From Clostridia bacterium (lineage in GTDB: Bacteria; Bacillota; Clostridia; Christensenellales; CAG-138): a stretch of DNA of 64,000 nt. The stretch lies in assembly GCA_017616435.1 (NCBI GenBank), contig JAFZYC010000045.1, positions 59,541 to 123,540 on the forward strand, read 5' to 3'. Shown here one piece after another: positions 1-64,000 of the stretch. The notes beneath the pieces were generated by a model. The model had not been told where the DNA came from. It searched no databases and saw nothing but the letters and a program-made list of their open reading frames with translations. The position numbers were made by a program, and so were the translations under genes. The stretch's first letter is position 1. Each line of letters starts with the position of its first letter.

Positions 1-3000
1 GAACGTTGCGTTCTTCGTTATCGTGACGTTATCCATCTCCCCTATCTCCGCCGTCGCGTAATCATAGTGGTACATATAGGGGGTGATGAAGAGCGCCTCG
101 TAAGCGAAGGGCTCGCGGGTAAGCGTATACCCGGCCTGGCGGCTGTCGCCGTTGAGCACCATGGGATAGCTCTCGCCCGCTCTGGGGGAAGCGGCGGTGA
201 GATCCGAATCCTTAATTGAACCGATATAGCCTTGATTCTGCAGCAGCTGGTAGCTGTTCGTGCCCGTGCCGACAAGATGAACGCCCTTGATCGAGCCGAT
301 AACGCCGCCCTTTTCGAGGTTGCGGACGTATATCTCCACGCGTTTGGTCTCCGTCGAGGCGTCGGCATTGTTCGTGTAGGTGCGGATGTACTCATAGCTC
401 GCGAGCGCGCCTGCGCCGGAATTGAGCAGCGCGTTGTAGTTGGCGGAGATAGTGAGATCCGCGGAATCGATCGCGCCGATATAGCCGTTCGTGTAAATGC
501 CGTAATAGCTGCCGGCGGATATCACGCCCGAAGCGGTGATGGATGTGATCTCGGAAGGCGCGCCGTAGGTCGTCATATTGTGCAGCTGTATGCTGCCGCC
601 CGCCTTATCGCCGTAGGTGTTGACGGTCTTCGCCGTGAACTGGGCGTCGATGTAGACTGCGGAATAGCCGGTCGCGCTGATCTCAACGCTGCCCTCTATG
701 GAACGGATAACGCCGCCCGCGGTATTGCGGAGCGCATAGTTGGAGGCGATCGACTTTGCGTTGTCGGGATGTTTATACGTCTTAATGACGGTATCCCCGC
801 ATATCACGCCTATAACGCCGCCGTTGTTGTATAGCGCGCAGCCGTGATCCGCGGAGGTCGATGTGTTCTCCGCGATTATCGTGCAGCTCTCGATCCTGCC
901 TATCGTCGGGCGGCAGGAATCGTCCTCCTTGTACTCGTCTGTGCGGGTATAGGGCGCGGAGGTAGTATCCGTGCGCCTCCATAGGGAGGTGTCGTACCAC
1001 CAGACGTTGGAGTTGAAAACGGTATAGCACTGCACATTGCCCTGAACATTGGTATCCGCCGTGCCCACGGTATTGACCTGAGCGGAATCGGGATGCGCTA
1101 TGAACGTGGAGCCGCGAAGCTCCGTTATGACGCCGCCGTTGTAGATCGCGTACTGGCCTACGTTGAACAGCGAATCCTTTATGAGCGCTATGCTGCCGAC
1201 CGCCGTCACCGACGCTCCGCCGGAGAATGTATAGGAATTGCCGCGGATATTGCGGTTGTTTATGCCGTAGGCGGTAGCAAACTCGCACCCGTCGACCGCG
1301 CCTATCGTTCCGCCGTAGTTCCATACGCCGTAGCCGCGGTTCGAGCGCAGCGTCGCGCCGTTCAGCTCCGGTATTTTGGAGCTGTGGTTGAGTATGACCG
1401 CGCCGTACGCGTTGATATCCTGCGTTATCACGAGCTCCGCGTCATAGACCCTGAGCGTGCCGCCCGCAGTATTGCGGATGACGCTCGTATAGTTGGTGAG
1501 CGAGGAGTTGTCCTCCGCTGCGTCGGTGATGATCACGCCTCCGCCCGCGGTATCCCTGACGGTCATATCGCCGCCGTTGTTCCAGAGCGCGGATGCTGCG
1601 CGGTAAGCCGTCGAGGCCTCCGCAGCACCGGTATAATACTCCCATGCGCCGCCGTTGAGATCGAGCGTGAGCGCGCCCTTGTTCATTATATGGCCTGCCG
1701 CCCTGTGCCCGTTGAGATCGACCGTGAGGCGGGCTCCTTCGAGCACGGAATAGCCCTGGAGCGGCGATTCCTCTTTGAAGCTGCCGCAGTCGGCGAGCAA
1801 AGTTATCACCGACTCGCCCGAGCCGGGAGCGGCGTTGAAGGCCTCTATGAGCGTGGGATAATACCGGGTCGCGCCGCCGTATGTGAGCGAGGCGACGGAG
1901 CCGGAATAGATGCCGTATATGTAGACCTCGCCTCCCGCGGACGCGCCTGCGGGGACGGTCCCTGTGAAGCAGAGCGAAGAGGCGTTGTTTTCGAGCTTCC
2001 ATGCTATGGAGTTATGGTTTGCCTCCGTAACGCCCATTGCGGAGTCCTGCGGCGCCGAGAGCGCGGAGCCGAACGCCGACGCCTGATCCCTGCGCACGAC
2101 ATAGAAGGTCTCCCCCTCTATCGCGACGGTCTCCGTGAGCTCGCTGCCGGTAAATGTCCTGTACAGCGCGGCGTTCGTCTCATCGAGCACGAACACGGGA
2201 ACGAACTGCGCCGCCGTGCCCGAAAGCGTGACCGTGCTGTTCGCGGTGACGCCCGTGACCGTGACGTTCCCGCCCGATACGGAGGCGGAGCCGTTCGTCG
2301 CGGAGGCGCCGGTGAAGCTCATGCCGCCCGCGCTGTATGTGGATGTGTTCCCCGCGATATAGTCGGTATAGACCGTCGTGCCGTTATAGACGTAATCGAC
2401 CTTGAACTTATACCATTTTTCCGCGTTGGTGCTGTAGAAATACGTGCCCGTGCCGGTCTGGGCGGTCTTGACGTAAGCGTCGTCCGTGCCGGCGTAGCCG
2501 TCGCCGTTCTTGAACTGCGCGGAGGTCACCGAGATCTGATGATAGCTGACGTCGGAGCCCGACTGGGAGGCCTGATAGAGCGTCGCCGTGCCGGTGCTGT
2601 TCATTACTATCTTTCCCGTTCCGCGGGAGCTCGTGATATCGGCTCCGCCCGCGGTGGTGATGAGCTTGCCCGTAACGTTCACTGTGCCGTTGACGTCGAT
2701 ATGGGTATCCTTAAGGTCAGCCGACGTGCGCGTATACGCCCTCGTCGGGGTATAGGGCAGGGGCATGAGGTCGTTGAGGTAGCCGAAGTATTTATCGTAG
2801 CCGTTGGTTGCCTTGCACCACTCGGTGCTGTCGTAGACGAAGAGGTTCACGCCGGAATTGATATTGACCGTCGCGCCTTCGTCAACGGTCACTCGCGCGC
2901 CGGGAAGCAGCTCCGTGGAGTTGGTTATCGTCGTCGTGCCGGAGTGGATATTGATATCTATATTGCTGTTGATGGGAAGTACGTACTTGGACGATGACAG

Positions 3001-4584
3001 GGTAACTATTAGATTGATCGAGATGGCGGAGAGCGATACCGAGCCGTTGATATCGATCGCGAGCCTGTCCTCATGCGGATCGTAGCGTTTCGTCGCCGAG
3101 GCGCCGGAGGACATGTTGAAAAGCGCGCCGGAGCTGCCTATGAACGCGATGTCGTTAACGTCGTTGATCTGCCCGTCGGCAAACAGCGTCGAATCGAGCT
3201 TTTCGGACGAGCCGTACTGGAAAGTGACGGGCGCCTCTATGTTCTGCACATAGTACTGGGACATCGGGAACACCTTCTGGCTGTTGTTGTTCATGCCGGA
3301 AAGCGCCGTGCCGCCGCGGAACTCCGTTATCTGGAAGCACTCCTTGACCGTGGAGCCGCTCTTTGCTGTGATGGCGCCGTCGCCCGTGACATAGCCGTAG
3401 GCGTAGAGGTACGCGCCGCTGTTCAGCGTTATCGAGCTGCCGCCGAGCATATCGATCCTGCCGTAGGGGCCGATGACGCCGCCGCCGACCGTCTGGCCGC
3501 CGCCGCTCATGGAGAATGCCTCCGCGGCGACGCTTATGCTGCCGCTGACGGTGATGGCCGCGCCGTTTGCGAGGGTGAGGCAGCGGAACTCGCGCGGGGT
3601 CGAATACGTGCGCTCCGAGCTCGTTTTGATCGACGTTACGAGCGTGTGCGCGGCGTTATAGGGTATGAGGAGCGTGACTCCGGAGGATATCGTGTAGCTG
3701 CCGGAAGCAAGCGTGCCGCTGTTGACGAGCACTATCTGCTTTGTCGAAGCGGACGCCGCCGCGGTGTTCGCCGCGTTGAGATCGGTATAATACGTGCTGC
3801 CGACCATGAACAGCGCGTTGCCCGCGGGTATGAACTTAGGCTGCAGGGTGATATTGCTGTCTATATTGAGAGAAGCGGGGTTGTCGGCGCTTATGCACCT
3901 GTTGCTGTTCGTCGTATCGATCCAGCCGTAGAAAGCGTAGCCGCTGTCGGGGAAAGCCTCGAGCTCGTAGGGGATCGTCGAGAGCTGAGTCCTTGTTACG
4001 GAGGAAGTGACCGCCGATCCGTCGAGCGTGAACGAGCCGTGCTCGCCGGGAACGAACGTGACCGTGGCGTTGACGGGGACGACCTCGAGCGTGATGTTCG
4101 TGAGCCTTACGCCCACGCCGGTATTATAGCCGTTCGCGTTGCCGGAGGCGGTTATCGCGACGGTCGTGGAGCCGCCGGCCGCGACCTCCACCGCCCTCGT
4201 GCCGCTCGTTCCGCTCATTGTTGTCCCGCCTATCTTGAGCGTGCCGTAGGTCGGATCGACGCTCCACGACATGGAGATGCTGACCTTCGCGTTGAAGTTG
4301 TTTGTGAGCGTGAGCGTTCCCGTCACGGCATTGTAATTATCGCAGGAGTCCTTTGAGGCCTTTACAGTGCCCCTGATCGCGCCGACGCCGGTCACGCTCC
4401 ACGTGCCCGCGTCGTAGCTCGCCGAAAGGCCTTCGACGCCGTGCCCCGAAAGCGCCGTCCTGACTGGCGCAGGCGGATCGACCCTGCCCGCCGCCTCCGC
4501 GAGGACGCTCTGCGGGATGAGGCCCATTATAAGTATCGCGCTGAGTATAAGTGCGAAAAATCTCTTAATTATTCTGTCTGTCAC
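1..4584 (-). CDS. Giant secreted repeat protein. Only the 5' part is in the window (at least 1528 codons; the C-terminus lies left of nt 1). It has a Sec signal peptide, a Listeria-Bacteroides-type repeat (GYxFxGW), then a long parallel-beta-helix-like region with PMP-like N-x-GG-x-I/L repeats
   Basis: It is absent from the ORF track because it has no stop inside the window. The minus frame opens at GTG 4584-4582 with GAGGT 7 nt upstream. I translated it by hand down to nt 1 without meeting a stop, and no other minus ORF is listed in that frame. N-terminus: VTDRIIKRFFALILSAILIMGLIPQSVLAEAAG. Later motifs: GYAFYGW, LWNNGGDM, IRNTAGGTL, IYNGGVI, LYNNGGVIG, LRNTAGGVI. Confidence 0.85.
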   Translation of the reverse strand, partial: MTDRIIKRFFALILSAILIMGLIPQSVLAEAAGRVDPPAPVRTALSGHGVEGLSASYDAGTWSVTGVGAIRGTVKASKDSCDNYNAVTGTLTLTNNFNAKVSISMSWSVDPTYGTLKIGGTTMSGTSGTRAVEVAAGGSTTVAITASGNANGYNTGVGVRLTNITLEVVPVNATVTFVPGEHGSFTLDGSAVTSSVTRTQLSTIPYELEAFPDSGYAFYGWIDTTNSNRCISADNPASLNIDSNITLQPKFIPAGNALFMVGSTYYTDLNAANTAAASASTKQIVLVNSGTLASGSYTISSGVTLLIPYNAAHTLVTSIKTSSERTYSTPREFRCLTLANGAAITVSGSISVAAEAFSMSGGGQTVGGGVIGPYGRIDMLGGSSITLNSGAYLYAYGYVTGDGAITAKSGSTVKECFQITEFRGGTALSGMNNNSQKVFPMSQYYVQNIEAPVTFQYGSSEKLDSTLFADGQINDVNDIAFIGSSGALFNMSSGASATKRYDPHEDRLAIDINGSVSLSAISINLIVTLSSSKYVLPINSNIDINIHSGTTTITNSTELLPGARVTVDEGATVNINSGVNLFVYDSTEWCKATNGYDKYFGYLNDLMPLPYTPTRAYTRTSADLKDTHIDVNGTVNVTGKLITTAGGADITSSRGTGKIVMNSTGTATLYQASQSGSDVSYHQISVTSAQFKNGDGYAGTDDAYVKTAQTGTGTYFYSTNAEKWYKFKVDYVYNGTTVYTDYIAGNTSTYSAGGMSFTGASATNGSASVSGGNVTVTGVTANSTVTLSGTAAQFVPVFVLDETNAALYRTFTGSELTETVAIEGETFYVVRRDQASAFGSALSAPQDSAMGVTEANHNSIAWKLENNASSLCFTGTVPAGASAGGEVYIYGIYSGSVASLTYGGATRYYPTLIEAFNAAPGSGESVITLLADCGSFKEESPLQGYSVLEGARLTVDLNGHRAAGHIMNKGALTLDLNGGAWEYYTGAAEASTAYRAASALWNNGGDMTVRDTAGGGVIITDAAEDNSSLTNYTSVIRNTAGGTLRVYDAELVITQDINAYGAVILNHSSKIPELNGATLRSNRGYGVWNYGGTIGAVDGCEFATAYGINNRNIRGNSYTFSGGASVTAVGSIALIKDSLFNVGQYAIYNGGVITELRGSTFIAHPDSAQVNTVGTADTNVQGNVQCYTVFNSNVWWYDTSLWRRTDTTSAPYTRTDEYKEDDSCRPTIGRIESCTIIAENTSTSADHGCALYNNGGVIGVICGDTVIKTYKHPDNAKSIASNYALRNTAGGVIRSIEGSVEISATGYSAVYIDAQFTAKTVNTYGDKAGGSIQLHNMTTYGAPSEITSITASGVISAGSYYGIYTNGYIGAIDSADLTISANYNALLNSGAGALASYEYIRTYTNNADASTETKRVEIYVRNLEKGGVIGSIKGVHLVGTGTNSYQLLQNQGYIGSIKDSDLTAASPRAGESYPMVLNGDSRQAGYTLTREPFAYEALFITPYMYHYDYATAEIGEMDNVTITKNATF

Positions 4585-4589
4585 GTCGA

Positions 4590-5282
4590 TTACCTCGCTT
4601 TTTTCGAAGTGTGCTTTTGCGATCTGCGCCGGATCTCGAAGAGAATGCTGAGCCCGAGCAGCAGAGAGAGCATCGCCCAAACGTGGGAGAGGTGGAAAAC
4701 TCCGGCGAAAGTCCGGGATTCCCGGAAGAACTCGCACACGAAGCGGAAAGCTCCGTATGCGATCATGAATATCGGCCACGCCGTGCCCCGTCCGCGCTCC
4801 TTCAGTATCCGCGGTATCATCACCGCGAGGAACGCCGCGTAGAACACGAGCTCCGCCTCACGCGTGGGCCAGCGGGCCGCGCCGCCGGGCATGTACGTCC
4901 CGAGGCAGCAGCCGGTCAGTATGCAGCTGATCCTCGCGCAGAAGAGCGTGAGCACGACGGGCGGGGTCATGCAGTCGAACACGTCGGCCGCTTTCCTTTT
5001 GAAGAGCTTCCCCGCGGCAAGATACGCGAGCGGCAGTATGAGCACCGCCCCGAACAGGCTCTGCTTTGAGAAGGCGGAAAAGTCGAAGCCCGCCTCTATC
5101 ACCGCGAAAAGCTTTACCGACAGCACGCCCAAAGCCATGTTGAGCGCCGCTGTCAGCGCAGCGGCGTACCATTTTATCCCGAGGCGCCGCCTTACGGCCA
5201 TAAGCCACGCGAAGGTGAGCGCTGTCGCCAACGCGAGCAGCAGGAGGAGCGGATGCTCCTTGATCCATCCCGTGATGAGCAT
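4590..5282 (-). CDS. Prolipoprotein diacylglyceryl transferase (Lgt) family paralogue, short (230 aa)
   Basis: Polytopic membrane protein. AYGAFRFVCEFFRES matches E. coli Lgt GYGAFRIIVEFFRQP, and RWPTREAELVFY resembles RHPSQLYE. RBS is GGAAGGAAG. The stop lies 5 nt before the GTG of the beta-helix gene. Confidence 0.7.
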   Translation of the reverse strand: MLITGWIKEHPLLLLLALATALTFAWLMAVRRRLGIKWYAAALTAALNMALGVLSVKLFAVIEAGFDFSAFSKQSLFGAVLILPLAYLAAGKLFKRKAADVFDCMTPPVVLTLFCARISCILTGCCLGTYMPGGAARWPTREAELVFYAAFLAVMIPRILKERGRGTAWPIFMIAYGAFRFVCEFFRESRTFAGVFHLSHVWAMLSLLLGLSILFEIRRRSQKHTSKKAR

Positions 5283-5309
5283 AGTCTTCCTTCCCTTTTA
5301 AGTGAACAA

Positions 5310-5361
5310 AACGATACTTCCTTCTGCAGCTTGATGGGAGCTGTCAGGGAGAAGTATCGTT
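5310..5361 (-). terminator. Hairpin between the PTEE-repeat gene and the Lgt-like gene; possible partial terminator or attenuator
   Basis: 11-bp arms aacgatacttc (5310-5320) and gaagtatcgtt (5351-5361). On the minus strand a short T-rich tract (ttgtt) follows. The loop is long (29 nt). Confidence 0.3.
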
Positions 5362-5423
5362 GTTTGCGTTCCCCAGCTTGTTATGTTTGCATTGCTGCGG
5401 GCTCCCGTCAGGCTCCGGCCGGG

Positions 5424-5831
5424 TCAGTTCCTCCCGGCGGCGTCATCCGTGGGCTCGGGAGTGGGCTCCTCGGTCGGCTCCTCGGTCGGCTCCTCGGTGG
5501 GTTCCTCGGTCGGTTCCTCCGTGGGCTCCGGCGTGGGCTCTTCGGTGGGCTCGGCGGTGGGTTCCTCGGTCGGCGCCTCCGTCGGCTCCTCCGCGGGAGC
5601 TTCGGTGGGGGCCTCCGTCACCTTTGCGGGGGCTTCGGTGGGAGCCGCGGTCGGCGCCTCGGTAGGCGCGTCCTTGGCATTGCCCGGTATCACGAGCGTG
5701 CCGGGCACGGATATCTTTTTGGCGTATTTCGCGGCGACGCCCACGCCCGCGGCAACGACCGCGAGGGCGAGCAGCACCATGAGCACGCGGAATACCGCTC
5801 TCTTTGAAATCTTGTTATTGGATCCCTGCAT
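5424..5831 (-). CDS. Membrane-anchored protein with a long acidic Pro-Thr-Glu (PTEE/PTEA) repeat tail
   Basis: 135 aa with a GAGGAGG RBS. One N-terminal TM segment (VFRVLMVLLALAVVAAGVGVAA) is followed by about 90 aa of PTEAPT/PTEEPT repeats. Confidence 0.75.
   Translation of the reverse strand: MQGSNNKISKRAVFRVLMVLLALAVVAAGVGVAAKYAKKISVPGTLVIPGNAKDAPTEAPTAAPTEAPAKVTEAPTEAPAEEPTEAPTEEPTAEPTEEPTPEPTEEPTEEPTEEPTEEPTEEPTPEPTDDAAGRN
5449..5668. repeat. Imperfect 12-bp tandem repeat array (ggctcctcggtc and variants) encoding the PTEE repeats
   Basis: Direct reading of lines 5401-5700 shows consecutive units ggctcctcggtc / ggttcctcggtc / ggctcttcggtg and similar. The array lies inside CDS 5424-5831. 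Confidence 0.85.
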
Positions 5832-5843
5832 AGCCTATCCTCC

Positions 5844-6332
5844 TCAGCCGATCTGCGTGAAGGTCACGTCCGCGGTGAACGCGATCTCGGTCTCGGCGTC
5901 GCTTTCGATGCTTCCGGCGTCGATCTGAACGGTAAGCTCGATCGGCCCGTCGGCTTCGGGCCCGATGGTTCCGACGTTTTCGAATACTGCCTCGCCGTCC
6001 CTGACGGTCTTCCACTCGCCGCCTATCATGGCCCGGATACCGTCGTATTCAGTGCCGAATACGAGCGTTACGGAGTAGGAGACGGGGACCTTTGAATCGT
6101 TCTCGAGCCTGAGCGTATAGACCGCGGTCTCGGTCTCCCCGACGGTCATCTCCTTTTCGACGAAGCTCGCGCTGACATTGAAGGAAGCCGCATGGGCCTT
6201 ATCCCCGCCCGCGGCGGTCGACATGAACCTTGCCATCATACCGGAGGACAGGCAGGATGTGATAACGGCAAGACATACTATAAGTATGCCGATATCCAAC
6301 CATATCCCCTTAGATACTTTTCCATGCTTCAT
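5844..6332 (-). CDS. Small secreted TasA/camelysin-like beta-rich protein (putative minor subunit)
   Basis: 162 aa with a GGAGGT RBS. The N-terminal signal anchor contains ITSC followed by SSGMMARFMST. The C-terminal strand DVTFTQIG resembles the ATATQID end of 8029-8937. Confidence 0.65.
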   Translation of the reverse strand: MKHGKVSKGIWLDIGILIVCLAVITSCLSSGMMARFMSTAAGGDKAHAASFNVSASFVEKEMTVGETETAVYTLRLENDSKVPVSYSVTLVFGTEYDGIRAMIGGEWKTVRDGEAVFENVGTIGPEADGPIELTVQIDAGSIESDAETEIAFTADVTFTQIG

Positions 6333-6369
6333 AAGCTACCTCCGTCTATGCAAACCGATTGCCGAAGTA

Positions 6370-6990
6370 TTATTCCAAGCTGTTGTTCCCGCCCGCGGCG
6401 GCTTCGAGCCTTTCCTTAAGCTCCTCTATCTGCTGTTCGAGCAGGCTTTCGGTGACGTCCTCCTGCCCCTCCTTCCCCTTTGCCCTTACGGAAAGGAAGA
6501 AGAGCGTGAATATGAACACGAGCACCATTATCAGCCCGGGGACGGTCTTTATGAACCTTGCCGCGGCGCCGATATAAGGAACTGCGAACGCGACCTTGCC
6601 CCTTATCCTCGATATAGTGAAGGGCGGATCCTCCGTATTGTTCGCGTCGCCCTTGGCGGTGACGACGCCGGCCTCACGGTCGATCTCCGTCACGCGGTGC
6701 ACCACGGGCGTACCGCCCGTCTGGTAGACGATTATGTCCCCGACGGAGTACTCCTTCGCCTTGACGGCGATAATTAGATCGTTCTCGCTGAGCGTGGGCT
6801 CCATGCTCCCCGTGAGCACCACTCCCGCGCCGAAGCCCAAGGGCATCGGCATCGAGTCGCCCTTTATCATCCTTGCCCCGAGGCTGAATACGCAGCAGTA
6901 GATCACGAGCGCCGCTATAATTGCGGCTATGATCTTGCCTGTCTTTCCGCTCTTGGCGCGGCGGGGTCTTCTGCGTACTATCTTGCTCAT
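6370..6990 (-). CDS. sipW: Signal peptidase I, SipW (archaeal/ER S26B) type
   Basis: 206 aa. TGSMEPT (Ser), VVHRV (His) and KGDANNTED parallel B. subtilis SipW SGSMEPT / THRI / KGDNN. It has N- and C-terminal TM segments and a C-terminal coiled-coil tail (LEQQIEELKERLEAA). Confidence 0.8.
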   Translation of the reverse strand: MSKIVRRRPRRAKSGKTGKIIAAIIAALVIYCCVFSLGARMIKGDSMPMPLGFGAGVVLTGSMEPTLSENDLIIAVKAKEYSVGDIIVYQTGGTPVVHRVTEIDREAGVVTAKGDANNTEDPPFTISRIRGKVAFAVPYIGAAARFIKTVPGLIMVLVFIFTLFFLSVRAKGKEGQEDVTESLLEQQIEELKERLEAAAGGNNSLE

Positions 6991-7032
6991 GCTGCCTCCG
7001 GGCGGCGGGCGTTCCCGCTTTGGGGAGCGCCG

Positions 7033-7857
7033 TTACTCTGCGGCTCTCTTTTCGGCCCTGTTGTCCTGTACGCGCCTTATTATCGCGAATACGAGCACGA
7101 CTGCGCTTATCCCGATCAGCACGAGGCCCCATGTCAGCATCGGGTTGCCGCCGGTAACGGGCGGCTGAGGTCCGGGCGGGATGGGCCCGTCCTCGCCCTC
7201 TATGACGATGTAGAAGCCGAGGACCGCGTCGTCCGCCTCCTCCCACGCGGCCTTGTTGCCGAGGTAGGTGTCGAGGGAGTCGTATTCGTAGATGCCGGGC
7301 TCGACCTCATCGCCGCGCTCGAAAGTCCAGAACCAGTCGATATTGAAATCCTGTATCGCCTTGCTGTCGACGGTGCCGGTGACGGCCCTCAATACCTGGT
7401 CGCGGGTCACTCCCTCGGGCAGGGGGTATTCGTCCGTCGGCGAGGAGCCGGGAGCTTCCATATCCGCCTCTATCGGGAGAATGTCCGATTCCTTTTTCAT
7501 GTAAGCCAGCGCGATGTATGTGATCTTGTCGCCGCTGTCGTTCTTGAGCCTTATCAAGGTCTCGAGCTCAGTGCCGGGAGCGAATACGTTATCCTCGTTC
7601 TCGGACTGCACGTTCTGATAATAGCGGGAGAAGAAGGAGAGCTCCGCGATGCCGTTGTCCTGAACGGGGGTGTTCGCATCCCACGTGAGCTTCTCGTCGG
7701 CGAACGTCAAGAGATGGTCGGGGCTTTCGGCCCTGCCCGCGTAGGTGAGCATGAGTATGAGCGGAAGCGTTATCACTTCGAGTATAAAGAGTATCAGAAC
7801 AGTCGGAAGCAGCCATCTGTTCTTTCTTTTTTCTGTCATGCGCTTTTCTCCCTTCAT
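7033..7857 (-). CDS. TasA/camelysin-like secreted protein carrying a C-terminal (S/P)PXTG-type cell-wall sorting signal
   Basis: The track start is 7857, but the second ATG at 7839 has an AAGGGAGA RBS and is the more likely start. It is paralogous to 8029-8937 (NVFAPGTE vs NVVAPGTH; DWFWTFERGDE..DTYLGN vs LEWTWSFENNDD..DTYIGN). The C-terminus reads PQPPVTGG, then a hydrophobic stretch NPMLTWGLVLIGISAVVLVFAII, then a basic tail RRVQDNR. Confidence 0.75.
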   Translation of the reverse strand: MKGEKRMTEKRKNRWLLPTVLILFILEVITLPLILMLTYAGRAESPDHLLTFADEKLTWDANTPVQDNGIAELSFFSRYYQNVQSENEDNVFAPGTELETLIRLKNDSGDKITYIALAYMKKESDILPIEADMEAPGSSPTDEYPLPEGVTRDQVLRAVTGTVDSKAIQDFNIDWFWTFERGDEVEPGIYEYDSLDTYLGNKAAWEEADDAVLGFYIVIEGEDGPIPPGPQPPVTGGNPMLTWGLVLIGISAVVLVFAIIRRVQDNRAEKRAAE

Positions 7858-7964
7858 ATCCGGCTTGATGCGCCGGGAGTTTCACGCGGGGAAGTGCGGC
7901 CCCGCACTGTCGGTACATACCGAGCAGCCCCATTTTTTACGGGCTCTTCGGTATGGGCCGAAAT

Positions 7965-7993
7965 CCGGTCCGCCCGCCACGTGGGCGGACCGG
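7965..7993 (-). terminator. Strong GC hairpin just downstream of the putative major-subunit gene; possible partial terminator or mRNA stabiliser
   Basis: Arms ccggtccgccc (7965-7975) and gggcggaccgg (7983-7993). Only a short ttt follows on the minus strand. Confidence 0.35.
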
Positions 7994-8028
7994 GAAATCA
8001 TAAGATCAATTTCTCGCCTGCAGTGCGA

Positions 8029-8937
8029 TCAGTCGATCTGGGTAGCGGTTGCGATCACGTTGAGCTCGATATCCGTGATGCAGGCGGCGTCTTCGATAAC
8101 ACCGGCCGCGACGTTGCCGATATAGGTGTCGGCCTTGTCGTTGCACCATGTCACGTCATCGTTGTTCTCGAAGGACCAGGTCCATTCGAGGGTGAAGGTG
8201 TAATCCATCTCACAGCCGGGCTCGAAGTCCATGGAGATCGCGAAATACTCATCGGTGTCGGTGAACTGAACGTTCTGAGCGCCGGATACCATATCCATCA
8301 GGATACCCTTGAGGATATTCTGATAGGTGGTGTTGGACATGATGGCGATCGCGTCGGTAGCGGAAGCGCCAACGGGGGTGAGACCCGCATTGGCAGCGCC
8401 GGGATGCGCCTCAAGCAGCGCGGAGAGCAGATAGCTCGTGCCGTTGGAGTTGCTTACGCCGACGTCCCACTTGAGGGGAGCGTAGTCCTTATCGAGATCG
8501 AAGGTGTCATGATAGTCCCAAACGCCGTCCTTCTCATAGAAGTAGGTGTAATCGGTGTATCCCTCTCCCGCGGGGAGAACGATATCCTTGAAGCTATCTT
8601 TCATGATCTTCAGCTCGTAGCGAACGGCGACCTCGGGGGTGCCGGTGATAGTGCCGGTGAAGCCATCCTTATGAGTGCCGGGAGCGACTACATTGTCGCC
8701 GTTATCCGATTTTACGGAAAGGCCTTCGTAGCCGTTGGTGTCGTCGGTCTCATACTCGCTCTCGAACAGAGGAGTGCCGGCGGCGGTAAGAAGAATGCCC
8801 CACTTGGCGACGCGGGCGTTGTCCTCGCCCTGAGCCTTGGTAACATACTTTGCAAAGGTGCTGCCGACGAAGCAGCTGGTGATCAGCGTGAGAGCCAGCA
8901 TAAGAGCAGCGACCTTGGCGATCCAATTCTTCTTCAT
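8029..8937 (-). CDS. TasA/camelysin-like secreted protein with a SipW-cognate-type signal peptide (putative major subunit)
   Basis: The track ORF starts at 9075. The internal ATG at 8937 has an AGGAGGAACAATTCA RBS and gives MKKNWIAKVAALMLALTLITSCFVGSTFAKYVT, comparable to TasA ..GGGTWAAF. Other motifs: APGT, WTWSFE, C-terminal ATATQID. 303 aa. Confidence 0.75.
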   Translation of the reverse strand: MKKNWIAKVAALMLALTLITSCFVGSTFAKYVTKAQGEDNARVAKWGILLTAAGTPLFESEYETDDTNGYEGLSVKSDNGDNVVAPGTHKDGFTGTITGTPEVAVRYELKIMKDSFKDIVLPAGEGYTDYTYFYEKDGVWDYHDTFDLDKDYAPLKWDVGVSNSNGTSYLLSALLEAHPGAANAGLTPVGASATDAIAIMSNTTYQNILKGILMDMVSGAQNVQFTDTDEYFAISMDFEPGCEMDYTFTLEWTWSFENNDDVTWCNDKADTYIGNVAAGVIEDAACITDIELNVIATATQID

Positions 8938-9136
8938 TGAATTGTTCCTCCTGTTGATCTTATTCGGGCAGTCCGTCTGCCCCGGGTATTGATCCCCAGG
9001 GGCGGGCGCCCTTGGAGCAATGTCGGGCCTTTGCTTCCCCGCCGACGTGGCTTCGGCGCGGGACGCGCGGTCCATTTATATCGCTGCTGCACCGCCGTGG
9101 CAACGACGCATGCAGTAATATACGTAAACTTACGGC

Positions 9137-9964
9137 TTATCTGCCGTCTTCCGCGGCCTTTCTTTCCTCAAGTTCCTTCGCCATCTTGCGGAGCCTTTCG
9201 AGCTCCTCCTCCAGAGCCTCGGTCTTCTTGTCCCTGCCCTTGGAGGAACGGGCCCTGCGGATCATGTCGTAGATTATGAACGCGAGCACCGGCACGCCGA
9301 TGAATATCACCATGCCGAGGGGCTTCTGCAGGAAGTAGATGAAATCGCCCAGCGCGGGTATCCTCGAAGCATATCTGCCGACGACCTTGTCCGCGGGGAC
9401 GGGATCGCCCGTATCCTCTGAATTGTTCGCGTCGCCCTTCGTTACAAAGGAGAGCTTGCCGCCCTCGTTCACGACGCGGATTATCCTATGCGTCACAACG
9501 GAGCTGTTCTCCATGAAGGATATCACGTCGCCGACCTTGAGTTCAGATGGCTCGACCGCTTTGGAGAATATGAGATCGCCGACCTCGATATGATCCTTTA
9601 CCGGCCTCTCGACGAGATAGAAGGGATCCTCCGAACCCGCGGCGTTCACGCTCACTATCACGTTCTCTATCTTAAGATCGCCGGCCTTTGTATAGACCTT
9701 GTCGCCGGGCTTGAGCGCGGATATCTCCGCCTGTGTGATATCCACGAGCTCGCTGCTGTGCACCGTGTGCTGCACGTCGCTGCTCATGGACCCTGATTTG
9801 ACCACAAGGGGCGTCACTCCGAACACGGAGGGCGGTACGTCACTATTTATAAGGCCCTTTATTATTATGGTAAGGTTAAAGAGCAGCATCAGCCCGAAAA
9901 CGACGCAGAGCAGTATGCCGACCGCCGATAATATGCCGTTCAACGTCTTGCCGGTTCTTTTCAT
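9137..9964 (-). CDS. sipW: Signal peptidase I, SipW type, with a roughly 60-aa insertion between the catalytic Ser and His regions
   Basis: 275 aa. Motifs are KSGSMSS, VTHRIIRV and KGDANNSED. It has N- and C-terminal TM segments and a coiled-coil tail EALEEELERLRKMAKELEERK. RBS is GGAGGAAAA. Confidence 0.75.
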   Translation of the reverse strand: MKRTGKTLNGILSAVGILLCVVFGLMLLFNLTIIIKGLINSDVPPSVFGVTPLVVKSGSMSSDVQHTVHSSELVDITQAEISALKPGDKVYTKAGDLKIENVIVSVNAAGSEDPFYLVERPVKDHIEVGDLIFSKAVEPSELKVGDVISFMENSSVVTHRIIRVVNEGGKLSFVTKGDANNSEDTGDPVPADKVVGRYASRIPALGDFIYFLQKPLGMVIFIGVPVLAFIIYDMIRRARSSKGRDKKTEALEEELERLRKMAKELEERKAAEDGR

Positions 9965-10033
9965 TTTTCCTCCGATTCAGCGCTGTGCATGCCCCCGACG
10001 GGATACCTTACGCAAGAATATATTGCTCATATA

Positions 10034-10062
10034 ATAGTACCACATAACCCGCCTTGTTTCAA
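10034..10062 (-). promoter_or_regulatory. Candidate sigma-A-type promoter for the SipW locus
   Basis: On the minus strand: TTGAAA (10062-10057), 17 nt spacer, TACTAT (10039-10034). It lies about 70 nt upstream of ATG 9964. Confidence 0.3.
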
Positions 10063-10128
10063 GTAGTTAATTTGTCATTTTTAAGTTTCTTCGTTTCTTT
10101 TTTCTTTGGGAAAAGCCGGAATGCGAAT

Positions 10129-10164
10129 AAAAAAAACGGCCCTCGCGTCCGCGCCGCGGGGCCG
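10129..10164 (-). terminator. Rho-independent terminator after the four-gene small-protein operon
   Basis: Arms cggccc (10137-10142) and gggccg (10159-10164) flank a GC-rich loop. A run of 8 T follows on the minus strand (10129-10136). Confidence 0.65.
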
Positions 10165-10190
10165 ATCTTTATGTGCCGTTTACAGACTTG

Positions 10191-10403
10191 TCACTGTTTC
10201 TTGTACCTGTCCGCAAGGTTCTCCGTTTTGGCGGGCTGTTCAGCCTTCTGCCTTTGGACAGCCTTGTTGCGGAACGCGTCGGAGGTCTTGTCGACGACCT
10301 TGTTTCCGATAAAGCCCGTGATGAGCATGACGCCCGCGATTATCGCGGCGAATATCGCAAATATAGCGCCGTTCGACAGCTTAAGAAATACCGGAAAAAC
10401 CAT
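10191..10403 (-). CDS. Small membrane protein, unknown function
   Basis: 70 aa with one hydrophobic helix (AIFAIFAAIIAGVMLITGFIG) and a basic tail. It lies 11 nt downstream of the preceding gene. Confidence 0.55.
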   Translation of the reverse strand: MVFPVFLKLSNGAIFAIFAAIIAGVMLITGFIGNKVVDKTSDAFRNKAVQRQKAEQPAKTENLADRYKKQ

Positions 10404-10414
10404 GGCGCCCTCCT

Positions 10415-10936
10415 TCAGAACAGATGATGCTTTGTCTTGAGCTCGAGGGGAACGGTCGTGACCTGCGTGTTCGCGTCGAAGGAGATGAACATCTTTTCGA
10501 CGGCGGTAAGGAGCATGTTCATGTGCGTATCGTACTGCGCGCTGCCGTTGCTCGTCTTCCAGTTGGTGAACTCGAAGCGATAGGCGGCCTTTTCATCCGC
10601 GCTCTGCCTGTAAAGCTGCGCGCCCCAGTTAAGGCCCGTGAACACGAACTGCTGTTTTGCGCTGCTGCCCTTCATGGAAACGCGCATCTCGCTGTAATTG
10701 AACGCCTTTACCGCCTCTGCCACCGCATCGGGATCGGGAGTTTTCAGCGTAAATATCTCTGCGCTTTTCATGAAGTCGGATTTCCTCAGTATTATCTTGC
10801 CCTCGTCGATGAGCTTGTTGCGGTTCTTGATGCTGAAATAGAACAGACCGCCCAAGACCGCGACCGCGGCGATTATGATAATGGCCGTCATGGTCGGGTT
10901 CGAGGTCCTCAAAAGTACTGCTGCAAAAATGCTCAT
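10415..10936 (-). CDS. Membrane-anchored protein, unknown function
   Basis: 173 aa with an N-terminal TM segment (TAIIIIAAVAVLGGLFYF) and a soluble mixed alpha/beta body. Codon usage is consistent with the neighbours. Confidence 0.6.
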   Translation of the reverse strand: MSIFAAVLLRTSNPTMTAIIIIAAVAVLGGLFYFSIKNRNKLIDEGKIILRKSDFMKSAEIFTLKTPDPDAVAEAVKAFNYSEMRVSMKGSSAKQQFVFTGLNWGAQLYRQSADEKAAYRFEFTNWKTSNGSAQYDTHMNMLLTAVEKMFISFDANTQVTTVPLELKTKHHLF

Positions 10937-10945
10937 AGCTTCTCC

Positions 10946-11260
10946 TTACTGCTTTTCAAAAACCGTGCCGCCGATGACGATCATCTTGCCGGACTTCGAG
11001 AAAGGCTGGCTCCATGTGTACTCCTGCCCGAGAAGGGTGTATGTGATGTAGATGGTGTCGCCCTTGATCTTATACGTGCCGTTGGCGTTCACGCCGAAGG
11101 CGGACATGGTAACGTTATCGCCGCTGAACGTGAACGTCTGCGCAATGAGCCCGGAGGATTTGTACGTGCCGTTGAGCTTCCCTCCGGAGCAGCCGGCGAA
11201 GGCCGCGGCGGTCAGCACCGCCATTATGAGGCATATCGCCCTGACGGAAGCCCTATTCAT
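10946..11260 (-). CDS. Small lipoprotein, unknown function
   Basis: 104 aa. Signal peptide with lipobox AAFAGC|SGG. Confidence 0.65.
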   Translation of the reverse strand: MNRASVRAICLIMAVLTAAAFAGCSGGKLNGTYKSSGLIAQTFTFSGDNVTMSAFGVNANGTYKIKGDTIYITYTLLGQEYTWSQPFSKSGKMIVIGGTVFEKQ

Positions 11261-11496
11261 TTGTTCTCTCCGTTCTTCTGCTGCCTGCGCTTTTCGTATG
11301 CCCTGGAGGCGGCGTCCGCGGCGGCGTCCACGCCCTTGCCTATCGCCTTTTCGATGAGGCGGATGACTATGAAGCCGACTATCGATACGCCGATGAAGGC
11401 CAGTATGCCGAGCACGAGCTTCTGGGTCGATACCCAGACCAGCAGACCTACGAGGAAGCCGATGATGATCGAGTTATAAGCATAAGTTTTTCCCAT
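11257..11496 (-). CDS. Small two-TM membrane protein, unknown function
   Basis: 79 aa with two hydrophobic segments. ATGA overlap with the downstream lipoprotein gene. Confidence 0.55.
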   Translation of the reverse strand: MGKTYAYNSIIIGFLVGLLVWVSTQKLVLGILAFIGVSIVGFIVIRLIEKAIGKGVDAAADAASRAYEKRRQQKNGENK

Positions 11497-11660
11497 AGAT
11501 ACCCTCCTATTTTTCAGGCTCGATGTTTTTCGGGCCCGGTCGAGGTCAGCCCGGGAGCCGTTTAATATATTAAATTATAGCACCGCGCTCCGTCAAAATC
11601 AAGGCAAAGAGCGCCGGTTTTCAAAATATTGCGTTTTGTCTCCGGCCTTCCCTGTGCATG

Positions 11661-11689
11661 AAAAAAGCGCCCGCGATAAACGCGGGCGC
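11661..11689 (-). terminator. Rho-independent terminator after the ABC exporter operon
   Basis: Arms gcgcccgcg (11667-11675) and cgcgggcgc (11681-11689). A T6 run follows on the minus strand (11661-11666). Confidence 0.75.
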
Positions 11690-11701
11690 CGTATACCCTT
11701 A

Positions 11702-13648
11702 TCAGCTCAGTTCGAATGCGCCGGTATAGAGCTTGTAATACCTTCCCTTCATGTTGAGGAGCTCCTTATGGTCGCCGCGTTCGATTATCTTGCCGTGCTC
11801 CAGCACCATTATCGCGTTGGAGTTGCGTACGGTCGAGAGCCTGTGAGCGATGACGAACACCGTCCTGCCGTTCATAAGCTCATCCATGCCCTTCTCGATC
11901 AGTGACTCCGTCCTAGTGTCGATGGAGCTCGTCGCCTCGTCGAGTATCAGCACGGGCGGATCCGCGACCGCAGCCCTCGCTATCGCGATGAGCTGGCGCT
12001 GCCCCTGCGAGAGGTTCTCGCCGTCGTCGACGATCATGGTATCGTACCTCTGCGGCAGATGCATTATGAACGAGTGCGCGTTCGCGAGCTTCGCCGCGCG
12101 TATGACCTCGTCGTCCGTCGCGTCCTTGCGGCCGTAGCGGATGTTTTCCATGACCGTGCCCGTGAACAGGTGCGTATCCTGCAGCACCATCGCGAGGCTT
12201 CGCCTGAGGTCGTCCTTCCTTATGTCGCGGATGTTGAAGCCGTCGTAGGTTATGACGCCCTCCTGCACGTCGTAGAAGCGGTTTATGAGGTTCGTTATCG
12301 TCGTCTTGCCCGCGCCGGTCGAGCCGACGAAGGCGATCTTCTGGCCGGGCTTTGCGTAGAGGCTGATATCGTCCAGAACGATCTTCTTGCCGTCATAGCT
12401 GAACGTGACGTCGTCGAACACCACATGGCCGCGCACGCGGGTGAGGCTGCCGTCCGGCGCCTTCCATGCCCAAACGTCCGTGCGCTCCTCACACTCTGTG
12501 AGCGAGCCGTCGTCTTCGAGCCTCGCGTTGACGAGACGTATCGTACCCTCGTCCTCCTCCGGCTCCTCGTCGATCAGCGCGAATATCCTTTCGGCTCCCG
12601 CGAGGGCGGAGAGTATGGAGTTGAACTGCTGGCTCATCATGGTTATCGGGCGGGAGAAGTTCCTCGTGTACTGTAGGAACGTCACGAGGCTGCCGACGGA
12701 GAGCGTTATGAGCGCGGGGTAATCGCCCCTGAGCCCCGCGACCACCATGAGCGTACCGAGCAGAGCGGTGATCGCGTACTGGATGTAGCTGAGGTTGCCC
12801 ATAATGGGCATGAGTATGCTCGCCCATGTATTGGCTCCGGCCTCCGCGCGGCGCAGATCGTCGTTGAGCTTTGCGAAATTGCCGTTGATGCGCTCCTCGC
12901 GGCAGAAGACCTTTACGACCTTCTGGCCCTCCGCCATCTCCTCTATATAGCCGTTGGCCACGCCGAGGGCGGCCTGACGCTTTTTATAGAACGCGCCGCT
13001 CTTCTTTGCGAGGGCCTTGACGACGAGTATCATGAGCACGAGCATCACGACCGTTATCACCGTGAGCGCGGGGCTCAGAACGACCATCATTACGAATACG
13101 CTCGTTACCCTCAAAAGGCTGTCGATGAGGTTCGGTATGCTCTGGCTCAGCATCTCGCGCATGGAGTCGGTATCGTTGGTGTAGCGGCTCATTATCTCGC
13201 CGTGGGTGCGCGAATCGAAGTACTTTATCGGCAGCTTCTGCATCTTGCTGAACATCTCCTTGCGGATGTCGAGCAGTATGCCGGTCGATACCCTGAGCAT
13301 CAGCCTCGCGTTCAAAAACACGCAGACCACGCCGACAAGATACACTATCGCCATGCGAAGTATGTGCCTGCCGAACGCCGCCCAGCGCTCCGCGGTCGCG
13401 CCGTTTTCGAGCATGGGCGTTATATGATCGTCGACGAGGGGCTTGAGCTGCGCCGTGCCGAATACGTTGGCTTCGGCGGCGACGATTATGCAGACCGTAA
13501 CGAGCAGGAGTATCAGCGCGTACGGTTTGAAGTATTTGATGAGCCTTAAGAATGTCCCCTTTGTGTTCTTGGGCTTGGCGAATCTGGCCATATTGCGGGC
13601 TCCCGGTCCGCGCGCTACTCTTTCGGATGCTTTGGGTGCGTTGCTCAT
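11702..13648 (-). CDS. ABC exporter, fused permease/ATPase (multidrug-type half transporter)
   Basis: 648 aa with an N-terminal 6-TM domain. Walker A GSTGAGKTT, signature LSQGQRQ, Walker B VLILDEATS. Confidence 0.9.
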   Translation of the reverse strand: MSNAPKASERVARGPGARNMARFAKPKNTKGTFLRLIKYFKPYALILLLVTVCIIVAAEANVFGTAQLKPLVDDHITPMLENGATAERWAAFGRHILRMAIVYLVGVVCVFLNARLMLRVSTGILLDIRKEMFSKMQKLPIKYFDSRTHGEIMSRYTNDTDSMREMLSQSIPNLIDSLLRVTSVFVMMVVLSPALTVITVVMLVLMILVVKALAKKSGAFYKKRQAALGVANGYIEEMAEGQKVVKVFCREERINGNFAKLNDDLRRAEAGANTWASILMPIMGNLSYIQYAITALLGTLMVVAGLRGDYPALITLSVGSLVTFLQYTRNFSRPITMMSQQFNSILSALAGAERIFALIDEEPEEDEGTIRLVNARLEDDGSLTECEERTDVWAWKAPDGSLTRVRGHVVFDDVTFSYDGKKIVLDDISLYAKPGQKIAFVGSTGAGKTTITNLINRFYDVQEGVITYDGFNIRDIRKDDLRRSLAMVLQDTHLFTGTVMENIRYGRKDATDDEVIRAAKLANAHSFIMHLPQRYDTMIVDDGENLSQGQRQLIAIARAAVADPPVLILDEATSSIDTRTESLIEKGMDELMNGRTVFVIAHRLSTVRNSNAIMVLEHGKIIERGDHKELLNMKGRYYKLYTGAFELS

Positions 13649-15384
13649 TCCTCTTCGCCTCCTCTCATCTGGGAATCGTAGACCTCCCGGTAGATCTCGT
13701 TCGTTTCGAGCAGCCTCTGCGGCGTGTCGAAGGCGACGAGCTTGCCGTCGTCCATGACCATTACCCGGTCGGCGTCCATAACGGAAGCGATGCGCTGGGC
13801 GATTATGAACGTGGTCGTGCCGGCGAGCTGTGTCCTCAGCGCGCTCCTTATCGCGGCGTCCGTCGCGGTATCGCAGGCGGAGGTCGAATCGTCCAGTATC
13901 ACGACCTTGGGATCCTTCAGAAGCGCCCTCGCGATGCAGAGGCGCTGCTTCTGCCCGCCGGAGACGTTGACGCCGCCCTGGCCGAGATCCGTCTTGTAGC
14001 CTTCCGGGAAGCTCATTATGAAATCATGCGCCTGCGCCGCGCGGCACGCCGCCTCGATCTCCTCCTGCGTGGCGTTCTCGTTGCCCCATCTCAGGTTATC
14101 CTCGATCGTGCCGGAGAAGAGCAGGTTGGTCTGGAGCACCATAGCGACCTTGTCGCGGAGCGAATGGAGCTTATACTCCCTGACGTCGTGCCCGCCGACG
14201 AGCACCTGCCCGTCGAGCACCTCGTAAAGCCTCGGGATCAGCTGCACTAAGGTCGTCTTCGCGGAGCCCGTGCCGCCGATAATGCCTATCGTCTCGCCCG
14301 AGCGTACGGAGAAGCTGACGTTTTCCAGCGTGAGGTTTTCGGGGTTCTTGCTGTATGAGAAATCGACGTCCCTGAACTCCACGCTGCCGTCCGTCACCTG
14401 AAGCTCGGGATCCGCGCCGTCGTCGGAGATGTCTATCTGCTCATCAAGTATCTCCACTATGCGCTTCTGCGAGGCGCGCGTGATAATGAAGCTCACGAAC
14501 ACCATCGAGAGCATCATCACGCTCGAAAGTATCTGGCCGATGTAGGCGAGGAAGCCCGTAAGGTCGCCGACGCCCATCCTGCCGCCGACGATGAGTTTTC
14601 CGCCGAAGAAGCAGACGGCGATTATCGCGCCGTAGAATATGAGCTGCGAGAGCGGGTTGTTCCAGATGACTATCCTTTCCGCGGCTAGCTGCGCCTTCCT
14701 GAGCGCGACTGCGGAATCCTCGAAGCTCACGTTCTCGTCGTCGCCCTTGACGAACGCCTTTACAACGCGTATCGCGATCAGGTTCTCCTGCACTCTCGCG
14801 TTCATGAGGTCGAGCTTCGCGAGCATCTTTTCGAAATACGGATGCGCCTTTATCATTATGAACAGCATTATCCCCGCGAGCAGCGGTATCGCGACGGCGA
14901 ACACTATGGAGAGCCTCGCGTTGACAGCCACGGCGAAGCAGAACGCCGTTATCATTATGATGAAGTTCCTTACCGTCATCCTTATAAGGATGGTGAAAAG
15001 GTTCTGTATGTTCGTGACGTCGGTGGTGAGCCTTGTGACGATGCTCGCGCTCGAGAACTTATCGACGTTCGCGAACGAGAAATCCTGCACCTTGCGGAAG
15101 AGCATGTTCCTGAGGTTAGAGGCGAATCCCGTGCCCGCGACCGCGGCGAGCCTTGCGCAGAGCGCGCCGGATAAAAGCGCGAATATCGCCATCAGTATCA
15201 TGAGTCCGCCGTATGTGAGTATCACATTCATACGCGGATCCGCGACCTCTATGCCCTCCCTTATGAGCTTCGTCATTAGATACGGTATCAGTATCTCGAG
15301 CACGCCCTCCAGTATTATCATGAGGGACGCGCCTATGGTCTGTTTTTCATATCCGCGCACGGCGGGCAAAAGTTTCTTTATCAT
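13645..15384 (-). CDS. ABC exporter, fused permease/ATPase (partner half transporter)
   Basis: 579 aa. Walker A GGTGSAKTT, signature VSGGQKQR, Walker B VVILDDSTS. 4-nt overlaps with both neighbours. Confidence 0.9.
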   Translation of the reverse strand: MIKKLLPAVRGYEKQTIGASLMIILEGVLEILIPYLMTKLIREGIEVADPRMNVILTYGGLMILMAIFALLSGALCARLAAVAGTGFASNLRNMLFRKVQDFSFANVDKFSSASIVTRLTTDVTNIQNLFTILIRMTVRNFIIMITAFCFAVAVNARLSIVFAVAIPLLAGIMLFIMIKAHPYFEKMLAKLDLMNARVQENLIAIRVVKAFVKGDDENVSFEDSAVALRKAQLAAERIVIWNNPLSQLIFYGAIIAVCFFGGKLIVGGRMGVGDLTGFLAYIGQILSSVMMLSMVFVSFIITRASQKRIVEILDEQIDISDDGADPELQVTDGSVEFRDVDFSYSKNPENLTLENVSFSVRSGETIGIIGGTGSAKTTLVQLIPRLYEVLDGQVLVGGHDVREYKLHSLRDKVAMVLQTNLLFSGTIEDNLRWGNENATQEEIEAACRAAQAHDFIMSFPEGYKTDLGQGGVNVSGGQKQRLCIARALLKDPKVVILDDSTSACDTATDAAIRSALRTQLAGTTTFIIAQRIASVMDADRVMVMDDGKLVAFDTPQRLLETNEIYREVYDSQMRGGEEE

Positions 15385-15923
15385 TTCAAAGGCCCTTCGG
15401 CTCCCTTGGGGGCCGTCCTTTCTTCCCTTTTATTCTCACCCATGCCGGCTTCGAGGAGCTTTGAAAGCTCCATGTTGTTCATCCCGCCGGTGTCCGAGGA
15501 TTCGAGATTCTCTATAGTCCGCGAAAGAAGCTCCGAAAGGAGCGCCTTCTCCTCCTCTGAAAAGCCGCTCGTCATGCTGCTCTCCAGCATATCGAACACC
15601 CTGCGGCAGTTCGCGGCGGCCTCCTCCCCCAAAGCGGTCACGTGCAGGCTGTTGGCGCGCAGGTTGCCCTTGCAGACGGCGCGCTCTATAAAGCCCGCGG
15701 CCTCCATGCGCTTCAGGCTCTGCGCCACCGACGCGGGCGATACCTGCATGCTGCCCGCAAGCTCCGCCTGCGTACAGCCCTCGTTGTTCTTTATGAACTC
15801 CATCATCCGCATCTGCGCGGGCGGTATGAGTTCCTTGTCCTGTGAGCGCAGATGGTATCGCATGAGCAGGTCTATCCTGTGCAGCTTTGCGCCCAGACGG
15901 CAGTTTTTCTTCATTTCTTCCAT
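15381..15923 (-). CDS. MarR-family transcriptional regulator
   Basis: 180 aa. Winged-HTH pattern CTQAELAGSMQVSPASVAQSLKRMEAAGFIER. It is the first gene of the MarR-ABC-ABC operon. Confidence 0.8.
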   Translation of the reverse strand: MEEMKKNCRLGAKLHRIDLLMRYHLRSQDKELIPPAQMRMMEFIKNNEGCTQAELAGSMQVSPASVAQSLKRMEAAGFIERAVCKGNLRANSLHVTALGEEAAANCRRVFDMLESSMTSGFSEEEKALLSELLSRTIENLESSDTGGMNNMELSKLLEAGMGENKREERTAPKGAEGPLK

Positions 15924-16113
15924 GTCTCCTTCCTGCCGAACAAAAGTTAAGCGGTTGATTATTAAGCGATTAACATTTTAACCCCGTCCGGCGCCGCTGT
16001 CAATACCCGCCCCTGCCGTTCCCGTAAATATATGTTTTCGCGCCGGGCGATTTACTTGGGGGCAAAAATATGCTATCATATCAAAAAATCCCGGCGAGGG
16101 GGAACGACCGAAT

Positions 16114-16743
16114 ATGAAACTCGTTATTGCTTCCGATATCCACGGCTCCGCGAAATACTGCGCGGAGCTCATAGAGGCTTTCGTCACGGAGGAGGCGGAC
16201 AAGCTCATACTCCTCGGCGACATACTCTATCACGGCCCGCGCAACGCCCTGCCGGATGGCTATGATCCGAAGGCCACAGCTCAGATGCTGAACGATCTTG
16301 CGGGCAAGGTCGCCGCCGTACGCGGCAACTGCGACGCGGAGATCGATCAGGCCGTGCTGAACTTCCCCATTATGGCGGATTACGCCCTGCTCTTCTGCGA
16401 AGGCCGCACGCTGTTTTTGACCCACGGGCATCTGTACGAGGGGGATGCGCGGCCGCCCCTTTCGGATGGCGACATACTGCTTTCGGGGCACACGCACGTG
16501 CCCGTATGCGAGGAGCGGGACGGGTACACAGTCTGCAACCCCGGTTCGGTATCGATACCCAAGGAGGGCTCGAACCGCGGCTACATACTGATCGACGGCG
16601 GCACCATGATTTGGAAGACGCTCTCGGGCGAGGAGTACATGCGATACCGCATAAAAAAGGGACGCGAGCGCTCGCTCACCTCCGCCGCTTTCGAGGCGGC
16701 GAAGAGCATGTTCGGCCGCATCAAGGCCAGAGGCGAAAAGTAA
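16114..16743 (+). CDS. yfcE: YfcE/MJ0936-family metallophosphoesterase (phosphodiesterase)
   Basis: 209 aa. Motifs SDIHG, GDILYHGPRN, GNCD and GHTH. Confidence 0.8.
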   Translation: MKLVIASDIHGSAKYCAELIEAFVTEEADKLILLGDILYHGPRNALPDGYDPKATAQMLNDLAGKVAAVRGNCDAEIDQAVLNFPIMADYALLFCEGRTLFLTHGHLYEGDARPPLSDGDILLSGHTHVPVCEERDGYTVCNPGSVSIPKEGSNRGYILIDGGTMIWKTLSGEEYMRYRIKKGRERSLTSAAFEAAKSMFGRIKARGEK

Positions 16744-16752
16744 CAGCAAAGA

Positions 16753-16782
16753 AGCCCCGCACACGGCGGGGCTTTTACATTT
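16753..16782 (+). terminator. Rho-independent terminator after yfcE
   Basis: Arms agccccgc (16753-16760) and gcggggct (16766-16773), followed by tttacatttt. Confidence 0.65.
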
Positions 16783-16788
16783 TATGGT

Positions 16789-17001
16789 TTATGCTCTGAC
16801 TGCTACCGCGTACATAAGGCTGTCGAACTCCGGCGGCGCGGAGGTCAGGCCCTTTTCGATGATCATAAGGCCGTTCCTTTTTATCTCTTCCTCGAAAGTG
16901 CGGAACGAGACCATCCTGCAGGACGTAGCCGCGACGAGCATCCTGCCCGTCGAGCACCTCGTAAAGCCTCGGGATGAGCTGTACTAAGGTCGTCTTCGCG
17001 G
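16789..17001 (-). pseudogene. Remnant of a third ABC exporter ATPase gene (Walker-A-proximal piece plus a short C-terminal end; frameshifted and 5'-truncated)
   Basis: 16942-17001 matches 14205-14264 inside ABC gene 13645-15384 in 58 of 60 nt (encoding AKTTLVQLIPRLYEVLDGQ). A 1-nt indel follows, and homology is lost beyond it. No start codon or TM domain remains. Confidence 0.55.
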
Positions 17002-17522
17002 GAGTCGACGTCCGTACCGATACGGGCGACGTCGATATCGCGTCCCGGGTCTCTGGCGCGCTCCGCGTGAATACCGATACCGGCTGCGTCGCCTGTGAGG
17101 GTATCTCCGCCGGCTCGATCGATATCGCGGTCTCCACGGGCAGGGTGCGGCTCGCCTCCGTCGAGTGCGCGGGGAGCCTCGGAGTCGCCGTGACCACGGG
17201 CAAAACGACTCTTACGGGCGTGACCTGCGCGAGCTTCTGCTCCGAGGGCAGCACCGGCGACCTTACGCTTGAGAACGTGATCTGCTCGGGAGGCGTCATA
17301 ATAGAGCGCAGCACCGGCGACGTCAAATTCGTCAACTGCGACGGCGCGGAGCTCGATATCACCACCGACACCGGCGACGTGACCGGCAGCCTGCGCACGG
17401 ACAAGGTGTTCATCGTAAAGAGCGACACCGGCCGCATAGACGTTCCCGAGACGACCTCGGGCGGCAAATGCAGGATCATCTCCGACACCGGCGATATAAA
17501 GATCTCCGTCGGCGCGAACTGA
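16974..17522 (+). pseudogene. 5'-truncated DUF4097-like (putative adhesin beta-solenoid) gene fragment
   Basis: The 182-aa ORF has repeated TDTGDV / STGDV / DTGDI turns typical of DUF4097. Its first roughly 10 codons are antisense of the ABC remnant, so the native N-terminus is missing. Confidence 0.55.
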
Positions 17523-17535
17523 CTTCATAAACAAA

Positions 17536-17580
17536 AAGCATGGCTTCGGGGCGTTTGTCCGAAGCCATGCTTTCTTATTC
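17536..17580. terminator. Bidirectional terminator between convergent genes
   Basis: 15-bp arms aaagcatggcttcgg (17536-17550) and ccgaagccatgcttt (17560-17574), with A/T-rich flanks on both sides. Confidence 0.75.
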
Positions 17581-17652
17581 CCGTTTTGCCGATCGTTCGA
17601 AAATGCTATTTGCCGATGTGGGAGGTGTACTCCGCAAAGCGTCCCCGCGGCG

Positions 17653-18651
17653 TCACAGCTCGATACGGTAGATAACGACCTCGTTTGGGAAGTCCGCCAT
17701 CAGATAGACGCATCCGTCGCCGCCGAGGACGATGTCCTCATTGGGGTTATCCGGGAACAGGTCGAGCCTGTCGTAGGGGAGTATCGTGTATGCGGCGAGC
17801 GTGCCCGAAGCGTCGTACTTCGAAATGCTGACGCCCGTTTCGCCGTCGGCGAGAGCCGCTCCCGATCTGTCGAGGAAGTAATGGGAGCCGTCGGGGCCAT
17901 CGCCGAGATACAGGCCGTCCCAATGTCTGAAGGGCACGAACGGCACGCCCTCCGCGAAGGCGAATATCGGTGAACCGTCCTCATCGCGGCCGGAGATATC
18001 GACGATCGTTTCCGGATCGCTCCAGCTGCGGCCCTCGATATCGAGCTCCTTTCTGTAATAGCCCTTGCCCGCCGATCTGGACGATACAGAGAACACCTTC
18101 CCGTCGGAAACGTACATGAACGAGCTGAGCTTTTCGGTGAACCCGCCGGAGAGCCGAACGGTCTCGCCGGAGGACATATCGTACATCCTGCCGAGGAAAA
18201 CCACAAGATCGCCGAGCACCGCGAAGGGCGGCCAGTCCATATCCTCCGGGAGCACTGCGAGCCTCGTGCACTCGCCGGTCTCCGTGTCGTAAACGAGCAC
18301 CGACGAGGGCTCGTCGTGGATATAGATCTTCCCCTCGCCCACGAAGAAGCGATAGGGCAGATAACAGATCACGTCCTCCGAATACCCGGTAAAGCGGTAG
18401 TGCACATCGTTTTCGCCCTCGCCGGGGACGAGCCGCGCTATGACCGTCCCGCAGGAGCTGAAATCCGCCGCCGTCTTCGCGGGCGCCTCGGTGGGCTCCT
18501 CCGTCGGCTGTGTCACGGTCTCCGTGGGCTTGGGCGCGTCGGTGGGATCGACAGAAGCTTCCTTCGGCTGCCTGCACGCCGCAAGAGACAGAATAACCAC
18601 TAGAACAAGAACAATCGCAGTGGCTTTTGACAAAGAAATGATTAGTTTCAT
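17653..18651 (-). CDS. Lipoprotein with a PT-rich linker and a beta-propeller-like domain, unknown function
   Basis: 332 aa. Lipobox LSLAAC|RQP and linker PTDAPKPTETVTQPTEEPTEAP. The body shares motifs with the N-domain of 18735-20504 (GEGENDVHYRF, VPFVPF, ISKYDASG). Confidence 0.75.
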   Translation of the reverse strand: MKLIISLSKATAIVLVLVVILSLAACRQPKEASVDPTDAPKPTETVTQPTEEPTEAPAKTAADFSSCGTVIARLVPGEGENDVHYRFTGYSEDVICYLPYRFFVGEGKIYIHDEPSSVLVYDTETGECTRLAVLPEDMDWPPFAVLGDLVVFLGRMYDMSSGETVRLSGGFTEKLSSFMYVSDGKVFSVSSRSAGKGYYRKELDIEGRSWSDPETIVDISGRDEDGSPIFAFAEGVPFVPFRHWDGLYLGDGPDGSHYFLDRSGAALADGETGVSISKYDASGTLAAYTILPYDRLDLFPDNPNEDIVLGGDGCVYLMADFPNEVVIYRIEL

Positions 18652-18734
18652 TGGGTTCTCCTTTCTTTTTTCATGCTAGGATAGTTTTGCCTCTCATATA
18701 TATAACGCACAACAGATACTTTTGGTTGCATTAA

Positions 18735-20504
18735 TTATGACCCGCTTTGTGTATATCCGCATACTACACAGATGGAATCGCCGCCAATTGCTGTGTACCA
18801 TGTATGCTGCCCATATCCTCCGCCTACGCTACCGCACCCCTTATCACAAGTAATCCAATGCTGAGAGGAATTGTACCCATAATGATTAGTATATACACAA
18901 GACCATTGTCCTCCGCAGGCATAAACGGTTTTTAGGTAATACCCGTTGATACTTGAAATGTTGACTGTCCTTTTTGTAGTTTTATCTATATTGCTCTTTC
19001 TTGTCGACTCATAAATTGTTACGATAGCATTCGAACGAGAATAATACAGTATTGCATGATTGGTTTGCCCGGGAACATCATATGCTACCAAATAATCCAT
19101 CTCTTCCATATTAGCAAAACTAGCATCATTCACAACGGTACTGTCGTTCATGTTGCCATAAATAAAGTATCCCACGTCTTCCTTTAGTTTTTTTGTCTTT
19201 TTATGTGTTCCAAGCAGATAGGCATAGCTGACAAATCCGGAACAATCCATGCCAGTTGTTTGTAGATTTTTGGTATAGCTAATGTTGCCTGCTGTTAAAC
19301 CGTTATCCAAATCATCATCAAAATCGTCGAGATTCGCAAAATACTCGTTTCCCCAACAATACGGTATCCCAATGAAGTTTCTTGGCGGAGTAACACCTTG
19401 AATAAAATGAGGAAGAATTACACCCGGGGGAGTAGACATATTATTACTTGTTAATGTCCAAAGGTGGTTCTTAGCATCATTAGCGCGCTGCTTGACTTGA
19501 TTTCTGGTTAGGCTAGTCTGCGTATAAACGGTTCTGGTGTTTAAGGCTCGCATACTAGAGGGCATGATTTTATATGCGAAATCTTCAAGGTCTTGAATAT
19601 GCGAATCATACTGTTTCTGAAGATTTGGCCTTGTAATGTAGACACCTTCTTCACGACACAGCATTGTATAAATTGTATCGTTGTCGCTTATGAATGCTGC
19701 AGTCTGCGGAATTGAAAAAGCATTTCTGTAATCTATTACGGTACAACCTATCAGGTCGCCTTCAAAGTCGTACTTTCTGATTGTGTATTCCGTTTCGATA
19801 ATTGGAACAAATGGGACAAACTCATACACCCCAATTAGTATACAATCCTCTGATTCTGCCAGATACTGTGCGAGAGTATTATCGCCAGTATTAACAGAAA
19901 CGGTGTTGCCTAAAACAGAGAATACTTTTTTAGGGGAAAATGAATCTGTCACTTCTGCGTTATAGGAAAGCTCCCATTCTTTTAGACTGTTAAGAGAATA
20001 GCATCTGCAATCAATAGTAAGCAACTGAAGTATCCCGTTCTGATTTCTCAAACTAAATATATCCGAAAACTCCAGTCCTTCAGGAATGCTTATCGTGCCG
20101 CAGAGTTCTCCGGAATCCGAAATTGCATAGATTGTGGTTTCGTCGTAATCGATCAAATAATACAATTCTTCATAGCGGCACATAAACCTTGGCCTCGTAC
20201 ATTCGCTTAATGGTATGTAATGCAAGCTTTTTCCATTATAAACTACAATTCTGCATTTTACTGAATCTAATACTGCAACCTTGTTTCCATCAACAATAAA
20301 TGCTTCAGGGCCAGAACGCCAATCGTATTCCGTCTTATACCCTATTTCGTTTTCACTTTCACCAGCGGGTAAATACAGAATGATTTCAGCATCATTGAGG
20401 GCGTCTCCTGTATAACCAGATTCACACTCGGGACGCGCTGCGGCGCCAACGAATACCGAAAGCGCCATGATCGTGATAATGATTGCCGACATTATTTTCT
20501 TCAT
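18735..20504 (-). CDS. Secreted NlpC/P60-family cysteine peptidase with an N-terminal propeller-like domain and a Cys-rich C-terminal tail
   Basis: 589 aa with an AAGGAGG RBS and a signal peptide MKKIMSAIIITIMALSVFVGAAA. Catalytic motif GMDCSGFVSYAY, then NHAILYY (His). The C-terminal roughly 70 aa carry 8 Cys. The gene is markedly AT-richer than its flanks. Confidence 0.8.
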   Translation of the reverse strand: MKKIMSAIIITIMALSVFVGAAARPECESGYTGDALNDAEIILYLPAGESENEIGYKTEYDWRSGPEAFIVDGNKVAVLDSVKCRIVVYNGKSLHYIPLSECTRPRFMCRYEELYYLIDYDETTIYAISDSGELCGTISIPEGLEFSDIFSLRNQNGILQLLTIDCRCYSLNSLKEWELSYNAEVTDSFSPKKVFSVLGNTVSVNTGDNTLAQYLAESEDCILIGVYEFVPFVPIIETEYTIRKYDFEGDLIGCTVIDYRNAFSIPQTAAFISDNDTIYTMLCREEGVYITRPNLQKQYDSHIQDLEDFAYKIMPSSMRALNTRTVYTQTSLTRNQVKQRANDAKNHLWTLTSNNMSTPPGVILPHFIQGVTPPRNFIGIPYCWGNEYFANLDDFDDDLDNGLTAGNISYTKNLQTTGMDCSGFVSYAYLLGTHKKTKKLKEDVGYFIYGNMNDSTVVNDASFANMEEMDYLVAYDVPGQTNHAILYYSRSNAIVTIYESTRKSNIDKTTKRTVNISSINGYYLKTVYACGGQWSCVYTNHYGYNSSQHWITCDKGCGSVGGGYGQHTWYTAIGGDSICVVCGYTQSGS

Positions 20505-20593
20505 AATGATCCTCCTTGGGTTGTTTGTCGGTATTGTTGGTGAGGGTATGCGTCCTCACCGCCGCGCTTTTCCTGCCGCTCACGGGCGGGTAT

Positions 20594-21343
20594 TCACAGT
20601 TCGAGATCCTCGGCGAGACGCGGAGGCACTCCGCGGGGGCCGCGCACGGCGAATATGCCGTAATCCTTCAGCCGCGCGAAAGTGAAATCTCCCGGGTCGT
20701 ACCGCCTCAGGAGCTTTATCCGCATAAGCGCGGTGATGGTGAGCTCCCCGCTTTTGTAATCATACGGGATGTCCGTCTCGGTCACGATGCATTTGAAGAG
20801 TATCGCGGAGACCGGCGCCGCGGCGTAGACGAACACCGTGTCGCCCGTCCTTATCCCCGCGCCCTGTTTCCATTCGATCTCGTCCCTTTCGTTGAAAGCC
20901 CGCACTATATCGTAATACTTCGGGTTGGCGGGCACTATCCAATCCTTCGGGGGGCGCAGCCGCCTTTTTTTCGCCGCGGAGGCGGTCGCCTCGTAGCTCA
21001 TATCGATCAGCGAGCATATCTCGCCGAAGCCGACTGTGCCGTCGAGCAGCACCGAGACCCAGTTCCCGCTTGAAAAATGCCAGCCGCGAAAGAAGCCCTC
21101 CCTCTGCCTCAGCATGCTGCACAGGAGCGGATCGCCGGGCTTCACGTTGAGTATGTCGACGCGGCCCTCTCCCTTTAGGCCGAGGGCGCTGCGGGGCACG
21201 TCCATGACTATGCAGAACCATTTGCGGTCGTCCGAATGGCGGAACACGGCGTAGTCGGGAAAGCGCAGCCAAAGGCGCTCCGGCCCGCAGCCGTAGCGCT
21301 CCGTGATCCAGCGTGTCACGTCCTCTCTGAACGAGCTGCCCAT
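20594..21343 (-). CDS. MmcQ/YjbR-family domain fused to a PUA-like (EVE/ASCH-like) C-terminal domain
   Basis: 249 aa. The N-terminal half (PDYAVFRHSDDRKWFCIVMDV...GNWVSVLLDG) fits YjbR. The C-terminal half starts WIVPANPKYYDI and contains GDTVFVY. A paralogue lies at 56367-57113. Confidence 0.65.
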   Translation of the reverse strand: MGSSFREDVTRWITERYGCGPERLWLRFPDYAVFRHSDDRKWFCIVMDVPRSALGLKGEGRVDILNVKPGDPLLCSMLRQREGFFRGWHFSSGNWVSVLLDGTVGFGEICSLIDMSYEATASAAKKRRLRPPKDWIVPANPKYYDIVRAFNERDEIEWKQGAGIRTGDTVFVYAAAPVSAILFKCIVTETDIPYDYKSGELTITALMRIKLLRRYDPGDFTFARLKDYGIFAVRGPRGVPPRLAEDLEL

Positions 21344-22374
21344 GCTTGACCTCCGTTCCGGCGCCCTGCCCTCGCGCAGGCGGGATATTCGTACAGCTTT
21401 CCGTGCACGAAATAGTTATAGGATCTGCAGCCTCCGGCGCAGAAACGGCCCTTCGGGCAGTCGGCGCAGGCGCCGGTGAGCATTTCGGGCGTGAACCGCC
21501 TGTTATAGGCGAAGGCTTCGGGATCCTCCCATATCTCCTTGAGGCTCCTCTCGCGCAGGTTCCCCTCGTTGAAGGCCTCGTCGTACATGGATTCGCAGCC
21601 GCGGACGTTGCCGACGCTGTCTATGCCTATCGACGTGAGCCCGGCTCTGCAGCCGGTGAACGGCGCCCCGCCGGATCTTCTGCCGCGGAGGCGCTCCTCG
21701 TCCTCCGTCCAATAGCCGATATTGTCGGCAGCTCCCAGAGCGAAAGGCGCTTCGTCGATATGGCGCATCACAAAATCGATCACCGCTTTCGTATCGATAC
21801 TGTGGTCGATGCCCGAGACCGCGGCGTTGCCCATGGGCGAGCACGCCTGCAGCTGCCACGCGCCGATGGGCTTGTCCCTCAATATGCCGTACATCTCCTC
21901 CAGCATCGGGGCGTTCTCGCTGTTGAGGGTGCTTATCACGGAAACGGGTATCCCGCCCGCGCGGAGCGCGTCTATCGCATCCATCGCGCGGCGGAAGCTG
22001 CCCTCCTGGCGGTACTTGTCGTGCACGCGCTCCGGCCCGTCGACCGAGACCGCGACGGATTCGATGTTCGCCCCTCGCAGCCTTTCGATAGTGTCTTTTT
22101 TGAATATGAAGCCGTTCGTTATTATCGCGACCGCGACGCCGCGATCCGTAAGCCGGCGCGCGATCACGTCCCAGTCGGGGCGCATGAAGACCTCGCCGCC
22201 TATCATCGATACGCGTCTGCAGCCCATTTGCGCGAGCTGATCCGCGACTAAGAGGCATTCCTCCGTCGTCAGCTCGTTCTCCCTCGCCTTTCCCGCGCGG
22301 GAGCCGCAGTATCTGCAGGAGAAGCAGCAGGCGAGCGTGATCTCCCAAACGCAGGAGCGGAGCCTGAAGCTCAT
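21316..22374 (-). CDS. Radical SAM enzyme with a C-terminal SPASM-type auxiliary-cluster domain (putative peptide/protein maturase)
   Basis: 352 aa. CX3CX2C at the N-terminus (ACCFSCRYC), GGE motif (IGGEVFMRPD), and a C-terminal Cys pattern GCRAG..GNVRGCES...CADCPKGRFCAGGCRS. ATGA overlap with the upstream repeat-protein gene. Confidence 0.8.
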   Translation of the reverse strand: MSFRLRSCVWEITLACCFSCRYCGSRAGKARENELTTEECLLVADQLAQMGCRRVSMIGGEVFMRPDWDVIARRLTDRGVAVAIITNGFIFKKDTIERLRGANIESVAVSVDGPERVHDKYRQEGSFRRAMDAIDALRAGGIPVSVISTLNSENAPMLEEMYGILRDKPIGAWQLQACSPMGNAAVSGIDHSIDTKAVIDFVMRHIDEAPFALGAADNIGYWTEDEERLRGRRSGGAPFTGCRAGLTSIGIDSVGNVRGCESMYDEAFNEGNLRERSLKEIWEDPEAFAYNRRFTPEMLTGACADCPKGRFCAGGCRSYNYFVHGKLYEYPACARAGRRNGGQAWAARSERT

Positions 22375-22931
22375 ACCTTCGTTTCCTTTCCGAACAGCCT
22401 CGCGAAGAAGCAGCGGCCCTTCTTGGGCTCGCGCTCGGGAGGCTCGGGCTCGTTCTTTTCTTCCTTTTGGGGTTCCTTGCGGCGCGCCGCGTCGGGAGCG
22501 GGCATCACCGCGCCGAGAAGCGCGGGACCTTCGTGCTCCTCGGTTACGGGACGGTCCCCGCCCATCATCTCCGGTCCGCCGTAGACGTCGAGGATCTCCG
22601 CCTCCTGCTTGAAGGCGTCAGGGCAGGCGTAGACGGCCTTGAACTCCGCCTCTCCCCCGCCGGTCATTTTGGGGCCGTCGTAAACGCGGCTCATCTGTGC
22701 CTCGCGCCGGCGCCGCGCCATCATATCCGGCCCGCCGTATACGAGCATCATCGGCGGCTCCTTGGGGCGTGGCGCCTCCCTGTAATTATCGGGATAGCCC
22801 GCGCCTTCATCAGGCGCGTTCTCCTCGTCTTTCTCCCTGTCGGTATCCTCGTCCTTATCGCCGGGCTTGGTCACCCAGCCGGGCGCAGCGTACAGCGCCA
22901 CGAACCTTGCTCTTTCCTTTTTCATTTTCAT
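22371..22931 (-). CDS. Charged, Pro-rich protein with five (V/L)-Y-x-x-P repeats; candidate substrate of the adjacent radical SAM enzyme
   Basis: 186 aa. The repeats are FVALYAAPGW, MLVYGGPDMM, SRVYDGPKMT, KAVYACPDAF and LDVYGGPEMM. GAAAGGAA RBS lies 13 nt after the stop of the upstream gene. No TM segment or signal peptide. Confidence 0.65.
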   Translation of the reverse strand: MKMKKERARFVALYAAPGWVTKPGDKDEDTDREKDEENAPDEGAGYPDNYREAPRPKEPPMMLVYGGPDMMARRRREAQMSRVYDGPKMTGGGEAEFKAVYACPDAFKQEAEILDVYGGPEMMGGDRPVTEEHEGPALLGAVMPAPDAARRKEPQKEEKNEPEPPEREPKKGRCFFARLFGKETKV

Positions 22932-22944
22932 ACCCGTTCCTTTC

Positions 22945-25386
22945 TTATATGAACAGATTGACGTTCGATTCCTCCGCGTCGCCGAGGTAGGTGCCGACTC
23001 CGCCGATCTCGACGCCGTCGATCAGCTCCTCCGGCTTGATGCCCATGACGTCCATGCTCATGGAGCAGGCAACGAGCTTCACGCCGTTGTCGAGGGCCTT
23101 CTTTATAAGCTCCTCCAGCGAATCGATGTTCTTGTCCTTCATTATCCTCTTCATCATCGCGGTACCCATGCCGCCCATGTTCATCTTGGAGAGCTTTAGC
23201 TTCTTCGAGCCGCGGGGCAGCATGGCGCCGAACATCTTTTCTATCGCGGTCTTTTTGACCTTCTGCTTTTCGGGCTTCCTCAGCGCGTTGAGGCCCCAGA
23301 ACGTGAAGAACATCGTGACAGGCCTGCCCATGGCGAGCGCGCCGTTCGCGATTATGAACGAGGCGAGCACCTTGTCAAGATCGCCGTCGAACACGATTAT
23401 CGTCTTGCCCTCGGGAGCTTCCTTCACTGCGAAGCCCTCCTTCTTCGGCGCGTTCTCAACGCCCTTTTTCACCACGGCCGCGTAGTCGCTCCCGCGCTTT
23501 TCGTTCGAAACGAGGGTGTTGCCCGTGCGCCTGCACCAGGACGCGATATCCTTTGCAAAGCCGGGATCGGAGGCCAATACCTCCAGCGTGTCGCCCTCCT
23601 TCATCTCGCCGAGCTTCTTGTAGACCTCCATGATGGGGCCGGGGCACTGCATACCGCAGCAGTCAAGACGCACTGTTTCCATATCGTTCACGCTCCTTGA
23701 TGATGTTTCCTCCTTCGCGGGGGCGGGCGCCTCCGCGCTTTCATGCACCGCTCTGTAGAATCTCGCGCCGCCGGGATAGATCGCGACGTCCTCAAAGCCC
23801 GACTGCGTGAGTATCCTTGCCGCGTTGTAAGCCCTGACGCCTATCGCGCAGAAAACTATCGTCCTCTTTTTGGGATCGAGCTCGCCCATGCGCGATCTGA
23901 TCTCGCCCAAGGGTATGTTCACCGCGCCGGGCACGGCGTAGGCGGTCACCTCCGCCTCCTCGCGCACGTCGAGCAGCTGCGCCGCCGGGTTATTATCCGG
24001 CTCGTCCCATTCCGCCTGGCGGACGAGGCCCTTCAATACGTTCTCCGCCACGAAGCCCGCCATGTTGACTGGATCCTTTGCGGAGGAGAACGGCGGAGCG
24101 TAAGCCAGCTCCAGCTCCTTGAGCGCCGTGACGCCCGCCCCGAGGCGCTGCGCTGCGGCTATAACGTCTATGCGCTTATCCACGCCCTCGCTTCCGACCG
24201 CCTGCGCGCCGAGTATGCGGCTCCCGTCGGCGGTGAACGTCAGCTTCATGGTCATCTGCGCCGCGCCGGGATAGTACCCCGCATGGTGGTTCTGAACGAC
24301 CGTGACCGTTTGGTAATCGCGCCCCTTCACCATGCCGCGGCTCTTCAGCGTCTTCTCGTTCGCGCCGGTGAACGCCGCCGTCAAGCCGAACAGCTTCACT
24401 ATCGAGGTCCCCTGCGTGCCGCGGTAGACCTCGTCACCGCCCGCGATATTGTCCGCCGCGATGCGGCCCTGCTTGTTCGCCGGGCCGGCCAGGGCTATCA
24501 TAGCCTTCCCGCCCGAGACGAAGTCCGTGACCTCTGCCGCGTCGCCCACGGCGTAGATCGAGGGATCCGCCGTGCGCATGCGGTCGTTGGTGACGATGCC
24601 GCCCTTCGCGTTGAGCTCAAGCCCGCAGTCCCCCGCGAGCGCGCCGTTCGGCCTTACGCCTATCGCGAGGACTACGAAATCGGTGTCGATCCTCCTGCCG
24701 CTCCTGAGCCTGACCGCTATATCGTGCCCGCTGTCGTCGAATGAATCGACGCCGTCGCCGAGTATGAGCTCGACGCCGTTTTCCGTGAGTTCCCTATGCA
24801 CGAGCTTCGCAAGCTCCGTGTCGAGCGGAGCGAGCACCTGATCCATGGCCTCGACGAGCGTCACCCTGAGCCCCGCATGGCGGAGGTTCTCCGCGATCTC
24901 GACGCCTATGAACCCGCCGCCGATCACCGCCGCGCTTTCGGAAGCGCCGACGGCGTCTCGCAGGTCGTCCGCGTCGGGCACTGTCCACAGCGTCCTTACC
25001 CGCGGGCTGTCTATGCCGGGTATCCTCGGCCTTAACGGGCTCGAGCCCGTTGCTATGACGAGGGTATCGTAGCTTTCGTCGTATTCCGTGCCGTTCGCGA
25101 TATCCTTAACGCGCACCTTCTTGCCCGCGCGGTCGATCGAGACCGCTTCGGAGAGCGTCCTTACGTCGATATTGAACTTCTTTTTCATCGCCTCCGGCGT
25201 CTGCAGCAGCAGCGCGCGCCGCGATTTTATAACGTCGCCCACGTGATAGGGCAGCCCGCAGTTCGCGTAGGAGATGTATTCCCCCCGCTCCAGCATAACT
25301 ATCTCGGCCGTCTCGTCGAGCCTGCGGAGCCTCGCCGCGCAGGAGGCTCCCCCCGCGACGCCGCCGATTATGACAACTTTACTCAT
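22945..25386 (-). CDS. CoA-disulfide/persulfide reductase-like flavoprotein fused to rhodanese, TusA-like and DsrE/F-like domains
   Basis: 813 aa. FAD motif VVIIGGVAGGAS and redox Cys SYANCGLPYH. Rhodanese loop FCAIGVRA. TusA motif CCGMQCPGP. The C-terminal DsrE-like segment begins KTIIVFDGDLDKVLASFIIANGA. Confidence 0.8.
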   Translation of the reverse strand: MSKVVIIGGVAGGASCAARLRRLDETAEIVMLERGEYISYANCGLPYHVGDVIKSRRALLLQTPEAMKKKFNIDVRTLSEAVSIDRAGKKVRVKDIANGTEYDESYDTLVIATGSSPLRPRIPGIDSPRVRTLWTVPDADDLRDAVGASESAAVIGGGFIGVEIAENLRHAGLRVTLVEAMDQVLAPLDTELAKLVHRELTENGVELILGDGVDSFDDSGHDIAVRLRSGRRIDTDFVVLAIGVRPNGALAGDCGLELNAKGGIVTNDRMRTADPSIYAVGDAAEVTDFVSGGKAMIALAGPANKQGRIAADNIAGGDEVYRGTQGTSIVKLFGLTAAFTGANEKTLKSRGMVKGRDYQTVTVVQNHHAGYYPGAAQMTMKLTFTADGSRILGAQAVGSEGVDKRIDVIAAAQRLGAGVTALKELELAYAPPFSSAKDPVNMAGFVAENVLKGLVRQAEWDEPDNNPAAQLLDVREEAEVTAYAVPGAVNIPLGEIRSRMGELDPKKRTIVFCAIGVRAYNAARILTQSGFEDVAIYPGGARFYRAVHESAEAPAPAKEETSSRSVNDMETVRLDCCGMQCPGPIMEVYKKLGEMKEGDTLEVLASDPGFAKDIASWCRRTGNTLVSNEKRGSDYAAVVKKGVENAPKKEGFAVKEAPEGKTIIVFDGDLDKVLASFIIANGALAMGRPVTMFFTFWGLNALRKPEKQKVKKTAIEKMFGAMLPRGSKKLKLSKMNMGGMGTAMMKRIMKDKNIDSLEELIKKALDNGVKLVACSMSMDVMGIKPEELIDGVEIGGVGTYLGDAEESNVNLFI

Positions 25387-25440
25387 GAGCCCATCCGTTC
25401 CTTTCGTTCATGCGCTTCTCGTGCGCTTTATTGCGATGAT

Positions 25441-25469
25441 AATATACCATATCTTTTCCTCTTCTTCAA
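25441..25469 (-). promoter_or_regulatory. Candidate promoter of the CoADR / repeat protein / rSAM / YjbR operon
   Basis: On the minus strand: TTGAAG (25469-25464), 17 nt spacer, TATATT (25446-25441). It lies about 55 nt upstream of ATG 25386. Confidence 0.4.
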
Positions 25470-25556
25470 TCATTTTCCGCGCCGCGGCGGAGGATTATCC
25501 TTTGAAAAACAAAAAGGCCCCGCGTTTTGATCCGCAGAGCCGTGCATCATATTATT

Positions 25557-26981
25557 TTACTTTTTCTTCCTGTTCGAGAGCTTCTGCTCGAACCTGTCCT
25601 TGCGGGTCTCCTTGGGGACCTTCGTGGGATACTTGCCGCTGAAGCAGGCGTCGCAGTAGCCGCAGTCCGCGCAGAGCTCGTGTATGTTCTCGATGGGCAG
25701 ATATCCCAGCGAATCCGCGCCTATGAGCTCCGCGATCTCCTCCACGGTATGCTTGCAGGCGATGAGGTTTTCGCGCGTGTCGATATCCGTGCCGTAATAG
25801 CAGGGATTGAGGAACGGCGGCGAGGATATCCTCATGTGTATCTCGGAAGCGCCGGCCTCCCTCAGGAGCCTTACGATCCTGCCGCTCGTGTTGCCGCGGA
25901 CGATCGAATCGTCAATGAGCACCACGCGCTTGCCGCGCACGACCTCCTCTATCGCCGAGAGCTTTATCTTGACCTGGTCGAGACGCATGCTCTGCCCCGG
26001 GGATATGAACGTGCGGCCGATGTATTTGTTCTTTATGAGGCCTATGCTGTACGGCAGGCCGGATTCCATGCTGAACCCGAGCGCCGCGTCGAGCCCCGAA
26101 TCGGGCACGCCGACGACTATATCAGCGTCTGCGGGATGGGCTTTGGCGAGTATCCTGCCCGCGGCGACCCTCGAATCATGCACGGAGACGCCGTCGATCA
26201 CGGAATCGGGCCTTGCGAAATAGATGTATTCGAATATGCAGAGCTTCTTCGGCTTTTTGCCGCAGTGCTCGCGGCGGGACTGGACGCCCTTTTTGCTGAA
26301 CACCAGTATCTCGCCCGGCTCGACGTCGCGGATGACCTCGCCGCCGACGGCCTTTATCGCGCAGCTCTCTGAGGCGACGACGTACATCCCGTCGGGCGTT
26401 TTGCCGTAGCAGAGCGGGCGGAAGCCGTAGGGATCCCTCGCGCAGATGAGCTTCTGCGGGCTCATTAGCAGCAGCGAATAAGCGCCGTCGATGATGTTCA
26501 TGGCGCTGGAGAGCGCGGCTTCGATCGAGGGGGCCTTGAGCCTTTCCTTTGTGATTATGTACGCTATTGTCTCGGTATCGCTCGTGGTGTGGAATATCGC
26601 GCCGGAAAGCTCCAGCTCGTTCCTCAGCTCCACGGCGTTCGAAAGGTTGCCGTTATGGGCGAGCGCCATACGGCCCTTCTGATGATTGACCTCTATGGGC
26701 TGGCAGTTGTTCCTGTTGTTGCCGCCGGTCGTGCCGTAGCGGACGTGGCCGACCGCCATGGCGCCCTTCGGGAACCTTGAAAGCACGTCGCCCGAAAAGA
26801 CCTCGCTCAGAAGACCCAGGTCCTTGTGCGAGGCGAAAACGCCGTCGTCGTTGACGACTATGCCGCAGCTTTCCTGCCCTCTGTGCTGAAGGGCGTAAAG
26901 CCCGTAATATGAAATGCCCGCAACGTCGGTGACCTCCGGAGAGATCACGCCGAATACGCCGCACTCCTCATGGATGCTCAT
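25557..26981 (-). CDS. purF: Amidophosphoribosyltransferase
   Basis: 474 aa. N-terminal nucleophile region MSIHEECGVFGV, PRPP loop VVLIDDSIVRGNT, and a C-terminal Cys cluster CADCGYCDACFSGKYP. Confidence 0.92.
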   Translation of the reverse strand: MSIHEECGVFGVISPEVTDVAGISYYGLYALQHRGQESCGIVVNDDGVFASHKDLGLLSEVFSGDVLSRFPKGAMAVGHVRYGTTGGNNRNNCQPIEVNHQKGRMALAHNGNLSNAVELRNELELSGAIFHTTSDTETIAYIITKERLKAPSIEAALSSAMNIIDGAYSLLLMSPQKLICARDPYGFRPLCYGKTPDGMYVVASESCAIKAVGGEVIRDVEPGEILVFSKKGVQSRREHCGKKPKKLCIFEYIYFARPDSVIDGVSVHDSRVAAGRILAKAHPADADIVVGVPDSGLDAALGFSMESGLPYSIGLIKNKYIGRTFISPGQSMRLDQVKIKLSAIEEVVRGKRVVLIDDSIVRGNTSGRIVRLLREAGASEIHMRISSPPFLNPCYYGTDIDTRENLIACKHTVEEIAELIGADSLGYLPIENIHELCADCGYCDACFSGKYPTKVPKETRKDRFEQKLSNRKKK

Positions 26982-27026
26982 GATTATCCTCCGATCAGAC
27001 TGCTGGTTCTGGACCGCAGGGCATCA

Positions 27027-27055
27027 TTATAATATGCTTTTCGGTATAATTCAAG
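27027..27055 (-). promoter_or_regulatory. Candidate purF promoter
   Basis: On the minus strand: TTGAAT (27055-27050), 17 nt spacer, TATAAT (27032-27027). A short leader follows, with a GGAGG RBS. Confidence 0.5.
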
Positions 27056-27084
27056 AGCCGATGCCATCGGCTCTTCGGTATATT

Positions 27085-27371
27085 TCAGGGACCGATATCC
27101 TCGGCTCTTCCGCATATCACTGTGACGGTATCGTTCTTTACGCTCGCAAATCCGTCCGAGATCTTAAGGCTTGCGATAACGCGGCCTCCGGAGGATATCT
27201 TCGCCTCGGAGCCGGGCTTCAAAGCTGCGATCAGGGGCAGGTGCCCGCGCCTTATGCCGAAGCTGCCTCCGCCCTCGCCCATATCGTTATCCCTCGCCTC
27301 GAGCGTGACGGAATCGCATTCGAGCCTTTTTGCCTCCCCCTCCGGTGTGAGGAGCACGAAAGTCAGAGCCA

Positions 27372-27372
<1 letters not shown>
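27085..27372 (-). CDS. atpC: F-type ATP synthase epsilon subunit, short form (beta-sandwich domain only)
   Basis: The track ORF is 27085-27438. The internal ATG at 27372 overlaps the atpD stop (TGATG). The 95-aa product is MALTFVLLTPEG...IRRGHLPLIAAL.... Confidence 0.75.
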
Positions 27373-29627
<2,255 letters not shown>

Positions 29628-29628
<1 letters not shown>

Positions 29629-31847
29629 CAGCTCGCCTCCTTAAACCTTTTGAGCGCGGCCTTTATGCCCGCTTCGACGGAGCCGCTCATCGCGTTTCCC
29701 GTCTTGAGCGCGGCAGTGAGCTTGGGACATTTGCTTTCGAAATACCCGTAAAGCCCCTTTTCGAAGGCCTCCATGGCCTCGGGCTCGACGTCGTCGGCAA
29801 AGCCCTCCGCCACGGCGTATATGAGGAGCGCCTGCTTCCAGTCGGGAAGCGGCTCGTAGCGTCTCTGCCTGAGCGCGCGCATCATCCTTACGCCCTGATC
29901 GAGCACCTTGCGCGTGCTGTCGTCAAGGTCGGAGCCGAACTGCGCGAAGGTCGCGAGCTCTCGGTACTGCGCGAGCTCCATACGCAGCCTCGACGAGATC
30001 TTTTTCATGAGCTTCGTCTGCGCCGCGGAGCCGACGCGGGATACCGAAAGGCCGACGTTGACCGCCGGGCGCTGACCCTCGTTGAACAGATCGGATTCGA
30101 GGAATATCTGTCCGTCGGTGATCGATATGACGTTCGTGGGGATGTAGGCGGAGATATCGCCCGCCTGCGTTTCGATGATGGGGAGCGCGGTAACGGAGCC
30201 TCCGCCCGCCTCGGGCGAGAGTCTTGCCGCGCGCTCCAAAAGCCTTGAATGGAGATAGAACACGTCGCCGGGATACGCCTCACGGCCGGAAGGCCTGTGC
30301 AGCAGGAGCGAGAGCTCGCGGTACGCGACGGCGTGCTTTGAAAGATCGTCATAGACTATGAGGCAGTCGCGGCCGGAGTACATGAAGTATTCGCTCATAG
30401 CGGCGCCGGCGAACGGCGCGATGTACTGCATCGACGCGGAGCTCGAAGCCGGCGCGGAGACTATCGTTGTGTACTCCATAGCGCCGTATTTTTCGAGCTT
30501 GGAGCGGATCTCCGCGACGGTGGAGTCCTTCTGCCCTATCGCAACGTATATGCAGGGCACGTTCTTGCCCTTCTGATTTATTATGGTATCGATCGCGAGA
30601 GCGGATTTGCCCGTCTGGCGGTCGCCTATTATGAGCTCCCTCTGCCCGCGGCCGATGGGAACGAGCGCGTCTATCGCCTTAAGTCCGGTATGCAGCGGCA
30701 CGGATACCGAGCGCCTGTCGGGTATGCCCGGCGCGCCGAACTCTATCGGGCGGCGCTCCCTCGTCCTTATCCTGTCCTTGCCGTCTATGGGGCGGCCGAG
30801 CGGGTCCACGACCCTGCCCAAAAGCTCCTCGCCCACGGGCACGCTCGCTATCCTGCCGACCCTTCTGACGCGGCTAAGCGTCTCGATATGCTCGTACTTG
30901 CCGAACACGACGCAGCCTATCCTTTCGGGCTCGATATCGAGTATCATGCCCCTTTCGCCGCATTCGAACTCCACGACCTCGCCGTACATGATATCGGCAA
31001 GACCGTCAAGACGGCAGATGCCGTCCGAAACGGAGAGCACGCGGCCGAGCTGGAACACGTCTATGCGCGGCTCCGCCTCCTCTATGCCCTGCATGAGATC
31101 GGCAAGTATGCCGTCCGCGTCGAGCTTTTCTGGAAGCGGCCGCTTGAGAAGATCGCGCTCCAGATGGTACAGCCGGTTCTTGACCGTGCAGTCGTAGACG
31201 GTATCGCCTATCCTGAGGCGCAGTCCTCCTATGAGCTCCGGATCCGTCCTGACCCAGTACGAGGGCTTGCCGCCGACCTTATCGAGCAGCTCCTTCGCCC
31301 TTTCGCCGATCCTTTCGGTCAGCTCCTCGTCGAGCGGGAACGCGCTCGTCAGCGTGACGTACAGCACGTCGTGGTGCATGAGGTAGCACATATCGCCGGG
31401 CGTGAGCTCCAGCTTTTCGAGTATCTTATCCGCGTAGTCCCTTTCGCGCCGGCGGATGCCGCCCGCCTGAGGCTCCTCGGCGAGATACCCGGCGAGCCTC
31501 TTGCAGAGCTCCTTGACCGCCCTCTCGCGCTCCGTGACTATCATATCCCTGAGCTCGCCCTCGGAGGCGTTCTCCGCCTCGCTCAGCATAGCGAGCTTCT
31601 TTTCCTCATATCTGCGGCGCATCTCCTCGAGCGCGGCGTCGTCCCGCGGCTCCTCGGGGAGCTCGGGAAGCGGCGCTTCTTCCGTCTCGCCTTCGTAATA
31701 GGCGCGCTCGATAGTCTCCGCTTCGTCGAGAGCGGCGTTTATCTCCTCCCTGCGGGAGGCGAATATCCTTTTTATCGGTTTCCTTCCGACGAGCCATACG
31801 ATGCCCGCGAGCAGAAGGAAATTGATCAGCGTGTATACGTATTCCAT
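29628..31847 (-). CDS. atpA: Fusion protein: b-like membrane stalk + delta (OSCP) + alpha subunit of F-type ATP synthase
   Basis: A single uninterrupted 739-aa ORF. Residues 1-45 are b-like (INFLLLAGIVWLVGRKPIKRIFASRREEI). The delta C-terminal signature is PELIGGLRLRIGDTVYDCTVKNRL. The alpha part runs from about residue 255 (Walker A GDRQTGKS, ...PAVNVGLSVSRVG). Confidence 0.85.
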
Positions 31848-32276
31848 TTATTTCTGTCCGCCCGAGACGAGCCTTTTCGCGAATGCGGCCATGAGCTCTT
31901 CCATCGACGAATCGAGCCTGCCGCCTATCTCGTCCCTCAGCGTCTCCTCAGCTTCCTTTTTGCGGGCGCGGCCGGCCTCGATATCGCGCGATACGGCCTC
32001 GATCTCCGCCTCCATAGCCCTGCGTTCGCGCTCCATGAGCAGCTCGCGCTCCTCCCTTTCGCTCTCGAGCGCCTCCTCGAGCCGTTTCCTTTCCGCTTCC
32101 TCCGCCATGAGCTTCCGCTCCGCCGTCTTCTCCTTGAGCACGCGGGCGTTCTCTATCCTCTCGCGGCGCTCGTCGAGGAGCTTCAAAACAGGCTTAAAGA
32201 GCAGTCTGTCGAGCACGAGCGCGAACAGGCCGAAGCAGATCACGGTCCATATTATCTGTGAAACGTCGATGGACAT
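31848..32276 (-). CDS. atpF: F-type ATP synthase b subunit
   Basis: 142 aa. N-terminal TM segment, then FKPVLKLLDERRERIENA and a long charged helix. Confidence 0.8.
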   Translation of the reverse strand: MSIDVSQIIWTVICFGLFALVLDRLLFKPVLKLLDERRERIENARVLKEKTAERKLMAEEAERKRLEEALESEREERELLMERERRAMEAEIEAVSRDIEAGRARKKEAEETLRDEIGGRLDSSMEELMAAFAKRLVSGGQK

Positions 32277-32323
32277 ACAAGGTCCCCCTGCGGCTCATGC
32301 GCCGCCACGATCTCTTTTTTCGA

Positions 32324-32557
32324 TCAGCCGATCTTGCCTATCAGCATGAAAGCGATGAGCAGGCCGTAGATCGTAAGCGCCTCCATCAGCGCGAGCGAGA
32401 TGAGCAGCGTGGAGCGGATCTCCTTCGCCGCGTCGGGCTGCCTTGCGATGCTTTCGAGCGCGGCCTTTGCCGCCCTGCCCTGGCCAAGCGCCGGGCCCAA
32501 GGTGGAGAGCGCTATCGCGATGGCTGCCGCGATGGCAATAAGTGCGGATTCGGTCAT
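32324..32557 (-). CDS. atpE: F-type ATP synthase c subunit
   Basis: 77-aa hairpin protein. Loop ARQPDA and carboxylate in [11 protein letters not shown]. Confidence 0.9.
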
Positions 32558-32594
32558 GGTTTTTGATCTCCTTTTCAGGTCTTATTGGCTGTGA

Positions 32595-33257
32595 TTATTC
32601 GTCTATGAACTCCTGCAGGTAGGAGGCCGTGAGCATGGTGTAGACCATCGCCTGTATCGCGCAGAACAAAAGCGACAGCGCCATGATCGGTATCGGCGCG
32701 CCTATCGGCAGTATCTTATAAAGCTGTTCCGTAATCGTTTCCTCGCCGAAAATGTTGCCGAAGAGCCTCAGCGCGAGGGAGGCGGGCTTAATTAGCTCAT
32801 CCATGAGCAGGAGCGGAAGTATCGGCGAAAGGAAATGCTTGAGGTAATGCTTCGCACCCCTGCGGATAGCGGATATCTGAATGAACAGGAACGCGAGTAT
32901 CGAGAGACCGAGCGTCACGGAGAGGGACGAGGTCGGCGCCTTGAAGAAGCGGGAGATGCCGACGCCGGGAATGAGCCCGGTGTAGTTGGCGAAGATAATG
33001 AAGCAGAAGAGCGAGCCCAGGAACCAGATGTACCTGCGTGCGTTCTCCCTGCCGAGGATATCCGTAAAGAAGCCGTCGAGGTATTCGACGCCCTTCTCTA
33101 TCACGTTCTGGAACCTGCCGGGGCGTTCTTTGAGCCTGCGGGTAACGAGAAAACAGACGATCGCAGTCAGCGCGATGATGACGAGCATCGTCACGACCTC
33201 CGGCGTTATGTCGAGTATCCCGAATATCCTTACGATCGGTTCGGACTTTTCACCCAT
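32595..33257 (-). CDS. atpB: F-type ATP synthase a subunit
   Basis: 220-aa polytopic protein with the conserved LALRLFGNIFGEE (essential Arg). Confidence 0.88.
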   Translation of the reverse strand: MGEKSEPIVRIFGILDITPEVVTMLVIIALTAIVCFLVTRRLKERPGRFQNVIEKGVEYLDGFFTDILGRENARRYIWFLGSLFCFIIFANYTGLIPGVGISRFFKAPTSSLSVTLGLSILAFLFIQISAIRRGAKHYLKHFLSPILPLLLMDELIKPASLALRLFGNIFGEETITEQLYKILPIGAPIPIMALSLLFCAIQAMVYTMLTASYLQEFIDE

Positions 33258-33564
33258 TCGCGTTTTCCTCCGCCGCTTCCCCGCCCTCGGCGCCGCGATC
33301 CTTCAGCAGGCGCGAAGTGAAGAAAATGAGCCCCGCGGTATGCCCGACCGCCCCCGGTATGAGCGTGAAGAGCGGATCTATGCCGAGCTTTCCCGAAATA
33401 AAATACAGCGCGGCAAGATAACCCGCCGCAGTGAGAGTGCGCAGGGGCATGGCAAGATACATGCCGCCGCCCCTTTTTATGGCCGCGCGCGTGATGAGAT
33501 CGTTTATGAACGATGTCAGCACTCCGCCCGCGAAGGCGAGGAGCGCCGGAAGGATCGTCTTCAT
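33250..33564 (-). CDS. atpI: Small membrane protein at the head of the atp operon (AtpI/AtpZ-like)
   Basis: 104 aa with 3-4 hydrophobic segments. It overlaps the atpB start by 8 nt. The call rests on position only. Confidence 0.45.
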   Translation of the reverse strand: MKTILPALLAFAGGVLTSFINDLITRAAIKRGGGMYLAMPLRTLTAAGYLAALYFISGKLGIDPLFTLIPGAVGHTAGLIFFTSRLLKDRGAEGGEAAEENANG

Positions 33565-33776
33565 CCCGCGGACCTCCTTATATATTATTTGATGATTATA
33601 TCACAATCCGTCCTCGGATGTCAACATAGGCGCATCATCCATTTCGCCCTTTACCTCGGAGGGAAAAAGGTGTAAAATATCCTTTGAGCGGCATGGGACG
33701 CGGCTTCCCTCCCGCTCTGTCTACAAAACAGTTTTTGCCGAATATTCTTAAACCATAATAACCTTTCGGAGAGCTT

Positions 33777-34850
33777 ATGAAAAAGATTTTGATGACGGGC
33801 GGCGGCTCGGCGGGGCATGTGACCCCGAACATCGCTCTGTTTCCCGGCCTGCGCGAGGCCGGCTTCGAGATCCACTACGCCGGTCTTAAGGACGGCATAG
33901 AATACGGCCTTATCACCGCGCAGGAGGGCGTGACGTTCCACCCGATCGAATCCGGCAAGCTGCGCAGGTATCTCTCGCTCAAGAACCTTCTTAGCCCCTT
34001 CAAGGTGATAAAGGGCGTATCTCAGGCGAAGCGCCTCGTGAACGAGCTCAAGCCGGACGTCGTATTCTCCAAGGGCGGGTTCGTCAGCGTGCCCGTAGTA
34101 ATGGCGGCCGCGGGCAAATGCCCGGTCGTCTGTCATGAATCGGATTACACCCCCGGGCTCGCGAACAAGATCGCCTCCCGCTACGCGGACACGATCTGCG
34201 TCACGTTCGAGGACACGATCGCCCTCGCCGGGGACAGGATATCAAAAAAGATGGTCCACACCGGCACTCCCATCCGCCCGGAGCTTTACAACGGAGTAAG
34301 GGAGAAGGGCCTTGCCGCGATGGGCTTTGCCGGCGATAAGCCCGTGCTCATGGTCATGGGCGGCAGTCTCGGCGCCGCGGCCGTCAACGACGGCGTGAGG
34401 GCGGCGCTGCCCGAGCTTACCGAAAGGTTCGATATAGTGCACCTGTGCGGAAAGGGCAAGGTCGACGAAAGCGTCTCCCGCCCCGGCTACCGCCAGTTCG
34501 AATACGTCGGCCCGGAGCTGCCCGATATGCTCGCGGCTACGGACGTCGTCATCTCCCGCGCGGGCGCGAACGCGGTGTTCGAGTTCATGGCGCTCGGCAT
34601 ACCCGCGCTGCTCATACCCCTTCCCCTTGAGGCAAGCCGCGGCGACCAGATACTGAACGCCGACTACGTAGTTAAGAAGGGCTATGCGGAAAAGCTGGAG
34701 CAGAAGGATATAACGACCGAAGCGCTAAAAGAAAAGGTCTTCTCGCTCTACGACAGGCGCGCGGAGCTCACCCGCCTCATGAAGGCAGATCCCCTGCTCG
34801 ACGGCACCGAGGAGGTGCTCGAAGAGATAATGAAGGCCTGCGGAAAATAA
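33777..34850 (+). CDS. murG: Undecaprenyldiphospho-muramoylpentapeptide beta-N-acetylglucosaminyltransferase (MurG family)
   Basis: 357 aa. N-terminal TGGGSAGHVTPNIAL, then HESDYTPGLANK, and C-terminal GT-B motifs VISRAGANAVFE. Confidence 0.8.
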   Translation: MKKILMTGGGSAGHVTPNIALFPGLREAGFEIHYAGLKDGIEYGLITAQEGVTFHPIESGKLRRYLSLKNLLSPFKVIKGVSQAKRLVNELKPDVVFSKGGFVSVPVVMAAAGKCPVVCHESDYTPGLANKIASRYADTICVTFEDTIALAGDRISKKMVHTGTPIRPELYNGVREKGLAAMGFAGDKPVLMVMGGSLGAAAVNDGVRAALPELTERFDIVHLCGKGKVDESVSRPGYRQFEYVGPELPDMLAATDVVISRAGANAVFEFMALGIPALLIPLPLEASRGDQILNADYVVKKGYAEKLEQKDITTEALKEKVFSLYDRRAELTRLMKADPLLDGTEEVLEEIMKACGK

Positions 34851-34856
34851 CCACCG

Positions 34857-36407
34857 ATGAAGAAACTCACCAAAGAAGAGATAATAAAAATACTGGGCGA
34901 GCCCAACGGCGCGGAAAAGCTGACCGGCATGAACGTCGATCCCGACGCGCTCTTTGACAGCGCCTCCGCGCTTTTCAAGGAGAACGGCTCGGCCTCCGCG
35001 CTGCTCATACGCCTCGTCAACAAGAAGCAGTACCTCGTGCGGCTCTCGGAGGATAAGGAGTTCCTTTCGGCGCTCGGGCGGGAGCTTTCGGGCGATAACG
35101 CAAAGCTCCGCCGCAACGCGGCGAGGCTCATCGGCGCAATGAAGCTTACCGATATGACGGACGAGCTCATAAGCGCCATTTCGAAGGAGGATCAGCGCTT
35201 CGTTCGCCCCTCCATGCTGCTCGCTCTGGGCAGCCTCGGCGGGGAAAAAGCGGAAGGCTGCCTTCGCTCATACCGCGCGGCGCCGCCCGCCGACGATACG
35301 GAAAAGAAGCATTATGAGGAGGAGACACGCGCGCTGACTACTGCGCTCCGCTCATTCGCTCCCAAGGAGGAGCATGTCTTCACCGGGCTCGCAAAGCCCA
35401 TGACGGCCGAGCTGCGCGCGCCGGATCTTTTGACGCACGTGCTCGCGGACGAGCTCGCGGATCTCGGCTTCGCCTCTTTCGACGACCGTCACGACAGCCT
35501 TAAGACCACGGTTTCGGATCTTTCTGCCCTCTATAACGCCCGATGCTTTTCTGAGGCGCTGTTCCCCATAGGCACTGTCACGGCGGACGCAGCCGCGATA
35601 GCGAAAAAGGCCGTTCCCTTCCTTGAGGAGCTGATGCGCTCCTCCCATTCGGGCAGGCCGCCGTTCAGGTTCCGCGTGGAGCTCAAGATACCCATGAAGA
35701 CCCCCGCCCTGCGTCAGGAGCTCGTGAGGGAGATATCCGACCGCTGCGAGAGCGCATCCCTTGTGAACGCGCCTTCCGATTACGAGGTCGAGCTCCGCGT
35801 CGAGGGCAGCGAAAAGAACGCGCGGCTCTATGCCAAGCTGTTTACGTTCCGCGACGAGCGGTTCTCTTACCGCGCGGAGTCCATACCCGCGTCCATGAGC
35901 CCGTACGTCGCAGCGGCGGTATTGCGGTTCGCATCCGACTATCTTTCCGTCAACGCGAGGGTATTGGACCCCTGCTGCGGCAGCGGCACGTTCCTCATAG
36001 AGCGCGGGCTCATGTCCCCCTGCGCCTCGCTCACGGGCGTCGACATAGCTCATAACGCGATAGACGTCGCGCGGCGCAACACCGCGCTTTCGGGCGTGAA
36101 CGCCAAATACACGGTGAACGACATATTGAGGTTCGAGTGCCACCGCCCCTATGACGAGCTCATCGCCAATCTGCCCTTCGGCAACCGCGTGGGGAGCCAT
36201 TCCTCCTGCGAAAAGCTCTATGCGGGGCTCCTTGCGAAGCTCCCGCAGCTCGTAAAGAAGGGCGGCGTCGCGATACTCTATACGATGGAGTTCACGCTCC
36301 TCAAAAGGCTCATACGCGAACAGGGCGAAAGGCTCACGCTCCTCTCCCAGCAAAGGACGGAGGCGGGCGGCCTTACGCCGATGATATTCATACTGAGGAT
36401 CGAATGA
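34857..36407 (+). CDS. THUMP-like/class I SAM-dependent RNA methyltransferase with an N-terminal HEAT-like region
   Basis: 516 aa. SAM motif VLDPCCGSGTFLIE and catalytic-type motif ANLPFG. Confidence 0.65.
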   Translation: MKKLTKEEIIKILGEPNGAEKLTGMNVDPDALFDSASALFKENGSASALLIRLVNKKQYLVRLSEDKEFLSALGRELSGDNAKLRRNAARLIGAMKLTDMTDELISAISKEDQRFVRPSMLLALGSLGGEKAEGCLRSYRAAPPADDTEKKHYEEETRALTTALRSFAPKEEHVFTGLAKPMTAELRAPDLLTHVLADELADLGFASFDDRHDSLKTTVSDLSALYNARCFSEALFPIGTVTADAAAIAKKAVPFLEELMRSSHSGRPPFRFRVELKIPMKTPALRQELVREISDRCESASLVNAPSDYEVELRVEGSEKNARLYAKLFTFRDERFSYRAESIPASMSPYVAAAVLRFASDYLSVNARVLDPCCGSGTFLIERGLMSPCASLTGVDIAHNAIDVARRNTALSGVNAKYTVNDILRFECHRPYDELIANLPFGNRVGSHSSCEKLYAGLLAKLPQLVKKGGVAILYTMEFTLLKRLIREQGERLTLLSQQRTEAGGLTPMIFILRIE

Positions 36408-36408
36408 C

Positions 36409-37590
36409 ATGACCGAACGACTTTACTACATAACGCCGATGCTGACCTCCTGCGAGGCGCGCGTCGTTTCCTCACACGAGGAGGGCGGCCGCTTTTTCGC
36501 CGTGCTCGACCGCACAGTGATATTCCCGGAGGGCGGCGGACAGCCCGCGGATCGCGGTATGATAGGCGAAGCCCGCGTAACGGACGCGAAGGAGCAGGAC
36601 GGCGAGGTGGTGCACGAGACCGACCGCCTTCTGGACGCCGGCTCGAGCGTCACAGTGACGCTCGACGTTCCCCGCCGCCTCGACCACAGCGAGCAGCACA
36701 CGGGCGAGCACATACTTTCCGGGCTCGCGCACAAGCTGTTCGGAGCGAAGAACGTGGGCTTCCACATGGCGGAGGACTACTGCACGATAGACCTTGACGT
36801 CTTCCTTTCGGAGGAGCAGCTCTCGCGCCTCGAGGCCGAGGCCAACGCCGCGGTGAGGCGGAACGCGCCCGTTGTTCCAGAGGAGATGGACCGCGCGAAG
36901 CTCGACGCCATAACCATACGCAAAAAATCGGACGTAAAGTCCGACGAAATCCGCGTCGTCTGGATCGGCGGCGGCGATATCGATTCCTGCACCTGCTGCG
37001 GCACGCACTGCGCGACGACGGGCGAGGTCGGCTATATCCGCATCGTCGATTCGCAGAAATACAAGGGCGGGACAAGGCTCTGGTTCTCCTGCGGCGGAAG
37101 GGCAGTCAGGGAGGCTTCCGAGCTCACCCGCGCCATGACCGAGCTTGCAAGGAGCTATTCCACCTCCCGAAGCGAGCTCCCCGCCGCGGTCAGGAAGCAG
37201 TCGGAGGAGCTTTCGCAGGCCAAGCGCGAGCTAAAAGCGAGGACCCAGGCGCTCTGCGACGGCATCGCGCTCGCGCACGGCGAAGAGATAGCGGTGATAT
37301 CCGCGGAGGGCTTCGGCGCGAACGACGTCAAGATGCTGACCGAAAGTCTTATCCGCGGCGGCGCTAAGGTCGCGCTCGCATTCGGCCGCAGCGGCGGCGC
37401 GACGCATTACCGCGCGCTGCGCGCGGAGGGAGTTTCCGCGCCGATGAACGAGCTTGTCAAGGCCGTGAACGGACTTATGGGCGGCAAGGGCGGCGGCAGC
37501 CCCGCTTTCGCGCAGGGCTCGGCAAAGGCGCCAGTCACCGAGGAGATCATATCGGCGATCAGAAGGATGCTGGAAGGCTGGATGAAATGA
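36409..37590 (+). CDS. alaX: Alanyl-tRNA editing protein (AlaX-L type)
   Basis: 393 aa. Zinc motifs HTGEHILSG and CCGTHC. A C-terminal DHHA1-like segment is present. Confidence 0.8.
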   Translation: MTERLYYITPMLTSCEARVVSSHEEGGRFFAVLDRTVIFPEGGGQPADRGMIGEARVTDAKEQDGEVVHETDRLLDAGSSVTVTLDVPRRLDHSEQHTGEHILSGLAHKLFGAKNVGFHMAEDYCTIDLDVFLSEEQLSRLEAEANAAVRRNAPVVPEEMDRAKLDAITIRKKSDVKSDEIRVVWIGGGDIDSCTCCGTHCATTGEVGYIRIVDSQKYKGGTRLWFSCGGRAVREASELTRAMTELARSYSTSRSELPAAVRKQSEELSQAKRELKARTQALCDGIALAHGEEIAVISAEGFGANDVKMLTESLIRGGAKVALAFGRSGGATHYRALRAEGVSAPMNELVKAVNGLMGGKGGGSPAFAQGSAKAPVTEEIISAIRRMLEGWMK

Positions 37591-37614
37591 CCGATGACCG
37601 ATAGCTAAAAATTT

Positions 37615-37645
37615 GCCGCGGAATAACCGCGGCTTTTTTTGTTTT
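37615..37645 (+). terminator. Rho-independent terminator after alaX
   Basis: Arms gccgcgg (37615-37621) and ccgcggc (37627-37633), followed by tttttttgtttt. Confidence 0.8.
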
Positions 37646-37725
37646 CCGCGGCGCTAACGGGTTGACATTGCATAGGATCCGTTGTATACTTCATCTTGTA
37701 GAACAAACAACAGCGGAGGTGCGCC

Positions 37726-39159
37726 ATGAAAAAAGCTCTTCTGATCGTTCTTTCCTTCCTCCTTGTCCTCTGCTTCCTCCCTGCCTGCACGGGTACGGGG
37801 CCAAGCGGCGAGGAAGCTTCGCCCGCGCCGACGGAGGCGCCGTCCTCCGATCCGGGGCATGCCGGACCGACCGATCCGCCTTCCGTCCCGGCCGATACCT
37901 CCTTTGATCCTGAGACGGACGCCATCAATCTCTATTCCGCCGAAAACGGATGTCTCATAGAGACCGAAGACGGATTTTACTGGTCGTGCTTCGGCAGCGA
38001 CTACCTGCTCTACTACGATTACGGGCTCGAAGAGATGATACCCGTCTGCGGCCGCCCGGATTGCGAGCATTTCGCCGACAACAATGTCTTCCATCAGAAC
38101 AAGAGCTGCGACGCATATCTCAGGGCGTGGCGTCATCCCGCTCTATATAACGGCAAGATCTATTACGTCGACGATAACGGGGCGCCGAACCCGAACCTCG
38201 ACGGCGCTGCGGGCAGCTTCAGGCTGATGCGGATGGAGCCGGACGGCACAGGCAAGGAGTTCGTGAAAAACCTATTCACCCCGGGTTACGAGAACCCGCA
38301 GTGGCTGATAATCCATCGCGGCTGGATATACGGCATGTCGCCGGAAACCATAGTCGATCACGGCGAGGTGACCGGAAGGACCTCTATAATAGCAATGCCG
38401 ATCGACGGCGACGAGACGACGTTCAGAATAATCTATTCGATCGACAACAACGGCTGGGGCTGCATGCGCTTCATCGGCGATTACTGCTATTTCTGGATCC
38501 GTTACCAGGAAGGCTACGAATACATCAACTGGGATACGGGAGATTATGTCGACGAGACGCGTTCGGGCGGCGTTGCAGGCCGCTGGAACAGCAAGGCGGA
38601 TAAGCTCGAGATACTGTATCAGGATCTGCTTCCCGAAGGCGAGGACTTCTATCAGTACGCCTGGGTGGAAGAGGACGGCACGATATATGTAAACGGCTCG
38701 AGCGGGCTTTTGAAGATCGAAAACGGGGAGCTCTCCGTTGTAATGGCGTTCGAGGATCCGGATCTTGAGTACGACCTCACGAACCTTTCGGACGGCATAG
38801 CGATAGCGCACACGAGCCCGCGCTGGGACTCCGACGATCCGTACCAGGAGCTGGATTACTGGATCTGCCGCTTCGACGGCACGACGGTATTCAAGGGCAA
38901 GCTCCCGATGGACTGGTTCCGCGAATATGCGGAGTCCACCTCCCTTCCCGGGCGGGTCACGATCCCCGGGATAGGCATGATCGCCGGAGACGAGACAGGT
39001 CTTTGGTTCATGTTTTCTTCCGTATGGTACACATCGGGCAACAACGATCCGGGCGCTACTTTCCTCGTGCGGTATGATTTCACGGAGGACGGCGGCGTGC
39101 AGGCAAAGCTGTACGGATCGTTCATCGATTGGCTTAAGCCCGAGCTTCAATTGCATTAG
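37726..39159 (+). CDS. Lipoprotein with a PT-rich linker and a DUF5050-like beta-propeller body
   Basis: 477 aa. Signal/lipobox LCFLPAC|TGTG and linker EEASPAPTEAPSSDPGHAGPTDPPS. Other motifs: CGRPDCEH..C and IYYVDDNG. Confidence 0.7.
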   Translation: MKKALLIVLSFLLVLCFLPACTGTGPSGEEASPAPTEAPSSDPGHAGPTDPPSVPADTSFDPETDAINLYSAENGCLIETEDGFYWSCFGSDYLLYYDYGLEEMIPVCGRPDCEHFADNNVFHQNKSCDAYLRAWRHPALYNGKIYYVDDNGAPNPNLDGAAGSFRLMRMEPDGTGKEFVKNLFTPGYENPQWLIIHRGWIYGMSPETIVDHGEVTGRTSIIAMPIDGDETTFRIIYSIDNNGWGCMRFIGDYCYFWIRYQEGYEYINWDTGDYVDETRSGGVAGRWNSKADKLEILYQDLLPEGEDFYQYAWVEEDGTIYVNGSSGLLKIENGELSVVMAFEDPDLEYDLTNLSDGIAIAHTSPRWDSDDPYQELDYWICRFDGTTVFKGKLPMDWFREYAESTSLPGRVTIPGIGMIAGDETGLWFMFSSVWYTSGNNDPGATFLVRYDFTEDGGVQAKLYGSFIDWLKPELQLH

Positions 39160-39172
39160 AGTTCAGCAGAAT

Positions 39173-39211
39173 AAAACGGGCGCGGATGCGATCGCATCCG
39201 CGCCCGTTTTT
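39173..39211. terminator. Bidirectional terminator between convergent genes
   Basis: Near-perfect palindrome aaaacgggcgcggatgcgatcgcatccgcgcccgttttt. Confidence 0.85.
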
Positions 39212-39230
39212 ATCTTGAAGAATTAACGGA

Positions 39231-39740
39231 TCACAGGGGCAGCTTGGACTTTATGAACTCTATGACGGCCTTGATCTTCTCGCCGATCTCGCCCTCGAGA
39301 CCGAACTTGGCCTTTAGGGCTTCGACTATCTTGTTGAAGATCTCGTTGATGCCCGCGCCCTCCGCAGCTGCGGTGGAGCGAACGCCGCCGATGACCTCGT
39401 TGACCTGATCGCCGAGCTCGCCGTCGATGGGCAGCTTGCCGATTATGGAATCGAAGAAGCCGGAAACCATCTCGCTGAGGTTGCCGAGATCGGGGAGCTT
39501 ATCCTTGACCTCTTCGACCACGTTTTCCACCTTGTCCTTGACGTCCTCGACGATGTCTTCGGCCTTGTCCTTGACCTCCTCGACGATATCCTCGGCCTTT
39601 TCCTCTACGGCCTCGACGTTTTCCTCAACAGCCTCCGCGGCGTTTTCTGCGGTCTCCTCGACCTTATCCTCTGCGGCGGCTTCCTCACCCGCGATCTTCT
39701 TGAAAAGACCGTTGAAAAAATCCTTAAGATTGTCCAGCAT
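39231..39740 (-). CDS. Acidic protein with 11-residue amphipathic repeats, unknown function
   Basis: The track start is 39833. The ATG at 39740 has a GGAAGGAG RBS 8 nt upstream. The 169-aa product contains KAEDIVEEVKD / KAEDIVEDVKD / KVENVVEEVKD. Confidence 0.7.
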   Translation of the reverse strand: MLDNLKDFFNGLFKKIAGEEAAAEDKVEETAENAAEAVEENVEAVEEKAEDIVEEVKDKAEDIVEDVKDKVENVVEEVKDKLPDLGNLSEMVSGFFDSIIGKLPIDGELGDQVNEVIGGVRSTAAAEGAGINEIFNKIVEALKAKFGLEGEIGEKIKAVIEFIKSKLPL

Positions 39741-39960
39741 GATGAAAACTCCTTCCATAATTGCATGATCCGGGCGCATGCGTACGCCCGTTTCATATAT
39801 TGTATCATTCCCGATCTCCGTTTGCAATAACAAATAAGCTTATTTTGTGTCATTTTTGGCACATCCGGAGCTGTTTTCCGCCTCCCCGCCCGCCGGCGTT
39901 GACACCGCGCGCCGGATGGATTACAATAACAGCACATAAGGCGAAGGAGGCTCAGCGAAA

Positions 39961-40722
39961 ATGCGGCGCGCGCATAGTCTAAAAAGGATCGTTTCGGCGC
40001 TCACGGCTCTCGTGCTGCTCCTCGTTCTGCCCTCCGCGGGCATGGGCGGGAGCGGAGGCGTCGGCATGGACGTTTCGGGCTTTTCCTCCGTCACGTTCGA
40101 AGGCGAGCCCGTCGACGGCAGCATATTCCCCGGATACACGCTCACTGTCATCAATATCTGGCAGCGCTGGTGCGGCCCGTGCTGGGTCGAGATGCCCGTG
40201 TTCCTTGAGCTTTACGAGCACTATTCGGCGACGCCCGAGGCGGACGTTTCGCTATGGGGCGCGCTCTATTACGGCGACCATCCCGAAAACATCCAGGAGG
40301 CCGTGGATTTCGTTGCCGCAAACGGCTATTGCTGGAACCACATGATAATATGCGACGAGTTCCTTGAGGTCGCCACTGCCGGCGTCGAAGGCGGGAACCT
40401 CCTCATCCCGCAGACATTCATCGTGGATAGGTACGGTATCGTCAGAGCGCAGTTCTACGGCAAGTTCGAAACTCTGGACGAGCTCCTTCCCGTAACCGAG
40501 GAATGGCTCGCGATCCTGAACGTCGAATACGAGGCCTCGCGCGGGGATACGGACGGCGACGGCGCTATCGATTCCGCCGACGCGTTGCTTGCGCTGCGCC
40601 ATGCGATGGGCGTGACCCAGCTCGGCACGAACGAGCTCCTCCGCGCCGATATGGACGGGGACGGCTCCGTGAGCTCCGCCGACGCGCTTCTGATACTCCG
40701 CGCCGTGCTCGGAGCGGAATGA
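39961..40722 (+). CDS. Secreted TlpA/ResA-like thioredoxin-fold oxidoreductase fused to a type I dockerin
   Basis: 253 aa with a signal peptide. Redox motif WCGPC. The C-terminal duplicated Ca-binding segments are DTDGDGAIDSADALLALR and DMDGDGSVSSADALLILR. Confidence 0.8.
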   Translation: MRRAHSLKRIVSALTALVLLLVLPSAGMGGSGGVGMDVSGFSSVTFEGEPVDGSIFPGYTLTVINIWQRWCGPCWVEMPVFLELYEHYSATPEADVSLWGALYYGDHPENIQEAVDFVAANGYCWNHMIICDEFLEVATAGVEGGNLLIPQTFIVDRYGIVRAQFYGKFETLDELLPVTEEWLAILNVEYEASRGDTDGDGAIDSADALLALRHAMGVTQLGTNELLRADMDGDGSVSSADALLILRAVLGAE

Positions 40723-40740
40723 ATAAGAACCGAAACACAG

Positions 40741-40773
40741 CCGCAGCACGTGCCGCTGCGGTTTTTCTTTTTT
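40741..40773 (+). terminator. Rho-independent terminator
   Basis: Arms ccgcagc (40741-40747) and gctgcgg (40755-40761), followed by tttttctttttt. Confidence 0.75.
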
Positions 40774-40778
40774 CACGA

Positions 40779-40806
40779 TTGCCAAGCGCGGTTTTTCTGC
40801 TATAAT
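40779..40806 (+). promoter_or_regulatory. Candidate pepF promoter
   Basis: TTGCCA (40779-40784), 16 nt spacer, TATAAT (40801-40806). Confidence 0.55.
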
Positions 40807-40882
40807 GTTTATTGTAGAAATTTGCCGCATCCGCGGAAAGAAAGGAAGCCCCGGCCGAAAAAGCGGGGGCAATGGTGAAAAC

Positions 40883-42649
40883 ATGAACAAAGAATGGTCT
40901 CTTGACGTGCTCTACAAGGGCTACGACGATCCCGCTTTCGCGAAGGATCTTGCCGCCGTCGACGACGTCGTCCGCGATATCAACGACGCCGCAGCGCATC
41001 TTTCCGAGAAGACCCCGCGCGATGCGATTCACGGCATGCTCTGCCTGTATGAAAGGTGCTCCGAGCTCTTCTTCCGCCTCTACTCCTTCTGCGGGCTCTC
41101 TCAGGCCTGCAACACGAAGGACGAGAAGGCCGCGGCGTACCTTGGCCAGCTGATGGCCAAGTCGAGCGCCAACACCAAGGCGCGCACGACTTTCGATAAG
41201 TACGTCGCCGCGGTGGAGGATCTCGAAGCCGTCATCGAGAGCGATCCCATGCTCCGCGATTACGGCTACATGCTCCGCAACATAAAGGCGGATTCGAAGT
41301 ATCTGCTCTCCGAAGAGGCCGAGGAGATAATGGCGCTTTACGACATCTCGGGCGGCAGCGCGTGGAGCGATCTGCAGAGCTCACTGACCTCCTCCGTCAC
41401 GGCGGATTTCAGGGGCGAAAAGCTCGGCCTTTCCGCGATCCGCAACAAGGCGTACGATCCCGATCCCGCGGTGAGGAAGGAAGCTTACGAGGCGGAGCTC
41501 GCCTGCTACGACAAGATAAAGGATCCCGTGGCCGCCGCGCTCAACAACATAAAGCTGCAGGTCATCAATGAGTGCAAGCTTCGCGGCTTTGAGGGCCCGC
41601 TCGCCCAGACGGTCTATTACGCCCGCATGAAGCGCGAGACGCTGGACGCGCTCTTTGCCGCCATGGACGAGTACATGCCCCTGTTCCGCGATTATCTCCG
41701 CGCCAAGGGCGAGGCTCTGGGCCACAAGAACGGCCTGCCCTGGTACGATCTGTTCGCGCCGATGGGCTCCTCCGACAAGACCTACACCACCGAGGACGCG
41801 AGGGATTATCTGCTTAACATATTCGCGGGCTTCGACAAGGATCTGCACGACATGGTCGAGCGCGCCTTCAACGAGAGCTGGATCGATTTCTACCCCCGCG
41901 AGGGCAAGGTAGGCGGCGCGTTCTGCTCCGGGCTCAAGCCCCTCCATCAGAGTCGCGTGCTCACGAACTTCGACGGCTCCTTCAGCGACGTCGTAACGCT
42001 CGCGCACGAGCTGGGCCACGCGTTCCATAACCTCAACATCGAGGATCACCGTCCCCTGAACGACGACTACTCCATGCCCGTCGCGGAGACAGCCTCCACG
42101 TTCAACGAGCACGTCGTAATGGACGCCGCGATCGCCGCAGCGACCGATCCCAAGGAGAAGCTCGCCTTGATCGAGAGCCAGCTCATGGACACCACGCAGA
42201 TAATCGTCGACATCTACTCCCGTTTCCTCATCGAGAGCGGCGTCTTCGAGAACCGCGAGGAGAGCTTCATGTTCCCCGACACGCTCTGTGAGATGATGAA
42301 GGAAGCGCAGATAAAGGCCTACGGCGACGGCCTCGATCCCGAGTATCTGCATCCCTATATGTGGGTCTGCAAGGGGCATTACTATTCCAGCGGCCTCTCC
42401 TTCTATAACTGGCCCTACGCCTTCGGCGGACTGTTCGCGCGCGGCCTTTACGCCAAGTACCTTGCGGAAGGTCCCTCTTTCGTCAAGAAGTACCGCGAGC
42501 TGCTCCACGCGACGCCCGTGATGAGCGTCGAGGATACCGCCATGATCGCGGGCATCGACCTGACCGACAAGGATTTCTGGCGCATGAGCCTTGAATCCTA
42601 CCGCGGCAAGGTGGAGGAGTTCAAGAGGCTGGTCAAGGAAGTCTATTGA
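40883..42649 (+). CDS. pepF: Oligoendopeptidase F family (M3B zinc metallopeptidase)
   Basis: The track start is 40805. ATG 40883 gives MNKEWSLDVLYKG. HExxH motif: AHELGHAFH. About 588 aa. Confidence 0.85.
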   Translation: MNKEWSLDVLYKGYDDPAFAKDLAAVDDVVRDINDAAAHLSEKTPRDAIHGMLCLYERCSELFFRLYSFCGLSQACNTKDEKAAAYLGQLMAKSSANTKARTTFDKYVAAVEDLEAVIESDPMLRDYGYMLRNIKADSKYLLSEEAEEIMALYDISGGSAWSDLQSSLTSSVTADFRGEKLGLSAIRNKAYDPDPAVRKEAYEAELACYDKIKDPVAAALNNIKLQVINECKLRGFEGPLAQTVYYARMKRETLDALFAAMDEYMPLFRDYLRAKGEALGHKNGLPWYDLFAPMGSSDKTYTTEDARDYLLNIFAGFDKDLHDMVERAFNESWIDFYPREGKVGGAFCSGLKPLHQSRVLTNFDGSFSDVVTLAHELGHAFHNLNIEDHRPLNDDYSMPVAETASTFNEHVVMDAAIAAATDPKEKLALIESQLMDTTQIIVDIYSRFLIESGVFENREESFMFPDTLCEMMKEAQIKAYGDGLDPEYLHPYMWVCKGHYYSSGLSFYNWPYAFGGLFARGLYAKYLAEGPSFVKKYRELLHATPVMSVEDTAMIAGIDLTDKDFWRMSLESYRGKVEEFKRLVKEVY

Positions 42650-42664
42650 AAAAGCCCTTCGTTC

Positions 42665-42690
42665 GGGCGGCCGGAAGGCCGCCCGTTTTT
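42665..42690 (+). terminator. Rho-independent terminator
   Basis: gggcggcc ggaa ggccgccc, followed by gttttt. Confidence 0.85.
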
Positions 42691-42706
42691 AATTCTTTTT
42701 GAGCTG

Positions 42707-42748
42707 TTGCAATCGGGCTTTCCGTATGTTAGAATAAATTGTTATAAT
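42707..42748 (+). promoter_or_regulatory. Candidate lysK promoter(s)
   Basis: First option: TTGCAA (42707-42712), 17 nt spacer, TAGAAT (42730-42735). Second option: an extended -10, TGTTATAAT (42740-42748). Confidence 0.5.
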
Positions 42749-42779
42749 ATCGCCCCAAAATAAGGCAGGAGGTACATTT

Positions 42780-44810
42780 ATGCACTGGTCCTATGAGATA
42801 GCGAAGCAGATAATCGAGCGCCGCCCCGATAAGGAGGAGTACGTCTGCGCCGCGGGCATAAGCCCCTCGGGGAGCGTTCACATCGGCAATTTCCGCGACG
42901 TCGCGACGAGCTGGTTCGTCGTGAAGGCGCTCCGCAAGATGGGCAAAAAGGCCAAAATGCTCTTCTCCTGGGATGAGTACGACCGCATGCGCAAGGTCCC
43001 GGCGAACGTCGCGGCTATCGCGGACGGCTACGAAAAGTACATCGGCTGCCCCTATACCGCGGTGCCCGACCCCTTCGGCGACGGCCACGCGACTTACGCG
43101 GAGCATTTCGAAAAGGAGTTCGAGCCCGCGATGCTAGGCTTCGGCGTGCACATGGACTACCGCCACCAGTCCTACATGTACGAGAGCGGAAAATACACCG
43201 AGCAGATAATCCACGCGCTTAAGTGCCGCCGCGAGATATTCGACATATTGGACAGCTTCCGCACGCAGGACGCCAAGGAGGGCGAGCGCGAGGCGTACTG
43301 CCCCGTCGCCATCTACTGCCCCGTCTGCGGCCGCGACACCACGCATATCTCGGAGATCTCCGAGGACTGCACGCACGCGCACTATACCTGCGACTGCGGG
43401 CATGAGGGCGATTTCGACTTTGTGAACATGCATAACTGCAAGCTCGCGTGGAAGGTCGACTGGGCCATGCGCTGGGCGTACGAGGGCGTCGATTTCGAGC
43501 CCGGCGGCAAGGATCACGCCGCGCCGACCGGCAGCTATCAGACGAGCCGCGTCATCTCGCGCGAGATATTCGGCTACGAGGCGCCGCTCTTCGTGGGCTA
43601 CGAGTTCATCGGCATAAAGGGCACGACGGGCAAGATGAGCTCGTCTTCCGGCCTCAACCTCACCCCCGAATCGCTTTTGAAAATCTACGACCCGGAGATA
43701 ATACTCTGGCTCTACGCCAAGACCGAACCCGCGAAGGCCTTCGATTTCTGCTTTGACGACGGCATACTCCGCCAGTATTTCGAGTTCGACCGCCAGTATA
43801 AGGATTACGTCGACGGCAAGTCCGACGAATTCATGCAGGTAGTATTCGAGGACTGCCTCATCGACGGCCGCCGGCCCGAGACGGTGCCCATGAGCCTTCT
43901 CGTGCAGTTCGGCTCTATAGTCGATTTCAATATCCCCATGCTGGAGAAGGTGTTCGAGAAGGTCGGCACCCCCTATAAGGCGGCCGATTTCGCGGAGCGT
44001 CTGCCCAAGGCCAAGTACTGGCTCGAGAACTGCTCGCCGGAGAGCGTCTACCGCCTCCGCGCGACCCGCAATTTCGAGGTGTACGATTCCCTCTCCGAGC
44101 CCGAAAAGGCCGAGATCTCGAGGCTTTACGAGGTGCTTAAAGAGGGCGGCTACGATCTGGACGGTCTGCAGACGCTCCTCTACGCCATCCCCAAGGAGCA
44201 GCTGCCCGAAAGCGCGGGCGATAAGGAATTGAAGGCCGCTCAGGGCGCGTTCTTCAAGAACGTCTACCGCCTGCTCATCGACAAGGAGCGCGGGCCGAGG
44301 CTCTATCTCTTCCTCTACGCGATCGACAAGGATTCCTACATGAAGCTGCTCGATTTCTCCCACGGGAAGACCGAGGATGAGGAGCGCATCGAGCGCGAGG
44401 CGGCCGAGGCGGAGGCCAGGAAGAACGCCGCTCCCGAGAAGAAGGTCGAATACGGCGAGCCCGATCCCGTCGAACCCGTCAAGCCGCAGATCACCATCGA
44501 CGATTTTATGAAGATGGATCTTCGAGTCGCAAAGGTCTTGAAGTGCCAGGAGATCAGGAAGTCCCACTCCTGCTATAAGATCACGCTTGACGACGGCGAG
44601 GGCGAGCGCGTCATAGTCTCCTCCATAAAGGCTTACTATACGCCCGAGGAGCTCGTCGGAAAGAAGCTCATTGTCGTCGCGAATCTCGCTCCCGCAAGGA
44701 TCGCGGGCGTCGAATCGAACGGCATGCTGCTTGCCGGCACCAACAACGCCTGCGGCTGCAAGGTCGTTTTCGTGGATGACGCGGTCCCCTGCGGCACAAT
44801 GATAAAGTAA
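42780..44810 (+). CDS. lysK: Class I lysine--tRNA ligase with a C-terminal Trbp111/CsaA-type tRNA-binding domain
   Basis: 676 aa. The N-terminus MHWSYEIAKQIIERRPDKEEYVCAAGISPSGSVHIGNFRD closely parallels archaeal class I LysRS (HIGN = HIGH). KMSSS corresponds to KMSKS. The C-terminal roughly 110 aa read ITIDDFMKMDLRVAKV...GVESNGMLLA. Confidence 0.88.
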   Translation: MHWSYEIAKQIIERRPDKEEYVCAAGISPSGSVHIGNFRDVATSWFVVKALRKMGKKAKMLFSWDEYDRMRKVPANVAAIADGYEKYIGCPYTAVPDPFGDGHATYAEHFEKEFEPAMLGFGVHMDYRHQSYMYESGKYTEQIIHALKCRREIFDILDSFRTQDAKEGEREAYCPVAIYCPVCGRDTTHISEISEDCTHAHYTCDCGHEGDFDFVNMHNCKLAWKVDWAMRWAYEGVDFEPGGKDHAAPTGSYQTSRVISREIFGYEAPLFVGYEFIGIKGTTGKMSSSSGLNLTPESLLKIYDPEIILWLYAKTEPAKAFDFCFDDGILRQYFEFDRQYKDYVDGKSDEFMQVVFEDCLIDGRRPETVPMSLLVQFGSIVDFNIPMLEKVFEKVGTPYKAADFAERLPKAKYWLENCSPESVYRLRATRNFEVYDSLSEPEKAEISRLYEVLKEGGYDLDGLQTLLYAIPKEQLPESAGDKELKAAQGAFFKNVYRLLIDKERGPRLYLFLYAIDKDSYMKLLDFSHGKTEDEERIEREAAEAEARKNAAPEKKVEYGEPDPVEPVKPQITIDDFMKMDLRVAKVLKCQEIRKSHSCYKITLDDGEGERVIVSSIKAYYTPEELVGKKLIVVANLAPARIAGVESNGMLLAGTNNACGCKVVFVDDAVPCGTMIK

Positions 44811-44817
44811 AGCAGTC

Positions 44818-44843
44818 AAGCCCGGAGCTCTCCGGGCTTTTTC
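44818..44843 (+). terminator. Rho-independent terminator after lysK
   Basis: aagcccgga gctc tccgggctt, followed by ttt. Confidence 0.8.
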
Positions 44844-44859
44844 ATTCCCAAAAAACCCG

Positions 44860-44888
44860 TTGCACAGTCTTTTTCGCTGTGATATAAT
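44860..44888 (+). promoter_or_regulatory. Candidate promoter of the PRTase-like/xpt pair
   Basis: TTGCAC (44860-44865), 17 nt spacer, TATAAT (44883-44888). Confidence 0.6.
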
Positions 44889-44916
44889 AATTGAATCAAT
44901 ATAAGGAGGCGGCGCC

Positions 44917-45558
44917 ATGAACCCTATTTCCTGGGACGTTAGCTGCAGGAGCAACAAGAACATAAAGCTCAACATCACCATCGGTCATTTTGCCACGAGC
45001 CATTCCCATATAGATCACTATATGGGCTTTACCGATATGCGCACGAACTGCCACGCTGCGATGCTCTGCGCGCAGGAGCTTGCCAAGTTCTACATCCACT
45101 CCAAGCCCGTCGATACGATAATCTGTCTTGAGTACACTCAGGTCATCGGTTCCTACGTTGCGACGATACTCACCGAGCCCGGTTCCCGCGGGGTCAACGA
45201 GAGGCATCAGATAAGCGTCATCACGCCCGAATCGAACTCCTCCGGTCAGCTCGTGTTCTCCGGCGACGTGCAGTACCTCGTGCAGAACAAGTCCGTGCTC
45301 GTGCTGATCTCGACCGTCTCCACCGGCCGCAGCCTTGAGCGCGCGCTCGAGTGCATAGCCTATTACGGCGGCCATCTTGTCGGCGTCGCGGCGCTCTTCT
45401 CCGCCGTCGATTCCGCCGCGGGCGTGCCCATAAACGCGCTCTTCTCCCCGGAGGACATCCCCGATTATCACAGCTATCAGTCCTCCGAGTGCCCCTACTG
45501 CAAGAAGGGCAGGAAGCTCGACGGCCTCGTCAACGCCGCGGGCTACACGAGGATCTGA
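44917..45558 (+). CDS. Phosphoribosyltransferase-fold protein (orotate-PRTase-like), function unclear
   Basis: 213 aa. PRPP-loop-like VLVLISTVSTGRS and a C-terminal CPYC motif. Confidence 0.55.
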   Translation: MNPISWDVSCRSNKNIKLNITIGHFATSHSHIDHYMGFTDMRTNCHAAMLCAQELAKFYIHSKPVDTIICLEYTQVIGSYVATILTEPGSRGVNERHQISVITPESNSSGQLVFSGDVQYLVQNKSVLVLISTVSTGRSLERALECIAYYGGHLVGVAALFSAVDSAAGVPINALFSPEDIPDYHSYQSSECPYCKKGRKLDGLVNAAGYTRI

Positions 45559-45631
45559 CATCGAACAAAGGGAGATCTGTGCCCGCGGGCACGGGTCTTT
45601 CACGTATTTACGACCGATTGGGGGTAATCAA

Positions 45632-46204
45632 ATGAACGAACTGCAGCAGCGCATCGTCTGCGAGGGGCGCGTGCTCCCGGGCGACATCATCAAGGTCGAC
45701 GGCTTCATGAACCACCGTGTGGATACCGCTCTCATGCGCTCCATCGCGCGCGACATCCACGAGCATTTCGCGGGGCGCGAGATCACAAAGGTCATGACCG
45801 TTGAAGCGAGCGGCATCCCCCTTGCTACCATCACCGCGGATGAGCTGGGCGTTCCCCTGCTCTTTGCGAAGAAGGCCAAATCCGACAACATCGAGGGCGG
45901 CCTCGTAAAGTCCGAGATATTCTCATATACGTATAAGAAGAAGGTAACTCTCATCGTCTCCGCCGAGTGGATCAGCCCGGAGGACAAGATACTCATCGTC
46001 GACGACTTCATGGCCAACGGTGAGGCGATCCGCGGCCTTGTCGAGATAATCGATCAGGTCGGAGCGGAGCTCGTCGGGGTCGGCATCGCGATCGAGAAGG
46101 GCTTCCAGGGCGGCGGCGACAGATTAAGGGCCCGCGGCGTGGACGTATACTCCCTCGCGATTATCGAGCATGCGGAGCCGGGCAATATCGTGTTCCGGGA
46201 ATAA
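45632..46204 (+). CDS. xpt: Xanthine phosphoribosyltransferase
   Basis: 190 aa. LPGDIIKVDGFMNHRVD, TVEASGIPLA, and PRPP loop ILIVDDFMANGEA. Confidence 0.88.
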   Translation: MNELQQRIVCEGRVLPGDIIKVDGFMNHRVDTALMRSIARDIHEHFAGREITKVMTVEASGIPLATITADELGVPLLFAKKAKSDNIEGGLVKSEIFSYTYKKKVTLIVSAEWISPEDKILIVDDFMANGEAIRGLVEIIDQVGAELVGVGIAIEKGFQGGGDRLRARGVDVYSLAIIEHAEPGNIVFRE

Positions 46205-46370
46205 CGCATACACAAGGCAAGCGGCAGCTTAGGGGCTGCCGCTTGAATCATATCCGGGCATAGAATAAAAGTGCAACGCATGGTTGCGGCTCTGCAAAGC
46301 AGATTTGCTTGTGCAACCGCGCCTCTCAGGGTTATCATTGAGCCATAGGATCGAAGGGAGATCGACTCAA

Positions 46371-47654
46371 ATGAAAAACGTATTCACAAACAGGAACTAC
46401 AGGCTGGTGTTCTTCGGAGCGCTGGTATCGGAGCTCGGCGCGATACTTTACAGCTTCGCCGTGAGCTTCTACATACTCGAGATAAGCGACAACAACGCGC
46501 TGCTCCAGGGCGTGTACCTTGCCGTGTGCGGCGCGGTGCTGCTGCTCGCCACGCCGATAGGCGGCGTGCTGGGCGACCGCTTCAACAAGGCGCACATAAT
46601 GTTCATCTGCGACTACATAAAGGGCGGGCTGATACTCATCGCGACGCTCATGATGCTCCTCTTCCGTGGGAACACGGCGCATATCGTGATACTCTTCGCA
46701 GCGGGCATTTTGGGGAACGCCGTGAGCGGGATATTCTCCCCCGCGGCCGGCGCGCTGCTCCCCCATATAGTGGAGGATGAGCAGCTCCAGCAGGGCAATT
46801 CCTACTTCTCGATAAGGAGCTCGCTCCAAAGCATACTCGGAGTGGTGCTCGCCGGCGTGCTCTACGCGGCGCTCGACATAAAGGCGCTGTTCCTGATCGT
46901 CGGTCTGGCCTACGTCGCCTCCGGCGTTTCGGAGATGTTCATAAGGTACGAGCACAAACAGCCGGAGGAGCGTCTGACGCTCAAGGTCGCGCTCTCCGAT
47001 ATGGGCGACGGCCTGCGCTATCTCAAGTCGCAGAAGGCCATAATGGCAATGATGGGCGCGATCGTATTCATAAACTTCTTCATGTCCCCCATTTTCAACA
47101 ACTTCCTGCCCTATTTCGTGAAGACGGATATCGCCGGCGCCCCCTCCTACCTCTTTGAGCGCGTGCTCACGCCCGAGCTCTGGCTCTCCGTGATCGAAGT
47201 TCTGTTCGGCGTCAGCTCGCTCGTCGGCGCCGCGATACTGAGCACGAAGGCGCAGTCGGACAAGGTAGGCTTCAAGGTCGCGGTGAGGATCGCGCTGGAG
47301 GCGGCGATCATGGCGCTGGTCACCGTCGCCTACTGGATACTCGTGGCGGGCAACGTCTCGCTGAACGCGTTCCTCGTGTTCTTCTGCGTGACAGCGCTGC
47401 TCACGGGCTGCATAATAGTATTCGTCAACATCCCCATAAACACCGCGCTGATGCGGGTCGTCGAAAGGGATAAGCTGAGCAAGGTCTCCAGCATAATCAG
47501 CATCACCGCGCAGGGGCTGATGCCCATATCCTCCGTGCTCGCGGGGGCGGTGCTGCAGTACCTTGGCAGCACGGTGCTGCTGACGGTCTGCTCGCTGGGC
47601 TTCGCAGCGGCGGCAGCGGCAATGCTCTTCAACAAAAGGGTGCGCGAGATCTGA
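46371..47654 (+). CDS. MFS transporter
   Basis: The track start is 46284. ATG 46371 has an AAGGGAG RBS. About 427 aa with roughly 12 hydrophobic segments, and GGVLGDRFNK in loop 2-3. Confidence 0.8.
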   Translation: MKNVFTNRNYRLVFFGALVSELGAILYSFAVSFYILEISDNNALLQGVYLAVCGAVLLLATPIGGVLGDRFNKAHIMFICDYIKGGLILIATLMMLLFRGNTAHIVILFAAGILGNAVSGIFSPAAGALLPHIVEDEQLQQGNSYFSIRSSLQSILGVVLAGVLYAALDIKALFLIVGLAYVASGVSEMFIRYEHKQPEERLTLKVALSDMGDGLRYLKSQKAIMAMMGAIVFINFFMSPIFNNFLPYFVKTDIAGAPSYLFERVLTPELWLSVIEVLFGVSSLVGAAILSTKAQSDKVGFKVAVRIALEAAIMALVTVAYWILVAGNVSLNAFLVFFCVTALLTGCIIVFVNIPINTALMRVVERDKLSKVSSIISITAQGLMPISSVLAGAVLQYLGSTVLLTVCSLGFAAAAAAMLFNKRVREI

Positions 47655-47685
47655 TCCCTCGGGCGAAAACATTCTGCGCCGCACT

Positions 47686-47713
47686 TGAAAAACCGCTCCG
47701 GGTAGAGTACAAT
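47686..47713 (+). promoter_or_regulatory. Candidate guaA promoter
   Basis: TTGAAA (47686-47691), 16 nt spacer, TACAAT (47708-47713). Confidence 0.5.
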
Positions 47714-47748
47714 ACATGGGTATTATCACATACCCGAAAGGAACCCCA

Positions 47749-49269
47749 ATGGAACGCATCGTAATACTCGATTTCGGCGCCCAGTACAACCAGCTCATAG
47801 CGCGCAGAGTGCGTGAGCAGGGCGTGTATTCGGAGCTTCTTCCGCCCATGTCCCCTATCGAGAGGATAAAGGGCGAGGGGCTCTCCGGCGTCATACTCTC
47901 CGGCTCCCCCGACAGCGTATATGCCGAGGACGGCCGCAGATGCCTGCCCGAGGTATTCTCGCTCGGAGTGCCGGTATTGGGCATCTGCTACGGCATGCAG
48001 CTCATGACGCACATGCTGGGCGGCAAGGTCGAAAAGGCCCCCGTAAGGGAGTACGCCGGCGTCACCGCGCATTTTGAGGCATCTCCCCTGTTTGCGGATA
48101 TGCCCGATTCCACCGTGTGGATGAGCCATAACGATATGGTCACCCGCGTGCCGGAGGGCTTCTCCGTCATCGCCTCCACCGCGGACTGCCCCATCGCCGC
48201 CATGGAGAACGAGGCAAGGCGCCTTTACGCCGTGCAGTTCCATCCGGAGGTCGCGCATACCGAATACTGCGCAGCCTTTTTCCGCAACTTCGTGCACGGA
48301 ATATGCGGCTGTGAAGGCGGCTGGAGCCCCGAAGGCCTTATCGGCGAGCTCGTCGACGGCATACGTGCGCGGGTCGGCGACCGCCGCGTCGTAGCGGGGC
48401 TGTCGGGAGGCGTGGATTCCTCCGTCGCGGCGGCGCTCGTATCGAAGGCCGTAGGCGACCGCCTGACCTGCATATTCGTCGATCACGGTCTTTTGAGGAA
48501 GAACGAGGCGGAGGAGGTCATGCACTTCTACCGCGAAAACATGGGCCTCAATGTTATCGAGGTCGACGCGAAGGATTATTTCCTCGCGCGGCTCGCGGGG
48601 GTCACGGAGCCCGAGAACAAGCGCAAGATAATCGGCGAGAGCTTCGTCCGCGTGTTCGAGCGAGAGGCGAAGAAGATCGGCGGCGCCGAGCTGCTTCTGC
48701 AGGGCACCATCTACCTCGACGTCATAGAATCCGGCACAGGCGGCGCTTCCGTCATAAAGAGCCATCACAACGTGGGCGGCCTGCCCGAAAAGTTCGGCTT
48801 TGAGCTTTTGGAGCCCCTGCGCCCCTTCTTCAAGGACGAGGTCCGCGCGATAGGCGAAGCCCTGGGCATGCCGAAGGAGCTCGTCTGGCGCCAGCCCTTC
48901 CCCGGCCCCGGCCTCGGGATACGCGTGCTCGGCGATATAACCGATGAAAAGCTCGAAATACTGCGCGATTCCGACTGGATCCTCCGCGACGAGATAAAGA
49001 AGGCCGGCCTCGACCGCGAGATCTGGCAGTACTTTACCGTGTTCACGGGCATGCGCTCCGTAGGCGTCATGGGCGACAGCCGCACATACGATTACGCGAT
49101 AGGCGTCCGCGCCGTCGTCTCCACCGACGCCATGACCGTCGAGTTCGCCGAGATCCCCCATAAGATCCTCCGCAGGATCGCGAACCGCATAATCGCCGAA
49201 GTCCCCCACGTCAACCGCGTGGTCTACGATATCACGGATAAACCTCCGGGAACGATAGAATGGGAGTAA
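47749..49269 (+). CDS. guaA: GMP synthase (glutamine-hydrolysing), full length
   Basis: The track start is 47716. ATG 47749 gives MERIVILDFGAQY. GATase Cys in GICYGMQL. ATP-PPase P-loop SGGVDSS. C-terminus PPGTIEWE. Confidence 0.93.
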   Translation: MERIVILDFGAQYNQLIARRVREQGVYSELLPPMSPIERIKGEGLSGVILSGSPDSVYAEDGRRCLPEVFSLGVPVLGICYGMQLMTHMLGGKVEKAPVREYAGVTAHFEASPLFADMPDSTVWMSHNDMVTRVPEGFSVIASTADCPIAAMENEARRLYAVQFHPEVAHTEYCAAFFRNFVHGICGCEGGWSPEGLIGELVDGIRARVGDRRVVAGLSGGVDSSVAAALVSKAVGDRLTCIFVDHGLLRKNEAEEVMHFYRENMGLNVIEVDAKDYFLARLAGVTEPENKRKIIGESFVRVFEREAKKIGGAELLLQGTIYLDVIESGTGGASVIKSHHNVGGLPEKFGFELLEPLRPFFKDEVRAIGEALGMPKELVWRQPFPGPGLGIRVLGDITDEKLEILRDSDWILRDEIKKAGLDREIWQYFTVFTGMRSVGVMGDSRTYDYAIGVRAVVSTDAMTVEFAEIPHKILRRIANRIIAEVPHVNRVVYDITDKPPGTIEWE

Positions 49270-49447
49270 AATCGCATATTTTTCCAGTATTTACGGGGAC
49301 TTTTGGACGAAGCCAAGAGTCCCCGCATCTGCCTGCGCGGAGTGCGGCTCATTGCCCCGCCTCCCGGAGAGGACGAGGAGAAAAAAGAATGCAGGGCTGC
49401 GCCGAAAGGCGCAGCCCCCTGCAATGAAAGGATGTTCGGCCTTTGCC

Positions 49448-49478
49448 GCCTCCATACGGGGGAGGCATTCTTCTTTTT
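49448..49478 (+). terminator. Probable guaA terminator, about 180 nt after the stop
   Basis: Arms gcctcc (49448-49453) and ggaggc (49461-49466), followed by attcttcttttt. Confidence 0.45.
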
Positions 49479-49628
49479 GGTGTTGTTGAAACACAGGCGC
49501 GGATATGGTAAACTTATCGCGATAAAACGGCAAGGGAGCATAACGGAGTGCCGAAAAGAAAAGGACACCGGTATGGCGGCTACACCTTGAAAAAGCTGTC
49601 AGAGGACTGATCGGAAAGGAGCACGGCT

Positions 49629-50327
49629 TTGAACGCGAGATTGCTGGGACTTTTCAGCGGATTCCCGACGCATCATTTTACCGATGCGATAACGGACGTG
49701 CTGCGGGAAGACCTTCCCCGGCGGGAAAGCCTGATCTTTATCAGCGCATGGCCGGACGACTGTTCGCGCAATGACGCCGACAGCGACGGCATGCACGAAA
49801 TGTTCGCCGAGCGCGGCATGGGATTTGTCCGGCACAGCGTGATCGACCGGAGGACCGGCTCCGCCGACGCGGCGCGGCAGATCCGGGAGGCGGACTGCGT
49901 TTTCCTGATGGGCGGAGATCCACCCTCGCAGATGGCGCTTATCCGCGAGCTCGGGCTCGTTCCCGCGCTTCTTGCCTGCCGCGCGGTGATACTCGGCATC
50001 AGCGCGGGCTCCATGAACATGGGCCGTTACGCAGCCGACTGTTGGGAAACGAAGGAGCTTTACGAGGGGATCGGCCTTGTCGATATCGTCACGAAGGGAC
50101 ATTATGAGAACGACGCATGGTTTGTTCCCGTAATAAAGGAAATATCCATGACGCGCCCCGTCATAGCCATGGAGGACGAAAGCGCGATATTTATCCGTGA
50201 AACCGCCGTTTGGCAGCTTGGGAACAACCATCTGGTCGACAGGGGCGTGATCGCAAGGCTTACGGACGACAAACTCAGGGATATCGCACAACTCGATGAT
50301 CTGCGCAGTCGGAATACGACTGCTTAA
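49629..50327 (+). CDS. Peptidase S51 / class I glutamine-amidotransferase-like protein (dipeptidase E-like)
   Basis: 232 aa with a TTG start. Nucleophile elbow ILGISAGSMNMG, and FLMGGDP upstream of it. Confidence 0.6.
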   Translation: MNARLLGLFSGFPTHHFTDAITDVLREDLPRRESLIFISAWPDDCSRNDADSDGMHEMFAERGMGFVRHSVIDRRTGSADAARQIREADCVFLMGGDPPSQMALIRELGLVPALLACRAVILGISAGSMNMGRYAADCWETKELYEGIGLVDIVTKGHYENDAWFVPVIKEISMTRPVIAMEDESAIFIRETAVWQLGNNHLVDRGVIARLTDDKLRDIAQLDDLRSRNTTA

Positions 50328-50339
50328 CGGAGTTTTGAA

Positions 50340-51710
50340 ATGAAAAAGATAATAGCTGCAATAATGATGGTACTGATGCTGCTTTCTATGGCGTCGGCCT
50401 GCACGCATAGTCCAACGGACGGCGGAGCGGAGGCGGCGAACACCGCGGAAGCGACGCAGAGCCTGACCGCGGAGCCCACGCAGGCGCCAACAGCGGAGCC
50501 GACCGCGACTCCCGCGCCGACGGAGGACCCTCTTCCCGCCGCGGCGCTCGCGCTCGCGGAGGAGCACGGGCTTACCGAAGAGGATATCCGCGGCGAGTAT
50601 GAGCTGTTCCTGATGTTCAGCGAGACCGTCGAGGGCAACCCGGCTCTCGGCAAGTACAGGGAATTCATGTATCTCATCTTCCCGGTCGTCGCGGACGCTT
50701 CGGCCTATATGGATCTCGATCACTTTTTCAGCATGCTCGAGGGGCTCAGCTTCTGCGAGTGCGTGCTGGAGACCGGCATCGCGGGCAGGTACACCGTCGG
50801 AACAAACGTGGTGGAGATCAACACGGAGATCGATCCCTACGACTCCTATCACGTTCCGGAGGTAGTGTTCCACGAGCTGATGCATTTCGTGGACTTCAAC
50901 GCGGACGACGAGATCCCCGCTATATACGTGCTGGACGGCAGGCGGCTCAATGTTTTTGAGTTTGATGAACTGCCCCCGGAAGATCAGGAAAGGGCCGTGC
51001 CCTGCTTCGAACCGGACGTCGTCATAGAGGGCGGCGCGGAGTATTTCACCGCCAAGTATTTTGCCGGGGCGGAGCGCGCGTATTTCATCCCCGCCCAGTT
51101 CCTCGCGGGAGTCGAATACATATTCGGTGAGGAAAAGATAGATGAGCTATTCTTCAGCGGAGAATCCGGCGCGGTGCTGGCGGAGCTCTTCGTTGAGGCG
51201 GGCTATTCCAAAGAAAAGTTCGCGAACGCCAACCAAACGCTGAGTTTTCTGACAAACTCGGCTGAACACGGCGTGCCCGAGGTCTATATCGCGCCGGAGG
51301 ATATGCTGATCGACTTATATGAGTCTGAGCTCGGCGACGGCTGGCAGACCGACGAAGGCTTTCTTTACATACTGAAGGCCATAAACGGCGTCTGCGGCGG
51401 GGAATACCGGCACAGCGAACGCAAGGATTTCCTGCGCGGCATCGAGTTTAGGACTTGGACACAGTATGATGCTTTTACCGAAAAGCTTTACGGGGAGCTC
51501 CCGTTCGAGCCGGATCTTAGGTATCTGCCGCCAACTCCGCTCATGCGAGGCGGCCGCCTGCTGCTCGGCGCGTTCGCGGAATGGACGGATCCCGAAACGC
51601 AGGAGCATGTCCGCGGAACTGTGACCGTGGACTACGATTTTGAAGCGGAAACCATGCTCGGCTATGAAACTATCGATCTCGACACGCTGACGAGCCGCTA
51701 TTTCGGCTGA
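50340..51710 (+). CDS. Putative lipoprotein with a PT-rich linker and an HExxH zinc-metalloprotease motif
   Basis: 456 aa. Signal LSMASAC|THSP and linker AEPTQAPTAEPTATPAPTEDP. HExxH motif: VVFHELMHFVD. Confidence 0.6.
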   Translation: MKKIIAAIMMVLMLLSMASACTHSPTDGGAEAANTAEATQSLTAEPTQAPTAEPTATPAPTEDPLPAAALALAEEHGLTEEDIRGEYELFLMFSETVEGNPALGKYREFMYLIFPVVADASAYMDLDHFFSMLEGLSFCECVLETGIAGRYTVGTNVVEINTEIDPYDSYHVPEVVFHELMHFVDFNADDEIPAIYVLDGRRLNVFEFDELPPEDQERAVPCFEPDVVIEGGAEYFTAKYFAGAERAYFIPAQFLAGVEYIFGEEKIDELFFSGESGAVLAELFVEAGYSKEKFANANQTLSFLTNSAEHGVPEVYIAPEDMLIDLYESELGDGWQTDEGFLYILKAINGVCGGEYRHSERKDFLRGIEFRTWTQYDAFTEKLYGELPFEPDLRYLPPTPLMRGGRLLLGAFAEWTDPETQEHVRGTVTVDYDFEAETMLGYETIDLDTLTSRYFG

Positions 51711-51803
51711 GACGCGGGACCGCGATCCGCCGCAGGCATGGCAGCCCGCGTAAAGCATTTTATCGGCAAACCGTTATAAATACCAAAAGCCTGGGAGAAC
51801 GCT

Positions 51804-52856
51804 ATGAGCAGCATCAAGAACGCGCCGGTCGATCGGGAGATCGCGGAGATTTTTTCGAGATTCTTCGACGGGGAACCCGCCGAGGCGGACGTCATAGACA
51901 CGAGCAGAGAGGAAGACGACTTCCGCAACACCGTTATAATAACCACACGCGGCGGAGAAAAGTACGTGCTGAAGTTCGCGGCGAACGATTTCACGTTCCC
52001 CGAAAAGATCCGCATGTGGCAGAGGACGGTCGAGGAATACCGCGCTTTGGGCTACTACTGCCCGCGCATATTCGCCGACAGGAACGGCGAGTTCCCGTCC
52101 GTTTCCCGCATGGGCCGCGAATGCTTCGTATTTGCCGAGGAGTTCTCCATATACAGGCCGCTTGAGGACAGGGCCTCCTGCGAGGAGGACGCGCCGGAGG
52201 CCGACAGCAGCGCGTATTTCGACGACATGTGGGCGATGACGGCGAAGATCGCGGCAAAGCGCTTCGACTACACGGAGTATCCCTCCGCCTACTGTCTTTT
52301 CGAGACGTTCTGTCCGAGCGACGAGGTCGACGAGGTGCTGGAGAACGCTTTGGAATGGAAGAAGACCGCCGACGCGCTCCCCTCCGAGTTCGCGCCTCAG
52401 GTCCAGAGGATATGGCGGCTCTGGTGCGAGAACAGGGAGGCGCTCAAAGCGGTCTACGATAAGCTGCCGGCCTCCGTATTCCAGGCGGACCTCAACTCCA
52501 CGAACCTGCTCATCGGCGACGACGGGAAGTTCAAGGGCGTGTACGACTTCAACCTAAGCGGCAAGGACGTGTTTTTGAACTATCTCATGCGGGAGAACAC
52601 CGTCGACACGATCCCGAAGGCGCTGCTTGCGGCAAGCAGGTATTACGAGTTCACCGAGGAGGAGAAGGCCGCCGCGCTGCCGATGCTCCGCTGCCTTAAG
52701 GCCCTTTGGTACAGCAGGGTGAGAGAGCTCAAAAAAGCCGGGGACGACCCGGAGAAGATACGCGGGTGCCTCGACTTCTCGGAGAAGCTGCTGACCGAGG
52801 AAAAAGATCTCGCCGGCTTTATGGAGCGGCCCGAAGAAAGCGGGACTGGAGCATGA
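51804..52856 (+). CDS. Phosphotransferase-family (APH/choline-kinase-like) protein
   Basis: 350 aa. Catalytic-loop-like FQADLNSTNLLI (Gln in place of the usual His) and VYDFNLSG. Confidence 0.6.
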   Translation: MSSIKNAPVDREIAEIFSRFFDGEPAEADVIDTSREEDDFRNTVIITTRGGEKYVLKFAANDFTFPEKIRMWQRTVEEYRALGYYCPRIFADRNGEFPSVSRMGRECFVFAEEFSIYRPLEDRASCEEDAPEADSSAYFDDMWAMTAKIAAKRFDYTEYPSAYCLFETFCPSDEVDEVLENALEWKKTADALPSEFAPQVQRIWRLWCENREALKAVYDKLPASVFQADLNSTNLLIGDDGKFKGVYDFNLSGKDVFLNYLMRENTVDTIPKALLAASRYYEFTEEEKAAALPMLRCLKALWYSRVRELKKAGDDPEKIRGCLDFSEKLLTEEKDLAGFMERPEESGTGA

Positions 52857-53506
52857 TGCTAAAAAACGCCTATTTCATAACGGGGAACGCCTACGCCGGG
52901 AAATCGACGATGATAAAGCTGCTCGCCGAAAAATACGGCGGGATACTCTGCGGGGAGAACTGGCACGACGCCTGGCCCGAGAGGCTGGATAAAGACGAGT
53001 TCCCGGGGCTTTGTTACACGCGCGACCTTGTTGACTGGCACGATTTTATAAGGCGCACTCCGGAGGAGTACCTTGCCTGGATCGAGCAGGTGCAGAAGGA
53101 ATGCGAGATACTGGAGCTCAGGATGCTCCCCGCGCTCTGCGAAGAGGGCCGGCCGGTGTTCGTCGACACCAACATCCGCACTGAGACGCTTAAAAGGATC
53201 GCGGATCCCGGGCACGTGCTCGTTATGCTTGCGGAGCCCGAGGTCTCCGTAAGGCGGTTTTTCGAGCGTGAGGACGCGGAAAAGCAGTTCCTCTACCGCC
53301 TTATAATGGAGGAGTCCGACCCCGCCGCCGCGATGGAGAACTACCGCCGCGGGCTCGCGCTGATCAACTCGCGGGAGAAGTACGACGAGCTGCTTCATTC
53401 CGGGTTCGCCGTGATAAAAAGGGACGACTCACGGAGCGAAAAGGAAACGCTCGCGCTGGTCGAGGAGGCTTTCGGGCTTAACTCCGCCGGGCGCGGCCGA
53501 TGTTGA
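52853..53506 (+). CDS. P-loop NTPase/kinase-like protein
   Basis: The track start is 52706. ATG 52853 overlaps the upstream stop (ATGA). Walker A GNAYAGKST. 217 aa. Confidence 0.6.
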   Translation: MMLKNAYFITGNAYAGKSTMIKLLAEKYGGILCGENWHDAWPERLDKDEFPGLCYTRDLVDWHDFIRRTPEEYLAWIEQVQKECEILELRMLPALCEEGRPVFVDTNIRTETLKRIADPGHVLVMLAEPEVSVRRFFEREDAEKQFLYRLIMEESDPAAAMENYRRGLALINSREKYDELLHSGFAVIKRDDSRSEKETLALVEEAFGLNSAGRGRC

Positions 53507-53573
53507 CCGTGCGGCCTTCGCGGGTTATAATCGATAAGAAAACAATGTTATTATTATAGTTTTGGAGGACGAT

Positions 53574-55268
53574 ATGGAAAAGTTCAAAGACCTGGTCTAC
53601 ACAAGGCCCGACGTAAAGCAGATCAACGGGGAGTTCTCGCGCCTGCTGAAGGAGTTCAAGGCCGCGAAGAGCGCCGAGGAAGCGGACAAAGCGTTCCTCG
53701 GCTGGATGAAGATACTCGAAAAGAACTCCACGCTCTTTACTATCGCATCCATCCGCAACACGATGAACATGAAGGACGAGTTCTACGACAAGGAGATCAA
53801 GTTCTGCAACCGGACCATGCCACGGCTCATGCTGAAAATGAAGACCGCGGGCAAGGCGATGCTGAAGAGCCCCTTCCGCCCCCAGCTGGAGGAGAAGTAC
53901 GGAAAGCACTATTTCAAATCCATCGAGATCGAGATGGACCTCTTCAAGCCCGCGATCGTATTGGATTCCATTCGCGAATCGAATCTCGGCACGGAGTATT
54001 CGAAGACCGCCGCGGGCTGCTCCGTGGAGTTCATGGGCGAGACCTGCAATTTCTACGGCCTGCTCCGCCACATGCAGTCCACCGACCGCGCGGAGAGGAA
54101 GGCGGCGTTCGAGGCCTGGGCGAAGCTCTACGAGGGCATATCCGGAAAGCTCGACGAGCAGTATGACAAGCTTGTCAAAACGCGCTGCAGTATGGCAAAA
54201 AAGCTCGGCTTCAAGAGCTATATCGACTACATCTACCTTTCGAGGGGGCGCTACGATTACGGTCCCAAGGAGGTGGAGGCCTTCCGCGAGGCGGTGAGGA
54301 CATACATCACCCCGCTCTGCGAAAAGATGTACAAGGCGCAGGCGGAAAGGCTCGGGCTCGACAGGCTCGAATGGTATGACGAGGGCCTCGTTTTCCCGGA
54401 CGGCAACGCGAATCCCATAGGCACGCCTAAGGAGCTTGCGGAAAAGGCGCTCCGCATGTATGAGGAGATGTCCCCCGAAACGGGCGAGTATTTCAACTTC
54501 ATGGTCGATCACGAGCTGTTCGATCTCGAAACGCGCGAGAACAAGCACCTCGGCGGCTACTGCACGTTCCTGCCGGATGAAAAGGCGCCGTTCATATTCT
54601 CCAACTTCAACGGCACTTCCGCGGACGTCGACGTGCTCACGCACGAGGCTGGCCACGCATTCGAGGCTTATTATTCCTCCCGCCGCCAGCCCATCGCGCC
54701 GCTGACCGCTTCCACGAGCGAGATCAACGAGATCCATTCGATGAGCATGGAGTATTTCGCATACCCGTATCTCGAGCGCTTCTTCGGCGAGAACACGGAC
54801 AAATACCGCTTCGCGCATTTCTGCAGCTCGATAAAGGCCATCCCCTACCTCGTCTCCGTTGACGAGTTCCAGCACAGGGTATTCGAGAACCCCCGTGCGA
54901 CTGCCGCAGAAAGGCGCGGCTTCTGGCGCGAGATCGAGAAGAAGTACATGCCCTGGCGGCACTACGACGGCAACGAGTTCCTTGAGGGCGGAGGCTTCTG
55001 GATGCAGAAACAGCATGTGTTCCTCTACCCCTTCTATTACGTCGATTACGCAATGGCGGGGCTCGACGCGCTCTCCCTCTATAAGATGCAGGTCGAGGGC
55101 GGCGACGCCTGGGGCAGCTACATAAAGCTCTGCTCTATGGGCGGCCGCTACGGCTATTTCGAAACGCTCGAGCGCGCGGGGATCCCCATTCCCTTGGGCG
55201 CCGATACGGTCCGGTCGCTCGCCGAGTTCGCCGAGCGCCGCGCCGCGGAGCTTGAAGCGAAGCTCTGA
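53574..55268 (+). CDS. Oligoendopeptidase F family (M3B), second paralogue
   Basis: The track start TTG 53562 is unlikely. ATG 53574 has GGAGG 5 nt upstream. HExxH motif: THEAGHAFE. Confidence 0.85.
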   Translation: MEKFKDLVYTRPDVKQINGEFSRLLKEFKAAKSAEEADKAFLGWMKILEKNSTLFTIASIRNTMNMKDEFYDKEIKFCNRTMPRLMLKMKTAGKAMLKSPFRPQLEEKYGKHYFKSIEIEMDLFKPAIVLDSIRESNLGTEYSKTAAGCSVEFMGETCNFYGLLRHMQSTDRAERKAAFEAWAKLYEGISGKLDEQYDKLVKTRCSMAKKLGFKSYIDYIYLSRGRYDYGPKEVEAFREAVRTYITPLCEKMYKAQAERLGLDRLEWYDEGLVFPDGNANPIGTPKELAEKALRMYEEMSPETGEYFNFMVDHELFDLETRENKHLGGYCTFLPDEKAPFIFSNFNGTSADVDVLTHEAGHAFEAYYSSRRQPIAPLTASTSEINEIHSMSMEYFAYPYLERFFGENTDKYRFAHFCSSIKAIPYLVSVDEFQHRVFENPRATAAERRGFWREIEKKYMPWRHYDGNEFLEGGGFWMQKQHVFLYPFYYVDYAMAGLDALSLYKMQVEGGDAWGSYIKLCSMGGRYGYFETLERAGIPIPLGADTVRSLAEFAERRAAELEAKL

Positions 55269-55292
55269 AAAACACGGCCCAGAGGTGTCGCG

Positions 55293-55739
55293 ATGATAGA
55301 GCTCAAACCCATTAACGAGGACAATTTCATCGACGCATTTAATTTGAAGCTTGCCCCGGGGCAGGAGGCTTTCGTTTCGCACCCGATACGGAGCCTTGCG
55401 CAGGCCTACGTTTACAGGGATCAATGCCGGCCCTTCGGCATATATGCGGACGGGAAGATGGTAGGCTACGTAATGGTGATCTACGACTATGATATCCCCG
55501 AGTACGATATCTGGCACATGATGATCGACGGATCCGTGCAGGGACGCGGCTTCGGCGGCCGAGCGCTCGATCTCGTGCTCGATTATATCAGGACAAAGCC
55601 CTTCGGCGATTCCTCAAGGGTCGCGCTGACCTGCAATAAGGACAACGGTTTCGCGAGAAAGCTTTATGAAAGCAGGGGCTTTGCCGCGACGGGCGTCTGT
55701 GATGAGGATGAGATCGAGCTGGCGCTGACGATCGGATAG
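55293..55739 (+). CDS. GNAT-family N-acetyltransferase
   Basis: 148 aa. Acetyl-CoA motif QGRGFGGRAL. Confidence 0.75.
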   Translation: MIELKPINEDNFIDAFNLKLAPGQEAFVSHPIRSLAQAYVYRDQCRPFGIYADGKMVGYVMVIYDYDIPEYDIWHMMIDGSVQGRGFGGRALDLVLDYIRTKPFGDSSRVALTCNKDNGFARKLYESRGFAATGVCDEDEIELALTIG

Positions 55740-55801
55740 CGTGTTTTGACGCGGAGAGCGTTGGAAAAACGGCATAACCATCCCGAAAGGAGAGCGGTCA
55801 A

Positions 55802-56311
55802 ATGAATCTAATAATCTACTATTCGAGAAAAGGGCAAAACTATTTCGGCGGAGCGATCCGCAGTATCGAAAAGGGCAACACGGAGATCTGCGCCGAATAC
55901 ATCCAGAAGGCGGTAGGTGGCGATCTGTTTGAGGTCGACACCGTAAAGCCTTATTCCGAGGACTACATGACCTGCACCGAGGAGGCGAAGGCGGAGCTCC
56001 GCGCAAACGCGAGGCCGGAGCTTAAGAGGATGCTGACCGATATCGGCAGGTACGACAATATCTTCGTCTGCGGTCCCTGCTGGTGGGGCACCTATCCATG
56101 CGCGGTGTTCACACAGCTCGAGGAGCTCGACTTCACCGGCAAGCGCGTCTTCCCGCTCATGACCCACGAGGGCAGCGGCCTTGCGGGTGCTCCGGCTGCG
56201 CTGAAAAAATACTGCAAAGGCGCGGTCGTCGGACAGGGCCTTGCCGTGCTCGGCTCGAACGCGAAAAGCTCCGAAAAGGCTGTCGCCGACTGGGCAATGT
56301 CCGTACTGTGA
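55802..56311 (+). CDS. Flavodoxin-like protein
   Basis: 169 aa. N-terminus MNLIIYYSRKGQNY, then FVCGPCWWGTYP. Confidence 0.7.
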   Translation: MNLIIYYSRKGQNYFGGAIRSIEKGNTEICAEYIQKAVGGDLFEVDTVKPYSEDYMTCTEEAKAELRANARPELKRMLTDIGRYDNIFVCGPCWWGTYPCAVFTQLEELDFTGKRVFPLMTHEGSGLAGAPAALKKYCKGAVVGQGLAVLGSNAKSSEKAVADWAMSVL

Positions 56312-56366
56312 CGCGGCATAAACGGGTAAAACAAAAACCGTCGGTCTTAGGGAAAGCGAGCGTCGA

Positions 56367-57113
56367 ATGACCTCATTCAGGGAAGAGATAATCGGATATG
56401 TTTTAAAGAAATACGGCGCCTCGCCCGAGTATCTTTGGATGAGGTATCCCGATTACGCCGTGTTCCGCCACGCGGACAACGGCAAGTGGTTCGGGATAGT
56501 GATGGACGTCAAGAGGAGCAAGCTGGGGCTCGCCGGCTATGGAGCGGTCGATATCCTGAACGTAAAGGTCAAGGACCCGCTCCTTGCGGATCTTCTTATA
56601 AAGCAGCCGGGTTATCTGCGCGGGTATCACATAAGCCGGGGAAACTGGGTATCGATACTGCTTGACGGAACTGTGGAGCTCTGTGAAATCGAGCGGCTGC
56701 TCGACGGCAGCTTTGCCGCGACCGCCTCCGCCGAGAAAAAGCGCAGGATACGCCCGAAGAAGGAATGGCTCGTGCCCGCGAACCCCAAGTATTACGACAT
56801 CGAGCACGCGTTCGACGAAAAGGACGAGATCGCGTGGAAGCAGGGCGCGGGGATAATAAAGGGCGATACGGTGTTCATGTATGTCGCAGCCCCCGTCAAG
56901 GCGGTGCTGTACAAATGCGCCGTGACGGAGACGGATATCCCCTATCGGTTCGACGACGGCAGGCTTCAGATAAGGGCGCTGATGCGCATCAAGCTCATAA
57001 AGCGGTATGCGCCGGACAGGTTCACGTTCGCCGTGCTCGGCTCCGAATACGGCATATATGCCGTGCGCGGCCCGCGCGGTATCCCGAAGAGCCTTAGCGA
57101 CGCGCTTAAATGA
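56367..57113 (+). CDS. MmcQ/YjbR domain fused to a PUA-like domain (paralogue of 20594-21343)
   Basis: 248 aa, colinear with 20594-21343 along its full length (e.g. PDYAVFRHADNGKWFGIVMDV, WLVPANPKYYDI, GDTVFMYVAAPV). Confidence 0.65.
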   Translation: MTSFREEIIGYVLKKYGASPEYLWMRYPDYAVFRHADNGKWFGIVMDVKRSKLGLAGYGAVDILNVKVKDPLLADLLIKQPGYLRGYHISRGNWVSILLDGTVELCEIERLLDGSFAATASAEKKRRIRPKKEWLVPANPKYYDIEHAFDEKDEIAWKQGAGIIKGDTVFMYVAAPVKAVLYKCAVTETDIPYRFDDGRLQIRALMRIKLIKRYAPDRFTFAVLGSEYGIYAVRGPRGIPKSLSDALK

Positions 57114-57128
57114 GGAAGGAGCGGACTT

Positions 57129-57779
57129 ATGCTTGAAAGGATAGGCGAGTTCTTCGAAGCGAGGCTCGAAGGCTACGATGAGCATCAGCTTACGACCATC
57201 GAGTCCGCGCGCGAGTTCTATCCGTTCACGGCGGCTTGTCTGCCGAGAGATAAAAACGCCCGCGTGCTCGACCTCGGCTGCGGCACGGGGCTGGAGCTCG
57301 AGGAGTATTTCAGGCTCGTACCCGATGCGGAAGTGACCGGCATCGACCTCGCGCCGGGCATGCTGCGTGCGCTTGGAAAAAAGTTCCCCGATAAGGCCCT
57401 TACGCTCATCACCGGGTCGTATTTCGACGTGCCCTTCGGGGAGGCCATGTTCGACGCGGCGGTATCGGTCGAATCTCTCCACCATTTCACAAAGGAAGAA
57501 AAGATCCCGCTCTACATAAAGCTCAAGCACGCGCTGAAGCGGGACGGTTATTTTATACTTACGGATTATTTCTCCCTCTCCGAAGAGGAGGAGGCCTCTT
57601 ACAGGCGGGAGCTTCTGCGCCTTATCGGGGAGCAGGGCCTTCCCGAGGACGGATCGTACCATTTCGACACGCCTTTGACCGCGGCTCATGAAACGGAGGC
57701 GCTCCTCGCCGCCGGGTTCGCCTCGGTCGAGGTGCTCAAAAGCTGGGGCCATACGTTCACGCTCAAAGCCAAGCGGTGA
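57129..57779 (+). CDS. Class I SAM-dependent methyltransferase
   Basis: 216 aa. Motif I VLDLGCGTG. Confidence 0.75.
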   Translation: MLERIGEFFEARLEGYDEHQLTTIESAREFYPFTAACLPRDKNARVLDLGCGTGLELEEYFRLVPDAEVTGIDLAPGMLRALGKKFPDKALTLITGSYFDVPFGEAMFDAAVSVESLHHFTKEEKIPLYIKLKHALKRDGYFILTDYFSLSEEEEASYRRELLRLIGEQGLPEDGSYHFDTPLTAAHETEALLAAGFASVEVLKSWGHTFTLKAKR

Positions 57780-57802
57780 GCGGAACAGCCGGTGCCGGAC
57801 TA

Positions 57803-57830
57803 TTGATTTTACGGCGCGATGTGATATAAT
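57803..57830 (+). promoter_or_regulatory. Candidate promoter of the GATase-less GMP synthase gene
   Basis: TTGATT (57803-57808), 16 nt spacer, TGaTATAAT (extended -10, 57822-57830). Confidence 0.55.
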
Positions 57831-57860
57831 CTACGCAATAATTTTTCGGAGGTAAAAGCC

Positions 57861-58844
57861 ATGCCCATTCTTGTCAGACCCGAAAACATGGAGCGCATCA
57901 CCACCCCCGCCCTCGCGGAGGCGTTCATAGCCGAACAGATCGCGGATATCCGCGCGCAGGTCGGCGATAAAAAGGTGCTGCTCGCCCTCTCCGGCGGCGT
58001 CGATTCTTCCGTCGTCGCGGCGCTGCTTATAAGAGCCATAGGAAAGCAGCTTGTCTGCGTGCACGTCAATCACGGCCTGCTTCGCAAGGGCGAGCCGGAA
58101 CAGGTGATAAAGGTCTTCCGCGGCGAGATGGACGCCAATCTCATCTACGTCGACGCGGTCGACAGGTTCCTTGACAAGCTCGCCGGGATATCCGATCCCG
58201 AGACGAAGCGAAAGATCATCGGCGGAGAGTTCATAGACGTATTCGCCGAGGAGGCGAGGAAGCTCGACGGCATCGAGTTCCTTGCGCAGGGCACGATCTG
58301 GCCCGACATACTCGAATCCGAAAAGGGCATTAAGGCGCACCACAACGCCGGCGGCCTGCCCGAGGATCTGAAGTTCGCTCTGGTCGAGCCGGTCCGCATA
58401 CTCTTCAAGGACGAGGTCCGCGTGGTCGGCAAGGCGTTGGGTCTTCCCGACAACATGGTCTACCGTCAGCCCTTCCCCGGCCCCGGTCTCGGCGTAAGAT
58501 GCCTCGGCGCCATCACCCGCGACAGGCTCGAGGCCGTGCGCGAATCCGACGCGATACTGCGCGAGGAGTTCGCCGCGAACGGCCTTGCGGGCAAGGTCTG
58601 GCAGTATTTCACGATAGTGCCCGATTTCAAGTCCGTCGGCATCAAGGACGGCCGCCGCTGCGACGAGTGGCCCGTCATAATCCGCGCCGTCAACACGCGC
58701 GACGCGATGACCGCCGCCGTGGAGGACGTCCCCTTTGCGCTTCTTGAGCGCATCACCGCCCGCATCACCCATGAGGTCAAGGGCGTGAACCGCGTGCTTT
58801 ACGATCTCACGCCGAAGCCCACCGGGACGATCGAATGGGAATAA
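57861..58844 (+). CDS. GMP synthase ATP-pyrophosphatase + dimerisation domains only (GuaA C-terminal-type protein, no GATase domain)
   Basis: 327 aa. P-loop SGGVDSS, QPFPGPGLGVR, C-terminus PTGTIEWE. It is colinear with residues about 190-506 of guaA at 47749-49269. GVMGDSRTYDY is replaced by GIKDGRRCDEW. Confidence 0.85.
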   Translation: MPILVRPENMERITTPALAEAFIAEQIADIRAQVGDKKVLLALSGGVDSSVVAALLIRAIGKQLVCVHVNHGLLRKGEPEQVIKVFRGEMDANLIYVDAVDRFLDKLAGISDPETKRKIIGGEFIDVFAEEARKLDGIEFLAQGTIWPDILESEKGIKAHHNAGGLPEDLKFALVEPVRILFKDEVRVVGKALGLPDNMVYRQPFPGPGLGVRCLGAITRDRLEAVRESDAILREEFAANGLAGKVWQYFTIVPDFKSVGIKDGRRCDEWPVIIRAVNTRDAMTAAVEDVPFALLERITARITHEVKGVNRVLYDLTPKPTGTIEWE

Positions 58845-59011
58845 TCTCCAGACGCCGGAAAAGCTAATTAGAACATGGTTTTTTCAGAAGCGTGAACCGT
58901 CTTTGATAACGAATTGATAACAAGTCTCTGATCGTCATCATTCCCGTTCCGACCGGTTGTGGGGTAAAGGAATGATCCCAAGAGGCTTGCTGGAAAAGGA
59001 TCCGTATTATA

Positions 59012-59049
59012 AAGCCCTTCGCTGTGGATATGCAGCGGAGGGCTTTTAT
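59012..59049. terminator. Bidirectional hairpin terminator near the left end of the element
   Basis: 13-bp arms aagcccttcgctg (59012-59024) and cagcggagggctt (59033-59045), with one G-U pair and T-rich flanks on both strands. Confidence 0.65.
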
Positions 59050-59080
59050 GTATTTCATAATCAGTTTTCGTAATATGAAG

Positions 59081-59611
59081 TCAGTCAGTCTCGAGCTTGT
59101 CCTTGAAGGCTTCAACAAGCGTATCGCTGAGTTCAGCGGACGGAACGCTTGCCCAGTTCTGGGTGGTGTCGTACTTGGGATAGTTGTAGCGCCAACGGTT
59201 GTACTCTTCCCTGCTCATTTCTCCCCTGCGGGTCTTGTCGGACATGGCGGCCCAAGCGAGCACCATCTGAGATATGCTTGCGGCGTCCCTGCCCTTGCGC
59301 GGATCGAAGCGGAGCGCAACGTCGCCGTCGCGGTTCTCGACCGTAAGGCCATAGCGATCCTCGAGCGTGAACAGAGTGTGCATAAGCCCGAGATAGCTGT
59401 CGATATCGGGAACGTCAAGAGCAAGAGGCGAGACCTCGAGCACGGAAGCAAGTGCGTTTGTCAGCTCTTCCTTCGGAGTGCGCGCTCCGGTCTCATACTG
59501 CGTCATGCGGATATCCGCCGTCTTTTCGGGAAGACCTGCGAGCGTCCCAAGGTACTTCTGCGTCATTCCGCGCAGATTGCGGATATAACGGATCCTCTCT
59601 CCAATAGCCAT
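59081..59611 (-). CDS. XRE/Cro-CI-family HTH regulator with a C-terminal extension
   Basis: 176 aa. N-terminus MAIGERIRYIRNLRGMTQKYLGTLAG. It is divergent from the xis/int promoter. Confidence 0.8.
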   Translation of the reverse strand: MAIGERIRYIRNLRGMTQKYLGTLAGLPEKTADIRMTQYETGARTPKEELTNALASVLEVSPLALDVPDIDSYLGLMHTLFTLEDRYGLTVENRDGDVALRFDPRKGRDAASISQMVLAWAAMSDKTRRGEMSREEYNRWRYNYPKYDTTQNWASVPSAELSDTLVEAFKDKLETD

Positions 59612-59712
59612 AATAAACCTCCATAGCCTGTTGTTACTATAAGCATAGCATATTAGTTTAATGATTTCAATTGTATAAACAAATATATTTTATTTTTAGG
59701 GAACCAAAGCGC

Positions 59713-59741
59713 TTGACATTACGTTATATGTTTAGTATAAT
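59713..59741 (+). promoter_or_regulatory. Consensus sigma-A promoter driving xis-int
   Basis: TTGACA (59713-59718), 17 nt spacer, TATAAT (59736-59741), inside a very AT-rich divergent intergenic region. Confidence 0.7.
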
Positions 59742-59862
59742 TGATAAAGTGCACATTTTTGTTTATGGCGTATTCTACCTGTGACATGATGCTTAGATGA
59801 GACTGCATCGATACGGCCGAGTGCTTTATCAACTGCTCAGCAGCATGGAAGGAGGTGAGAGT

Positions 59863-60063
59863 ATGCCTAATTTTTTACGAGCAGATGAGGTTGCTAAGAT
59901 CCTTGGTGTATCCAAGCCCTACGCTTACAAGCTTATCCGAAAAATGAACGAAGAGCTTAAGGCAAAGGGATTCATAACGATATCCGGAAGGATCAGCAGC
60001 CAGTATTTGAACGAAAGGTTCTATGGAACCGGAAAGGAGGAAAAAGAGAATGCCGGTATTTAA
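59863..60063 (+). CDS. Excisionase-type helix-turn-helix DNA-binding protein
   Basis: The track start is 59797. ATG 59863 has a GGAAGGAGGTGA RBS. The 66-aa product starts MPNFLRADEVAKILGVSKPYAYKLIRKMN. Confidence 0.7.
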   Translation: MPNFLRADEVAKILGVSKPYAYKLIRKMNEELKAKGFITISGRISSQYLNERFYGTGKEEKENAGI

Positions 60064-61123
60064 GAACAACGACAACGGAACATGGTATGTAATGGCCTGG
60101 TACACGAACTGGAAGGGCGAACGCAAGCAGAAATGCAAGCGCGGCTTTTCAACCAAGCGGGAAGCTCAGGAATGGGAACGCATCTTCAAAATGCAGAGCG
60201 CCGGGGATATGGACATGACCTTCGAAGCCTTTACGGAGCTTTACGAAAAGGATATCCGCCCGAGGCTCAAGGAAAACACGTGGCTCACGAAGGAGCACAT
60301 CATCAAAACGAAGCTCCTGCCGTTTTTCGGGAAGCGGAACATCAGCGAGATCACCGCAAAGGACGTGATCGCTTGGCAGAACGAGCTGCTTGCCTATCGG
60401 GATGAAAAGAAGCGGCCCTATTCCCAGACGTATCTGAAAACGGTCCACAATCAGCTCAGTGCGATATTCAATCACGCTGTGCGGCACTATGAGCTCCGCG
60501 CCAACCCCGCCGCCAAAGCGGGAAGCATGGGCGATAAGGACGGCGGCAACATCAGCTTCTGGACTAAGGATGAGTACAAGCGCTTTGCCGATGAGATGAT
60601 GGACAAGCCCATATCCTACTACGCCTTCGAAATGCTCTACTGGTGCGGGATACGTGAGGGCGAGCTGCTGGCGCTGACGCCTGCGGATTTCGACTTCAAG
60701 GCCGGTACAGTCAAGATCAGCAAATCGTATCAGCGGCTTCACGGCAAGGATGTGATCACGAGCCCGAAGACGAAGAAGAGCAACCGCACTGTGAAGATGC
60801 CCCCGTTCCTCTGCGAGGAGATACAGGATTATCTGAAAATGCAGTACGGCCTCGGCAGGACGGACCGTATCTTCCCCATCACCAAGAGCTATCTGCACCG
60901 TGAGATGGACCGCGGCTCAAAGGCCGCCGGAGTAAAGCGCATCCGTGTTCACGATCTTCGCCACAGCCACGTTTCACTGCTGATCGACATGGGATTCACT
61001 CCCGTCGCCATTGCGGACAGGCTCGGTCACGAAAGCATCGAGATCACCCTGCGCTACGCACACCTGTTCCCGTCAAAACAGACGGAAATGATTGAAAAAC
61101 TTGAACATGAAAGGATAGATTGA
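60050..61123 (+). CDS. int: Tyrosine site-specific integrase (Tn916-like, with an N-terminal AP2/arm-binding domain)
   Basis: ATG 60050 has an AAAGGAGG RBS. N-terminus NGTWYVMAWYTNWKGERKQKCKRGFSTKREA. Catalytic motifs HDLRHSH, LGH and RYAHL (Tyr). Confidence 0.88.
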   Translation: MPVFKNNDNGTWYVMAWYTNWKGERKQKCKRGFSTKREAQEWERIFKMQSAGDMDMTFEAFTELYEKDIRPRLKENTWLTKEHIIKTKLLPFFGKRNISEITAKDVIAWQNELLAYRDEKKRPYSQTYLKTVHNQLSAIFNHAVRHYELRANPAAKAGSMGDKDGGNISFWTKDEYKRFADEMMDKPISYYAFEMLYWCGIREGELLALTPADFDFKAGTVKISKSYQRLHGKDVITSPKTKKSNRTVKMPPFLCEEIQDYLKMQYGLGRTDRIFPITKSYLHREMDRGSKAAGVKRIRVHDLRHSHVSLLIDMGFTPVAIADRLGHESIEITLRYAHLFPSKQTEMIEKLEHERID

Positions 61124-61126
61124 ATT

Positions 61127-61453
61127 ATGTCAGCCAAAAACCGAGACGAACACGGACGCTTCCGGAATATTACCGTCGGATTCCGCGTTTCGCCGGAAGA
61201 AAACGAGCAGATCAATACGGCCGTCGCGCTGTCGGGTCTGCCCAAGCAGGAATACTGCTACAGAAAATGCCTGAACCGCGATATCGTGGTTCAGGGGAAC
61301 CCGATGGTTTACAAGGCCCTGCGGGATCAACTCGCCGCCGTGCTCGATGAACTCAGGCGCATCGAAGCCGCCGGCGATATCCGTGACGAGCTTTTTGAAA
61401 ACATCGAGCTTATCACGAAAACACTGCTCGGTATGAAGGAGGGATGCTCGTGA
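61127..61453 (+). CDS. MobC-like / ribbon-helix-helix mobilisation accessory protein
   Basis: 108 aa. ITVGFRVSPEENEQINTAVALSGLPKQEYCYRKCL fits the R-L-T-P-E-E...S-x-Y-x-R MobC pattern. Confidence 0.55.
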   Translation: MSAKNRDEHGRFRNITVGFRVSPEENEQINTAVALSGLPKQEYCYRKCLNRDIVVQGNPMVYKALRDQLAAVLDELRRIEAAGDIRDELFENIELITKTLLGMKEGCS

Positions 61454-62595
61454 GTGATGGAAAAGAAAAGATGACCGCCGAAGAAGTATCTGTTGGCGCA
61501 GATACAAGGCAGTCACCACTCTCAACTTCGAATATTATAGCAGATTACGATGGTTTTTGCAACACCGATGAAGAAGAAATCTTCATCGATCCGCGAAAGC
61601 TCGATCCGCGCTATATCGAAACGGTCACGATGCAGGGTCTGCTCGACACGGCTTTCATGCCCAGACTGCCCATAATCGAGGGCTTCCTCTACCCCGGCAC
61701 CTACCTCATGGCAGGCTCGCCGAAGATAGGAAAATCCTTCCTCGTGACTCAGATCAGCTATGCGATAGCGACGGGAACTCCTCTCTGGGGAATGCCGGTC
61801 AGGCAGGGCTCCGTGCTCTACCTCGCGTTGGAGGACGATTGCCAGAGGCTCCAGAAGCGCGTCTCGCGCATGTTCGGTATCGAAGGCACCGCCGCCCTCC
61901 ATTTCGCGACGCAGGCAAGGTCGGTCGAAAACGGCCTCATGCAGCAGCTTGAGGGCTTCATCCGCGAGCATAACGATACAAAGCTCATAATCATCGATAC
62001 GCTGCAGAAGGTGCGCGGCGACGATGGAGAAAAGTACAGCTATGCTAACGACTATCAGATCATCTCAAGCCTCAAAGCGCTGACGGATGCAAACCCGATC
62101 GCGGTACTGATCGTTCATCACACCCGCAAGCAGGACGCCGAGGATAAATTCGATATGATCTCCGGCACTACCGGGCTGCTCGGCTCCGCGGACGGCGCGT
62201 TCCTCCTCCGGAAGGAGAAGCGGACAAGCCCCGAGGCGACGCTCGACGTGGTCGGCCGCGATCAGCAGGATCTGAGGTTCAAGCTGCTCTTCAGCTACGA
62301 GACCTGTACCTTCGATCTCACCGAAACGGAGACCGAGCTGTGGAAGGATCCGCCCGATCCCACCCTCGACGCAGTAGCGGCTCTGGTTAATGCGGAGTCT
62401 CCGGTATGGGAAGGCACGGCTACGGAGTTGGCGCATAGGATCGGAAGCGAAATGCTCCCGCATCATCTTTCCAGAAAGCTGAACGTAAATGTCGCGAGGC
62501 TGCTTGCCGAGCATGGCGTTCTGTATGCGCCTTCCCGCTCGCACGACGGACGCAGGGTGAGGCTTTACTTCGCAGGAGGAAAGGGCAGCCGGTGA
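61444..62595 (+). CDS. RecA-fold AAA_25/RepA-like ATPase
   Basis: 383 aa. Walker A GSPKIGKSF and Walker B KLIIIDTLQ. The exact start is ambiguous (61444, 61450 or 61471). Confidence 0.7.
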   Translation: MLVSDGKEKMTAEEVSVGADTRQSPLSTSNIIADYDGFCNTDEEEIFIDPRKLDPRYIETVTMQGLLDTAFMPRLPIIEGFLYPGTYLMAGSPKIGKSFLVTQISYAIATGTPLWGMPVRQGSVLYLALEDDCQRLQKRVSRMFGIEGTAALHFATQARSVENGLMQQLEGFIREHNDTKLIIIDTLQKVRGDDGEKYSYANDYQIISSLKALTDANPIAVLIVHHTRKQDAEDKFDMISGTTGLLGSADGAFLLRKEKRTSPEATLDVVGRDQQDLRFKLLFSYETCTFDLTETETELWKDPPDPTLDAVAALVNAESPVWEGTATELAHRIGSEMLPHHLSRKLNVNVARLLAEHGVLYAPSRSHDGRRVRLYFAGGKGSR

Positions 62596-62925
62596 CGCTC
62601 CGCGACGCTCGTGACGCTGATTTGCACACTATCAGATTTAGCGTCACGGAGCGACACGCGCGGGGCTTTGGCCTCAAAAATGCCTTACGATATAAGGGTA
62701 AAATTGCGTGACGCTAAAATATCGCTGAGCGTCACGCGCGACGGTAAACCCATCAAGGCGATAAGGTGAGTTTATCGAAGAAGCCCGTTATTCAAGAAGG
62801 GGCGGAGGCTAAGTACTTCCCCTCCGCTCCTTCGGTGGGCAGGGCCGGCCCCGCAGGGCGCAACAGCACTTTTGGCGGGCGAAGACTGACAAAAGTGCTT
62901 TTGCGTTACTTTCGCGGAAAGTAAC
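62592..62925. other. Candidate oriT/origin region: CGTGACGCT iteron-like motifs plus inverted repeats upstream of the relaxase gene
   Basis: gtgacgct occurs at 62592-62599, 62611-62618 and 62708-62715. The complement agcgtcac occurs at 62640-62647 and 62728-62735. Inverted repeats: 62706-62715/62728-62737; agcacttttg/caaaagtgct at 62865-62874/62890-62899; gttactttc/gaaagtaac at 62905-62913/62917-62925. Confidence 0.5.
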
Positions 62926-62951
62926 AAAGGCATTAACCCGAGGTGAATAAT

Positions 62952-64000
62952 ATGAGAAGAACGATAAGTGCAATGGTCGGGAAGGGCTCCGCCAACCACA
63001 ACAGCCGCAGATTTATAGCGGAGAACGTGGACGGCTCCCGTACCCGATACAACATAAGTTACATCGATGAACCCCTCAAAAAGGTTTATCACGAACTATT
63101 CGACGAAGCGCTTGAGCGCTACAACTCCAAGCAAAAACGCAAGGACCGGATCATCCCCGATTACTATGAGAAGATCCGGTTAAGCCGGCAGGAGAAGCCG
63201 TTTCACGAGATCATACTGCAGATAGGCGATAAGAGCAACATGGCCTCCGGAACGGAAAACGGCGAACTGGCAAGGGAGGTGCTCGACGAGTACTTCAAGG
63301 GCTTTAAGGCCCGCAACCCGAACCTCCGTGTGTTCTCCGCTCACATCCACATGGACGAAGCGACGCCGCATATCCACATCGACTTCGTCCCGTTCACGAC
63401 CGGAAGCAAGCGAGGTCTCGATACCCGCGTTTCCCTGAAGCAGGCATTGGCCGCGCAGGGATTCAAGGGAGGCACGCGCGGCGATACCGAGTGGGCGCAG
63501 TGGGTTGCGAGCGAGAAGCTCGAGCTCGCCGCCGTGATGGAGCGTTACGGTATCGAGTGGGAGCAGAAGGGCACTCACGAGGAGCACCTCTCCGTGCTCG
63601 ACTTCAAGAAGCAGGAGCGGGCGAAGGAGCTCGCCGCGCTCGAAGCCGAGCTTGCTGCAAAGCAGGATGAGCTCTCTGATGTACAACGCCGACTGGATAG
63701 CGCAGACACCGCCGAGGAGAAGCTCGCAGGCATAGAGTACAAGCTCAGCCGCGATGAGGATTATGCGGTCCCCGAACCGCCAAAACTCATGAGTGCGAAG
63801 ACCTACCGCGAGCGGTTCGTCGTCCCGCTTGTCGATCGGCTAAAGCAGCTCGTGCGCGCGGTGCTCGTCTCCTGCGTTAAAGCGTGGGACAAAATCGCGC
63901 TGCTGCGCGGCGAGAACGAGGAACTCGAAAACGAGAACCGCCGGCTGGAAGAGCGGCTTGCTTCGCTCGAAGAGAAGAACGACCAATTACACAAACAGAC
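62952..64000 (+). CDS. MobV-family (Pre/Mob) relaxase, 3' end outside the window
   Basis: It is not in the ORF track because it has no stop in the window. ATG 62952 has an AGGTGA RBS. Hand translation gives MRRTISAMVGKGSANHNSRRF (HxxR) and HIHMDEATPHIHIDFVP (HxDExxPHxH), then a coiled-coil tail. The frame is open to nt 64000. Confidence 0.82.
   Translation, partial: MRRTISAMVGKGSANHNSRRFIAENVDGSRTRYNISYIDEPLKKVYHELFDEALERYNSKQKRKDRIIPDYYEKIRLSRQEKPFHEIILQIGDKSNMASGTENGELAREVLDEYFKGFKARNPNLRVFSAHIHMDEATPHIHIDFVPFTTGSKRGLDTRVSLKQALAAQGFKGGTRGDTEWAQWVASEKLELAAVMERYGIEWEQKGTHEEHLSVLDFKKQERAKELAALEAELAAKQDELSDVQRRLDSADTAEEKLAGIEYKLSRDEDYAVPEPPKLMSAKTYRERFVVPLVDRLKQLVRAVLVSCVKAWDKIALLRGENEELENENRRLEERLASLEEKNDQLHKQ

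Follow-up and report, generated by a model that had tools for sequence, protein, structure and literature searches.

Radical SAM/SPASM enzymes with tyrosine-motif substrates have already yielded backbone splicing, mycofactocin and PQQ. On substrates with short, repeated aromatic motifs, the reaction of many SPASM enzymes is a crosslink (streptide, darobactin, triceptides); other radical SAM enzymes epimerise or hydroxylate peptides. Splicease types have reportedly been classified by Scott et al. in Chem in 2022. Validated spliceases number 27, and spliced proteins have been labelled with hydrazide or tetrazine probes that react with the ketoamide (PMC10533398). Among the papers searched, the motif strings of the present family led to irrelevant ones only, and the TIGR accessions gave nothing of use. 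Spliceases accept many residues at X of their X-Y-G site, and the natural splice tag of PlpA (...P-L-Y-G-L-P-I) carries a Pro at position +3. Binary systems of enzyme and substrate without a Y protein exist, and some splicease substrates are described as proteins. PlpX has been placed in the InterPro subclass IPR026482, with precursors that carry Nif11 and nitrile-hydratase leaders (PMC11002830).

The locus considered here lies in a 64-kb stretch of clostridial DNA, which was analysed as a whole (the window). Its two genes are taken from the ORF list and run on the minus strand. The gene of a putative substrate, hereafter the partner (22371..22931 (-), 186 aa), is followed by the gene of a radical SAM/SPASM enzyme (21316..22374 (-), 352 aa), which is assigned by its Pfam and NCBIfam matches. 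Stop and start codon overlap in ATGA (22371..22374 (-)), read as AAG GTA TGA with ATG AGC in the next frame, an arrangement consistent with translational coupling. Purine-rich stretches resembling ribosome binding sites are located 5' of both starts. ORF positions, lengths and overlap were re-read and agree with the initial annotation of this DNA. At most related loci the gap between partner and enzyme gene is -14 to +27 nt, with a maximum of +112 nt.

The motif scan confirms five hydrophobic-Y-x-x-P sites in the partner. Copy 1, F-V-A-L-Y-A-A-P-G-W (Y14, 22881..22895 (-)), is a divergent N-terminal copy typical of the clade of the window enzyme. It is followed by M-M-L-V-Y-G-G-P-D-M-M (copy 2, Y65, 22728..22742 (-)), M-S-R-V-Y-D-G-P-K-M (copy 3, Y84, 22671..22685 (-)), F-K-A-V-Y-A-C-P-D-A-F (copy 4, Y101, 22620..22634 (-)) and I-L-D-V-Y-G-G-P-E-M-M (copy 5, Y117, 22572..22586 (-)). 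The original description as a five-fold V-Y-G-G-P repeat was therefore too strong, as this exact sequence is present at only two of the five sites (Y65 and Y117). Copy 3 is missing from the closest orthologue, so that the repeat number differs between close relatives. The relaxed motif gives 13 matches over the six frames of the window, five of them inside the 186-aa ORF, and at the related loci partners have 18.9 matches per 1000 aa versus 0.88 in other ORFs. Hence the repeat is far beyond chance.

Apart from the repeats, the partner contains a single-copy Y-P-D-N-Y element (residues 46-50, 22782..22796 (-)) that does not differ between the window protein and its orthologue, and a conserved hydrophobic element P-A-L-L-G-A-V-M-P-A-P (residues 136-146, 22494..22526 (-)) common to partners of the same enzyme clade. 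A basic, amphipathic-looking stretch, K-K-G-R-C-F-F-A-R-L-F-G-K (residues 170-182, 22386..22424 (-)), is located at the C-terminus. It is invariant in the orthologue and occupies the position of the zinc ribbon in most orthologues. It resembles the membrane-targeting sequence of MinD and may mediate MinD-like membrane targeting or act as a leader-type activating helix; AlphaFold2 models no helix in this stretch with confidence. The protein is acidic and lacks a signal peptide or membrane segment (maximum Kyte-Doolittle 19-mer average 0.19), in agreement with the absence of an export signal assumed at the outset. It is also predicted to be disordered, as had been suspected, the AlphaFold2 model being unstructured with a mean pLDDT of 43 (3-sequence alignment). 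Against Pfam and NCBIfam it gives no match at E values up to 10. A word-indexed homologue search returned nothing but the protein itself, which is identical to a MAG protein labelled 'hypothetical protein', and one orthologue at 53% identity.

The enzyme shows the radical SAM [4Fe-4S] motif C16-x3-C20-x2-C23 (22306..22329 (-)), read from the sequence and invariant in alignments of homologues; it is the CX3CX2C formerly placed near residue 15. The SPASM region (21376..21651 (-)) holds seven cysteines (C242, C260, C303, C306, C312, C316, C333) which are invariant in 18 homologues and, by their number, would be enough for two auxiliary clusters. Both Pfam domains are detected, Radical_SAM (PF04055, 3.7e-27) at residues 11-162 and SPASM (PF13186, 1.5e-08) at residues 242-307. 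Together with the cysteine sets they place the enzyme in the radical SAM/SPASM superfamily. Since Radical_SAM starts at residue 11 and SPASM follows, there is no space for an N-terminal RRE, in line with the initial annotation, which had seen no obvious one. The AlphaFold2 model of the enzyme (pTM 0.75) finds its best Foldseek matches in SkfB, PqqE and SuiB. Of 1468 homologues (E<=1e-20), the best 120 are 65-82% identical; two of the homologues end in a Nudix domain.

The enzyme matches 76 NCBIfam models, none of the best 25 of these 76 above its cut-off. The best model is that of the PlpX tyramine splicease, TIGR04103, which we take to be the same entity as IPR026482. The window enzyme reaches 245.2 bits, the cut-off is 725, and by this measure it is not a member of the family. 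TIGR03913 (201 bits, cut-off 592) and TIGR04133 (141 bits, cut-off 425) come next. AhbD (heme b synthase) is the top model of a named, characterised enzyme with 138 bits (cut-off 500), and the models of WgkB (134 bits), NirJ (132 bits, cut-off 515), MftC (129 bits), PqqE (87 bits), DynA (82 bits) and anSME (65 bits, cut-off 349) score lower. A scan of the 96 nearest cluster representatives gave a match to a curated model at E<=1e-90 for four only, all far under the cut-offs, and function transfer at the family level is therefore weak. Neither for the enzyme nor for the window partner was a fitting curated family model found in Pfam or NCBIfam.

Co-conservation was evaluated at 80 related loci from different Clostridia species by scanning ORFs of either strand within 4 kb. 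In 74 of them the sole ORF with at least two motifs immediately precedes the enzyme gene and is read in the same direction; the remaining six are truncated or single-copy. Co-occurrence of the repeat protein with enzyme orthologues, which had been set beforehand as a check, is thus clearly positive. The pairing is still present at 44-45% enzyme identity. Here, locus P0129 encodes a 75-aa upstream protein that has a zinc ribbon as well as YPDS and MVYFGP, and P0137 a 107-aa downstream protein with SYPHN and AVYAGPP. No third conserved neighbour was found at the 80 loci and in the window, be it a protease, an exporter or a recognition protein. The next commonest neighbour family occurs at 6 loci and is unrelated (reverse-transcriptase fragment or KsgA). 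The classical RiPP cluster layout of a short leader precursor with protease or exporter is absent; enzyme and partner alone recur. Of the earlier label 'RiPP-like', the pairing of an enzyme with a repeat protein stands. The remainder does not, as the loci share neither a leader family or RRE nor a protease or exporter, and the partners are probably cytoplasmic proteins of 90-395 aa.

Enzyme and Tyr-motif partner are accordingly a conserved two-gene unit of gut and rumen Clostridia. The pair was found at 339 loci (one genome per species, two exact peptide patterns), and gut and rumen metagenomes contribute hundreds of protein clusters at 90% identity. Annotations are generic ('radical SAM protein', 'zinc ribbon domain-containing protein', 'hypothetical'). 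Other close relatives of the enzyme are located in quite different contexts, e.g. that of two radical SAM genes with a sulfatase, a point against the explanation proposed below.

The motif consensus over the 74 partner proteins is Phi-x-x-V-Y-A-G-P-x-Phi-Phi. It was derived from 273 sites gathered by a pattern with Tyr and Pro fixed. Position -1 from Tyr is Val in 81% of these sites. Position +1 is Ala in 226 (83%) and Gly in 11 (4%), position +2 is Gly in 202 (74%), and the flanks are hydrophobic at -4 and +5/+6. Variants such as VYAPP and VYMGP follow the enzyme clades. Partners carry 1 to 9 copies, a number that shifts between close relatives, and their length and spacers vary freely. A second element, Y-P-[EDAN]-[NRS]-[YFA]-x-E-E, is present in one copy in 63 of the 74 partners, with Y-P-D-N-Y being the version of the window. 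This Y-P-E-N-type element may serve the enzyme for docking or be an extra site of modification. Most partners end in a zinc ribbon; 14 of 74 have termini of the G-F/L-F/L-x-K/R-L-F type. By hydropathy, signal peptides, membrane segments and lipoprotein signals are missing across the family. Orthologous partners match zinc-ribbon families only (Pfam, NCBIfam), and a profile of 22 partners retrieved 161 proteins, all named 'zinc ribbon domain-containing' or 'hypothetical'. In precomputed annotations PF27116 is assigned to some partners.

The pair probably installs a protein modification of some kind, and it looks more like protein modification than like a secreted peptide natural product. We propose a self-contained, two-gene protein-modification cassette in which the 186-aa product would be the substrate and the radical SAM/SPASM enzyme the modifier. 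The enzyme would dock on the disordered partner, perhaps through the Y-P-D-N-Y element or the terminal amphipathic stretch. A 5'-deoxyadenosyl radical would then bring about a change at or beside the invariant Tyr of each consensus site. The likeliest chemistry would be a splicease-type backbone rearrangement by which a tyramine equivalent is lost and an alpha-keto-beta-valine ketoamide is left, with splice sites of the form X-Y-A/G-G-P in place of the canonical X-Y-G. This chemistry is favoured because the nearest recognisable relatives of the enzyme are the tyramine spliceases. The product would be a modified cytoplasmic protein anchored by its zinc ribbon or amphipathic stretch; that it is cytoplasmic and not a secreted peptide is probable, since the pair comes without protease, exporter or signal peptide. 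As a whole, i.e. a two-gene cassette with modification at Tyr sites that is perhaps of the splicease type, we consider this explanation slightly better than an even guess. Its parts are not equally firm. The gene pair, its motif, the co-conservation of the two, the class of the enzyme and the lack of further conserved neighbours are observations; substrate, target residue, chemistry and localisation are deduced from them. We infer with good confidence that enzyme and partner are an enzyme-substrate pair, and a modification centred on the tyrosine is likely. Splicease-type chemistry is put forward tentatively, its chance being somewhat below even.

With respect to splicease kinship, an enzyme relative at 40% identity (P0144, 264 bits) adjoins two peptides of 58-62 aa. 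In each, a leader precedes MYG/RYG or EYG/DYG/RYG sites, which is the classic X-Y-G precursor layout; the top model of this relative is TIGR03913 at 314 bits. V-Y-G is present at two of the five window sites. Moreover, the Pro at +3 of the PlpA tag is shared with the Y-x-x-P sites described here and is counted for the kinship. The strong preference for Val at -1 counts against it, because spliceases are tolerant at X. So do the score far under the TIGR04103 cut-off and the X-Y-G site, which is not a family-wide feature given the few sites with Gly after Tyr. The partners give no match to a Nif11 or NHLP leader, and there is no conserved third gene such as the PqqD-like Y protein of type I splicease systems. 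The part of a leader could be taken by the Y-P-E-N element or by the amphipathic-looking stretch at the terminus.

The best surviving alternative keeps the same enzyme-substrate pair and assumes an intramotif crosslink, a C-C cyclophane or a C-O ether, from the Tyr ring to neighbours such as Val(-1), Pro(+3) or Met/Phe(+5/+6), a modified version of the triceptide-like idea in the initial annotation. We regard it as unlikely. It is a common outcome for SPASM enzymes on short repeated aromatic motifs, the WgkB, DynA and MftC models reach moderate scores (134, 82 and 129 bits), and the conserved Val, Pro and hydrophobic flanks could react, beyond serving mere recognition. However, residues in the flanks replace one another (M/I/T/F; M/F/Y), a pattern more in keeping with recognition than with a fixed partner in a crosslink, and the top models are of the splicease type with a lead of >100 bits. 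No triceptide or cyclophane maturase is described among the best 25 of the 76 NCBIfam models. The canonical three-residue cyclophane in addition needs a C-beta at the third residue, where Gly, which offers none, is found in 202 of 273 sites. Motif geometry thus speaks against the triceptide reading, and the analogy with triceptide maturases drawn in the initial annotation finds no support.

A mass-silent or small single-residue change by the same pair, i.e. epimerisation of Val or Tyr, beta-hydroxylation or desaturation, perhaps for protease resistance, appears improbable. Epimerisation is one of the listed radical SAM RiPP reactions (PMC9389541), and stabilisation of this kind is plausible for a disordered cytoplasmic protein whose many sites are identical. 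Against this, homology does not point towards epimerase or hydroxylase groups, the top NCBIfam matches include no epimerase model, and epimerases of the PlpD/PoyD type are presented as enzymes separate from PlpX (PMC11002830).

A role of the repeat protein as a multi-core precursor like PqqA or MftA, from which housekeeping peptidases encoded elsewhere free a small diffusible product such as a Val-Tyr redox cofactor or a short ketoamide protease inhibitor, is very unlikely. The conserved V-Y dipeptide does recall the mycofactocin precursor, which ends C-terminally in V-Y (PMC8326336). The MftC and PqqE scores (129 and 87 bits) are real but sub-threshold, and a copy number of 1 to 9 that shifts among close relatives is what would be expected if core dosage alone matters. 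In contrast, the pair has no conserved neighbour that is a peptidase, carrier, dehydrogenase or exporter. MftC chemistry requires a C-terminal Tyr and every site here is internal, while the conserved zinc ribbon and Y-P-E-N element suggest that the whole protein matters. Mycofactocin and PQQ genes generally come in larger operons, as opposed to the two genes seen here.

Similarly remote is an enzyme acting on a small molecule or another protein with the repeat protein as scaffold, regulator or chaperone: the heme-pathway models AhbD and NirJ at 130-140 bits and the Nudix domains, which hint at nucleotide or small-molecule chemistry, are outweighed by the tight coupling of the genes, by nearest relatives that adjoin short Tyr-motif peptides, by structural neighbours that are peptide maturases, and by enzymes at 65-82% identity whose partners conserve little beyond the short Tyr motif, a pattern typical of sites for recognition or modification and not of a folded accessory protein. 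An identity as AhbD, NirJ or anSME, the non-peptide enzymes considered in the initial annotation, is rejected; their scores are far under the cut-offs and below those of the peptide-maturase models (245 and 201 bits), and a heme-pathway or sulfatase gene does not recur beside the enzyme at the 80 loci and in the window.

Returning to the proposed cassette, the pair matters as it is abundant and tightly conserved, yet generically annotated. It is conceivable, albeit doubtful, that it represents a new posttranslational modification system on native cytoplasmic proteins of anaerobic gut and rumen Clostridia, in which a splicease-related enzyme alters as many as nine internal V-Y-A-G-P sites of a disordered protein held by a zinc ribbon or an amphipathic stretch, either by the first X-Y-A-type splicing or by a reaction new to this clade. 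If X-Y-A-type splicing is true, electrophilic alpha-keto-beta-valine residues would be made in a bacterial protein for a physiological purpose, and splicease-like chemistry would move from natural-product biosynthesis into the ordinary protein biology of dominant anaerobes. The 11-residue site, short and leaderless-looking, could moreover become a tag for enzymatic protein engineering.

Among known systems, TIGR04133 (Bacteroidales radical SAM/SPASM) with the putative lipoprotein TIGR04134 is likewise an uncharacterised enzyme with a protein-sized neighbour, and this neighbour carries Y-G-x-P-like repeats. Membership is rejected: the window enzyme scores 141 versus 425 bits, and the partners lack a lipoprotein signal and do not match TIGR04134 even at E<=1 to 10. 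The triceptide maturases XyeB, GrrM and FxsB are also radical SAM/SPASM enzymes encoded beside substrates with repeated short aromatic motifs, whereas the third motif residue is usually Gly in our case. MftC/MftA (C-terminal ...G-V-Y) resembles the window pair by a SPASM enzyme acting on a Val-Tyr pair (129 bits). MftC, however, performs oxidative decarboxylation of a C-terminal Tyr within an mft operon of several genes that includes an RRE (MftB), in contrast to internal, repeated sites and two genes. TIGR03913, 'GDL motif peptide-associated radical SAM/SPASM maturase' (rad_SAM_trio), is second-best for the window enzyme and top for the X-Y-G-associated P0144. The window enzyme stays under its 592-bit cut-off, and the partner has no match to the GDL-peptide family; we know of no characterised chemistry for TIGR03913.

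Closest are the tyramine spliceases (PlpX/PlpA, PcpX, RhaX, RcsX/RasX; Morinaka 2018). They share with the window enzyme the radical SAM/SPASM architecture without N-terminal RRE, and with the pair one or several short Tyr-centred motifs with a hydrophobic residue before the Tyr. The likeness is seen via the TIGR04103 model, at one third of the family cut-off. In contrast to the spliceases, the motif here is V-Y-A-G-P with Val strongly conserved at X, and a Nif11/NHLP leader is absent. Unlike spliceotides, the partners are acidic proteins of 90-395 aa with zinc ribbons, that of the window being predicted disordered, and the taxa that harbour the pair are gut and rumen Clostridia.

The enzyme gene (352 aa, 21316..22374, minus strand) directly follows a same-strand ORF of 186 aa (22371..22931), referred to here as the partner. 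The partner stop and the enzyme start share an ATGA (...AAG GTA TGA / ATG AGC), as already described in the initial annotation, and both starts are preceded by purine-rich stretches resembling ribosome binding sites. Database entries identical to the two proteins stem from a rumen Clostridia MAG and are named 'hypothetical protein' and 'radical SAM protein'. An 813 aa fusion of CoA-disulfide-reductase-like pyridine-nucleotide disulfide oxidoreductase, rhodanese, TusA and DsrE-like parts (22945..25386, minus strand; ORF reading and Pfam) ends 13 nt upstream of the partner ORF, and its gene is probably co-transcribed with the partner gene. Since it recurs elsewhere only in the closest relative (locus L001), it is considered to be outside the conserved cassette. 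Downstream, a 249 aa protein with an N-terminal YjbR domain is encoded on the same strand (20594..21343; ORF reading and Pfam). Its gene starts 28 nt within the 3’ end of the enzyme gene with a GGAGG site ahead; as a neighbour of the enzyme it is not conserved in other loci, and the C-terminal half of the protein (128 residues) has no Pfam match. Terminator-like sites are not found between the fusion, partner, enzyme and YjbR genes on the minus strand, and promoter-like sequences are located at 25469..25441 and 23378..23351 on this strand.

Further downstream, the region 18001..20000 has a G+C content of 46% compared to about 60% in its flanks and may be horizontally acquired. It harbours an ORF of 589 aa (18735..20504, minus strand) with an N-terminal hydrophobic segment, a Cys-rich tail and a weak NlpC/P60 match under the Pfam cut-off.

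The enzyme family is large and tight. At E≤1e-20 it comprises 1468 clusters, the best 120 of which (65-82% identity) derive from Clostridia, Lachnospiraceae, Oscillospiraceae and Christensenella-like MAGs. Two exact peptide patterns, searched in one genome per species, yielded 339 loci, of which 80 were retrieved for neighbourhood analysis. Stop-to-stop ORFs within 4 kb on both strands were searched for at least two motif matches. In 74 of the 80 loci the sole ORF of this kind is located on the same strand immediately upstream of the enzyme, so that the co-occurrence suggested as a check in the initial annotation is indeed observed; in the remaining six a contig end cuts the locus or only a single motif copy is present. 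One locus (L031, a Lachnoclostridium MAG) carries two motif-bearing genes in tandem (2402..3004 and 3005..3961, with 5 and 8 copies) ahead of only one enzyme gene. Partners contain 18.9 motifs per 1000 aa, the remaining ORFs in the same loci 0.88. When neighbouring ORFs were clustered all-against-all, no further family turned up in more than six loci, and the few recurring ones are unrelated (KsgA, MatE, a reverse-transcriptase fragment). The conserved unit is two genes. The pairing is still present at 44-45% enzyme identity: upstream of homologue P0129 lies a 75 aa protein that contains YPDS, MVYFGP and a zinc ribbon, and downstream of P0137 one of 107 aa whose N-terminus is Cys-rich and which includes SYPHN, AVYAGPP and a hydrophobic tail at its C-terminus.

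From 273 sites, collected with Tyr and Pro fixed and position -1 limited to V/I/L/M/A, the motif reads Phi(-4: M/I/T/F)-x-x-V(81%)-Y-A(83%)-G(74%)-P-x-Phi-Phi, where Phi is hydrophobic. Partners are 90 to 395 aa long and contain 1 to 9 copies separated by acidic, low-complexity spacers. In some partners (e.g. in L002, L006 and L014) the spacers are long perfect tandem runs of P-E-E or E-E-P-E. A single Y-P-[EDAN]-[NRS]-[YFA]-x-E-E element occurs in 63 of 74 partners, in Lachnospiraceae often preceded by an N-terminal M-K-N-F-F-K-N-L-F-K-K stretch. C-terminal zinc ribbons (PF13240 or PF12773) are present in 55 of the 74 and a terminal G-F/L-F/L-x-K/R-L-F stretch in 14, while membrane segments and signal peptides are absent from all 74. 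V-Y-A-P/A-P is used by an Oscillospiraceae-type group that lacks zinc ribbons and V-Y-M-G-P by a separate group, and an additional N-terminal L-Y-A-A-P copy marks the clade of our enzyme. That motif variants track enzyme clades fits co-evolution, but shared ancestry as well.

The partner in the window carries five Phi-Y-x-x-P sites: F-V-A-L-Y-A-A-P-G-W, M-M-L-V-Y-G-G-P-D-M-M, M-S-R-V-Y-D-G-P-K-M, F-K-A-V-Y-A-C-P-D-A-F and I-L-D-V-Y-G-G-P-E-M-M. The five-fold repeat announced initially thus holds, but exact V-Y-G-G-P is found in only two sites. Thirteen matches to the relaxed motif exist in six frames of the 64-kb window, five of them within the partner ORF. Copy number varies even among close relatives; the third site (V-Y-D-G-P) is absent from the closest orthologue in L001. 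The protein has no match in Pfam or NCBIfam and no hydrophobic segment by hydropathy, and its AlphaFold2 model, based on a shallow alignment, is unstructured (pLDDT 43), in line with the disordered, export-signal-free protein originally described. The Y-P element is Y-P-D-N-Y (residues 46-50). Instead of a zinc ribbon the C-terminus is K-K-G-R-C-F-F-A-R-L-F-G-K, with F175, F176, L179 and F180 spaced i, i+1, i+4, i+5. This terminus presumably resembles the MinD membrane-targeting sequence; a confident helix is not found there in the AlphaFold2 model.

The enzyme exhibits C16-x3-C20-x2-C23 and seven conserved cysteines in its SPASM domain. Radical_SAM begins at residue 11, leaving no space for an N-terminal recognition domain, which agrees with the CX3CX2C near residue 15 and the missing RRE noted before. 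It reaches the cut-off of no curated NCBIfam model. Scores (cut-offs) in bits are 245 (725) for TIGR04103, nif11-class maturase 3, which we take to equal InterPro subclass IPR026482, 201 (592) for TIGR03913, GDL-motif peptide maturase, 141 (425) for TIGR04133, 134 (650) for WgkB, 129 (265) for MftC and 87 (381) for PqqE. With 138 (500) for AhbD, 132 (515) for NirJ and 65 (349) for anSME, the enzyme does not group with the non-peptide families named as counter-evidence in the initial annotation. The tyramine splicease PlpX belongs to IPR026482, with precursors bearing Nif11 and nitrile-hydratase leaders (PMC11002830). Among 1.8 billion 50%-identity representatives, searched exhaustively with HMMER, 449 proteins reach E≤1e-30: two are 57-58% identical, other full-length matches ≤45% and a few fragments 61-77%. 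Among the 96 nearest representatives (E≤1e-90 scan) only four match any curated model (two TIGR04103, one TIGR03913, one TIGR04334), all far under the cut-offs. No close solved structure was found; the AlphaFold2 model (pLDDT 73, pTM 0.75) is nearest to the peptide maturases SkfB, PqqE and SuiB. In two orthologues (P0013, P0015; 70-73% identical) the core is extended at its C-terminus by a fused Nudix hydrolase domain (PF00293), and P0126 (731 aa) consists of two tandem radical SAM/SPASM modules, both complete, of which the second is 34% identical to our enzyme.

The most informative relative is P0144 (40% identity, 264 bits), which scores 314 bits with TIGR03913 and 299 bits with TIGR04103, passing neither cut-off. 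Two peptides of 58-62 aa are encoded downstream (L090, 3653..3841 and 3904..4080), reading ...DQVLAGLKVKELEQRIAPVKCEKNPDAPECQVVAMYGVDPDPDPVVRYGIGF and ...QVVTEYGVVTDYGIPAPRYGVGF. They share a common leader followed by several X-Y-G sites (MYG, RYG, EYG, DYG, RYG) like spliceotide precursors, and L090 is probably an unannotated metagenomic spliceotide locus. Directly upstream of P0138 (40% identical) a 60 aa peptide (L088, 2316..2498) includes I-Y-S-Y-P-D-E-P and ends ...D-I-Y-S-Y-P-D-E-P-L-E; the Y-P-D-E in it is similar to the partners' single-copy Y-P-E/D-N/R element. At P0141 and P0146 (L087, L091; 41-44% identical), a pair of neighbouring radical SAM/SPASM genes recurs with a sulfatase-family gene behind it. 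Because these clusters have no Tyr-repeat neighbour, they are regarded as a different system in the same sequence neighbourhood.

We consider it probable that the pair consists of an enzyme and its substrate. The enzyme is conserved, its low-complexity neighbour evolves fast and retains nothing but a short Tyr-centred motif, and the tight translational coupling and the peptide-maturase relatives point in the same direction. Every copy retains the Tyr, and Tyr motifs are what the nearest relatives act on, so a Tyr-directed radical reaction on the partner is our best guess. Among known chemistries, tyramine excision of the splicease type has the best homology support and is tentatively favoured. 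Literal V-Y-G in two of the five sites speaks for it, as does one natural splice tag, P-L-Y-G-L-P-I, with Pro at +3 as in the partner motif. However, Gly after Tyr is defining for splice sites whereas the partner family has Ala there in 83% of sites, and Val at X is unusually fixed. Crosslink chemistry seems doubtful; the triceptide analogy drawn initially was not borne out, since the third motif residue is Gly in most sites and the top NCBIfam matches listed include no family described as a triceptide or cyclophane maturase. Other single-residue changes are rather improbable, and both release of a small product and a partner that is no substrate at all are very improbable.

Binary splicease systems have a leader helix that binds to the enzyme and activates it (PMC11414181). 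By analogy, candidates for this role would be the conserved amphipathic-looking stretch at the terminus and the Y-P-E-N element, although the Y-P-E/D-N/R element may be a modification site instead of a docking site. The pair comes with neither a conserved protease or exporter nor a signal peptide in the 80 loci and the window, hence the product probably stays in the cell as a modified protein and is no secreted peptide. From the proposed multi-core RiPP-like system the repeat logic remains, while no recognised leader and no conserved processing or export functions were found.

No curated family was found for either protein, database names being generic only, and no relevant paper with the motif strings turned up in the literature searched. 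According to a review, the splicease-diversity survey of Scott et al. 2022 (Chem) ranked radical SAM neighbours by Y-G frequency, and 27 enzyme-substrate pairs were confirmed in it. Such a screen would tend to overlook a Y-A-G-P family, and the present family may be one of the types in that survey. Judged from sequence, the pair is a radical SAM/SPASM enzyme with a repeated-motif putative substrate, located near the spliceases.

Follow-up and report, generated by a model that had tools for sequence, protein, structure and literature searches.

F-type ATP synthases have long been taken to have one peripheral stalk and one a-subunit. The locus described here raises the question of what kind of enzyme would be assembled when an element of the peripheral stalk is encoded in the same polypeptide as the alpha subunit. 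The first-pass annotation of the window (the whole 64,000-nucleotide stretch of DNA that was analysed) had proposed an uninterrupted 739-aa b–delta–alpha triple fusion, and this was borne out by translation of the ORF, by Pfam and by the NCBIfam model TIGR00962. The gene is a single 739-aa ORF with an ATG start and zero internal stops, in which a b-type helix and stalk (residues 1–157) are followed by a delta/OSCP C-terminal domain (158–235), an 8-residue linker and alpha (244–739):

29628..31847, minus strand: complete fusion gene (b-like stalk, C-terminal domain from delta, alpha), 739 aa and a stop codon; open ORF, domain matches, relatives
31377..31847, minus strand: b-type stalk segment, residues 1–157; AF2 model, conservation, dN/dS, P0069/P0071 matches
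31782..31844, minus strand: single N-terminal TM helix of the b-like part, residues 2–22; hydrophobic stretch EYVYTLINFLLLAGIVWLVGR, models, Pfam, paralogy
31632..31700, minus strand: acidic, proline-rich variable insert in the b tether region, residues 50–72; low pLDDT, low conservation
31143..31376, minus strand: delta/OSCP C-terminal domain, without the N-terminal domain, residues 158–235; Pfam, PDB sequence matches, AF2, Foldseek
31119..31142, minus strand: 8-residue linker KRPLPEKL from the delta C-terminal domain to the alpha N-terminal helix, residues 236–243
29628..31118, minus strand: full F-type alpha plus stop codon, residues 244–739; TIGR00962, three Pfam domains

The alpha part scored 729.9 bits against TIGR00962 (atpA; cut-off 484.45) over residues 245–737, covering model positions 5–499 of 503. 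It contained the domains ATP-synt_ab_N (PF02874, 268–331), ATP-synt_ab (PF00006, 388–603) and ATP-synt_ab_C (PF00306, 610–735), and its translation carried the P-loop GDRQTGKS; the TIGR00962 score and the three domains indicate that the fusion product includes a full-length F-type alpha. The delta part matched Pfam OSCP at residues 158–233 with 48.7 bits (cut-off 22.3), at profile positions 99–172 of 172. The C-terminal signature of delta, LIGGLRLRIGDTVYDCTVKNRL, was found in the 739-aa translation as the first-pass annotation had stated; what that annotation missed is that the N-terminal helical-bundle domain of delta is absent from the fusion. We judged it absent because OSCP profile positions 1–98 had no Pfam match in the fusion, no PDB sequence match to delta/OSCP extended beyond the C-terminal domain, and the stretch ahead of it folds into b-type helices. 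The match of residues 4–49 to Pfam ATP-synt_B (28.0 bits) equalled the 28-bit cut-off, so that membership of the b part in PF00430 is borderline; it is aided by the AF2 model, by the paralogy to the free b described below and by two orthologues that matched positions 2–126 of the profile (P0069 with 41 bits and P0071 with 36 bits).

An AF2 model of residues 1–270 (mean pLDDT 90.6) contained the TM helix (residues 2–22, pLDDT about 90), a long helix and the delta C-terminal fold, which was predicted as four strands and two helices with pLDDT of about 97. The b segment was laid out as the TM helix, a tether helix, a long helix (70–123) and three short C-terminal helices, and it ended in the conserved block LTPGD..YL..HDVLYVTLTSA. 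Residues 50–72 were the only low-confidence stretch of this model (pLDDT 55–62). The full-length model (pLDDT 68 overall), which we used for topology only, was poor in the nucleotide-binding domain of alpha, as most rows of its alignment were partial; its N-terminal helix was predicted as H2–20 and H22–52, as against H2–55 in the 270-residue model. In Foldseek searches, the top matches of the full-length model were the three fusion chains of PDB 9JC1. Local matches of the delta domain, including 9jc1_K (3.3 Å rmsd over 102 columns) and 6zit_S, fell in the range 3.3–4.0 Å. For the N-terminal 266–270 residues, the best match both by sequence and by Foldseek was the mycobacterial b-delta protein (7JG5 and 7NKL, chain d), and V-ATPase subunit E chains, which likewise combine a long helix with a globular head, were also among the fold matches of the N-terminal model.

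An artefact or pseudogene, in which a lost stop or a frameshift falsely joins atpF', atpH and atpA, has nothing in its favour apart from the unusual architecture and the many partial database records among the relatives. It has next to no likelihood, as does the stop/start junction hidden by a sequencing error that had been raised in the first pass: the frame was open in 72 independent genomes as well as in the window. These were species-representative rumen and gut Clostridia MAGs (73 ORFs including the window, uninterrupted at 732–766 aa), labelled by NCBI as Clostridia, Oscillospiraceae or Acutalibacteraceae, with 66–91% identity in the alpha part. The survey of related atp operons that had been called for found the same fusion in these 72 genomes, in an operon identical to that of the window. 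The ratio dN/dS was below 1 in the b, delta and alpha parts (0.10–0.46 in the b part), which points to purifying selection on all three and, together with the 73 open ORFs, rules out sequencing error or a pseudogene. Amino-acid conservation began at the first Met. Conservation without gaps was seen in the TM helix and C-terminal helices of the b part and in the C-terminal domain from delta; the insert at residues 50–72 was the sole gapped region and the least conserved of the eleven regions profiled (0.15 identity to the window). The same architecture was found in P0071, from a more distant lineage (753 aa, in a 32-member cluster, one member of which is on 158 contigs). The locus is a conserved, genuine gene fusion, relatives of which are encoded in 341 GTDB species representatives. 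An exact look-up in the assembly index found no entry for the 739-aa window protein.

The operon runs I-like, a, c, b, fusion, gamma, beta, epsilon. This is the canonical F-type order, with the fusion immediately before gamma and beta. The other genes of the operon are:

33250..33564, minus strand: membrane ORF in the atpI position, 104 aa; no Pfam match at E<=5
32595..33257, minus strand: a subunit, 220 aa; Pfam ATP-synt_A 2.3e-43, profile 2–217 of 217; LRLFGN arginine motif
32324..32557, minus strand: c subunit, 77 aa; Pfam ATP-synt_C 1e-19; carboxylate in ...ALMEALTIY...
31848..32276, minus strand: free b subunit, 142 aa; Pfam ATP-synt_B 29.1 bits; best NCBIfam match the B' model PRK08476
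28792..29628, minus strand: gamma subunit, 278 aa; Pfam ATP-synt 1.1e-56
27372..28778, minus strand: beta subunit, 468 aa; Pfam ATP-synt_ab, ATP-synt_ab_N and C-terminal domain
27085..27372, minus strand: epsilon subunit, 95 aa, counted from the Met overlapping the beta stop

Many related loci also have the atpI-position ORF ahead of atpB. The normal b gene that had been noted upstream of the fusion is indeed present; its TAA stop directly adjoins the ATG of the fusion, and its counterparts in related loci have a median length of 140 aa. The gamma start and the fusion stop share one base. The start of the fused b part was 32% identical to that of the free b (E=7e-6); the two are paralogues, and the free 142-aa b is presumed to be the partner of the fused b in each stalk. 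Epsilon consists of the beta-sandwich alone: ATP-synt_DE_N matched residues 4–90 of 95, ATP-synt_DE was unmatched, and the length in 61 relatives was 86–107 aa. There was no separate atpH in the operon, as had been claimed, and phmmer searches of the 64-kb window, probed with the full delta of P0101, an E. coli delta and the alpha and beta encoded in the window itself, found no further delta-, alpha- or beta-like ORF beyond the operon genes. No second alpha or delta was present in the relatives' flanks, which reached up to 8 kb. The search for an unfused atpA that the first pass had recommended was therefore negative for these regions, and the fused alpha is the only alpha gene found in the 64-kb window and in the relatives' flanks up to 8 kb.

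In ordinary enzymes, delta's N-terminal domain sits on the three-fold axis of alpha3beta3, binds the N-termini of alpha and restricts the enzyme to one stalk, and the TM helices of b-type subunits are the element that binds the a-subunit. In an enzyme built from the fusion, every alpha would bear a b-binding delta C-terminal domain, preceded by a b-type stalk helix that brings a membrane anchor of its own. Because alpha carries this stalk element and delta's N-terminal domain is absent, the alpha3beta3 head would necessarily carry three stalk elements. Each fused b helix would pair with one free 142-aa b, as in a b/b' heterodimer, and three peripheral stalks spaced about the head would result, each probably pressing its own a-subunit to the c-ring. 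If protons per turn scale with the number of a-subunits, after the engineered precedent discussed below, H+/ATP would be up to three-fold higher, permitting ATP synthesis at very low proton-motive force and, in reverse, operation as a low-gear pump. A three-stalk F1Fo, probably with one a-subunit per stalk and raised H+/ATP, is the reading that we favour and consider reasonably probable. We infer the stalk number, the b/b' pairing, the a-subunit number and the change in coupling ratio, and for the recruitment of a-subunits by three heterodimeric b/b' stalks we extrapolate from an enzyme whose b2 is homodimeric. The first-pass annotation had seen in the fusion a stoichiometry problem, with three alpha and one delta. 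A solution to it has been published in the form of an engineered deltaΔN-alpha enzyme with up to three stalks (PMC12229609), and by analogy the problem is better read as a prediction of three stalks than as a paradox.

Processing of the fusion could restore canonical stoichiometry with a single stalk: either most copies would be cut, in the delta–alpha linker or at a site separating b from delta, or an internal non-canonical start would also yield alpha, and the mature complex would have one intact fusion and two free alphas. Consistent with this, the eight linker residues (236–243) were non-helical in both the full-length and the 270-residue models, and the alpha N-terminal helix was weakly conserved in the per-region profile. 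NCBI annotation in some relatives also starts at an internal Met; however, these starts are scattered over residues 149, 157 and 269, and as they fall in three differing places they look arbitrary. The resulting names, 'alpha' from internal Mets or 'delta, partial', amount to a systematic annotation error at these genes that makes the architecture invisible in protein databases. Across 69 loci, no in-frame ATG, GTG or TTG had a conserved position at the junction, and 7 of the 69 ran from the delta domain to the alpha barrel without any candidate start codon; an internal start near residue 250 giving normal alpha, as suggested in the first pass, is thus unsupported. The spacing from GDT(V/I)YD to (F/Y)Q.GR(V/A) was 51 residues in 68 of the 69 loci, and this invariant linker length suggests a structural role. 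Furthermore, without the delta N-terminal domain there is no known selector of exactly one fused copy per head (PMC12229609). On this evidence, a single stalk produced by processing is unlikely. A comparison of Shine–Dalgarno energies with internal sites was low-powered, since even the fusion's own start had a weak one (median −5.8 kcal/mol), which translational coupling presumably explains.

Three membrane-anchored stalks might alternatively serve a single a-subunit, with the other two acting as stiffening stator anchors, as in V-type enzymes, and H+/ATP unchanged. The resemblance of the N-terminal model to V-ATPase subunit E fits this possibility, but the stalks here have b-type TM helices, the a-binding element. 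V-type ATPases do combine two or three stalks with one a-subunit (PMC12002316); by contrast, each stalk observed in the engineered F-type enzyme carried an a-subunit (PMC12229609), and the two stalks of the Chloroflexus enzyme hold two a-subunits (PMC12002316). We consider an arrangement with one a-subunit distinctly unlikely.

Extended from the window to its relatives, the three-stalk reading leads to a more tentative proposal, which we regard as possible rather than probable: a large uncultured clade of Clostridia from gut and rumen (72 or more species-level genomes, possibly several hundred) may have an obligately three-stalk enzyme, alpha3beta3-gamma-epsilon-a3-b3-c_n, with an a-subunit per stalk and an H+/ATP equal to the c-ring size. 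If this is true, H+/ATP would be about three times the value of any enzyme characterised so far, and energy-limited fermenters would possess a natural gear for low proton-motive force that has been hidden as annotation pipelines truncate the gene. A lowered proton-motive force requirement for ATP would bear on energy conservation in strictly fermentative gut bacteria.

The one-stalk rule has been broken by two 2025 papers, one on an engineered enzyme and one on a natural two-stalk enzyme. Ueno et al. engineered a deltaΔN-alpha fused FoF1 of Bacillus PS3 (Nat Commun 16:5410; PMC12229609; PDB 9JC1) that reached a maximum of three stalks and three a-subunits, with an H+/ATP of 5.8, compared with 3.0, although about two stalks were present on average and triple-stalk particles were rare. 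As in the window, delta's N-terminal domain is deleted in this enzyme and the C-terminal domain is in frame with the N-terminus of alpha. The delta pieces are PS3 residues 105–178 and, in the window, OSCP profile positions 99–172; bar a 1-residue gap, the GGSGGS junction engineered into 9jc1_I and that of the window are collinear, and epsilon's C-terminal domain is missing from both the engineered enzyme and the window operon. The PS3 fusion was designed, whereas that of the window is natural and conserved. Moreover, PS3 has a free, dissociable b2 homodimer, whereas the window has one b joined covalently to alpha beside a free second b that is shorter, so that occupancy by the fused stalk element would be obligatory and the stalk heterodimeric.

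Natural deltaΔN-alpha genes were pointed out in Acidaminococcus by Ueno et al. (PMC12229609). Such double fusions (D2RLW6 of Acidaminococcus fermentans, and the 594-aa Christensenellaceae-like P0090) resemble the window in lacking both a separate delta and the N-terminal delta domain and in carrying the C-terminal one on alpha, and by its sequence architecture the window fusion fits the deltaΔN-alpha class. In the double-fusion operons, however, a true stop separates the free 170-aa b from the 594-aa fusion and there is one b gene, whereas the window protein has about 157 more residues at its N terminus (b-type TM and stalk) and a second b is kept. The mycobacterial b-delta protein (AtpFH; 7JG5, 7NKL chain d) likewise joins a b TM helix and stalk to delta beside a shorter free b, but it contains a full delta including the N-terminal domain, is unfused to alpha and forms a single stalk. 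The window fusion scored 28.5 bits against this family (NF009961, PRK13428; cut-off 328), with only the last ~60 residues aligned. An N-ATPase was also rejected, as alpha scored 591 against 750.5 (TIGR03324) and b 26–27 against 224.7 (TIGR03321), and the gene order is canonical F-type instead. The N-ATPase order described by Dibrova et al. in 2010 is reportedly beta, epsilon, Q, R, a, c, b, alpha, gamma.

V/A-type EG stalks are heterodimers of a long-helix E with a globular head and a shorter helical G, with one stalk per non-catalytic subunit. Unlike the predicted window stalks, they lack a membrane anchor and any fusion to subunit B, and they serve one a-subunit; the likeness is one of analogy only, without sequence relationship. 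The natural two-stalk F1Fo of Chloroflexus aurantiacus, alpha3beta3-gamma-epsilon-delta2-a2-b4-c10 (PNAS 2025; PMC12002316), is an F-type enzyme in which peripheral stalks and a-subunits both number more than one. It owes this multiplicity to a shortened N-terminal delta domain, which dimerises atop the head, with delta, b and alpha as separate proteins, and it has two stalks as against the three predicted for the window. In the literature outside subscription journals we found no published b–delta–alpha fusion, the nearest being the work of Ueno et al. and the Chloroflexus paper. The deltaΔN-alpha fusion itself is already known; what is new here, as far as that literature shows, is the extra b subunit fused to it, in a natural design whose stalk would be unable to dissociate from alpha.

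A canonical F-type atp operon lies on the minus strand of the window and includes the 739-aa ORF flagged by the first-pass annotation:

33250–33564, minus strand: putative membrane ORF of 104 aa in the atpI position
32595–33257, minus strand: a subunit
32324–32557, minus strand: c subunit
31848–32276, minus strand: free b subunit, 142 aa
29628–31847, minus strand: fusion ORF, 739 aa
28792–29628, minus strand: gamma
27372–28778, minus strand: beta
27085–27372, minus strand: epsilon, short, 95 aa

The fusion ORF has no internal stops, and its ATG comes straight after the TAA that ends the free b gene. Its first-pass description as a b–delta–alpha fusion was correct, because Pfam and NCBIfam resolve three parts: a b-type N terminus (Pfam ATP-synt_B, residues 4–49, 28.0 bits, equal to the cut-off), an OSCP match at residues 158–233 confined to profile positions 99–172 of 172, and a full alpha part (NCBIfam TIGR00962, 729.9 bits, model positions 5–499 of 503). 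The ORF in the atpI position has hydrophobic stretches and overlaps the start of atpB, and many relatives carry a conserved counterpart ahead of that gene; the window ORF had no Pfam match even at E ≤ 5.

Using fusion residues 1–300 as a query, we found dozens of metagenomic proteins with 40–60% identity covering b, delta and the alpha N terminus, and a search across GTDB species, each represented by one genome, identified a relative in 341 genomes. All 80 loci listed among these belong to uncultured MAGs from rumen or gut, with the labels Clostridia, Oscillospiraceae, Acutalibacteraceae or 'Ruminococcus sp.'; the highest identity within this set was 71%. This survey of related atp operons revealed a frame of 732–766 codons, open all the way between the b-like start and the alpha stop, in 72 of the 80 loci as well as in the window, with the same operon order in all loci compared. 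Among the loci outside the 72, six were cut by contig ends and two had a reported match starting in the upstream b gene; one locus, L032, fell just outside the ORF-length screen (725–770 aa), and its ORF is an uninterrupted 766 aa. Mean identity to the window was 56% in the b transmembrane helix and 68% in the delta domain, and the block closing the b part (LTPGD..YL..HDVLYVTLTSA) was nearly invariant. In the regions examined there were no gaps from residue 73 on, and the sole variable stretch was an acidic, proline-rich insert in the tether of the fused b part (residues 50–72; window 31632–31700, minus strand). Pairwise dN/dS was 0.10–0.46 for the b part, 0.02–0.33 for the delta domain and linker, and 0.03–0.14 for the alpha part. 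The open frames in relatives, the conservation and these ratios exclude both a decaying pseudogene and a sequencing error, which the first-pass annotation had suggested might hide a stop/start junction.

In NCBI records these genes go by 'subunit delta, partial' or 'subunit alpha'. Among the latter, three proteins of 498–587 aa, each named 'F0F1 ATP synthase subunit alpha', match exactly the C-terminal ends of uninterrupted ORFs of 734–766 aa:

P0266 (587 aa): ORF at L010 3350–5581, protein begins at internal Met 157
P0057 (498 aa): ORF at L032 5571–7871, protein begins at internal Met 269
P0269 (586 aa): ORF at L057 8001–10205, protein begins at internal Met 149

The annotation pipeline thus conceals the b part of these ORFs, either alone or together with the delta part, and the fusion architecture is invisible in protein databases because records are partial or start at internal methionines.

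A free alpha subunit could instead arise from an internal start around residue 250, as the first-pass annotation had allowed. The delta motif GDT(V/I)YD and the alpha barrel motif (F/Y)Q.GR(V/A) were 51 residues apart in 68 of 69 loci; no in-frame ATG, GTG or TTG in this interval was position-conserved across the 69, and seven loci contained no candidate start codon there at all, leaving the internal start unsupported. A Shine–Dalgarno comparison of starts had limited power, since such a sequence drives even the fusion's own start only weakly. We found no second alpha or separate delta in the flanks of each related locus (up to 8 kb), and within the 64-kb window phmmer probes detected no further ORF resembling alpha, beta or delta.

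Elsewhere in the window, an 813-aa protein (22945–25386, minus strand) combines pyridine-nucleotide disulfide oxidoreductase, rhodanese, TusA and DsrE/DsrF-like domains and looks like a sulfur-carrier or persulfide-handling fusion. GC content falls to 0.46 at 18–20 kb, compared with about 0.60 in adjacent 2-kb bins; this region (17653–20504, minus strand), whose two ORFs (332 and 589 aa) had no Pfam match, may be acquired DNA.

An AlphaFold model of fusion residues 1–270 (me02b93ccfd94) was confident (mean pLDDT 90.6). It comprises one long helix including the transmembrane segment, the disordered insert, a 54-residue helix with three short helices, a four-strand/two-helix domain, the 8-residue linker, and the alpha N-terminal helix and first barrel strand. 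Foldseek matched this model to the mycobacterial b–delta chain, to delta/OSCP subunits, with local superpositions on delta C-terminal domains at 3.3–4.0 Å rmsd (including chain K of 9JC1, the engineered Bacillus PS3 enzyme), and to V-ATPase subunit E (for example 9b8p_J, 193 columns, 7.7 Å rmsd). In a PDB sequence search, the junction was collinear, with a single one-residue gap, with 9JC1 chain I, annotated 'ATP synthase delta subunit, ATP synthase subunit alpha'. Fold matching of the full-length model, which is poor in the nucleotide-binding domain, placed the three 9JC1 fusion chains in the first three positions (about 576 aligned columns, where ordinary alphas reach about 500).

When fusion residues 140–345 were run with HMMER against all 1.84 billion cluster representatives, three natural architectures emerged:

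Triple b–deltaCTD–alpha: P0066 (745 aa) and the more distant P0069, P0071 and P0073 (724–753 aa)
Double deltaCTD–alpha: P0090 (594 aa, Christensenellaceae-labelled cluster) and P0116 (Acidaminococcaceae)
Full-length delta–alpha: P0101 (676 aa, OSCP profile 19–172)

The P0101 cluster has four members (NCBI/Logan/ENA) and includes the delta N-terminal domain; a multi-stalk argument does not solve its three-alpha, one-delta stoichiometry puzzle. A Christensenellaceae-like double-fusion operon (L082 2206–8505; also L083 and L084) encodes a 594-aa deltaCTD–alpha, with a real stop between it and a single free 170-aa b gene. The c subunit of this operon is unusually long as called (125 aa). In L081, from a distant triple-fusion lineage, the operon contains the fusion and a single free b of 157 aa. 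Because triple-fusion operons pair one free b with the fusion, and the b of double-fusion operons is single and stop-separated, the triple fusion looks like a b/b′ system with one paralogue absorbed.

The window epsilon (27085–27372, minus strand) is a beta-sandwich without the C-terminal helical (inhibitory) domain, and these helices are also absent in 61 relatives (86–107 aa). Short epsilon and triple fusion are not obligatorily linked, since epsilon in the distant triple-fusion lineage is full-length (138 aa) and contains PF00401.

The fusion is real and contains the sole alpha found; beyond this, we infer how the enzyme is assembled. An alpha3beta3 head built from this gene would have to carry three membrane-anchored stalk elements, because one b is covalently part of each alpha. 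The free 142-aa b, closest to b′ models and a paralogue of the fused b segment, would be the latter's natural partner, giving a b/b′-type heterodimer per stalk, and each stalk would, by analogy, hold an a-subunit. A multi-stalk enzyme is the somewhat favoured outcome; three working a-subunits, and with them a multiplied H+/ATP ratio, are a more tentative proposal. Speculatively, the variable insert could provide flexibility, easing the fit of three stalks to a symmetry-mismatched c-ring.

The deltaΔN–alpha principle giving multiple stalks, and natural double fusions, are already published; the literature searched, which covered few subscription journals, yielded no account of the extra b fusion or of its wide distribution in gut and rumen Clostridia. 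Ueno et al. (2025) reasoned that the delta N-terminal domain, lying on the pseudo-three-fold axis, permits no more than one stalk; in the PS3 enzyme they removed it and fused delta residues 105–178 to alpha (PMC12229609). The product has up to three b2 stalks with an a-subunit on each (about two of each on average by SDS–PAGE), an H+/ATP of 5.8 versus 3.0, and a halved pmf for ATP synthesis (PMC12229609). They noted a natural deltaΔN–alpha gene (D2RLW6) in the A. fermentans operon and predicted a natural multi-stalk enzyme (PMC12229609); a natural Chloroflexus F1Fo with two stalks and two a-subunits has since been solved (PMC12002316). Fused b–deltaCTD with a free short b also recalls how E and G are arranged as a heterodimer in V-type stalks, an architectural analogue. 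The window protein has the same design as the engineered PS3 fusion, and both enzymes have an epsilon without C-terminal helices, but unlike that design it also incorporates a b subunit covalently into each alpha.

Follow-up and report, generated by a model that had tools for sequence, protein, structure and literature searches.

The stretch analysed here (the window; 64 000 nt from one strand of a Clostridia bacterium contig) shows a G+C content of 0.42–0.51 at 58750–60250 as against 0.55–0.65 in the flanks, and the question raised by this locus is what kind of island begins there and whether it can move. We consider that positions 58833–64000, 5.2 kb in all, are very probably the left part of an integrative mobilizable element (IME) that is intact and was recombined site-specifically into a guaA paralog, at its last 12 nt. 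The island moved recently and can probably excise itself and borrow the conjugation machinery of another element. Elements of this kind are already known, ATE-1, IMESag-rpsI and Tn4451 being relatives in concept. The family to which the island belongs, as an unexceptional member, is widespread among Clostridia of the gut and rumen, has been little described, and carries genes for defence or antibiotic resistance. Its left end reads in the following order: 12-bp att core, arm-type repeats, divergent XRE gene, promoter, xis, tyrosine integrase gene, NikA-like gene, AAA_25 ATPase gene, iteron-like array, oriT and MobV relaxase gene, the last being cut at the window edge (Table 1). A preliminary description had proposed an IME with a MobV relaxase open to the window edge, a xis-int module, a divergent XRE gene, a consensus promoter and a RecA-fold ATPase; all of these were recovered at their places, with genes intact and catalytic residues present.

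Table 1. Features at the left end of the element and its insertion site (window coordinates)
Feature	Position	Strand	Description
Target gene, guaA paralog	57861..58844	+	327 aa; GMP_synt_C at 1.5e-34
attL core GAATGGGAATAA, crossover region	58833..58844		Last 12 nt (last four codons) of the guaA paralog; from junction alignment
Two direct arm-type repeats, TTGATAAC(N3)TTGATAAC	58903..58921	+	Presumed binding sites of the Int arm domain (Arm-DNA-bind_4)
Conserved motif TCCGTATTAT	59001..59010	+	Sole occurrence in the 64-kb window
Terminator	59011..59046		G+C-rich 16-bp hairpin, then T-run; between att end and 3' end of the XRE gene
XRE-family regulator	59081..59611	-	176 aa; N-terminal HTH_3 at 4.7e-5; divergent from the xis-int operon
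Control region	59675..59766	+	Sigma-70 promoter and three operator-like motif copies
Leader, ~115 nt	59748..59862	+	5' part able to base-pair with the start codon and ribosome-binding site of xis
Excisionase Xis	59863..60063	+	66 aa; HTH_17-type recombination directionality factor; overlaps int
Tyrosine integrase Int	60050..61123	+	357 aa; Arm-DNA-bind_4, Phage_int_SAM_3, Phage_integrase
NikA-like relaxosome accessory protein	61127..61453	+	108 aa; PF21983 at 6.7e-11
AAA_25 ATPase (RecA-fold, RepA/DnaB-like)	61444..62595	+	383 aa; PF13481 at 4.2e-28
Iteron-like array of GTGACGCT	62592..62737		Direct and inverted copies
oriT	62859..62925	+	Long inverted repeat, nearly invariant block, hairpin
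MobV (Mob_Pre) relaxase	62952..64000	+	349 of an expected 392 codons; cut by window edge

Of GMP synthase, the target gene encodes just the half with ATP-pyrophosphatase and C-terminal dimerisation parts; it is 53% identical to the canonical guaA of the window (47716–49269); its orthologues (89–92% identical) precede related elements at loci L007, L009 and L012. The island had been described as starting at 58845; it is indeed there, but its true boundary is the 12-bp core, 12 nt further left. Sixteen copies of an 8.73-kb sibling element, present in different hosts, are each bounded by the 12-bp direct repeat GARTKKGARTAA, which is also found at both ends of L007 and L010/L004. The arm motif TGATAAC, present twice in attL, occurs three times (one inverted and two direct copies) about 100–130 nt inside attR of L007, L004 and L022. 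Relatives also carry an inverted copy of TCCGTATTAT 82 nt inside attR, and this motif is a candidate Xis or Int accessory site; the terminator hairpin is kept in L007, L010 and L022. At L010/L004 two elements lie in tandem at guaA. Within the window, an 8.6-kb accessory island without any integrase lies between the two guaA genes.

The recombination module consists of Xis, which matches HTH_17 with E 8.7e-6 and 26.4 bits (just below the Pfam cut-off of 27) and phrog_989 at 5.6e-24, and of Int, which matches the integrase family phrog_1 at 4.6e-78 and comprises arm-binding, SAM-like core-binding and catalytic domains. Inactivation of the integrase, named beforehand as evidence that would count against an IME, was not observed: the protein is full length and R202, K240, H301, R304, H327 and Y336 are all present. 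The preliminary description had called it Tn916-like. It does share with Int-Tn a xis gene directly upstream of and overlapping int, as well as the tyrosine recombinase residues; however, the N-terminal domain, the similarity to Int-Tn and the low target specificity implied by that name did not hold. The N-terminal domain is Arm-DNA-bind_4 (PF14657), and the family of the Tn916 Int N-terminal domain, which we take to be PF02920, is absent among the matches listed. Similarity to Tn1549 Int is weak (E 2e-9) and limited to the core-binding and catalytic domains, the best solved match being another integrase (3NKH). The target is a single site, the last 12 nt of guaA, in 46/80 loci, with guaA lying about 4.1–4.4 kb upstream in 46 of the best 80. 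A Tn916/Tn1549-type Int was therefore rejected on account of the N-terminus, the weak Tn1549 similarity and the one fixed guaA site; the integrase is site-specific for the 3' end of guaA.

The XRE regulator, whose PHROG matches are transcriptional regulators and whose C-terminal part (roughly 110 aa) contains no known domain, is syntenic in 60 of 80 loci; it presumably represses the xis-int operon. The promoter (59713–59741, TTGACA-17-TATAAT) has 12/12 consensus matches and is the sole perfect match in the region. The operator-like motif TAAACAnATA occurs at 59676–59685, at 59725–59734 (within the promoter spacer) and at 59755–59766, and distant relatives keep this layout: TTGACA, the motif in the spacer, TATAAT and then a palindrome. 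The fold of the leader (MFE −39.3 kcal/mol, z −2.2) lends weak support to the pairing noted in Table 1. Relatives carry longer conserved leaders before xis, for which no Rfam family was found. Genes of the operon are tightly coupled: xis shares 14 nt with int, 3 nt separate int from nikA, and nikA overlaps the AAA_25 gene by 10 nt.

The product of nikA, presumably of the ribbon-helix-helix type, had been termed MobC-like; the role was correctly recognized, but the Pfam family is NikA-like, not MobC. Its exact sequence recurs in L001 and L002. The ATPase (381 aa if the start is GTG 61450) has as PHROG matches DnaB-like helicases and the helicase part of primase-helicases. Three direct copies of GTGACGCT (62592–62618), an A+T-rich spacer and two inverted copies (62640–62657) are followed by an extra inverted pair (62706–62737), and five of the nine exact 8-mers of the whole window fall in this array. 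In distant relatives the AAA_25 gene is directly followed by an array of three direct copies, a spacer and two to three inverted copies, built from another repeat sequence. Position and analogy suggest a replication role, the ATPase presumably acting as initiator or replicative helicase of the excised circle and the array being a candidate ori or, alternatively, a relaxosome accessory binding site.

The arms of the oriT inverted repeat lie at 62859–62874 and 62890–62905; the block AAAAGTGCTTTTGCGTTAC is nearly invariant in 40 distinct relatives, and the hairpin GTTACTTTC-GCG-GAAAGTAAC (62905–62925) shows two compensatory pairs. The single-stranded DNA fold has a z of −4.7. By analogy, the putative nick is at G62905/T62906. 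The relaxase, the full length of which (392 aa) was taken from L001 and L002, scores 68 bits against Mob_Pre (PF01076; cut-off 25.5), and it carries the MOBV motifs HNSR (H16, R19) and HMDEATPHIH (133–142), which are invariant in 49 distinct relatives. By analogy with MobM, H16 is presumably the nucleophile. Resemblance to solved MobM (4LVI) is seen around motif III only (E 0.0028), the C-terminus forms a long coiled coil, and the relaxase domain shares about 50% identity with the Mob proteins that small plasmids of gut Clostridia encode.

At least 560 relatives of the relaxase were counted in species-representative genomes, and the six-gene backbone is syntenic in 56 of the 67 loci with enough upstream sequence. 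Near-identical copies from other metagenomes are 98.8% (L001) and 99.94% (L002) identical to the window element. L001, which differs at 13 positions over 59480–64000, sits behind a canonical guaA whose protein shares only 52% identity with that of the target in the window; near-identical copies behind different guaA genes mean that the element moved recently. GARTKKGARTAA also bounds each of the three relatives that are complete (8.73, 12.65 and 17.8 kb). In relatives, the relaxase is followed by a TnpV-family protein (PF14198 at 9.6e-41), the name of which comes from a Tn4451 protein. For the nearest lineage (L001, L090 and L091) the 12.5 kb past the relaxase encode TnpV, YpsA, an HTH protein, an unknown 590-aa protein, type III Res and Mod, AriAB, a 147-aa protein and an AlbA_2 regulator; the cargo there is a fused PARIS and a type III R-M system, and other relatives carry methyltransferases, a WYL/AAA cluster, or ABC-F and Lnu resistance. 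The earlier expectation of cargo to the right is thus supported by relatives, with defence or resistance genes right of the relaxase, while the window itself ends inside that gene. Beyond the edge, the last 43 relaxase codons, then tnpV and then cargo are expected; we infer the identity of the cargo in the window copy from these relatives.

In the sense of Guedon et al. 2017, an IME has its own relaxase and oriT, both present here, and its own integrase with flanking att sites: Int is intact and attL defined in the window, and attR was found in L007, L010/L004 and the L022 group. A self-transmissible ICE, with T4SS and coupling protein genes beyond the window edge, is nevertheless conceivable inasmuch as the right part of the window copy lies outside and attR of the nearest lineage was not reached over at least 16.7 kb read. 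We regard it as very unlikely. As previously stated, no conjugation genes are seen: T4SS genes are absent from 58833–64000, and neither T4SS nor T4CP genes were found in the three complete relatives or in the 12.5 kb of cargo of the nearest, 99% identical lineage. The complete relatives consist of backbone and cargo only, without VirB4, VirD4 or TcpA-like genes. MobV relaxases are, moreover, typical of mobilizable rather than conjugative elements, according to the entries of PMC5704250. Somewhat less improbable, though still unlikely, is an immobilized remnant with an intact left end, in which loss or rearrangement of attR has made excision impossible; attR is indeed outside the window, and both tandem arrays (L010/L004) and decayed islands (the 8.6-kb one) occur at guaA. 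Against decay, none of the six genes is truncated and their catalytic motifs are kept, the promoter, the arm sites and oriT are undamaged, and an identity of 99.7–99.9% to copies in other samples and behind another guaA argues for very recent movement.

The rep-ori module of SaPI/PICI comprises a repressor, xis-int and a helicase with adjacent iterons. The window layout resembles it, and PHROG matches are strong (relaxase 4e-167, NikA 1e-45), so one might see here a phage satellite whose repressor, xis-int and helicase-iteron parts serve phage-induced replication and packaging; the kinship of the relaxase domain with small-plasmid Mob proteins would likewise suit an integrated plasmid. This reading is the least credible of all: the element has a relaxase of its own together with an accessory protein and a conserved oriT, the PHROG matches have no assigned phage function, and no complete relative contains terminase, capsid-morphogenesis or phage-interference genes. 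PICI/SaPI membership was rejected on these grounds, a rep-ori-like module being found with relaxase and oriT instead of packaging genes. Integration with defined att sites also sets the element apart from a free plasmid.

Among known systems, ATE-1 of Trueperella pyogenes, a tet(W) IME of about 10.8 kb, has a tyrosine integrase, the 3' end of guaA as site, MobV and no T4SS, with downstream cargo and mobilization in trans (PMC5704250). The likeness to the window element (integrase at the guaA 3' end, MobV) was established by published description only. ATE-1 differs in its host (Actinomycetota) and its cargo (tet(W) and a toxin-antitoxin pair), and the entries of PMC5704250 list no accessory factor or replication gene for it, whereas the window element has NikA-like and AAA_25 proteins. 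GIsul2 and the Brucella IncP island, again compared by description, share the guaA target and replication genes but reside in Proteobacteria; the same entries give them a tyrosine integrase at the guaA 3' end and RepA for the excised form, and give a related IncP island (Burkholderia glumae) a MobP relaxase (PMC5704250). Tn4451/Tn4453 resemble the window element in their Clostridia hosts, their Mob_Pre (TnpZ-type) relaxase and the TnpV-family protein of its relatives. However, Tn4451 uses the large serine recombinase TnpX on 2-bp GA targets with low specificity (PMC5704250), whereas the window element relies on Xis and a tyrosine integrase, with a guaA core of 12 bp. Membership was rejected for this difference in recombinase; the complete relatives contain no serine recombinase.

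IMESag-rpsI of Streptococcus agalactiae, which has a functional MobV relaxase and is mobilized by pAMbeta1, and the streptococcal Tyr_3 guaA IMEs resemble the window element in having a tyrosine integrase and, as insertion site, a housekeeping gene at its 3' end. In streptococci, MobV and a tyrosine integrase occurred together only alongside a second, MobT/Rep_trans protein (class 10), and IMEs with MobV alone had serine integrases; in the window element, by contrast, MobV is the sole relaxase, beside a tyrosine integrase and an AAA_25 protein. In pMV158, the MOBV1 prototype, the nick falls where the right arm of a long inverted repeat ends on its 3' side, at the G/T step of TGTG/TTATAC, and is flanked by the direct repeat ACTTTA. 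The window oriT mirrors this layout (TTGCG/TTAC, flanking ACTTT repeat). Both relaxases have HxDExxPHxH, only motif III aligning by sequence, but that of the window differs from pMV158 MobM in its long coiled-coil C-terminus and NikA-like accessory protein; to our knowledge, pMV158 is not known to need one.

We infer XRE repression, circle replication, the nick position and the dependence on a helper as parts of the following scheme. XRE bound at the three operator-like repeats around the promoter would keep the xis-int-nikA-AAA_25 operon off. Upon de-repression, Int, acting on core and arm sites, and Xis would recombine attL and attR across GARTGGGARTAA, setting free a circle that may be replicated by the ATPase loading at the iteron array just 3' of its own gene. 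The NikA-like protein and the relaxase would then assemble at oriT, with nicking probably at TTTTGCG/TTAC, and a co-resident conjugative helper would supply coupling protein and mating pore for mobilization in trans. In the recipient, Int would insert the circle behind guaA, a replacement stop codon and terminator coming with the element.

Taken jointly, these features could define an unnamed, very widespread, self-replicating IME family of gut and rumen Clostridia with a fixed backbone, sites at guaA or its paralog, tandem piling, shuttling of cargo and a leader RNA, a reading that as a whole we hold only tentatively and think rather doubtful. If it is true, a seven-gene backbone (XRE, Xis, Int, NikA-like protein, RepA-like helicase with its own iteron origin, MobV and TnpV) would be a broad-host-range shuttle for interchangeable cargo, be it fused PARIS, type III and type IIG restriction, uncharacterized WYL-linked systems, or ABC-F and Lnu, and the long conserved leader that precedes xis in many members would be a novel cis-regulatory RNA by which excision is gated.

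The element that begins behind the guaA paralog is real and very probably an intact, recently mobile integrative mobilizable element (IME), the right part of which is located outside the window. Exact look-ups with the integrase and the AAA_25 protein gave no match; the exact NikA-like protein was found on two metagenome contigs, L001 and L002. L002 is 99.94% identical to the window over 60525-64000 and L001 98.8% identical from 58819 on. The L001 copy lies behind a canonical guaA gene, the product of which is only 52% identical to the 327-aa protein of the window, and similarity between the two sequences collapses upstream of the last codons of guaA. Nearly the same element is thus present in two genomic contexts, which points directly to recent movement. 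L001 and the window differ at 65 positions, 52 of them within 58833-59480, and the remaining 4.5 kb are 99.7% identical; this distribution suggests that the left 650 nt (attL spacer and 3' two-thirds of the XRE gene) form a mosaic left end generated by recombination between family members.

The genes listed in the preliminary description (divergent XRE regulator, xis-int, RecA-fold ATPase and MobV relaxase) were borne out by Pfam assignments, and its reading of the relaxase as open at the window edge and of the promoter as a consensus one also held (see table). There is an overlap of 14 nt between xis and int and of 10 nt between nikA and the AAA_25 gene, with a gap of 3 nt between int and nikA; on the basis of this tight spacing the four genes are considered to form one operon transcribed from the consensus promoter. 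The G+C content is 0.42-0.51 over 58750-60250 versus 0.55-0.65 on both sides. Integrase residues R202, K240, H301, R304, H327 and Y336 are all present. The description of this protein as Tn916-like was not sustained in the strict sense, since its arm-binding domain is of a different family, its match to the Int protein of Tn1549 is weak (E 2e-9) and it has a single specific target. Two small ORFs (62611-62769 and 62766-62924) have no family match, lie in the iteron/oriT spacer and occupy a region left empty in L001 by gene callers; they were treated as non-coding. Long antisense ORFs at 53478-55517 (-), 56403-57752 (-) and 57831-58772 (-) were discarded as by-products of high G+C content, the real genes opposite them being those for an M3 peptidase, YjbR/methyltransferase and the guaA paralog.

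Features of the left part of the element and its target (window positions)
Feature	Position	Strand	Remarks
GMP-synthase-like gene (guaA paralog)	57861-58844	+	Next ~250 nt after stop codon non-coding
attL core GAATGGGAATAA	58833-58844
Two direct TTGATAAC repeats	58903-58921		Inside attL
TCCGTATTAT motif	59001-59010		Inside attL
XRE regulator, HTH_3	59081-59611	-	Pfam; sole divergent gene before the tightly packed + strand set
TAAACAnATA repeats (three)	59676-59685, 59725-59734, 59755-59766		Flank and interrupt the promoter
Promoter TTGACA-17-TATAAT	59713-59741		12/12 matches
xis, HTH_17	59863-60063	+	Pfam 26.4 bits, just below cut-off 27; phrog_989 match 5.6e-24
Integrase: Arm-DNA-bind_4, Phage_int_SAM_3, Phage_integrase	60050-61123	+	Pfam
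NikA-like protein	61127-61453	+	Pfam
AAA_25 ATPase	61444-62595	+	Pfam
Mob_Pre relaxase ORF	62952 onward, open at 64000	+	Pfam 68 bits, cut-off 25.5; 349 codons visible

A search for a long att repeat (26 nt, up to 6 mismatches) returned nothing; the 12-bp core was recognised by comparing identical elements across different hosts. In sixteen copies of an 8.73-kb sibling element (96-99.98% identity), both ends are marked by a 12-bp direct repeat, GARTKKGARTAA, corresponding to the last three codons and the stop codon of guaA. Their alignments end on the right at one common base; the left ends vary because the guaA genes align too, and the left junction is found directly after the guaA stop codon, identical in every copy. 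Within one locus the left and right 12-bp copies are sometimes unlike, as expected if strand exchange falls inside the repeat. The same repeat also bounds the two other relatives complete at both ends, of 12.65 kb (L007) and 17.8 kb (L010/L004). Inside attR, the TTGATAAC-type motif occurs three times and the TCCGTATTAT-type motif once, inverted, at fixed distances across the family; both motifs are presumed arm-type sites, as expected for an integrase with an arm-binding domain. The attR of the window copy would then be expected to consist of a GARTGGGARTAA repeat, with TGTTATCA...TGATAACA...TGATAACA ahead of it at about -100 to -130 and ATAATACGGA at about -82. The search for attR proposed in the preliminary description succeeded for the complete relatives, bounded by the 12-bp repeat; in the nearest lineage no attR was reached within the at least 16.7 kb read (L001 and its sibling L091, both traced to the contig ends by means of the AriAB protein). 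Rfam and tRNA scans of the region gave no matches; an RNA gene can thus be dismissed as the target, and neither the leader nor oriT belongs to a known RNA family.

The 8.73-kb sibling is located at L022 5634-14375 and also at L023, L029, L030, L032, L034, L035, L037, L038, L040, L043, L046-L050 and L053, in Blautia, Roseburia, Clostridium, Flavonifractor, Fusicatenibacter, Pseudoramibacter and other hosts. A tandem pair is present behind one guaA gene on contig JAFPXD010000007.1 (L010 5880 to L004 4885); the 17.8-kb element is its first member, and the attR core of the first element is the attL of the second. The host of the window element has two guaA genes, a canonical one (517 aa, 47716-49269) and the 327-aa paralog, which lacks the glutamine-amidotransferase domain. 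The last 12 nt of the canonical gene, GAATGGGAGTAA, fit the att core too, yet no insertion is found there and the IME sits in the paralog. At locus L012 the same guaA pair is only 1.2 kb apart, whereas 8.6 kb of accessory genes (APH-type kinase, M3 peptidase, GNAT, flavodoxin, YjbR, methyltransferase) separate the two in the window. A second, decayed element in this interval was considered and rejected: it contains no integrase or backbone remnants, and its genes are ordinary accessory enzymes.

The layout of promoter plus repeats is conserved across the family, and its obvious reading is that the divergent XRE protein would act there as a repressor. The 5' end of the 115-nt leader may pair with the xis ribosome-binding site (z -2.2, a weak signal). 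In many relatives (L022 6469-6916, L018, L024, L063 and others) the consensus promoter and xis are separated by a conserved leader of 180-450 nt, of two sequence types, e.g. ...CTGAATGACCGTCCGA... and ...CCGTCATATGTCACGGTAATGGC...GGGCAAATCGGAATGCGG...; these conserved leaders match no Rfam family and may constitute an undescribed cis-regulatory RNA controlling excision.

The MobV motifs of the relaxase, HNSR (H16, R19) and HMDEATPHIH (133-142), are invariant in 49 distinct relatives; the latter aligns to MobM of pMV158, and the N-terminal 215 residues share ~50% identity with the Mob proteins encoded by small mobilizable plasmids (C. difficile, Blautia, others). Upstream of the relaxase gene, a block (AAAAGTGCTTTTGCGTTAC) is nearly invariant in 40 distinct relatives; a long inverted repeat lies ahead of the block and a hairpin, GTTACTYTY...RARAGTAAC, behind it, with compensatory changes in two base pairs of the hairpin. 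Folded as single-stranded DNA, the stretch is far more stable than shuffled sequences (z -4.7). The layout of this oriT is the same as that of the pMV158 oriT. In the latter the nick falls between G and T (TGTG/TTATAC), where the right arm of the long repeat ends on its 3' side, and a direct ACTTTA repeat flanks it on both sides; by analogy, the nick would be at G62905/T62906 (TTTTGCG/TTAC). Genes for a coupling protein or mating pore were found neither in the window part of the element nor in any complete relative, in agreement with the preliminary description.

The AAA_25 protein is similar to DnaB-like helicases and to phage primase-helicases in their helicase part. From just before the stop codon of its gene extends an array in which three direct GTGACGCT copies are separated by an A+T-rich spacer from two inverted copies, with another inverted pair beyond; 5 of the 9 exact GTGACGCT copies of the 64-kb window are within these 150 nt. 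In distant relatives the array has the same architecture and place with a repeat sequence of its own, as expected of a protein and co-evolving binding sites. The layout looks similar to SaPI rep-ori modules. GIsul2, also a guaA-targeting IME, carries RepA (PMC5704250). We read the AAA_25 protein as a putative helicase/initiator with its own origin, which would maintain the excised circle. Alternatively, the GTGACGCT repeats may be the binding sites of the NikA-like accessory protein.

Beyond the window edge, a further 43 codons complete the relaxase gene in L002 and L001, followed by TnpV (PF14198, 9.6e-41). The cargo of this lineage comprises a YpsA-SLOG protein, a small HTH_3 protein, a 590-aa protein without assigned function, a type III restriction subunit (PADLOC REase_III, 1.6e-80), a fused PARIS protein (AriAB, 4e-160) and, further on, an N6_N4 methyltransferase, a 147-aa protein and an AlbA_2/HATPase_c_4 regulator. 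The AriAB protein is identical to NCBI MBO4562773.1, encoded on a 133.7-kb MAG contig; a metagenome scan with it turned up nothing beyond relatives of 44-49% identity, on short contigs. The gene for the 590-aa protein (L001 7155-8927 (-), between the small HTH_3 and type III restriction genes) matches phrog_9827 (1e-43) and, faintly, DUF4365, with no PADLOC match, and is a candidate uncharacterised defence gene. Other relatives carry a BREX-PglX-like protein (a weak match, possibly type IIG) with other methyltransferases (L007), a 1615-aa protein without domain match together with an AAA ATPase and a WYL regulator (the 17.8-kb element), or an ABC-F ribosomal-protection protein and a Lnu(C/D/P)-like lincosamide nucleotidyltransferase (the 8.73-kb sibling). 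Resistance or defence cargo to the right, as had been proposed, fits the family; for the window copy itself such cargo is predicted from the copies that share 99% identity with it.

Scanning one genome per species gave at least 560 relaxase relatives; gut or rumen Clostridia and allies account for all of the best 80. At 46 of the 80 loci a guaA gene ends ~4.1-4.4 kb ahead of the relaxase gene. Of the 67 loci whose upstream sequence is long enough, 56 show the XRE, xis, int, nikA, AAA_25, mob backbone in full synteny, in most cases with a TnpV gene following. The relaxase/TnpV pair is reminiscent of Tn4451/Tn4453, which use a serine recombinase. IMEs are thought to be more numerous than ICEs, yet are poorly catalogued outside streptococci. 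The combination of tyrosine integrase, guaA 3' end and MobV relaxase has already been reported for ATE-1 of Trueperella pyogenes, a tet(W) element of 10.8 kb that IncP plasmids mobilise (PMC5704250). The guaA gene is likewise reported there as the target of GIsul2 and of a Brucella island (PMC5704250), and it is also that of streptococcal Tyr_3 integrases. Among streptococcal IMEs, MobV is reported to accompany a tyrosine integrase only where a Rep_trans protein is present as well; the backbone described here departs from theirs in its details. No paper naming this Clostridia family was found in a literature search of incomplete coverage, and we therefore do not claim the family as undescribed.

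Current concepts are unchanged and the find itself is no surprise; its value is that of a well-delimited example and of the breadth of the family, which spans hundreds of gut and rumen Clostridia species. The window copy displays a clean anatomy: core, putative arm sites, a promoter flanked by operator-like repeats, candidate ori, and oriT with a predicted nick. Since the sibling carries ABC-F and lincosamide-resistance genes across many human-gut genera, and the nearest relatives carry PARIS and type III restriction, the family may plausibly carry resistance genes as well as phage-defence genes from one commensal to another.
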